Shown: piece after piece, positions 1 to 33,653 of the stretch
Layout of the letters: each line of letters opens with the position of its first letter
Numbering within the stretch: the stretch's first letter is position 1
Source of the DNA: Octopus bimaculoides
Taxonomy: Eukaryota
Direction of reading: 5' to 3'
DNA length: 33,653 bases
NCBI RefSeq assembly: GCF_001194135.2
Contig: NC_069002.1
Span: 22,844,148 to 22,877,800 of the forward strand
Notes under the pieces: model-generated
The model's input: the letters and a program-made list of their open reading frames with translations, nothing else
What the model was told of the DNA's origin: nothing
The model's database searches: none
Translations under genes and position numbers: made by a program

Positions 1-68
<68 letters not shown>

Positions 69-152
69 TGTGAGTATGTACACACACACACACACATATA
101 TATATACATATATATACTCACATGTATATTTGTATAAATATATATATATATA
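1..152. repeat. compound (TA)n/(TG)n/(CA)n microsatellite
   Basis: Direct reading: (TA)n 1-35, (TG)n about 35-66, then (CA)n and (TA)n tracts. Confidence 0.95.
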
Positions 153-459
153 TTACCCTTGTTTAATGCCTGCTTTCCTAGCTGGCATGGGTTGACTGGT
201 TTGACTGAGGACTGGTGAGCCAGAGGCTGTACCAGGCTCAGTCTGATCTGGCAATGTTTCTACAGCTGGATGCCCCTCCTGATGCCAACCACTCTGAGAG
301 TGTAGTGGGTGCTTATTACGTTCCACCAGCACAAAGGCCAGTCAGGTGTTTTACGTGCTACCTGCACAGGAGCCAGTCCGTGGCCCTGGCAATGATCCCG
401 CTCAGATATGCTTCTTTTAATGTTCCACTAGCACGAGTGCCAATCAGGTGGTACTGTCA

Positions 460-710
460 TCGGCCACGTCAGTGATTTTGATTTGTTTACACTTCCCTCA
501 ATAGGTCTTCGCAAGCAAAGTTCATTGTCCAATGAATGAGGGGTAGTCATAAGTGGGTCAGTTACACCCCACGTTCAGATGTGCTTTTAGCATTGTTGGC
601 CACGTCAGCAATTTTGATGATTTTGATTTCACTTGCCTCAATAAGTCTTCTCAAGCAAGGCTTTTTGTCCAATGAATGAGGGGTATTCATGAATGAGCTT
701 GTTACACCCA
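460..710. repeat. approx. 135-bp direct duplication inside the RTE 3' UTR
   Basis: ggccacgtcag...ttttgat...cacttNcctcaata...gtccaatgaatgaggggta...gttacaccc occurs at about 460-570 and again at about 598-710. Confidence 0.85.
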
Positions 711-734
711 CCGACATAGGCCATAGCTATGGTC

Positions 735-2285
735 TCACTTGGCTTGTCGGTTCTTCTCAAGCACAGCATATCTCCAGAGGTCCCGGTGCCTAGTCATTGC
801 CTTGGTAAGGCCCAATGTTTGAAAGTCATGCTTCACCACCTCATCCCAGGTTTTCCTGGGTCTACCTCTTCCACAGGTTCCCTCAACTTCTAGGGTGTGA
901 CATGTTTTCACACATCTGTCCTCATTCATTCGCAACATATGATCAATACCAGTGCAGTCGTCTCTCTTGCACACCACATCTGATGCTTCTTAAATCCAAC
1001 TTTTCTCTCAGGGTGCTTAGACTCTGTCATGTATTCACACTGACATCCGGTGGAGCATACTGGCTTCATTCTTTGCAAGCTTACGCATGTCCTCAGCAGT
1101 CACAGCCCATGTTTCTCTGCCATGTAACATGGCTGTTCGCACACATGCGTCATACAGACCTTTTGTCACTAGCAGAGGTAGGAGCTCTCTGAACTTTGCC
1201 CAGGCTATTCTTATTCTAGCAGCTACACTTTCAGAGCATTTACCCCTGCTAGTGACTTGGTCCCCTAGGTAACGGAAGCTATTAACTACTTCTAGTTTTT
1301 CTCCCTGGATTGTGATAGAAGTTGTTCTCTGTACATTTTCAGTGTTTATAGCATCTGAGCATTTGCCACATACAAAATCTATCTTCCCAGTTAGCCTCCC
1401 TTTGATATTGCTGCACCTCTTATGTGTCCATAGCTTACGCTGGGTACATCTTATGGAGTTTCTACCTATGCCTTTTCTACAGATCGAGCAGGACCATCTA
1501 CCTGAATGGATGTGTGGTTTGTCTGCCTTCCTACTTATTAAGACTTTGGTTTTAGCTAGGTTGACTCTAAGGCCCTTCGATTCTAGTCCTTGCTTCCACA
1601 CCTGAAACTTCTCCTCTAGTTCTGATAGTGACTCAGCAATTAGAGCAAGGTCATCATTATAGAGGAGCTCCAAGAGGCATCTTGTCTTGAATTCCTGTGT
1701 TATTGCCTGGAAGACTATGATGAATAAGAGGGGCTGAGGACTGATCCTTGGTGGACCCCTACCCCTACTCGGAATTCTTCATTGTACTCATTGCCACCCC
1801 TCACCCTATGACAGCATCCCTGTACATGGCTCGCACAGCTCGCACTAACCATTCATCTATCCCTAGTTTCCTCATTGACCACCAGATAAGGGATTGGGGG
1901 ACCCTGTCAAAGTCTTTCTCTGTGTCAACGAAAGGCAGGTACAGAGGTTTATCTTTGGCTAGGTATTTCTCCTGCAACTGCCTTACCAGAAATATAGCAT
2001 CAGTGGTGCTTTTCCCTGACACGAATCCAAACTGCATCTCATCTAGACTGACTCACTCCCTAATTAGTTGGGCTATGACCCTCTCCGTGACCTTCATTAC
2101 TTGATCCCACAACTTGATACCTCTGTAATTATTTGTATCTAGTGCGTCACCTTTGCGTTTGTAGCAGTTGACTATGGTCCTTCTACACCAGTCATTGGGT
2201 AATTACTCCTTCATAACTATACAGATGACTAGGCTATAGCCGACACCACTAGATATTTTGAGCCTCTCTGTGGTCATTTCCCTGC
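735..2285 (-). pseudogene. reverse transcriptase pseudogene (RTE ORF2 fragment)
   Basis: RT motifs are spread over several frames with stops; the catalytic YADD reads YNDD. Confidence 0.9.
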
Positions 2286-2290
2286 CTTCA

Positions 2291-3558
2291 TATTAGTGTT
2301 TTCAGAAAGTAATTACATTTTTTCACTACTATGAAATATGAATAAGTCAATCATGTTAGAGCCAATGTTGAATGGGCAGGAACTGTCTAGAAATAGGATA
2401 TCATTTCTTCTATCCTACAGTGTGTCATTCATAGTAATTTTGGTAATTAACCTCCATGGACAATGAGAACTTTATGAAACAACATATTCACCATTGCTTA
2501 CTGTATGAGTTTTGGAAAGCAAAGTTATGCTACAGAAGCAATGTAAAATATTTGTGAAGTGAATCTGGATACAGTGAAAGCTTGTACATGTCAGCTGTGG
2601 TTTAAAAGGTTTTAGGATGGTAATTGTGACATATCCAACAAGCTTCACTCTGGAAGATGACCCACTCTGAATGACAACCTTTTGAATGAGACTATTATAT
2701 TGGATCTACATCAAAACACCAGAGGTTTGGCACAACACTTTAATGTGTCATGTTCAACTATCCACAAACTTCTCAAGCAAATTTGGAAAACATGCAAAGG
2801 AATTTGGGTTCCACATAAGCTTATGCTTGAGAACTGAGCACAACGTTCCACCACCATCTTCACCAATCTTCTGATCAAGAATGACAACCTGTCATTTCTG
2901 CAGTACATTGTCACAGGTGATGTAAAATAGGTTTTGCATCACAGTAGAAAACGAAAAAGCTAATGGTTATTATGTAATATGAAGCCAGCACCAACACCAA
3001 AACCAGAGCTCCAGCCACAAAAATCCTTTGGTAGAACATGAAAGGTATCATCCATTATGAGCTACTGGAACATGGAAGGAACATCAATGCAGATGTCTAT
3101 TGTCAACAACCTGATCGTGTAACTGACAAATTATGTTGAAGGTGGCCAGCTTTGGTAAAGAGGAAAGGTGTTATTCTCCAGCATGACAAGGCATGGTCAC
3201 ACTCTTCAAAACAAAGCCAAGAAAAAATAAGATCATTAGGATGAGAAGTTCTTCCACATCCTCCACACTCACCTGACTCAGCACCTATGGATTTCCATCT
3301 GTTCTGATCACTGAAACATTTTATAAAAGCTAAAACATTCAGAAACAGAGGAAGTTGAAAACGGATTTTCAGACTTCTCTCAGGTAAAGAAATAGGTTTC
3401 TTTGAATGTGGCGTAGAAAAGTTATTTTCCCGTTGGGCTACAGTCATGGAAAACTATGGTGATTACATTCTTGATTAAAACTATTCAGATCAATGTAGTT
3501 TACATTCGTTTTCATATCCTTTCTGGTAAAATGCAATTACTTACCAAACACTCTCATA
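2291..3558 (+). mobile_element. full-length-sized, inactivated mariner (Tc1/mariner DD34D) element
   Basis: Decayed motifs GIWVPHKL (about 2800-2823), IVTGDVK* (for IVTGDEKW), KGIIHYELL, LQHDKA and HPPHSPDSAPMDFHLF. The imperfect TIRs (tattagtgttttcagaaagtaattacatttt at left; its approximate reverse complement ending at 3558) are TA-bounded. Length is about 1.27 kb. Confidence 0.85.
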
Positions 3559-3560
3559 TA

Positions 3561-3750
3561 TCATCATTATCATCATCGTCATCTTTTAACATGTTGTCCA
3601 TGCTGCCCAGGGTTGGATGGGTTGACCAGAGCTGGCAAGCTGGGGAGCTGCACCAGGTTCCACTCAGTTGTGGCATGGTTTCTACAGCTGGATGATCTTC
3701 CTAACATCAACCACTTTACAGAGTGTGCTTTTACATGGCACCACATGGGC
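3561..3750 (-). mobile_element. SINE or LINE 3' fragment with RTE-type tail and (ATG)n end
   Basis: Contains ttctacagctggatg..cttcctaac..caaccactttacagagtg, the reverse complement of the RTE 3' UTR core; (ATC)n at 3561-3583. Confidence 0.75.
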
Positions 3751-3809
3751 ACGTTTATGTGGCTATATATCTATGTTATATAACACACACGTGTGTGTGT
3801 GTGTTTATA

Positions 3810-3863
<54 letters not shown>

Positions 3864-3879
3864 TATATATGTGGTGGTT

Positions 3880-4330
3880 GTCTACTCCTTATGCAGAGTT
3901 TGACCACCTCCTGTACCTACACCTTAGATCCATCATGGCATCTAATGTGTCTTTTAAAACCAGACAATGTTCTGAAAAGACACCCACATAGATTGCATAT
4001 CCAGTTTGGACCACTATGAGCTGCAGCTAAGTTCTGATCTCTGTGAATCTTAAAATGTCTTTTGAGGCTTCCGTTAGATTTGCAAACCTTCTGGCATACA
4101 TTGCATTGAAAGGTATACACAGACATAGAGGCAGAATAGTTGGGGCAGGTTCGTTTTCCATGGGTTTGCAAATGAGATTCCAGCCCAGCAAAAGAGAGGC
4201 ATCGTCTGTCACAAACTGTGCACACAAAAAGGTCATTGTGATTCACCTTCTTGATCATAACATTCTTCCTTAAATCTCTTTTGAGTCTTGTATGCGTTAT
4301 CATGGCCTCTTCAAATGCTTTCACTCCATA
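3880..4330 (-). mobile_element. 3' end of a non-LTR retrotransposon ORF with three C2H2 zinc fingers
   Basis: ORF 3917-4357 has GVKAFEEAMITHTRLKRDLRK followed by CTVC..HLQTH, CNVC..HFKIH and CNLC..HIRCH. The first segment resembles the RTE-type C-terminus (G..FE..R...KR..RK then CxxC..S..GL.SH). It has no TGEKP linkers, is flanked by TA microsatellites, and its Met lies in the microsatellite. Confidence 0.65.
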
Positions 4331-4800
4331 TATATGTATATGTGTGTATATATGCACACATATTCACATGTAAGTTCCAGTTCTTGTGTGCTGTATTATA
4401 TATGAATCTTATATTAATTAATATCAACCCATCAAAAACACCAATATTTTAATTAATCTTTCCACTACTGTAAATGGTTCATTTATATCTGCCATGAATG
4501 TGGCCAGTTAATTGTATACTTTCACTGGAAAAAGAAGACCTGGGTATGTCTACCCTGAAGAATGGTCAACAAACCATGAAATGAGTCCCTTGAGAGTCTC
4601 CACTCAGCCTTTTTTTTTTTTTTTGCTATACATCAAAAATACAGTCTGAATGTGTTTATAAAAAAAGTTCACACAGTTAAATAGCTTTCAAATATTTACA
4701 TTTATTTCAATTCTTTTGATCTATGCTATCACACACACACAAGCACACACTTGTATGCATATGTGTGTGTTTACACACACACACACACACACACGTGCGT

Positions 4801-4834
<34 letters not shown>

Positions 4835-5254
4835 CAAATAAGAAAGTGGAGAGGATACAAAATCGAGAGACATCATCTGGTAGACATCCCAGTATGTCTA
4901 TTCATTCCACTGTATTAGATACTAGACATACTGGAATGCTTACCAGCTGATGTCTGTTGATTTTGTATCCCCTCCACTTTTTTATTTGCCATGTAAATCA
5001 AGGGTAAACCACTTTTTACCCCCACCCATATATAATACTCAGTTGCGAGATTGTCATGCAATAACTAGCACTTGGGTATGAATAATTGGGTACACTACCA
5101 CCAGTATATTGGATAGGTACTATCCTTTAGTTGGTTTCTCAACCTCTAACTCACACAGATATATATATATATATAAATATAATAATAAAGTGTAAAATCA
5201 TTAATGATTTTTGCCAAGTGGTCAGCGTGGAAATAAAACCTCATAGGTAAATTT

Positions 5255-5559
5255 TATAAATATTTTATAATTATATACATAATTATAACAAGGGCTTGGT
5301 TTATGCCTCACCACGCACTGAAAAATAGACGTCAAAAGACACTATTACCACCATAAATTCCCCGAGCAAAACACACCACATAATAGGCCATGAGAAGAAA
5401 GAAAATGAAAATGTTCATTTTATTTCTTCTCATGGTCTATTATGTGGTGTGTTTTTCTCGGAGAGTTTATGGTGGTAATAGTGTCTTTTGACGTCTATTT
5501 TTCAGTGCGTGGTGAGGCATAAACCAAGCACTTGTTATAATTATGTATATAATTACAAA

Positions 5560-5568
<9 letters not shown>
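5255..5568. repeat. near-perfect palindrome, 155-bp arms and 4-nt loop (fold-back element)
   Basis: 5255-5409 is the reverse complement of 5414-5568 with no indels and only scattered mismatches; loop aatg at 5410-5413; (TA)n lies on both sides. Confidence 0.95.
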
Positions 5569-5598
<30 letters not shown>

Positions 5599-5599
<1 letters not shown>

Positions 5600-8463
5600 T
5601 AGCAGAGATACCTGGCATTGCTCAGGAGTGAAATGGCATATTTGTTTATTCTTATCTTTTACTTGTTGAAAATATTTGACTGTGGCGTTACTAGAGAATT
5701 GCCTTTAGTTGAACGAATTGACCCCAAGTACGCATTCTATCAGTCTGTTTTGTGAAGCTGGTAATTCATGGGGACATAAACATACCGACATTAGTTGGCA
5801 AGCAATGTATATTTATATATATATATATATATATCGATACACACACACACACACACAGATATATATGTATATCAATATAAATACATGAAAGTACATGAAG
5901 TTTGGGTAAAAAAAGGTGATTATGTACATACCTCCTGGCTGTTCTGATTATAACACCTTGTTGTAAACAATGTTCCTTGTTTTTCCTTGTGGAGCATATG
6001 TAAAGAGGTTTCTTTTGCTTGCCACTCTTGAGCAGCCAACATACAGTTGTCCATGTGAGGAGCAGGGCTCTTCCAAGAGATTTGTTAATGGACATAGCAA
6101 AACTGACATGATGGGGGAATTGCAGTTTTCTGAATGTAAATGGGATTTCTGCTCCTGATGGAGTAAGAGGAATTCTTGGAATAAAGACGTCCTCACCTTT
6201 TCCACATCCAAAAAGAATGATAGTCTCGATAACATGTGACATCATTTTCTTTATCACCAGTCGTGTTCCATTGCAAAGTCTTGGTGGTTCTAGATTGCAG
6301 AGTAGCGTAACAAGAGTTCCAACTTTAAGTGCTAACATGTGGAGATGTAGTCCAAGAGGCTCCAACGAATTGAGAAATTCAGGTGGATAGTTCACCACTT
6401 CATTTTAATCTGGAATTGTATCAACAGACTTGTAAGTGTGAAGAGTGCCAGGAAGAGAATGCATTAGCTGTTGATTAATTTTTTTAATAGCAGCATTTTT
6501 TTGAGCTAATATTGCTCTTTCACACAGCCAATTGTGATTTTGGTAGTTTTCTGTGAAGCTGGGAAAGACTTTGTGTTTGAGGTAATCTACAGAATTAACA
6601 ACGGCGGAAAATGGTCACATTTCCATTTCTCCTGCAGCGTTGAGAGGCACCTTGCCATCACCAAGTGTCAAAATGTCCTGTGCAAACTTTGTGGATATTT
6701 GGTCACCGTGTAGCTGAGCTCTCATGTTAGTGGTAAGACTGAAGATTGTAACATGATGCAACAGCGTAGAGGACTTTAGGCATGCTTGGACCTCATCTGC
6801 TCTAGTGCCTTTCGGAATGACAGGAAGAGTTTGCCTGAAATTACCTGACAGCAGAAGCGTTACACCTCCCATTGAAGCCTGACAGTCTCGGATGTCTTTC
6901 AGGGCTCTATGTAATGCTTCCAAAGCTCTCTTGTGAGCCATGGTGCACTCATCCCAGATAATTAGATGACACCTTTTAAGTACCTGCCCTGAACTGAGCT
7001 TTTGTTGATGTTGCATGAAGGTATCTCGGATGTTGCTAAATTGAGAGGGAGTTTAAAAGTGGAGTGTGCTGTCCTGCCACCGGGTAACAAAGTAGCTGCA
7101 ATCCCAGAGGAGGCTACAGCTACTGCAATGTCCTGATGCTGCCTAACTTCTGCAAGGAGAAGCTTTGTAAGAAATGTTTTTCCTGTTTCTTCCAGGAGCA
7201 TCGAGGAAGAAGATTCGTCCCTCGTGTTGGCGTACACTGTTAAGAATAGTTGTGTAGGCCTGCAGTTGGTCTGGAAGTAATTCAGGCTGATTTTCAAGAA
7301 TGTGCTTTGAAAACGCTTGAGTGTCGTAGGATGTTTCACGAACGACAACAGTAGGAAGGCTGTTTGACCCTGACCTGAATGTTTGCGGCAGGCCATACGT
7401 GGGCAATTCCTTTCCACCCAGGGTAGCAATTCTGTTTTCAATGTCAATGAGAGTTTTGTTATAGACTTCATTGCTGATACCCTCCATGTCAGAATAGAGC
7501 CGTTGAGCTTGCCGCTTAAAGTCTTCAGCCAGGTTGTCCCTGTACTTGAGCCATAGAGTTGCAGGATCACACAGTTCGCATGTCTGTAGTAATACTGCAA
7601 ACAGTGCCCTGAGACTTTTAGGTGATTCTGATAAAGCAGCCTCTCCCAAAGTTTCATCCCATTGTGCACCATCTTCGAACAGACCTTGTCGATAGCAGGC
7701 TTCTCTGTATGTTGTACAGACATGTCCTTGAATGGTTTTAGGACCTGGAAACACGTTGGCCCTCTGACCTCATGCAGTAGTAGACAGAGGTAGAAGCACT
7801 CTTGTTGAGTGGGATGTACTGTGTATACTCGCCCAAGGCAAATGTCAAACTTAATACCAGGGTATCCATGAGCATTTTGACCTACTTTCCATGGGGTGCA
7901 TTTTTTTTCATTCCAAGTGTAGTGCGATGGAATCTGGATACAGCAAGGTTTGAGCGAGTGGATCCACTTGACAAAACTTGAAGAATGCAGTGAGTGTGGT
8001 ATCCCTTGCTTCCTCTGCCAACAGAGAAGCGTTTGCATAAGTGAAGTACACTCTTTGACCGTTTTCCAGGTGCACTGCAAGCTGTTGAATGGCAGGGTGT
8101 TGTTGGTGAAGTGGTTATTAGTAGGAGTGGTAGAGTGTTTATGACTAATATGCATGTATGCATGTATATATGTGAGGTAATAGTTTCACTATAATAGTAT
8201 TAAACTGAAAGTATCTCACATTGCAATGGAGAGATAGTATTGTTTCACATTTGACACGTAATACTGAAATAGTGTAAGAGATAAGAGATTACTGTGGTCT
8301 TGCATTAAGCAAGAAGTTGAAAATTTTTTGGCCCATGACGTTGCACGGACCTTAAGTAAGGCATGTGTAAAATTTGAATGAAATCGGTTGGGTAATTGTC
8401 GAGTTTTAGGGATTCACACAGACGGACGGACAGACACACATTCTCATCTTGACGTATATGAGA
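5599..8463 (-). mobile_element. internally deleted Helitron with both termini and a PIF1-family helicase remnant
   Basis: The 3' end is a cctg-agcaatgc-cagg hairpin followed by CTAG|T (5599-5602) inserted in (TA)n; the 5' end is A|TC at 8464/8463. Helicase motifs: GKTF..ASSGIAATLLPGGRTAHSTFKLP, LIIWDECTM, GGVTLLLSGNFRQTLPVIP, LCNGTRL, IPRIPL, QFP..SFAMSINKS. Upstream there is QLAVHLENGQRVYFT..TTLTAFF. Confidence 0.9.
5766..8155 (-). pseudogene. Helitron RepHel C-terminal (SF1B/PIF1 helicase) pseudogene
   Basis: ORF fragments 6962-8155, 7143-7754, 6615-7016, 5766-6398 and 5948-6235 tile the helicase across several frameshifts. No Rep HUH motifs were seen. Confidence 0.9.
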
Positions 8464-8760
8464 TAATAGTTTCACTTTAATAGTTTCAGTATTAAAGTGA
8501 AAGTATTAAAGTGAAAATATCTGACATGACAATAGAGAGATGTTATTGTTTCACTTTTGACACGTAATACTGCAATAGTGGAGGAGATATGATATTGCTC
8601 TGGGCTCACACTAGGCAAGAAGTTAAAAATTTTTTTGGCCTAAAACACTACCTGGACCTTAAATAAGGCATGTGTAAAATTTGAATGAAATTGGTTGTGT
8701 AGTTCTCAAGTTTTAGGGATTCACACAGACAGACAGACACACATTCTCATCTTCATATAT
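8179..8760. repeat. tandem duplication (approx. 286 bp) of the Helitron 5' terminal segment with (GACA/GACG)n
   Basis: 8179-8464 and 8465-8760 both begin aatagtttcact, share taaggcatgtgtaaaattt..gaatgaaat, and end gattcacacagac..acacacattctcatctt. Confidence 0.88.
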
Positions 8761-8803
8761 ATATATATCATTTATGTCCAAATTTAGCTAAATGCATTTT
8801 TTC

Positions 8804-9260
8804 NNNNNNNNNNNNNNNNNNNNNNNNNNNNNNNNNNNNNNNNNNNNNNNNNNNNNNNNNNNNNNNNNNNNNNNNNNNNNNNNNNNNNNNNNNNNNNNNN
8901 NNNNNNNNNNNNNNNNNNNNNNNNNNNNNNNNNNNNNNNNNNNNNNNNNNNNNNNNNNNNNNNNNNNNNNNNNNNNNNNNNNNNNNNNNNNNNNNNNNNN
9001 NNNNNNNNNNNNNNNNNNNNNNNNNNNNNNNNNNNNNNNNNNNNNNNNNNNNNNNNNNNNNNNNNNNNNNNNNNNNNNNNNNNNNNNNNNNNNNNNNNNN
9101 NNNNNNNNNNNNNNNNNNNNNNNNNNNNNNNNNNNNNNNNNNNNNNNNNNNNNNNNNNNNNNNNNNNNNNNNNNNNNNNNNNNNNNNNNNNNNNNNNNNN
9201 NNNNNNNNNNNNNNNNNNNNNNNNNNNNNNNNNNNNNNNNNNNNNNNNNNNNNNNNNNNN
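8804..9260. other. assembly gap
   Basis: Run of N. Confidence 1.
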
Positions 9261-9291
<31 letters not shown>

Positions 9292-9554
9292 AAGCAGCAG
9301 GTTGCAATGTTTCACCAAAAATAAGAATTATTATTGTCCCTAAATGTGACCAGGGTGTTAAAAATACCTACATTGCTAAAAATAAGAGCTAAAATGCTCT
9401 AATGCTATAGTTAATGTACATGAATGAAAACATATACATTAATAGGGACCATTATTGTCTGAAAAATTCTGACCGAGAATTCTTAAGACTGACATCAGTT
9501 TCAGCAATTTCCATTGCCTCATCAGTTAAGCCTGCTCGGTGTTTGGCTCTTAAT

Positions 9555-9798
9555 ACCTGTTTTCCATCCCAGCATGGGTTGGATGGTTTGACTTGAGCTG
9601 GTCAGTCAAAAGACTGCACCAGGCTCCAGGTGTCTGTCCTGGCATGGTTTCTATGGCTGGATGCTCTTCCTAAAACTAACCCCTCTACAGAGTGAGTTGG
9701 GTGCCTTTTACCTGGTGCTAGAATGAGTGCTTCTTCAGACGGTGCTAGCACAAATGGTGCTGGCATGGGTGCCTTTTGCATTATGCTGACACTGTGCA

Positions 9799-9800
<2 letters not shown>
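9555..9800 (-). mobile_element. SINE or LINE 3' fragment with RTE-type tail
   Basis: cccagcatgggttggatgg..ggcatggtttctatggctggatgctcttcctaa..ctctacagagtg, the same family as 3561-3750; it abuts (TG)n at 9804-9862. Confidence 0.75.
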
Positions 9801-9864
<64 letters not shown>

Positions 9865-10274
9865 GTATTGTGTGTTCTGTGTAAGTTGACTGCAGTATAA
9901 TGTTGATTATAAATCTGCTCAGTCAAGGCTGGTCTGAGGCTAAACAACAACAACAACAACAACAATAGCTGAAAAGGAAAGTGACACAGTGTTAGTGGGT
10001 AGGGTGGGATTTGAACTCAGAATCATGTGACACTGAAGTAGATCAATTCATCTTTACTACACAGCATTTTCTACGTAGATACATGATCCTGATTTGTAAT
10101 GGAATGTGACTATGTGATGTTCATGCCCTGCCTAGTATCACTGTGTGATGTCAGTGAAGTGACTTCAGCTGGGAACGAAATAACATACCTGTTACATTGT
10201 TTTGAGCATATGGTCTCATTCCAAGAATGGAATCATTATTTCTGCTGTGTTGCCTTATTTTTAATAATTCCACT

Positions 10275-10440
10275 AAAATATTCCATTGCTAACTGTGACA
10301 GTCCTTTGTTAAATATTGTATTGAGTTCTAAATTGTGATATTCCACTGTTAACTGTGGCATTTCATTGTTAATTGTGGTATTGAACTGTTAACTGTGATG
10401 TTCCAGTGTTAACCTGGCATTCCACTGTTAACTGTGGTAA
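10275..10440. repeat. degenerate 20-bp minisatellite (about 8 units) with 60-bp higher-order period
   Basis: Units such as gtgatattccactgttaact (10335), gtggcatttcattgttaatt (10355), gtggtattgaactgttaact (10375) and gtgatgttccagtgttaacc (10395). Confidence 0.85.
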
Positions 10441-10533
10441 TCTTCTGTTTACTTTTTACAACCTAAGTACATTGGAGTATTTTGTTTTGGATTTGGTTAG
10501 CAAGATTCTTTATGTGAGTTCGTGTGTTGAAGC

Positions 10534-10757
10534 ATATTCTGTTGTGTCTAGGGAGAGTCATTCTCTTTTAGTGCCTTATAATTTAACGCACTCACCGGTA
10601 AAATTTCTACTTAGTTCTTTTTCATTTTTCTAAACTATTGAAAAGGTTGCAATGAAAATTTTAGAAAAATAAAAAAGAAATAAGTAGAAATTTTACCGGT
10701 GAGTGTGTTAAATAAGGCACCAAAAGAGAATGACTCTCCCGAGACACAACAGAATAT
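10534..10757. repeat. inverted repeat, approx. 100-bp arms and 25-nt loop
   Basis: 10534-10634 (atattctgttgtgtc..ctcaccggtaaaatttctactta..ttttctaaa) is the reverse complement of 10660-10757 apart from small indels. Confidence 0.93.
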
Positions 10758-11199
10758 TAAGAGTGTGTTGATCACATGTGACCCTATCTCATTCATATTT
10801 CTAATGATCAAAACTACTCACGTATTTTTAATTAAAACTGAAAAATAACCCAAAATCTGCAGAAATTTAATAAGATTATTAACTTGTGTATTATCAAACT
10901 GGTGTTTGGAATATAGCAGCAAAAAGTTGTTGCATTAAATAATGATGGATGGTTTTAATTTAGATATGAACAGTTTTAAAGCGAGGTGATTTGTATGCCG
11001 GGGCTGGAGCCAGTGTTAGCTCTGTTGATGTCAAAAAGGTTAACAGCAATTATTTACCAGGAATGGAGTCATAAGTAGATCAAAAGAGATTTTGGCGAGT
11101 CATGAGTTAGTTATACTTTGCAGTATATGTGTGTGTATGTATGTGTATGTGCGAGTGTGGTGATGGTCTCTCCTATCAAAGACGATGTATCAGTGTTCA

Positions 11200-11460
11200 A
11201 TGTTTTTGCCAAACATACTGCACAAATGATTTGTTTTATAGTGATCCAATATATGTGCCGTACATTAGCTCACCTGCCCCTCCAATAAATCAATGTTATC
11301 TGAACAGGTGCCACATTGTGCCGCACGTCAGGTATCTCAGTGATCACAGAGCAACGTGAGATGAAGTGTTTTGCTGAAGAACACAATGCACTACCTGGTC
11401 TAGGAATTGAAACCACGTTCTCAGAATCGTGAGTGCAACACCCTAACCACCAGGTCATTC
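11200..11460 (-). mobile_element. tRNA-derived SINE
   Basis: The minus strand reads TGGTGGTTAGGG (A-box-like) and GGTTTCAATTCC (B-box-like), followed by gcattgtgttcttcagcaaaacactt. Confidence 0.7.
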
Positions 11461-11639
11461 TTTCAAACACACACACGTGTATATACATGTACACATACAC
11501 ACACGTGTCCATGCATGTACACGCACACACATGCACACAATCACACATGTATGCATACATGTACACACACACACACACATGCATACATGTACACACACAT
11601 GCTATAAAAAGGATAGGCTTTTTTTTAGTTTCTCTCTAC

Positions 11640-11776
11640 CAAATCTGTTCACAAATGGATTTGGTTTGCCCGGGGTTGTAGTAAAAGACATTTGCCCAAG
11701 GTAGTGGGCAATGTTGTGGGACTGAACCCGAGTCTATATGTCTGGGAAGCAAACTTCTTACCACACAACCACGCTT
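11640..11776 (-). mobile_element. tRNA-derived SINE 5' part
   Basis: The minus strand reads gtggttgtgtggtaagaagtttgcttccca..gggttcagtcccac..ccttgggcaaatgtctttactac, homologous to the head of 24131-24533. Confidence 0.7.
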
Positions 11777-12734
11777 GTATGTATATATTTAGGTGAATGG
11801 AGTCATTTGAGAATGCATTTTCTTGACCATCAACAATAACAGTTGTTTAACCACAGGTCAGTCCTGAATGAGTAGACTTTTAATAAAAGCCATTCCAACC
11901 TTACCCACCTTGTCTTATTCTTTCACATATGCAGTGTTTCCACTGGGAGTGGTCAAATGCATCCAGTCTTTTTAAATAGTTGGGTATTAAGTCAAAGGAG
12001 ATTTGGCTATCATTTTTAGCAGGTTGCCTCGAGCTAATTGGTCCAATGTTTTGCTGATTGATGGGATGTGAACTTTTATAACCTCTTGGGAGGTTGTTTC
12101 GTACTCCATTAACTCAGTACTCTATCACCTTGCCATATTATTTTAATCCCCCATCAATTTGGTCATCCATATTCTTGAGGTTTAACTTGGCAAAAACAAA
12201 AACAAAATGCTTTATGGTACCACTCTCATTGCTGCCAAATGATTAACGGTTATAGCTGTCATATGCAAGAAAAGGGATGTTTTTGGAAGAACTCAGAATT
12301 GATGAGTGTTGAGTAATTTTTAAATTCTTGCTTGGATAAAAAAAAAAAAAAATTTTAAATCCTACCAAAATTTTCAAGATCCAAAGAATTTTAAAAGCTT
12401 TTTTGGATGAGTGGGAAATGTTTTCCTTTTGTGAGTAAATTAGCAATTGTGAGGAAAGAGATTTATTGGAAATATTCAATTTACCTCGATTAATAGCTTC
12501 TCCCTGATTGGTTGACAGGGATGACACACTCTTCAATGTCTTCTTCACAGTTTGGAAAACAACAACATCAACAACAACAACTCATGTGTGTTGCTGCAAC
12601 TTCAATTTAAAGGAGAATTAATGTTGACATTGTCATCAACGTCATTGTTGTAATCATCCTTCCTTCTCCCCTCCTCTTTCTCACCACCACCACCACCACC
12701 ATTGTTGTCGTCATCATCATTATTATTTTTTTAT

Positions 12735-12950
12735 GGTAAGCTGGCGGAATCATTGGCATGCTTTGCAATATTTTGCCCATCTTTATGTTCTGATTTCAAA
12801 TTCTGCTGGGGTCAGTTTTGCCTTTCATCCTTTCATGGGGATGATGAAATAAACAGTAGGGTCAAAACAACCAACTTGCCCCCTCCTACAAAATTTCAAG
12901 CCTTGTGCCTCCAGTAGAAAGGATTATCATTATTATCATTATCATTGTTA

Positions 12951-12982
<32 letters not shown>
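12735..12982 (+). mobile_element. tRNA-like SINE with (ATT)n tail
   Basis: ggtaagctggcggaatc..gttctgatttcaaattctgctggggtc..gcctttcatcctttc..ccttgtgcctccagtagaaaggattatc followed by (ATT)n; several homologues occur in the window. Confidence 0.8.
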
Positions 12983-12984
<2 letters not shown>

Positions 12985-14326
12985 AATTAAAAGAAGAGTG
13001 CCATTTGTTATCTGGTGAACGATATTTCGACATCTCGTGTGTCTTCAACTGGTTCAAAAAATAAATTTGTCAATCTACTTTATTTTGGTTAATATAGAAA
13101 GGATTTGAACCAGTTGACGACACACGAGATGTCGAAATATCNNNNNNNNNNNNNNNNNNNNNNNNNNNNNNNNNNNNNNNNNNNNNNNNNNNNNNNNNNN
13201 NNNNNNNNNNNNNNNNNNNNNNNNNNNNNNNNNNNNNNNNNNNNNNNNNNNNNNNNNNNNNNNNNNNNNNNNNNNNNNNNNNNNNNNNNNNNNNNNNNNN
13301 NNNNNNNNNNNNNNNNNNNNNNNNNNNNNNNNNNNNNNNNNNNNNNNNNNNNNNNNNNNNNNNNNNNNNNNNNNNNNNNNNNNNNNNNNNNNNNNNNNNN
13401 NNNNNNNNNNNNNNNNNNNNNNNNNNNNNNNNNNNNNNNNNNNNNNNNNNNNNNNNNNNNNNNNNNNNNNNNNNNNNNNNNNNNNNNNNNNNNNNNNNNN
13501 NNNNNNNNNNNNNNNNNNNNNNNNNNNNNNNNNNNNNNNNNNNNNNNNNNNNNNNNNNNNNNNNNNNNNNNNNNNNNNNNNNNNNNNNNNNNNNNNNNNN
13601 NNNNNNNNNNNNNNNNNNNNNNNNNNNNNNNNNNNNNNNNNNNNNNNNNNNNNNNNNNNNNNNNNNNNNNNNNNNNNNNNNNNNNNNNNNNNNNNNNNNN
13701 NNNNNNNNNNNNNNNNNNNNNNNNNNNNNNNNNNNNNNNNNNNNNNNNNNNNNNNNNNNNNNNNNNNNNNNNNNNNNNNNNNNNNNNNNNNNNNNNNNNN
13801 NNNNNNNNNNNNNNNNNNNNNNNNNNNNNNNNNNNNNNNNNNNNNNNNNNNNNNNNNNNNNNNNNNNNNNNNNNNNNNNNNNNNNNNNNNNNNNNNNNNN
13901 NNNNNNNNNNNNNNNNNNNNNNNNNNNNNNNNNNNNNNNNNNNNNNNNNNNNNNNNNNNNNNNNNNNNNNNNNNNNNNNNNNNNNNNNNNNNNNNNNNNN
14001 NNNNNNNNNNNNNNNNNNNNNNNNNNNNNNNNNNNNNNNNNNNNNNNNNNNNNNNNNNNNNNNNNNNNNNNNNNNNNNNNNNNNNNNNNNNNNNNNNNTC
14101 ACCAGATAACAAATGGCACTCTTCTTTTAATTTTGACTCTATATCTTCAGGAGGAGTTACCTCAACCCTTTCTATATTAACCAAAATGAAGTAGATTGAC
14201 AAATTTATTTTTTGAACCAGTTGAAGACACACGAGATGTCGAAATATCGTTCACCAGATAACAAATGGCACTCTTCTTTTAATTTTGACTCTATATCTTC
14301 AGGAGGAGTTACCTCAATCCTTTCTA

Positions 14327-14330
<4 letters not shown>
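12983..14330. repeat. 152-bp tandem repeat with an inverted partial copy, spanning a gap
   Basis: accagataac occurs at 14101 and 14253 (period 152). 12983-13103 is the reverse complement of the unit; orientation flips at 13104, giving a 38-bp stem (13021-13058 with 13104-13141, one mismatch). Confidence 0.9.
13142..14098. other. assembly gap
   Basis: Run of N. Confidence 1.
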
Positions 14331-14357
<27 letters not shown>

Positions 14358-14359
<2 letters not shown>

Positions 14360-14550
14360 AGCAGCGAGGTGTTCATTTCTCCCAGTCCTTGACATTCCAA
14401 CTTTAAATTCCACTGAGGTCAGAAGGTGTCTTTCATGTTGATATTTTCAAATAGAGACCAGTTAAAACTGGGATTGCTACAATTGACAAGCCCCTCCCTT
14501 CAAAATTGCTGGACATGTAACAAAATTAGAAAGAATTATTGTCATTATCA

Positions 14551-14594
<44 letters not shown>

Positions 14595-15024
14595 GACTAG
14601 CAGAAATGTTAGCAAACTGGACAAAATGCTTAGCAGCATTTCTTACGTTCTGAGTTCAAATTCTGCTGAGGTCGACTTTGCTTTTCTTCCTTTCGGGGTT
14701 GATAAAATAAATACCAGATATGCACTGTGGTTGATGCAATTGACTAGATCTCCCCCCACATATAAATTTTATTATCATCATTATTGCGATTAGTAGTAAT
14801 AATGATAATAATGGTTTTAAATTATGGGACAAGTCCAGCAATTTTGAGGGAGGGGACCAGTCGGTTAGATCGACTCCAGTACATAACTGGTACTTATTTA
14901 ATCAACCCTGAAAGGATGAAAGGCAAAGTTGATCTTGGTGGAATTTGAACTCAGAACGTTAAGACGAACAAAATGCCGCTAAGCATTTTGCCTGGCGTAC
15001 TAATGATTCTGCCAGCTCGCCACC

Positions 15025-15027
<3 letters not shown>
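14358..15027. mobile_element. three further copies of the (ATT)n-tailed SINE (about 14358-14590 +, 14592-14800 +, 14810-15027 -)
   Basis: Shared core gttctgagttcaaattc..gaggtcgactttgc..tcctttcggggttgataaaataa and its reverse complement, separated by (ATT)n/(AAT)n tracts. Confidence 0.8.
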
Positions 15028-15094
<67 letters not shown>

Positions 15095-15106
15095 CAACAA
15101 TAATAA
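15027..15106. repeat. (AAT)n/(AAC)n microsatellite
   Basis: Direct reading. Confidence 0.95.
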
Positions 15107-15478
15107 CAAGAGCACTCAGGGAGCGCAAATCTCTGCCAAGGTAGCACCAACGTCCTCTCAACGATTAGCCAGAGATGATTTTTTAAAATGAGAATATCTG
15201 AAATAAACTCGAATGCTCTCACAAATGAGAATACTAAAAATTAACCTGACCGCTCTCAGAAATTAAGTAAAAAAAAAACTATAAAAATAATCCAGAATCT
15301 TTGTCTGGTACTGGATTGATCCCAAAATCTAATCAGTTTGTGCCAGTCACAAGGCCAAACATCCCTGAAAGTTTCATCTGAATCCATCGAGTAGTTTTTG
15401 AGATATCTTATCCACGGACAAACAAACACACTTGAAAGCAATACCACTGCCCACCTGGGGGTGGTGGAAAGATCCAGG
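15104..15478 (+). mobile_element. possible DINE-1/HINE-like non-autonomous rolling-circle element
   Basis: Internal aaagtttcatctgaatccatcgagtagtttttgagatatc followed by a short (ACAA) tract and a 3' imperfect hairpin accactgcccacctgggggtggtgg; layout recalled from DINE-1-like elements, not verified. Confidence 0.4.
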
Positions 15479-16589
15479 GTGAGCATTGAAGAAAAATGGG
15501 GTGATAATGGGGCAATGGATGTAAAAAAAAAGAAATAAACAAACAAAATAAAGGGTTAATTAGGTCAAGTTTTATTTGTGAAATACTTTTGTTTTGAATT
15601 TGCTGCAGAAAACGGTTTATATCTATGATGGTGAGTGGGGTGGGGTGGGGAGGCAAAAGGAACCTGGCCCTAGAACTGAGTGGGTAGCAGCCCGAAAAAG
15701 TTTGGGAAGCAGTGTTACAGAGTACTCAGTTTTATTTTGAGTTCAAATCTTTCACTCCTTCAGGGTGCAATAAGATAATACCTGTTCAATATCAGGGGCT
15801 ATGCAGTCAACTATACCAGTAATTATTTGGTTACATATGAATGATGGTATGACATTTAACAATTTCTATTTCAATCGCAATTGAGCTGTTTTTTTTTTTT
15901 TTATTTTGCAGCCAGAATTTAAGGGTTATCCAGAAATTTCTGCTCAAGGCATTTATCTCCTTAAATCTAATCAAAATCATATTTTATTTCACGTGTTTAA
16001 CAAAATCAAACCATTCTCTTATTTGTTATTATATTCAAGTGGTTGCATTTTAGTTTTGATATCACAATTTAGGGTTTACTAAAGAAATTCTTTGTGGACG
16101 TGTTTGGCAATTCATTTGGATTGCACTTGCATTCAATTCCGAATGTAAGACAATGCAAAAGAGATTATTTTTGTCCTTTTTTTTGTTTCCTTTTGGCATT
16201 TAATTTTGTTTGATAGTCAAATAGTTGTTTGGTATGTGACTGGCCAGGCTGCAGATAATAATACATGTTTCGATCTTCTAAGTTTTATTTGCTACAAAGT
16301 TTTAGGGATACACACATACACACACACACACAAAAGAAAAAATATAAATAGACATGAAAAAAAAGAAAGAAAAGATACCCCCCCCCCCCCAAAAGACAAA
16401 ATTGAACAAAAAGGAAAAAAAGACTCTTTCAGATGTTTGCTTTTGTAAAGATTTGCTCCCAGCTGGTGGTGGTGGTCATGGCAGAGGCATTACTTCTGAT
16501 AATAACAGGTTGTCTTTCTTTAGCAAATGTGTAATGATTGCCAGCACCATCTTAAGTAGATTTACTTTGCTCTTCTTATCTGTTACATC

Positions 16590-17030
16590 TTTCTCTTCCC
16601 CACCCCTCAATGCTTTCTCTCTCTCTCTCACCTTTTCAAGAAAGGAGAGCAACATTTGGTTATCTTGCTCTCCCTTCTTCCTACACATGTTCTCCCCACT
16701 CTCTCTGTCTCTTTCTCACACATACACTCTCTCTCTCTCTCTCTCTCCCTTCCTTTAGTTCTGTTTTCTTACTTTTTTGGTCACTTTCCTCCTCCTCTTC
16801 CTTTCTCTCTGCCCCTACTTTTCTCTCTCTCAACTCTATCCCCTTCTCTCCTCCCCCTCTCTCAATTCCTTCCTCTACCTCTCACCACTCCTTAATCCTC
16901 TCTTCCTTCTATTCACTCTCCCTCTCTCATTATCCCTCTTCTCTCCCCCTCCCTCTTACTCTCTTACCTTCTTTCTTTCAAAACTCCCACACATCCTCTC
17001 CCCACCACTCCTTCATCTCCAACTTGTTTA
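16590..17030. repeat. long polypyrimidine (CT-rich) low-complexity tract
   Basis: Nearly all C/T on the plus strand, including (CT)n runs. Confidence 0.9.
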
Positions 17031-17671
17031 CTACTTTCAGCAAACATTTTTTGTTCAGTCAGTTATTAAATGTGTTTTATTTACCATGTGAGAGAGAGAG
17101 AGAGAGAAGGATATGTTTATGTATATATACATAGGGAGGCATGGTTAGAGAGCAAGATGTAATGAGAGAGAGAGTTAAAGAGAAATTGAAAGGGAGAGAA
17201 GGAGTGATAAGAGAGATATTGATGCAAGTGTTTCTATGAGATTATCTGTACATACACACAAACACACTCACTCTCACAAACACACACACTTATACACATA
17301 CACACACACACACACTTATACACATACACACACACACACACTCACACACACAAATCATACACACATAGTGATATTCTCACCAATACACACACATACATGC
17401 ACGCACTTATTCTCTTCTTTAAAGTAACACGCATATTTACATTCACATCTGCGCATGCATTAATGCAAAGACAAATCGTAGCATGGCCGGGCCATGGCAA
17501 GATCTCAGACTGACCTTTGGAATTAATCAAAGGAATTTAAAAGACCTGATTGACTCAGATAGTTGACATTCTCTCTTGCAGTGTTTCCTTCATATACTTA
17601 CAGCCTTACTGTGGAATGAAATTCTGATTCTACCATTTCAAGACAAATTCTACTTGCTAGAATTTCTAGAA

Positions 17672-17868
17672 CTAAATGGCTAGTGGTTCCTTTAGTGCAG
17701 CAACAATAAAATCAAAGACCCCGTTTCCAGTAGTGTGATCCTGTTGACAATAGTTTCTAGCAACGGCATTTAGTCTTGTATTTAGGGAGAGTATGGGACC
17801 ATAGAACTTTGGTAATGAAGTAAAATTCCTGGAACTCATCACCAAACTAGAAACAGTTTCCATAGTGT
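17672..17868 (-). CDS. candidate terminal coding exon of an unidentified host gene
   Basis: Canonical acceptor ttttctgaactgattccatttcag|A at 17869/17868. One open frame runs (x)TMETVSSLVMSSRNFTSLPKFYGPILSLNTRLNAVARNYCQQDHTTGNGVFDFIVAALKEPLAI*. The sequence is non-repetitive and matches no TE motif I recognise; the protein was not recognised. Confidence 0.4.
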
Positions 17869-18837
17869 CTGAAATGGAATCAGTTCAGAAAAGACCAATA
17901 TTTTATTTGATAGCTGTCAGCAGAATGGAACAATGAACTTTGTGGTGTGATGGATGGATGGATGGAAGCTCGAAGAAGTGGACAAGTTTAACCTTTCAAC
18001 TTCAAAATTAAATTCTATGGTTATTCCAGTCATGATGTTAAATATCTACCCAAAAATAGAATTGGTATTTTCTGCAAGTCCCGTTGCTTCAATAAACTTG
18101 ACATATCTGAACAGAAAATAGTTTCAAACATGACATTCCTCAACAAAAGATAGATTGGGAAATAAAACTGTTTTCTGCTGTTAAGAGGAATGAAATTTTG
18201 AGTGGAGATATGTCTAATTTCTGCAGTAAAAGGGTGAATTAAACTCTGGGGATGACTGTTCAATAGAGGAGGTACAAATCAAACTCATTTGTCGCCTCAT
18301 CTTTTATCTAAGAATACTTAACCATCTTCTGAATTTTAACATTTACGGAAACAAAGTTTTATCAGGTTTTCTTTGAAACAGTTTGCGTTTTGGGAGGAGG
18401 AGGAAGAAGAGGAAGAAGAAGAAGAAGAAAAGAGAAGAATGATGATGATGAAGAGACAAAGAAGTAAAAGGAGATGAAGAAAGGAGATGTGGAAGGAGTC
18501 TTCCTACTTCTTGGATGGCAAAGAAGGTGGAAGAATAAAGATGAAGAGGAAAATGTAAGAGGGCGGTGGTGGTGGGGATTATTTTATTGACTTCATAGGA
18601 ATTAAGTGCAGGGTTGGTGTTGGTAGAATTTGAACTTTGAAGGTAAAGGCTTGTAATTAAAGTATTTTGTCTGGAACTGTATCAATTTTGTTATTGTAAA
18701 TTTCTTTAATGAGAACTTTGTCTTCCATAGACACAAGACTATATTCTAAGGAAGATGTGTTGTCAAATTAACCAATATTCTGTGACCGTTATTTTTGAAA
18801 GAATTTGGGTCTTTGATCTAAACTTTATATGAAGACT

Positions 18838-18904
<67 letters not shown>
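18838..18904. repeat. (TG)n microsatellite
   Basis: Direct reading. Confidence 0.95.
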
Positions 18905-18905
<1 letters not shown>

Positions 18906-19579
18906 GATTTGTGTTGTCAGTTTAGCAACATTTCTAATGAAATCCACTGTTCTAAGTTTCAATTAATCTTGAAAATAATTAAGAATTTGGAGGAAGTTAA
19001 TAGAATCACTAAGACTTTCTATTAATTAATTAATTAATTAATTAATTAAGAACCCAGTGTTTGTTAGAACATAATGAAAGACACTTACATAAAACTATGA
19101 GAGATGGTTTTAATTGAAATATGAACACTTTAAAATGTAGTTTTGGATCAAATAAACAGAAGCTGTTGGCTCTGATTGGTTGATATCAAAAGGATTAAAT
19201 TACTGGTCTTTTATTTTATCAATTGTGGATGGATGAAAAGTCAAGTGGTCCCTGGTGGGATTTGAAATGACAAATGCAGCATGACATGACTAAATATTTT
19301 AAAGTAGTTTGTTGTTCTACTGATTCTGCTATGGTAGTAATAATAATTCTTGTTCAAGGACTGCAACCAAGATGTATTTTACCATTCCATGCCAGGAGAC
19401 TCTATCTCTTGTTAGCTTTGGTAAATTCGCAGTTCCATGCTGTGTGTCTCTTACCAGTGATATCAATGTAGCTGAATGGTCTTTATCCTTTATTAAGATG
19501 TGAAACTCTACAAAATATAACATCCAATATGACCTGGGTAGTTTCAACACCCTTAAAGTCTAGTCTAAATTGAGCAACG

Positions 19580-20060
19580 ACAAGTGAAATGGATAGAATG
19601 TGACCAGGAATCTACGTTTTGGTCTTGTGTTTGCATTGTGGGATGTTTTCAGTCTTCATAAGAAGCCTGTTGTATGAATGAGGCATTCTTGAAACTCCTT
19701 CTTCAAAATGCACCTTTTGGTTCTTTACAGAAGAATTCTTTCTCCACAAGAAGGTTCTGAAGAAGGCCAGCTATTTTGATTTTGTAACACTTGGTTGCCA
19801 AATGTTTTGAATTGTGTTACAGACATTCCAGGCTTGTCCCTTGCATGTAAGGGAGTTTTTCTTACTGTTAAACTGTCAGCAACATAGAATATGAGGTACT
19901 TAAGCTCATCACCGGATCAAACTGGCAGATGACTTCCGTCTTCATTGATGACCATGGATTCAGTTTTCGTTGCATTAAGAAACTGACTGATTTTAGCTGC
20001 AGCAGTCTCAAGTGATTTTAAAAAGTCTTGTACCACACAAATAAGGATCTGTGATCATCA
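19580..20060 (-). pseudogene. highly decayed LINE reverse transcriptase fragment (RTE/RTEX-like)
   Basis: The minus strand gives DD..VQDFLKSLETAAAKISQFLNATKTESMVIN..ELKYL..GQAWNVCNTIQNIWQ..FFRT.VE.IL, matching the post-YADD pattern (LE.AA...GL.LN..KTE.M; AW......IW). Confidence 0.55.
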
Positions 20061-20094
20061 AGATCATCATCATTGTTAAGACCTTGATCAGTAA

Positions 20095-20213
20095 TACAGT
20101 TCTATATTTAAGAAATGAGGAATTATGTACATTATTTACATTTGATGGATATTTGTCCTCATCAGCCTACGGGCTACTAACCCCAAGATTCCAAGTTCGA
20201 TTCCAGGCAGTGA

Positions 20214-20248
<35 letters not shown>

Positions 20249-20392
20249 TCGAAAAATACCTTAGGAATGAGAACCCAGGTTCAAAATTTCCCCAAGACAC
20301 CTGATAAACGCTGGAAGGTATATCAACCGAAATATTGTGTTATCAACAAACAAGATGAGGACAAATATCTGTTGAATGTAAAGAATGTACTG
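20095..20392 (+). mobile_element. internally deleted copy of the palindromic tRNA-head/hammerhead element, 9-bp TSD
   Basis: TSD gatcagtaa at 20086-20094 and 20393-20401. The inverted tail occupies 20095-20163, followed by a partial tRNA head with B-box GTTCGATTCC (20195-20204), (AAT)n and the tail. Confidence 0.88.
20296..20341 (+). ncRNA. degenerate (probably inactive) hammerhead ribozyme motif
   Basis: GACAC-CTGATAA-acgctggaaggtatatcaacc-GAAA-TATT-GTGTT; G8 changed to A, and helix II and the CG of helix III are mutated relative to 28090-28135. Confidence 0.7.
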
Positions 20393-20407
20393 GATCAGTA
20401 AATCATT

Positions 20408-20615
20408 TCTGTTATGGGTACAAGGCCAGAGGTTTTGGGGAAGGGCTGAGTTGATTGCAACAACTCCAGTGTTCAACTGGTCCTTTATTTCATCAACCCT
20501 GAAATGATGAAAGGCAAAGTGAACCTCAGCAGAATTTGAACCCAGAACATAAAGACAGATGAAATACTGCTAAGCATTTTGTCCAGTGCATTAACGGTTC
20601 TGCCAACTCACTGCT
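20408..20615 (-). mobile_element. (ATT)n-family tRNA-like SINE
   Basis: caaccctgaaatgatgaaaggcaaagtgaacctcagcagaatttgaacccagaac..ctaagcattttgtcc matches 14810-15027. Confidence 0.8.
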
Positions 20616-20749
20616 TTGCCTTGACTGGTAATACTAGCATCAGTTCTAACACAAGTTATAAGTTTGAAGGTTTAAGAAGGCATAGATTCAATGCAATCGG
20701 TTCCAGTGCTTTGCTGTCATTATATTGAAGGATGAGATGCTCATTTGCA

Positions 20750-20962
20750 TTCACCGTTTGGCTGTTAGATTGCTCTGTTAAATGTAATGCTTATTTATTC
20801 ACGTTGTTTTGAATTAATCTTGCGTTATCTCATAGCTTTGAGATTTCAGTGACGCAATGATGTTGTAGGATAGGTGTGAGAGGCCATATCCAGTCAGTTT
20901 GAACATAAAACAGGTAGAATATTTGGGCCAGATATGGTCAGTTTGAATACTAAAAGTTGAAT
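20750..20962. mobile_element. decayed copy of the piggyBac-like MITE seen at 28731-28917
   Basis: Shares aaatgtaat..tttattcac..gaattaatc..tctcatagctttgagatttcagtga..aaaaca..attttgg; termini eroded. Confidence 0.65.
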
Positions 20963-21469
20963 GTCCACTTATTCCATTCATCAAATAATTTCTGTTCTCA
21001 CTGTAATCTTTTACACTAATTGATCATGAGATGAATTTGATTTTTATGAATGTAATGTAAATTCAAAACGGTTTCTTTACCTCTTGTGCAGTTTTTTTAT
21101 TTTGTTTTCTTTGAAGAACAGAATATTTTCCCTCCTTGAGAATCCTTTTAAGTGTTTCATTTTCTACAGTTATTTCAATTTGTATTAACTTAGTCATTAT
21201 TTGGGCTCATGAAAAGTTCCTTTTATCTGTCCGTTGTTTCCCATTTCAATTTAACCATTTTAATTGCTAAAGACAAACACTATTCTGTTCAGTGTTTTCA
21301 AAGCATCTGGTCCTTTGTTTGCATTGTTTGGTAGGTAAACAGAATGAAGCAGCAACAACTCTGGGTTTGAGAAAGCTCTTTACTCTTACTGAGGGCAAGG
21401 CTACCTCACTAATGTTGGTACCATGTAAAATCACTCTCAGTACAGTTTGTATTGTAGCTGGTGTTTGGA

Positions 21470-21820
21470 CGAGCAACCAGCCATAGAAACCATGCCAAAA
21501 CTGAGACATTGAAGGAAGATGTGGTCGTCTCACTTGCCAAATGCCACACTATATTGCAACAATAGCATATCATCATCAATCCTTGGACATTCATGACTTG
21601 AGTCCCAAGACCCGTAGAGCTGGTTACTTAGTTTCCACGGCATACAAATGACTGAGATGATGACATTCTTTCTGAATGGGATGCCAGTGTATGACAGGGT
21701 TAATCAGTTATGGCTGAGTGGACTGGAACCATGGGAAAATGATGTGTTTTGCACAAGAAAATGATGCATCACCTTGTCTGGGAATTGAAACTATGATCTA
21801 CTCCTGATTGCTAGGCCACC
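21470..21820 (-). mobile_element. SINE fragments (RTE-tail fragment and a tRNA-head SINE)
   Basis: ccatagaaaccatgccaaaa near 21481; caccttgtctgggaattgaaac near 21770 matches the B-box region of 11200-11460. Confidence 0.55.
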
Positions 21821-21899
21821 TGTCTTCACTATCATAATGTAAAGTCATGCTGGAGAATGTAGAATATCTTTTGAGGCCATTGTTTATACTTTAATACAT

Positions 21900-22438
21900 G
21901 GCATAGTATGTATGCATGTGAATATATGTATGTATGCATGTATGTACATGTGGATGTATGTATGCATGCATGCATTATGTACATGTGGATATATGTACGT
22001 ATGCATGTATGTACATACATATGTATGTATGCTTGTGTGTACATGTTGATGTATGTATGCATATGTGGATGTATGTATGTATGTACATACATATGTAGGT
22101 ATGTATGTATGTATGAATGTATGCATGTGTATATGTATGTATGTGTGTATTTATGTATCTATGTATGTGTATGTACATACATATGTATGTATCAATGTAT
22201 GTATGTGTATATGTATATATGTGTGTATTTATGTATGTATCTATCTATGTGTATGTATGTGTGTATGTATAAATCTAAGTGTATATATATATATGTACAT
22301 ATGTATACAGGTATGTATATGTGAGTATGCATATATGTACATGTGTATGTATGTACATATGTGTATATGTATGTATGTATGTGTGTATGTATGCATGTAT
22401 GTACATGTGTTTGTATGTATGTACATATCTATGTTAGT
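21900..22438. repeat. cryptic (TATG/TGTA)n alternating purine-pyrimidine satellite
   Basis: More than 500 bp of degenerate TATG/TACA/TG units ending at the gap. Confidence 0.95.
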
Positions 22439-23271
22439 NNNNNNNNNNNNNNNNNNNNNNNNNNNNNNNNNNNNNNNNNNNNNNNNNNNNNNNNNNNNNN
22501 NNNNNNNNNNNNNNNNNNNNNNNNNNNNNNNNNNNNNNNNNNNNNNNNNNNNNNNNNNNNNNNNNNNNNNNNNNNNNNNNNNNNNNNNNNNNNNNNNNNN
22601 NNNNNNNNNNNNNNNNNNNNNNNNNNNNNNNNNNNNNNNNNNNNNNNNNNNNNNNNNNNNNNNNNNNNNNNNNNNNNNNNNNNNNNNNNNNNNNNNNNNN
22701 NNNNNNNNNNNNNNNNNNNNNNNNNNNNNNNNNNNNNNNNNNNNNNNNNNNNNNNNNNNNNNNNNNNNNNNNNNNNNNNNNNNNNNNNNNNNNNNNNNNN
22801 NNNNNNNNNNNNNNNNNNNNNNNNNNNNNNNNNNNNNNNNNNNNNNNNNNNNNNNNNNNNNNNNNNNNNNNNNNNNNNNNNNNNNNNNNNNNNNNNNNNN
22901 NNNNNNNNNNNNNNNNNNNNNNNNNNNNNNNNNNNNNNNNNNNNNNNNNNNNNNNNNNNNNNNNNNNNNNNNNNNNNNNNNNNNNNNNNNNNNNNNNNNN
23001 NNNNNNNNNNNNNNNNNNNNNNNNNNNNNNNNNNNNNNNNNNNNNNNNNNNNNNNNNNNNNNNNNNNNNNNNNNNNNNNNNNNNNNNNNNNNNNNNNNNN
23101 NNNNNNNNNNNNNNNNNNNNNNNNNNNNNNNNNNNNNNNNNNNNNNNNNNNNNNNNNNNNNNNNNNNNNNNNNNNNNNNNNNNNNNNNNNNNNNNNNNNN
23201 NNNNNNNNNNNNNNNNNNNNNNNNNNNNNNNNNNNNNNNNNNNNNNNNNNNNNNNNNNNNNNNNNNNNNNN
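22439..23271. other. assembly gap
   Basis: Run of N. Confidence 1.
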
Positions 23272-24545
23272 ATATCAAAAACTTCCAGGACTAGTTCTGT
23301 AGCATGCCAATAGATGGCGACACACAGTTGCACGTGCAGTGATAGCTGCATGTGCAGTGACCCTCATGAGACAGTTGTGAAATTTGTGTCTTTGTGATCA
23401 TGTGTATGCTGTAGTCTGCGATTTTGTCATGGATAGGAACAAAGAGCCAATGTGAAATCTTGTATTAAACTTGGGAAGTCTGCTGCAAAGATATTGAGCA
23501 TGCTTTGGCAAACTTATGGCTTTGAGCCAATGGGTTGTATGCAATGTTTCCAATGACATGGGTGCTTCAAAACTGGAAAAACATCCCTGGAAGACAATGA
23601 GCAATCTAGAAGTCCTGCCATGAGCGTCACCCCCAGAAATGTGGAGAAAATTCATCAGGTTGTGCCTGAAGATTGTTGGAAGACAATCAATAGCATTTTG
23701 AAGCTTTTCTGGGAGGACATTCAGTAAAAGTGACCATATCTGTGGAGCATGAAGAATTGGATTCTTCACAATAACAATATACCCTATCACCAAGCTCTCT
23801 TCATCTGTGAGTTTCTCACCAAAAACAACATGGTACCACTTCTGCACCCACCCTATTCACCAGATTTAGCACCTGTGGACTTGTATCTCTTTCTCAAGAT
23901 GAAGATGCAGCCCAGAGGTTGCCATTTTAATGCCATTGTTGAGATCCAGAGCAAATTACATAAGATCCTCGATTTACTTATGGAAAACAACTTCCAAGCC
24001 AGACTCCAGAAGTGGCAGGAATCCTGGGACCAGTGTGTTGTTGTACAAAGGGACTATTTCGAAGGAGATGATTATTTACTTAAGTTAGAACTTAGGTAAA
24101 TAAGTAATTTTTTATTAAACATAACTAGTCTTTTACTTGTTTTAGTCATTTGACTGTGGCCATGCTGGAGCACCGCCTTTAGTCGAGCAAATTGACCCCA
24201 GAGCTTATTCTTTGTAATCCTAGTACTTATTCTGTTGGTCTCTTTTGCCGAACTGCTAAGTTACGGGGACGAAAACACACCAACATCGGTTGTCAAGCGA
24301 TGTTGGGGGACAGATACAGACACACAAATATATACACACATATACATATATATATACATATATGACGGGCTTCTTCCAGTTTCCGTCTACCAAATTCTCA
24401 AATCCACTCACAAGGCTTTGGTTGGCCCAAGGCTATAGGTGAAGACACTTGCCCAAAGTGTCATGCAGTGTGACTGGAGCTGGGACCATGTGGTTGGTAA
24501 GTGAGCTTCTTACCACACAGCTACTCCTGCGCCTTTTTTGATACT
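23272..24545 (+). mobile_element. internally deleted mariner; right TIR split by a SINE
   Basis: ORF 23749-24099 has WILHNNN..HPPYSPDLAPVDLYLF..WQESWDQCV....DYFEGD. The N-terminal HTH remnant lies at about 23430-23690. Left TIR atatcaaaaacttccaggactagtt; right TIR halves aactagtc (24123-24130) and ttttttgata (about 24534-24543) flank the SINE. Confidence 0.85.
24131..24533 (-). mobile_element. full-length tRNA-derived SINE with central microsatellite
   Basis: The minus strand starts ggcgcaggagtagctgtgtggtaagaagc (A-box-like), followed by gggcaagtgtcttcacctatagccttgggccaaccaaagccttgtgagtggatt, a (TA/CA)n tract and a tail ending gccacagtcaaatgactaaaac. Confidence 0.85.
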
Positions 24546-25029
24546 ACCCCAAAAAAAAAAAAAACTCAATGAATTTTGGTAATTAAATATCATTAGGAAT
24601 TGTAGAAAAAGATTGTTAAAATATTTGATGACTTGTAGAAATATATGCAATTTATGGCACATGAATTTTAACCACAAAATCTTATATGGACCCCAAAAGG
24701 GTCATGTGGACCCTGCTTGAGAACCAATGGTTTTGAGAGAAAGAAGAGGTGAGAGGGGACAGAGAAGAAGAAGACACTGAGAAGAGAAGAGAAAGTGCAA
24801 AAGGGGAAGAGACAGAAGAGAGAGAGAGAGAGAGGGGGAGGAGAGAGAAAGAAGAATTGAGAGTTGTGCTGGGCTGGTGCTATATTTGTTGCCTCCGAAA
24901 GAATGAAAGAGGGAGTTGACTTTGATAGATTTTGAAATCAGAGTGCATAAGGATGGAGTAAATACTACAAGGCACTGTGACTGATTTTCTAATCACTCTG
25001 CCAATTCACATATCATCTTTTACTTAGAC

Positions 25030-25150
25030 ATATGTGTGTATGTGTACATATGAATATCTATGTGTGTGTGTATTTATATATATATACACATACACACACA
25101 TGTGTATGTGTGTATATATGTGTACATATGTATATATATATGTATATATA

Positions 25151-25201
<51 letters not shown>

Positions 25202-25216
25202 ACACACATACATATA
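25030..25216. repeat. compound TG/TA/CA microsatellite
   Basis: Direct reading. Confidence 0.9.
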
Positions 25217-25722
25217 TTTCATTTCATTTGACCAGAAACATGCCCTCTAAAACTACAGCCAAGTCCTTGTTCTATTGTAAAATGTGACTCTGTGAATACT
25301 TTTTACATTTTCCCTCTCTTGTCACCATGTGCTCTTAAAGATCCTTCCTGTTGCATAAATGTTTGTCCGATAAATATGCTGACTGAGAATGTCTCGTGTA
25401 TAATCTCTTCTATGTCATGACACCTGTGCCTGTCCCTCAATCATACTTTAGCCTTTCAACATCTGACATAAAGCCACTTCCACTTTCTCCTCCGAAATAT
25501 TTCCTCTTAGTAATGAGAACTTTTACCCTTTATTTTTCCTCTGTTCATTTATGTCCTGCAAGTTGACATGGCAACCCCACTAGTGCTGGTGGTATGTAAA
25601 AAGTATCCAGTACATTCTATAAAGTGGTTGGCATTAGGAAGGACATTCAGCAGTAGAAACCATGCCAAAGATGAGATTGGAGCCTGACACAGCCTTGCAG
25701 CTCAATGGTTCTCTGTCAAACT

Positions 25723-26064
25723 ATCCACAGATATGGTCACTTTTGCTGAATGTCCTGCCTCAAACTGTCCAAAACATCATTGATTGTCTTCCAACAACCC
25801 TCATGCACAACCTGATGAATTTTCTCCATGTTTCTGCTGGTGATGCTCATGGAAGATCTTCCAGATTGCTCATTGTCTTCCAGATTGCTCATTGTCTTCC
25901 AGATTGCTCATTGTCTTCCAGATTGCTCATTGTCTTCCAGATNNNNNNNNNNTCTTCCACTTTTGAAGCACCGCCACCACTCAAAAGATTGCATACAACC
26001 CATTGCCTCAGAGCCAGAAGCTTGCCAAAGCATGCTCAATATCTTTGTAGCAAACTTCCCAAGT
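25723..26064 (-). mobile_element. TIR-less fragment of the same deleted mariner as 23272-24545
   Basis: Reverse complement of about 23470-23747 (aaacttgggaag..gatattgagcatgctttggcaa..gagaaaattcatcaggttgtg..ggacattcag.aaaagtgaccatatctgtgga). Confidence 0.85.
25857..25959. repeat. 19-bp perfect tandem repeat (tcttccagattgctcattg), at least 4.5 copies, next to a 10-N gap
   Basis: Units start at 25857, 25876, 25895, 25914 and 25933; N at 25943-25952. Confidence 0.92.
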
Positions 26065-26126
26065 TTCCAGCATAGAAAGCAGACATGAAATGATGATGAT
26101 GATGGTGATATAGATATTTATATGAT

Positions 26127-26173
26127 ATACACACACACACACACACACGCATGCACGCGCGCGCGCACACACA

Positions 26174-26225
<52 letters not shown>
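26127..26225. repeat. (CA)n with an embedded (CG)n tract
   Basis: acacacgcatgcacgcgcgcgcgcacacac. Confidence 0.95.
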
Positions 26226-26228
<3 letters not shown>

Positions 26229-26787
26229 CTTTTTTCCATTACTGTTTGAGGTATTCTTGGTCTGTGTGTGTGTAGGAAGTGTAACAATGCCTGGTTGTGG
26301 AATAAGAAAAGAAAAAATTGATGGTGAGTGCCAAAAACATATAAAGTCTGGAAAAGAGAGAGAATTTAGCTTGGTTTACTGAATGAAGAAGATTCACAGC
26401 TTATGAGATAAAATTCAATGTCTGTGAGTTAATTAAGAATGCAACCAAGCATGAAAAGTATGGAGTGATACTGCTGTAATGGATGTGTGTATTGTTGTGG
26501 ATCTGTGAAGAGGAATGGATTGTGATTGGAAGATGAAGAATATGTCTTTTAGTTGGGGATGTTATGTCTCAAGACTGAAAGTAAAACTAGCCACCAGAAA
26601 ACTTGCGAGATTCTGAGGTTAGATGGTACTTTGTTTAAAAGATATGTGATAACACAATGCTTGACTAAACTGTGTTGCTGATTCTGGTCAAAGAATTCTA
26701 CAGAAACACCTCAAAAAGAACATAAATCATGAACGATCCAGGTGAAACAAAAATCCAAATGACATCCAATTTTTATCTGGTGTTGTT

Positions 26788-27127
26788 TAACCCTGAGACA
26801 ACCCTGATTGAGAAAACATATAATGAGTAGTATTTCAGCCATGACCATCCTGTACATTTCTATATTTTTGACCAGTTTGTTCAATGTATTCTTCCTTTTT
26901 TAAACCTTTCATTACCATATTTAATTTGAGATGCTCTGTTTCTTTCAGTTAATTTTAGATATAACAAAGAATTTAGTAAAAGAACTTAGTTATCATTAAG
27001 TTTATGTTAGGAACATAAATTGTGACTAAGGTTTGGTGGAAGATTTTAAGGCAGAACTTTTGAAAACAAGACATTCGTACTACAGAGCCAGAGGTGGTTT
27101 CAGCCGGGTTGGTATCAAAAGGGTTAA
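26788..27127. mobile_element. possible piggyBac-like MITE
   Basis: Begins TTAA-CCCT and ends AAAAGGG-TTAA (27124-27127); TIR match beyond a few bases is poor. Confidence 0.4.
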
Positions 27128-27568
27128 ATTGATCAGCTGCTGTTCTTTCTAGCAAATTAAGGTTTCATCATTGTGATGGCGGTGTTACTGAAGAAGGTGT
27201 TTTTTCTTGTTTTTTTATGTTTTTTTATAGGTACAAGATCTAAAAAAAGGGGTTTGGAAGAAAGTGGAGCTTGTGCCAACTATGTAGAGACAGAACAGGT
27301 TAGTGACATTTAGTGTTTCTATTTTCATCTATCTTCATTTGCCTGTTTGTCTGTCTGTCTGGTAATCTGTCTGTCTGTTTGTCTGTCTATCTATTTATCC
27401 GTCTGTCTGTCGATTTATATATCAAACCTGAAAGGATGAAAGACAAAGTTGACTTCAATGGAAAATTGAGTGTACAGAGCCTGAATGAATACCAAATACA
27501 TTCATACATGTGTGTATATGTACATATGTGCATGTATATGTACATACATACATACATATATATATATA

Positions 27569-27611
<43 letters not shown>

Positions 27612-27811
27612 NNNNNNNNNNNNNNNNNNNNNNNNNNNNNNNNNNNNNNNNNNNNNNNNNNNNNNNNNNNNNNNNNNNNNNNNNNNNNNNNNNNNNNNNN
27701 NNNNNNNNNNNNNNNNNNNNNNNNNNNNNNNNNNNNNNNNNNNNNNNNNNNNNNNNNNNNNNNNNNNNNNNNNNNNNNNNNNNNNNNNNNNNNNNNNNNN
27801 NNNNNNNNNNN
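27612..27811. other. assembly gap
   Basis: Run of N between (TA)n and (TG)n. Confidence 1.
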
Positions 27812-28089
27812 TGTGTGTGTGTGTGTGTGTATACATGCACCAAGCTAAGTAAAATCATGGTTGTCCTTGCATATAGGCTTGTCCTCTGCATCCCTCTCCA
27901 GCTGAGCATTCCTAATCTTGTGGGCTTGTTGGTACTGGTGCCACATAAATGCACCCATGTTGGTGCTGCATAACGGTATCCAGCACACTCTGTAAAGTGG
28001 TTGGCATTAGGGAGGGCATCCAGCTGTAGAGACCAGGCCATAACATTATTTACATTTGACGGATATTTGTCCTCATCGTGTTTGTTGTT

Positions 28090-28135
28090 AACACAACGTT
28101 TCGGCTGATATACCCTCCAACCTTCATCAGGTGTC
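28090..28135 (-). ncRNA. minimal type I hammerhead ribozyme, core intact
   Basis: The minus strand reads GACAC CUGAUGA A GGUUG gaggguauau CAGCC GAAA CG UU GUGUU. Helix I is GACAC/GUGUU, helix II is GGUUG/CAGCC, helix III is the palindromic ACGU, and the cleavage triplet is GUU. This matches the minimal hammerheads described for Penelope-like elements. Activity is untested. Confidence 0.85.
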
Positions 28136-28193
28136 TTGGGGAAATTTTGAACCTGGGTTCTCATTCCTAAGATATTTTTCAATGTCATTATCA

Positions 28194-28246
<53 letters not shown>

Positions 28247-28290
28247 TTTCAGGTCACTGCCTGGAATCGAACTATACACCATATGTTCAT

Positions 28291-28365
28291 GGGCATATGG
28301 TGTAGTGGTTAAGAGCTCGGACTACTAACCCCAAGATTCCGAGTTTGATTCCAGGCAGTGACCTG
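28291..28365 (+). promoter_or_regulatory. tRNA-derived Pol III internal promoter (SINE head)
   Basis: A-box TGGTGTAGTGG (28298-28308) and B-box GTTTGATTCC (28343-28352). The AAGATTCC.AGTT.GATTCCAGGC segment resembles eukaryotic tRNA-Arg(ACG) from memory, but the loop reads CTACTAA and the acceptor stem does not pair. Confidence 0.75.
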
Positions 28366-28372
28366 AAAAATG

Positions 28373-28409
<37 letters not shown>

Positions 28410-28470
28410 TAAAAATAATGACATCGAAAAATACCTTAGGAACGAGAAACTAGGTTTGAAATTTCCCCAA

Positions 28471-28513
28471 GACACCTGATGAAGGCTGGAGGGTATATCA
28501 GCCGAAACGTGTT
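28471..28513 (+). ncRNA. hammerhead ribozyme motif with a 3-nt deletion at the cleavage site/helix I
   Basis: GACAC CTGATGA A GGCTG gagggtatat CAGCC GAAA CGT GTT; perfect core and helix II, but TGT is missing relative to the left arm. Confidence 0.78.
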
Positions 28514-28730
28514 AACAACAAACAAGATGAGGACAAATATCCGTCAAGTGTAAATAATGTAAATAATGTACATAATTCCTCATCTTTTAAATATAGAACT
28601 GTACTATGCCATAACAGTTAGAGCTTGGGCAGCTCTTCAGCTGGCCAGTTCCTGTTAAACTGTCTAACCCATACCAGCATGGGAAACGGACGTTAAATGA
28701 TGATGATGATGATGATATAATCATCGATGC

Positions 28731-28917
28731 TTAACCCTTTAGCATTCAAATTACTCCGTCAAATGTAATATTTATTCACATTGTTTCAAATTAATCACGT
28801 ATTGTCTCATAGCTTTGAGATTTCAGTGATGTTACTTTAGAATGACAGTGTAGGGTAGGTACAAAACAAGTGGGACATTTTGGCCTGGTCTGGCCAGTTT
28901 AAATGTTAAAGGGTTAA
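28731..28917. mobile_element. piggyBac-like MITE
   Basis: TTAA (28731-28734) followed by ccctttagcattcaaa, ending tttaaatgttaaaggg followed by TTAA (28914-28917). The 16-bp TIR has 2 mismatches; CCC termini and a TTAA TSD are piggyBac hallmarks. Confidence 0.82.
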
Positions 28918-28919
28918 CA

Positions 28920-29408
28920 TAGGCTTTCCATGCTGGCATGGGTTGGATGGTTTGGCAAGTAACCAGTGAACTGCAGAGCTGTGTCCTGTTCCACTGTCAT
29001 CTTTGGCATGGTTGCTACAGAGTGTACTGGGTGTGTTTTGGGCATATGTTGGGCAAGAGTTATCTGTTATAAACCTAAGCTGATCAAAGCCTTGTGGGTG
29101 GATTTGGTTGATGGAAACTGGAAGAAGCCCATTGTGTGTGTTTGTCTTTGTGAGTGTGTGTGCATTTGTATGTATCCTTGTCTAGACATCATGTGATGGT
29201 CACAATCATCTGTCACCACCATACAAGTGACATCGCTTGTTTCCATCTGTCTGTGAAGACCACATCTGGTCTTTGTTTCCATGGAAACAAGTGAAGGTTG
29301 GGGAGAGGAAGGGTATATGGTTTTTGAAAGTCTTCTTAACAAATTCCATCTGACCTATGCAAGCATGGAAAAATAGATGTTAAAAGGATGATGATGGTGA
29401 TGATGACA
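28920..29408. mobile_element. two SINE remnants (RTE-tail fragment on minus; SINE body with (ATG)n tail on plus)
   Basis: ttccatgctggcatgggttggatgg at about 28926; gggcaagagttatctgttata..caaagccttgtgggtggatttggttgatggaaactggaagaagccc at about 29050; tail gcaagcatggaaaaatagatgttaaaaggatgatgatg. Confidence 0.7.
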
Positions 29409-29589
29409 ATATACATGGTCAGAAGCTTTGTTGATGTCAAAGTCAACAACAAGACAAGAGTCTGTGTCTGGTAGATCCGATGTGACAGAGTCGCTTGTTT
29501 ACAACTGTATGTTACTAGAATAGGAAGGTTTTTTATTATCTTTAATTTGCAATGTTATTGAAGTTTTCTGTTTTTACATGATTTCATCA

Positions 29590-29953
29590 ATAAACTTCAT
29601 TTGTATTTATCCTCACCTTGTGTACGTGCAGTGATTCCAATATCCTGCAGTATTCTATTCTCTCAACTGTGACATTCCTTTAATAACTGCTTCCTGTACC
29701 ATTAAGCTGTTCTATCCATCCACATAGCTCTTTCCAACATCCTTTCTTGCTTCCTTATTATTCTGTGGATGAGCAGGTTGCCACTGATCAGGAATTTATG
29801 ACTTTGGTAAACATGTTATTGGTCTGTGGTTCTGATAGTCTGCGATGGTTTTGTTTTTACAAATTAATATTGTTTTCCTCCTGGCTATTTTGATTCCCAT
29901 CTCTTTAGTAATTCTTTGAACACTGCCATTCTAACACGCACACATGCACGCGC

Positions 29954-29986
<33 letters not shown>

Positions 29987-30680
29987 GAGTAATGAAGTAA
30001 TTTAAGTTGAGACCGTTGGCTATTAATTTCTAGCTGCTAGAAATTAATAGCCATCGATATTTTGGTAAATTTCCTGCCAGTTATGTTTGGCCCATATTTG
30101 TGGTGTTGCTGCTGTGTTTTCCTTTCCACCCCTCCCCTCAAATCCATTGTGTTATCCTTATTGTCTTGGATATTTTGCTTCCATATAATCTTCTACCATA
30201 ATTGGATTTTTATTGTTGTTGCTCTATTTTCCATTCCAGTGTTCTGCTTATTGAGATCTGACCAGCATATTTTAGTATTTGTTTAAAATTTCTGTTTCTG
30301 ATAGAAAAAGAAACATTTTTCTCAAAGAATCCATTCTCAAATATTCACCTTTATTTCTTTTCGCTTCCAATCGTTTCTGTTTTGTAGTTTTATATTTTTA
30401 AAATGGATCCCCATTCACTCTTTTGCATATTCCATATTTTACTGTTAATTAATTTCTGGTCAGTTCCTCCTGTTTCTTCAGTGATTCTAGAAGATTCTCC
30501 TAATTGTTAAATCTATCAATTCTATTCTAATCTTTGTTATTTTCTGCTATTGTTTGCTCTCTTTTATTTTTTTGAGATATTTAAAAAAATTGAGAATATA
30601 TTATTGTTGACGTTGAATAGCTAAAGAATTGCTTTCATGTCATCTATTGGAATTCTCTTCCTTCTGGAGTTTTGATATTC
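29590..30680 (-). pseudogene. highly decayed R4/Dong-like non-LTR retrotransposon ORF fragment
   Basis: The minus strand gives NHRPITCLP (about 29805-29830), with upstream traces such as KQKRLEAK and KF*TNTKICWSDLN resembling the pre-RT region of RLE-type elements; many stops. Confidence 0.45.
30017..30053. repeat. perfect 18-bp inverted repeat around one base
   Basis: tggctattaatttctagc-t-gctagaaattaatagcca. Confidence 0.95.
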
Positions 30681-31203
30681 TTGTCGTTTAACACCAGGTC
30701 AGCCTGGATCAACCAGATTTATGATAAAGTACATTCCAGCTGTTATCACACATTCTTTTCATTAGACTAGTCACATTTAAGACTACATTATATATTCTTC
30801 TCTTTTGTCTTTTAAGACAATAAGATGTAATTTACAAGAAATTTAGCTGCTATTTCTAACAGATCAAGAAACCACTTTAAGGCTCCTCTATTGGCTCGTT
30901 CTCCCTTGATGAATCCCTATTCTTTACTGAGTTATGGATTACCTCCCTTGTGTCATCTGGTCTGTTATGATGACCAGTCTCTCCTTTGTGCAGTCAATTC
31001 TGTTGTATTATTTCCACATGGTTCCCAGAGGTAAACTATTTCCCATGATACCATTTCTATTATAAAATTCCCTGCCATTTCCCTCAAATTCTGCCATCCT
31101 GTTACTGCTGCTTTCCCTGTGGAAACTTGTATGTTTGTTGCTTGTGTTAATATTCTATTCCCAGCTTGAGTTCTCTGTGATGTCTCCCATTTAACTCCAC
31201 TAC

Positions 31204-31976
31204 AGATGGGGTGTGCAAGAGAGACAACTGCGCTGGTATGGTCTTGGGTTGTGTATGGATGAGGACAGCTGTGTGAAAAAGTGTCACATTCTAGCAGTAG
31301 AGGGAACCTGTGGAAGAGGTAGACCAGGAAGACCTGGGATGAGGTGGTGAAGCACGATCTTCAAACGTTGGGCCTCACTGAGGCGATGACAAGTGACCGA
31401 GACCTATGGAGGTATGCTGTGATTGAGAAGACCTGGCAAGCCAAGTGAGACCATAACCTGTGGCCTCTGCCAGTGCAGCATAACCGGCCCATTTAAGAGT
31501 ATCCTTCAATCATTGGGCAATAAACTGTGCTTGTGAGGACATGTTGAGGCAAGTCGTGGCTGATGACTGTACCACCTGATTGGCACCTGTGCCAGTGGCA
31601 TGTAAAAAGCACCATTTGAATGTGGCTGATGTCAGTGCCACCTGACTGGCTCTGTGCCGGTGGCACAGGAAAAGCACTATTCGAATATGGTTGTTACCAG
31701 TGCTACCTGACTGGCTCCCATGCTAGTGGCACATAAAAAGCACCATTCAAGTATGGTCGATGCCAGTGCTGGCTGACTGGCTCTTGTGCTGATGGCATAT
31801 GAAAATCACTCACGACACTCTTGGAGTGGTTGGTGTTAGGAAGGGCATCCAGCTGTAGAAACTTTGCCAGATCAGATTGGAGCCTGGTGCAGCCTTCAGG
31901 CTTGCCAGCCCTCACTCAAACTGTCCAACCCATGCCAGCATGGAAAGTGGACGTTAAACGATGATGATGATGATGA
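31204..31976 (+). mobile_element. 3' end of RTE-clade LINE with complete 3' UTR and (GAT)n tail
   Basis: Encodes RQLRWYG..MDEDSCVKKCHILAVEGTCGRGRP/KTWDEVVKHDLQTLGLTEAMTSDRDLWRYAVIEKTWQAK* (TGA at about 31446-31448), homologous to 735-977. The UTR ends ggacgttaaacgatgatgatg. Confidence 0.92.
31605..31810 (+). repeat. approx. 66-bp tandem units in the RTE 3' UTR
   Basis: aaaagcacc/tatt..ccagtgc..ctgactggctc..gtggcaca occurs three times. Confidence 0.8.
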
Positions 31977-32134
31977 CAGTGAGTTAAAACTTTCTTATCT
32001 CTGGGTTTGATAAAATAATTACACTCCTATGCCAGCTCTCCTACACTAATTCTGTGACCCCGCTACCCAAAATTTAGAAATATGTTATTATTATGATTTT
32101 ATTCTTATAATTTGATACATGCAGCAAAGATCTT

Positions 32135-32345
32135 GAAATGGAGATAACCAATCATTAGCATGCCAAACAAAATGCTTCACAGCATTTATTCTAGTTCTTT
32201 GTTTTGAGTTGAAATCGCCCTGAGGTCAACTTTGCTTCTCATCCTTTCAGAGTTGATAAAATAAAGTACCTGTCATGTGCTGGGGTCACTGTAATTGACT
32301 AGCTCCCCACACAAATTTCAGACCTTGTACCTTTATTAGAAACAC
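32135..32345 (+). mobile_element. (ATT)n-family tRNA-like SINE, decayed
   Basis: aaaatgcttcacagcattt..gaggtcaactttgcttctcatcctttcagagttgataaaataaagtacc..ctggggtc. Confidence 0.75.
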
Positions 32346-33029
32346 TAGTTGGCCCATGCCATAAAAAAGGTACAAAAAGGTGAAAAATAAATCAAACAAT
32401 GCTTCAACTTTGTGTGTGCGTGCGTGTGTGTGTGTGTGTGTATGCATACATTTATATGTATGAGTAGCACAATCTGTAACGAATGTGGTTTTCTATACTT
32501 TGTTACAACCCACCTCCTTTATTTTAAGTGTGTTTGTTTATATATGTGAAATTGCATGTGTGTCTGTAATTCTATTTTCTATGTCACTTTCTAAATAAAC
32601 ATACACAAACACATATACACTCACTCAAATACATAAACATATTTTATACAAACACACACATGCACGCACACACACACAGACATTCACATTTCACTCTTTT
32701 ACTTGCACACACACATACTCACACGGTGTTGAAGCACTTGATTTTTGTTTCACCATCCCACTTCCATCAGTTGATTACCCCTTCCTTTCTCATTCATATG
32801 TTGTGCCAGAGAAATACACAAGAGTATTATTATAGCAGAAGATACACGGCACTCTCTTTGCCACTTCCTCTCTCTCATTGCTATTACTTTTTCTCACTCC
32901 CTTTCAAACATGGCTATTACTCTCACTACTTCTCCTTCACTGAACTACTATTTTCTCTCTTTTCTTTTCACCCCTACTGTGTGATTTTGGACAAATATAT
33001 AAAAACACTACGCTCAAAATCCATTAGAT

Positions 33030-33079
33030 TATTGTTGTTGTTGTTGTAGTTGTAGTTGTTGTTGTAGTTGTTGTTGTAG

Positions 33080-33135
<56 letters not shown>

Positions 33136-33203
33136 CTTCTTCTTCTTCTTCTTCTTCTTCTTCTTCTTCTTCTTCTTCTTCTTCTTCTTCTTCTTCTTCT
33201 TCT
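33030..33203. repeat. compound (GTT)n/(GTA)/(CTT)n microsatellite
   Basis: Direct reading; it produces the spurious poly-E/poly-Q ORF. Confidence 0.97.
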
Positions 33204-33204
33204 C

Positions 33205-33379
33205 TAAGGTGGTGAGCTGGCAGAATTGTTAGCATGCTGGGCAAAATGCTTAGTGGTTATTTCATCCATCCTTATGTTCTGAGTTCAAATTCTGCTGAGG
33301 TTCATTTAGCACCCCCCCCAAAAAAAAAATTTCAGGCCCTGTGCCTATAGTAGAAAGGATTATTGTTATTATTATTATT
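33205..33379 (+). mobile_element. (ATT)n-family tRNA-like SINE with internal deletion
   Basis: aaggtggtgagctggcagaattgttagcatgctgggcaaaatgcttag..gttctgagttcaaattctgctgagg..ccctgtgcctatagtagaaaggattatt. Confidence 0.82.
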
Positions 33380-33653
33380 CAGTAGTTTTATTTTTATAAC
33401 GTGCTTTCACTTCACTACCGAGCGCAGCTCTGTGCGCCTTGGGTATGTACTGTGGTTTGCTGTGGTGCTCTTATGTTTACTGTATTGAAAGTGTTTTGCG
33501 TAGAATGTGTGCAGTACCCAGTAGTGCAATTTTCTGTATGTTATATATATTTGTAAGTCCTGCTATTTTTGTTATGTATTTGTCTGAATATTTTTTTATT
33601 ATACCTAAGGCACCTACTATGATAGGAATTGTTTCTGTTTTTAGATTCCACAT
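33380..33653 (-). mobile_element. 3' end of an R4/Dong-like (RLE) non-LTR retrotransposon, running off the window
   Basis: Open frame 33653-33477 reads MWNLKTETIPIIVGALGIIKKYSDKYITKIAGLTNIYNIQKIALLGTAHILRKTLSIQ*. The PI++GALG..QK..LLGTA.ILR pattern is the C-terminus after the restriction-like endonuclease domain. A 3' UTR of about 97 nt ends in (AAT)n. Confidence 0.8.

What the first reader, a model, noticed from the sequence alone, without database searches (positions are those of the whole stretch)
20086..20401. Second independent insertion shows the same 34-nt terminal asymmetry and a 9-bp TSD
Seen: TSD gatcagtaa. One end carries the full terminus (20095-20128, reverse complement of acataattcctcatttcttaaatatagaactgta, 34 nt). 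The other arm stops at about aaagaatgt(ac). In the 28-kb copy the full 34-nt extension is at 28570-28603 and the other arm again stops at aaataatgt, overlapping the TSD by aca. Two separate insertions therefore share a long arm and a short arm that differ by the same 34 nt, but have different internal breakpoints. From recollection, Drosophila virilis Penelope has a short terminal tail of similar size. Inference: the asymmetry is a mechanistic footprint of priming or fold-back second-strand synthesis, not random decay.
Basis: partly seen in the sequence, partly recalled or inferred. Interest (0 to 1): 0.7.

Follow-up and report, generated by a model that had tools for sequence, protein, structure and literature searches.

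The report
Octopus SINE with Penelope-type ends
Two insertions in this octopus window, and a third in other octopus DNA, carry head-to-head inverted arms, a one-sided 34-nt tail, a 9-bp target duplication and a minimal hammerhead ribozyme, which together are the known insertion signature of Penelope-like retrotransposons, seen here on a small SINE-like passenger I found no description of.

Summary
Both loci are head-to-head inverted dimers of one ~315-nt non-coding unit. The unit has a pol III A/B-box head, an internal (TAA)n, a body and a 3' tail. Each dimer is flanked by an exact 9-bp TSD. For copy 2 a paralogue of the interrupted host repeat serves as an empty site. In each dimer one arm ends at ...AGAACTGTA and the other stops 34 nt earlier, at ...AATAATGT(AC). 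In ~220 kb of O. bimaculoides and O. sinensis DNA I found a third dimer with the same two end points, plus one solo 5'-truncated tailed copy. The unit body holds a minimal type-I hammerhead motif with the four hallmarks described for Penelope-like elements (PLEs). Published work describes this exact architecture for PLEs: an inverted 5'-truncated copy, a 30-40-bp tail at one end, and 8-10-bp TSDs. It assigns the tail to reverse transcription starting at two adjacent internal template sites, with both target strands cleaved and extended. The asymmetry is therefore a genuine mechanistic footprint, but a known one. The likely new part is the carrier, a pol III-headed, hammerhead-bearing SINE-like element that probably parasitises octopus PLEs. 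No autonomous partner was identified. Three dimers cannot show that the one-tail rule is obligate.

The parts
20086..20094 (.). Copy 1, left copy of the 9-bp target-site duplication GATCAGTAA
   Evidence: identical to 20393-20401. Its last 5 nt (AGTAA) could also pair with UUACU just beyond the tail, giving possible microhomology.
20095..20163 (-). Copy 1, antisense arm of 69 nt. It comprises the 34-nt tail (20095-20128) plus the stem-loop region up to GATGAGGA (20156-20163).
   Evidence: The arm begins exactly at the base of the predicted stem.
20164..20390 (+). Copy 1, sense arm. It is 5'-truncated inside the tRNA-like head and lacks the A box. It contains a B box (20195-20204), (TAA)9 (20220-20246) and a decayed hammerhead (20296-20341, core CTGATAA). 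It ends ...AATGTAC without the tail.
20391..20392 (.). Copy 1, two filler nucleotides (TG) between the short-arm end and the TSD
20393..20401 (.). Copy 1, right copy of the TSD GATCAGTAA
28037..28045 (.). Copy 2, left copy of the TSD GCCATAACA. ACA (28043-28045) overlaps the arm end.
   Evidence: Paralogues of the host repeat carry this stretch once.
28046..28289 (-). Copy 2, antisense arm. It is full length apart from a 36-nt deletion in the head and has no tail. It contains an intact minimal hammerhead (28090-28135), (TTA)n (~28196-28250) and a B box (28263-28272).
28290..28603 (+). Copy 2, sense arm, full length. It contains A and B boxes (28298-28352), (TAA)n (~28374-28420), a hammerhead remnant with a 3-nt deletion (28471-28513), stem strands at 28526-28533 and 28577-28584, and the 34-nt tail (28570-28603).
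   Evidence: The palindrome centre CA|TG lies at 28289/28290, 8 nt upstream of the A box, where a pol III transcript would start.
28604..28607 (.). Copy 2, four extra nucleotides (CTAT) between the tail and the TSD. CTAT also follows the tail in the L003 copy, so it may be templated.
28608..28616 (.). Copy 2, right copy of the TSD GCCATAACA

Best explanation
The repeated unit is a ~315-nt non-autonomous retroelement of Octopus. It consists of:
- a tRNA-like head with pol III A and B boxes;
- an internal (TAA)n;
- a body carrying a Penelope-type minimal hammerhead ribozyme;
- a stem-loop;
- a 3' tail.

It is most likely copied into the genome by the reverse transcriptase/GIY-YIG endonuclease of a Penelope-like element (PLE). 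That dependence is inferred, not shown.

Proposed integration. The endonuclease makes nicks staggered by 9 bp, which accounts for the TSD. Both 3' ends prime cDNA synthesis on element RNA. Each cDNA therefore runs from the outside inwards, which gives two arms with their tails outwards and their heads together. Reverse transcription can start at either of two fixed internal template sites:
- a proximal site, at the centre of ATGT|ACAT in the loop;
- a distal site, at ...AGAACUGUA(UUACU), 34 to about 43 nt further 3'.
An arm primed distally carries the tail, and an arm primed proximally lacks it. The two cDNAs stop at arbitrary points or at the RNA 5' end. They are joined at their 3' ends through short palindromes or microhomology. 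This explains why the inner breakpoints differ between copies while the outer ends do not.

Shown here: the architecture, the end points, the TSDs, the empty site and the hammerhead motif. Taken from published biochemistry on an anole PLE: two-site internal initiation and extension of both strands. Inferred: that this mechanism applies to the octopus element.
For: Architecture:
- The inverted arms are highly significant.
- The 9/9 TSDs enclose the whole dimer in copies 1 and 2.
- Copy 2 has a paralogous empty site.
- A third dimer, L003 14718-14890 in O. bimaculoides, has a 22-nt tail-less antisense arm starting at the same ACATTATTTAC and a 150-nt tailed sense arm.
- L011 holds a solo 5'-truncated tailed copy, typical of retroposition.

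End points:
- The three tail-less ends lie at AATAATGT, AATAATGT(A) and AATGTAC.
- The four tailed ends all lie at ...AACTGTA or its variant ...AACTACA.
- Junctions carry filler (TG, CTAT) or microhomology (ACA, AGTAA), as in reverse-transcription-based integration.

PLE link:
- My hammerhead descriptor hits 28090-28135(-). Shuffled windows gave 0.06 loci on average, and 0 of 200 had two or more loci.
- The motif has no helix III loop, a palindromic ACGU at 15.1-16.1, an extra nucleotide between A9 and G10.1, a G10.1-C11.1 pair and a 5-bp helix I. These are the features listed for PLE min-HHRs in PMC4209133.
- The defects in the other arms are private mutations, so the consensus is intact.

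Literature match:
- PMC8557442 describes the inverted 5'-truncated copy and a 30-40-bp tail often at one end.
- PMC3846280 describes A. vaga Pen2a with an inverted pLTR, a 31-bp tail, a 9-bp TSD and palindromes at inverted junctions.
- PMC11167929 shows that both strands are cleaved and extended, that RT starts at two internal sites in a stem-loop, and that the tail is the sequence between them.

Other support:
- The proximal site lies inside a predicted 8-10-bp stem-loop whose 3' strand is in the tail.
- The A+B box pattern is found once, in the head, against 0.004 expected per shuffled window.
- PLEs are abundant and recently active in octopus genomes (PMC13282606; PMC8967140).
Against: - No PLE RT or GIY-YIG ORF lies in the window or the 12 fetched loci. 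No autonomous partner sharing the 3' module was identified.
- Rfam reports no hammerhead in the element even at E<=10. The motif rests on my own descriptor and on published criteria.
- Only one of four long arms has an intact core.
- The head is not recognised as a tRNA by ARAGORN at default settings or by Rfam.
- The stem-loop is only modestly better than shuffles (z=-2.1 and -1.1).
- Only three dimers were seen. If the two start sites were used independently on the two strands, three asymmetric dimers out of three has probability up to 0.125, so an obligate one-tail rule is not shown.
- The published biochemistry reports no homology between primer and start site, whereas two of the junctions here show 3-5 nt of possible microhomology.
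Confidence: 0.78

Rival explanations
1. Same PLE machinery, different origin of the asymmetry. A single cDNA primed at the distal site folds back on itself, or a symmetric two-tailed intermediate forms. The GIY-YIG endonuclease then cuts one end at the palindrome ATGT|ACAT and removes one tail. This is the endonuclease-mediated resolution proposed in PMC8557442. It is a sub-variant of the best explanation, not an alternative identity.
For: - Copy 2 is a near-perfect palindrome through its centre CA|TG, as fold-back would give.
- Two of the three short ends lie exactly at the centre of the 8-bp palindrome ATGTACAT.
- The D. virilis endonuclease needs the tail sequence for cleavage (PMC11167929).
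- All three dimers have exactly one tail.
Against: - Copies 1 and 3 have arms of 69 vs 227 nt and 22 vs about 150 nt. The sequences meeting at the inner junction are not complementary, so simple fold-back cannot have made them.
- In vitro RT start sites already account for the tail boundaries without a resolution step.
Confidence: 0.25
2. An ordinary LINE-dependent SINE whose inverted copies arose by twin priming, as in L1 inversions.
For: - Octopus genomes are rich in LINEs and SINEs.
- A LINE RT fragment lies in the window.
- Twin priming also gives TSD-flanked inversions with 5' truncation.
Against: - There is no poly(A) or microsatellite 3' tail. The unit ends in unique sequence.
- In twin priming the inverted segment comes from upstream of the sense segment. 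Here both arms start at or near the 3' end and overlap.
- In copy 1 it is the inverted arm, not the sense arm, that carries the true 3' terminus.
- Fixed two-site ends and a PLE-type hammerhead are not LINE features.
Confidence: 0.07
3. A MITE or Mutator-like DNA transposon with long terminal inverted repeats and a fixed 9-bp TSD. The extra 34 nt would be an asymmetric subterminal end.
For: - 9-bp TSDs occur in two copies, and 8/9 in a third.
- Copy 2 looks like a 560-bp element with ~240-bp inverted repeats.
- Mutator families exist in O. vulgaris.
Against: - The termini are not symmetric.
- The ends are imprecise, with filler TG and CTAT and a variable distal end.
- Arm lengths differ wildly between copies.
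- A solo 5'-truncated sense copy exists.
- The unit starts with a pol III promoter at the palindrome centre and carries a hammerhead.
- The arms of copy 2 are no closer to each other than to copy 1, a star-like pattern fitting copies of one master RNA.
Confidence: 0.04
4. Chance adjacency of independent insertions followed by decay, or post-insertion palindrome formation or an assembly artefact.
For: - The window has assembly gaps.
- The region is repeat-dense.
Against: - A single TSD encloses each dimer, and the empty site has been reconstructed.
- The same end points recur in a different chromosome-level assembly.
- No N runs lie within or next to either copy.
Confidence: 0.02

Closest known systems
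Penelope-like element insertion structure (pLTR, inverted 5'-truncated copy and 'tail'), e.g. Adineta vaga Pen2a, D. virilis Penelope, Anolis PAc, Naiad
   Same: - Head-to-head inverted arms.
- A 30-40-bp extension on one end only.
- A 9-bp TSD (Pen2a: 31-bp tail, 9-bp TSD).
- A palindrome at the inverted junction.
- A hammerhead motif upstream of the end region.
- RT start region in a stem-loop.
Sources.
   Different: - No RT/GIY-YIG ORF. The unit is only ~315 nt.
- The unit starts with a pol III-type A/B-box head and holds an internal (TAA)n.
- No direct pLTR tandem was seen.
Metazoan non-LTR retrozymes (Cervera & de la Pena 2020; Li, Clavereau & Pollet 2026 preprint)
   Same: - Short (170-400 nt), AT-rich and non-coding.
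- Type-I hammerhead.
- Proposed to be non-autonomous derivatives of PLE pLTRs.
- TSDs longer than 4 bp.
Sources.
   Different: - Retrozymes are tandem arrays expressed as circular RNAs and have canonical hammerheads in invertebrates.
- This element is dispersed, as single or inverted copies.
- It has the minimal PLE-type hammerhead.
- It has a pol III head.
Schistosoma Sm-alpha / Sj-alpha SINE-like retroposons
   Same: [quoted passage not shown]
   Different: - Sm-alpha has a canonical, active hammerhead.
- It is often found in tandem.
- The texts I read report no inverted-arm or tail signature for it.
L1 twin priming
   Same: A TSD-flanked insertion containing an inverted segment, produced by priming from both target nicks (established knowledge of L1).
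   Different: - L1 priming of the second strand is at variable internal positions.
- The inverted segment lies upstream of the sense segment.
- Here both primers use one of two fixed sites near the 3' end.

Membership tests
PLE-type insertion (Penelope-like element or its non-autonomous derivative) | Adjacent inverted 5'-truncated copy forming head-to-head repeats inside one TSD | tested here: met
   Copies 1 and 2 and L003 meet this. One further copy (L011) is a solo truncated insertion.
PLE-type insertion (Penelope-like element or its non-autonomous derivative) | Optional 30-40-bp tail present at only one end | tested here: met
   A 34-nt tail (up to about 43 nt) sits on exactly one arm in 3 of 3 dimers. 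The tail-less ends lie within 2-3 nt of each other.
PLE-type insertion (Penelope-like element or its non-autonomous derivative) | Short TSD of variable length (8-10 bp reported) | tested here: met
   9/9 in copy 1, 9/9 in copy 2 with a paralogous empty site, and 8/9 in TA-rich sequence in L003.
PLE-type insertion (Penelope-like element or its non-autonomous derivative) | Hammerhead ribozyme motif of the PLE minimal type in the repeated module | tested here: met
   The descriptor hits 28090-28135(-), against 0.06 loci per shuffled window. All four hallmarks of PMC4209133 are present and the consensus of four arms is intact. Caveat: Rfam gives no hit, and catalytic activity was not tested.
PLE-type insertion (Penelope-like element or its non-autonomous derivative) | RT related to telomerase plus GIY-YIG endonuclease, or sequence identity of the 3' module with an autonomous PLE | not testable with these tools
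   The element is non-coding. No PLE ORF was found in the window or in 12 octopus loci. No tool searches an octopus genome or Repbase by DNA.
SINE (pol III-transcribed, tRNA-derived) | Internal pol III promoter (A and B boxes at tRNA-like spacing) at the 5' end | tested here: met
   The pattern TRGYNNANNGG-N25-45-GTTYGANNCC matches once, at 28298-28352, against 0.004 expected per shuffled window. The B box GTTCGANNCC occurs only in this element. The A box starts 9 nt from the arm start.
SINE (pol III-transcribed, tRNA-derived) | Head recognisably derived from a tRNA | tested here: inconclusive
   ARAGORN finds a cloverleaf only at -ps70. There is no Rfam tRNA hit at E<=10.
SINE (pol III-transcribed, tRNA-derived) | 3' end shared with a partner LINE, or an A-rich or microsatellite tail | tested here: not met
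   The unit ends in the unique sequence ...TAAATATAGAACTGTA. The (TAA)n is internal.
MITE / Mutator-like DNA transposon | Symmetric terminal inverted repeats with precise ends | tested here: not met
   One end is 34 nt or more longer than the other. Filler nucleotides and variable distal ends are present.
Metazoan non-LTR retrozyme | Tandem head-to-tail repeats each with a type-I hammerhead | tested here: not met
   No tandem direct copies were found in the window or the loci.

The most novel reading that the evidence does not exclude
This may be a documented case of a pol III-transcribed SINE that parasitises Penelope-like elements. Its insertions may also obey a strict rule of one tailed end and one tail-less end. 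Such a rule would mean that the two subunits of a dimeric PLE ribonucleoprotein prime the two target strands from two different fixed template positions in a coordinated way, rather than choosing start sites independently. Because the element is short, both ends and the inner junction of every event are fully assembled. An octopus genome would then hold many complete natural integration products to test this.
Probability: 0.2. Interest if true: 0.7.

Novelty: new member of a known kind. Interest (0 to 1): 0.42.

Why it matters
How PLEs integrate has been a long-standing puzzle: why they form inverted repeats, and why one end carries a tail. In vitro data became available only in 2024. Full-length PLE insertions are long and often mis-assembled.

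A short non-autonomous passenger carrying the same signature gives complete, easily aligned insertion events. Start-site usage, junction microhomology, TSD length and target preference can all be counted on them genome-wide.

The finding also indicates that at least one family among the many unclassified octopus SINEs (893 recently active unclassified SINE families were reported for O. vulgaris) may depend on PLEs rather than LINEs. That would change how octopus repeats are classified. The asymmetry itself is not new.

Tried and rejected
- Exact-pattern scans for the element core found nothing: two scans of metagenome contigs and one of viral contigs.
- A search with the element's spurious sense ORF found a single O. 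bimaculoides UniRef protein. It includes the tail in frame but has no DNA on record.
- The Rfam gathering scan and two E<=10 scans over the element gave no hammerhead or tRNA hit. ARAGORN found nothing at default settings.
- The supplement of the O. vulgaris repeat paper holds no consensus library.
- Literature searches found no description of a tRNA-headed, PLE-dependent SINE. Repbase and Dfam could not be queried.
- What worked: the window's Helitron PIF1 ORF retrieved annotated O. bimaculoides and O. sinensis proteins. Their 20-kb chromosomal neighbourhoods could be fetched as 12 loci, about 220 kb of non-N sequence. BLAST and nhmmer over them gave one more dimer, one solo copy and one diverged relative.
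- All 12 look-ups are used, so I left the third protein search unused. Any PLE protein it found could not have been placed on DNA.
- I considered reading the C-G to U-A change at hammerhead positions 15.2/16.2 in copy 1 as covariation. I rejected this because it is equally explained by CpG decay on both strands.
- I considered the (G/C)ACC motif beside the TSD as a target signal. With n=3 it is only noted in passing.

Full report
**What is at the coordinates.** The window is AT-rich, repeat-dense eukaryotic DNA with five N gaps. Reading 19900-20600 and 27900-28800 and aligning the pieces shows two insertions of the same ~315-nt unit. Each insertion is a head-to-head inverted dimer.

Copy 1 reads, in order:
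- TSD GATCAGTAA (20086-20094);
- a 227-nt sense arm (20164-20390), 5'-truncated inside the head and ending ...AAAGAATGTAC;
- two filler nucleotides, TG;
- the TSD again (20393-20401).

Copy 2 reads, in order:
- TSD GCCATAACA (28037-28045);
- an antisense arm (28046-28289) ending outwards at ...AAATAATGT, whose ACA overlaps the TSD;
- a sense arm (28290-28603) ending with the 34-nt tail, which has 2 mismatches to copy 1;
- CTAT;
- the TSD again (28608-28616).

The 34-mer occurs only at these two places, with none in 100 shuffles. The 16-mer GATGAGGACAAATATC occurs only in the four arms. The inverted self-match of copy 2 has E=5e-80.

**The TSDs are real.** Copy 2 sits inside another dispersed repeat that has several paralogues in the window (family D13). 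I joined the two flanks of copy 2 with a single TSD copy. The result aligns colinearly, with no gap at the junction, to the paralogue at 31760-32000. The whole dimer therefore went in as one event and duplicated 9 bp. Copy 1 lies in the degenerate ATC/ATT-rich tail of an abundant octopus SINE. There the empty site cannot be reconstructed as cleanly, but the 9/9 repeat is exact.

**Organism and further copies.** A search with the unit's longest sense ORF found one protein, an uncharacterised O. bimaculoides entry that reads through the tail in frame. No DNA was on record for it.
- Pattern scans of metagenome and viral collections found nothing.
- A search with the window's Helitron-type PIF1 ORF returned annotated O. 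bimaculoides and O. sinensis proteins on chromosome-scale records.
- I fetched twelve 20-kb neighbourhoods around them.
- BLAST and an nhmmer profile of the arms found three more elements in about 220 kb of non-N sequence.

The three elements are:
- **L003 14718-14890 (O. bimaculoides): a third dimer.** The flank ...CCCTGTATATAT is followed by a 22-nt antisense arm, ACATTATTTACATTTACATTTG, which has no tail. Next comes a ~150-nt 5'-truncated sense arm that runs through the hammerhead region to ...CATAATTCCTCATCTCTCAAATATAGAACTGTA. After that come TTACTCTA and TGTATACAT, which matches the left flank at 8 of 9 positions.
- **L011 16125-16197 (O. sinensis):** a solo 5'-truncated sense copy with the tail and no inverted arm.
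- **L009 20286-20400:** a diverged relative.

**End points (seven-arm alignment).**
- The three tail-less arms end at AATAATGT (copy 2), AATAATGT or AATAATGTA (L003) and AATGTAC (copy 1).
- The four tailed arms all reach ...AGAACTGTA, or its variant ...AACTACA in L011.
- Beyond that point copy 1 and L003 share TTACT, and copy 2 and L003 share CTAT. The distal end is therefore fuzzy by 0-9 nt, and the tail is 34 to about 43 nt long.
- If short-arm ends were random truncation points on a ~300-nt unit, three ends within 3-4 nt would have a probability of about 1e-4 (my estimate).
- These ends abut TSDs, so they date from the insertion itself and are not later decay.
- The inner junctions all differ: unit position ~238 joined to ~30 in copy 1, the two 5' ends joined at CA|TG in copy 2, and a 22-nt arm joined to unit position ~155 in L003.

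**What the unit is.**
- *Head.* The composite A-box/B-box pattern at tRNA-like spacing matches once in the window, at 28298-28352, against 0.004 matches per shuffled window. The B box GTTCGANNCC occurs only in this element. The A box starts 9 nt from the arm start, which is also the palindrome centre of copy 2. Both arms of copy 2 therefore look like full-length copies of a pol III transcript. A tRNA cloverleaf is not convincingly detectable.
- *Body.* My type-I hammerhead descriptor found GACAC-CTGATGA-A-GGTTGG...CAGCC-GAA-ACGT-T-GTGTT at 28090-28135(-). A window-sized shuffle gives 0.06 loci, and none of 200 shuffles gave two. The motif has no helix III loop, a palindromic ACGU, an extra nucleotide between A9 and G10.1, a G10.1-C11.1 pair and a 5-bp helix I. 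These are the features reported for the minimal hammerheads of PLE pseudo-LTRs (PMC4209133). The other three long arms each carry a different private defect: G8A, a 3-nt deletion and G12A. The consensus is therefore intact. Rfam does not report the motif, and activity is untested.
- *3' region.* An 8-10-bp stem (GATGAGGA/TCCTCATC) encloses the proximal end site, and its 3' strand lies in the tail. The predicted stability is only modestly above shuffles. The short arm of copy 1 begins exactly at the base of this stem.

**Comparison with the literature.**
- Craig et al. 2021 (PMC8557442) describe PLE insertions as 5'-truncated, often with an adjacent inverted 5'-truncated copy. They note a 30-40-bp tail that is often present at only one end.
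- Arkhipova et al. 2013 (PMC3846280) describe A. vaga Pen2a with an inverted pLTR, a 31-bp tail on one of the inverted pLTRs, a 9-bp TSD, and palindromes at inverted junctions.
- Frangieh et al. 2024 (PMC11167929) show that a purified anole PLE protein cleaves and extends both target strands. It starts reverse transcription at two adjacent internal sites in a stem-loop, and the genomic tail is the sequence between those sites.
- PLEs are abundant and recently active in octopus (PMC13282606; PMC8967140).
- Non-autonomous derivatives of PLE pLTRs are known as non-LTR retrozymes (PMC7229834; 2026 preprint). Pol III-promoted hammerhead SINE-like elements are known in schistosomes (PMC6765202).

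**Mechanism.**
- Priming from both nicks of a 9-bp staggered cut gives the observed topology: an antisense arm on the left and a sense arm on the right, with 3' ends outwards and heads inwards, inside one TSD.
- Choice between a proximal and a distal start site gives tail-less and tailed arms.
- Variable cDNA length, with joining of the two cDNA 3' ends through short palindromes or microhomology, gives the variable inner junctions.
- Simple fold-back fits the symmetric copy 2 but not copies 1 and L003.
- A variant in which the endonuclease trims one tail at the palindrome ATGT|ACAT cannot be excluded.
- All three dimers have exactly one tail. Under independent start-site choice this has probability up to 0.125, so an obligate rule is not demonstrated.

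**Rivals.**
- A Mutator-like MITE is suggested by the 9-bp TSD and the long inverted repeats. It fails on asymmetric and imprecise ends, on the solo 5'-truncated copy, and on the pol III head at the palindrome centre.
- L1-style twin priming fails because both arms start near the 3' end and overlap, and because there is no A-rich tail.
- Chance adjacency fails on the single enclosing TSD and the empty site.
- Substitution counts on 186 ungapped columns are 11, 8 and 4 private changes for the three long arms. The pattern is star-like, as expected for copies of one master made at about the same time.

**Limits.** No autonomous partner was found. Repbase and Dfam could not be searched. Only four insertion events were available. 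Hammerhead activity and pol III transcription are inferred from sequence alone.

**Verdict.** The asymmetry is the already described PLE tail signature. The element carrying it appears to be an undescribed octopus member of the class of PLE-dependent non-autonomous retroelements.

Noticed in passing
window 9482-9530 (-): A textbook-looking type-I hammerhead: CTTAA-CTGATGA-GGCAAT GGAA ATTGCT-GAA-ACTG ATGT CAGT-C|TTAAG. It lies just 3' of a copy of the dispersed repeat that also hosts copy 2 (9560-9700, minus strand). Rfam Hammerhead_3 scores 19.2 bits (E=0.23), below the gathering score.
   Followed up: partly
window 28545-28575, 20129-20144; L003 14867-14890; L011 16139-16165: The proximal end site sits in a short array of 9-mers, TGTAAATAA/TGTACATAA, whose unit number varies between arms. 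There is an extra unit in copy 2's tailed arm and in L011, and a 6-nt duplication in the L003 short arm. The site also lies at the centre of the palindrome ATGT|ACAT.
   Followed up: partly
window 20078-20085, 28029-28036; L003 ~14891-14900 (-): The three dimer insertions share (G/C)ACC 2-3 nt upstream of the left TSD boundary: AAGACCTT|, GAGACCAG| and CGCACCC|. This may be an endonuclease target preference, but n=3, and in copy 1 it is not consistent relative to the tailed side.
   Followed up: no
window 20267-20401 (+), 28194 downwards (-); protein P0001: The sense frame MRTQVQNFPKTPDEGW... stays open for more than 50 codons through the hammerhead, stem-loop and tail in most arms. The distance from its ATG to the proximal end site is 123 nt, against 111-118 nt from ORF start to RT start in the anole PLE. 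It may be a relic of a PLE ORF N-terminus.
   Followed up: no
L009 20286-20400 (O. sinensis): A diverged relative of the unit. It has the core CTGAAGA-A-...GAAAC and the end ...AAATATATCACTGTATACT but lacks the stem-loop segment. This supports TGTAT(T)ACT as part of the ancestral 3' end.
   Followed up: partly
window 5255-5568: A near-perfect palindrome with 155-nt arms, 95% complementary and 4 nt apart. It lies next to (TA)n and just downstream of the Helitron-like ORFs. Its nature is unknown.
   Followed up: no
window 5766-8155 (-): Frameshifted PIF1-like helicase ORFs (Pfam PF05970, PF21530), i.e. a decayed Helitron-type element. Paralogues at 87-93% DNA identity occur in O. bimaculoides.
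   Followed up: partly
window 1035-1673 (-); 3917-4357 (-); 23467-26066: Three other repeat-related features: a LINE reverse-transcriptase fragment with a PHD/CCHC-like stretch; a C2H2 zinc-finger ORF; and a DDE_3 (Tc1/mariner-type) fragment at 23749-24099 lying between long inverted repeats at 23467-23746 and 25724-26066.
   Followed up: no
window 12740-12990, 14600-15030, 20402-20620, 32180-32270, 33258-33310: Many copies of the abundant octopus SINE (...GTTCTGAGTTCAAATTCTGCTGAGGTCGACTTTGC...) with ATT/ATC-type microsatellite tails. Copy 1 of the studied element is inserted in the degenerate tail of one of them.
   Followed up: no
window 31587-31782: Three tandem 65-nt units (77-80% identity) immediately upstream of a copy of the host repeat family.
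   Followed up: no
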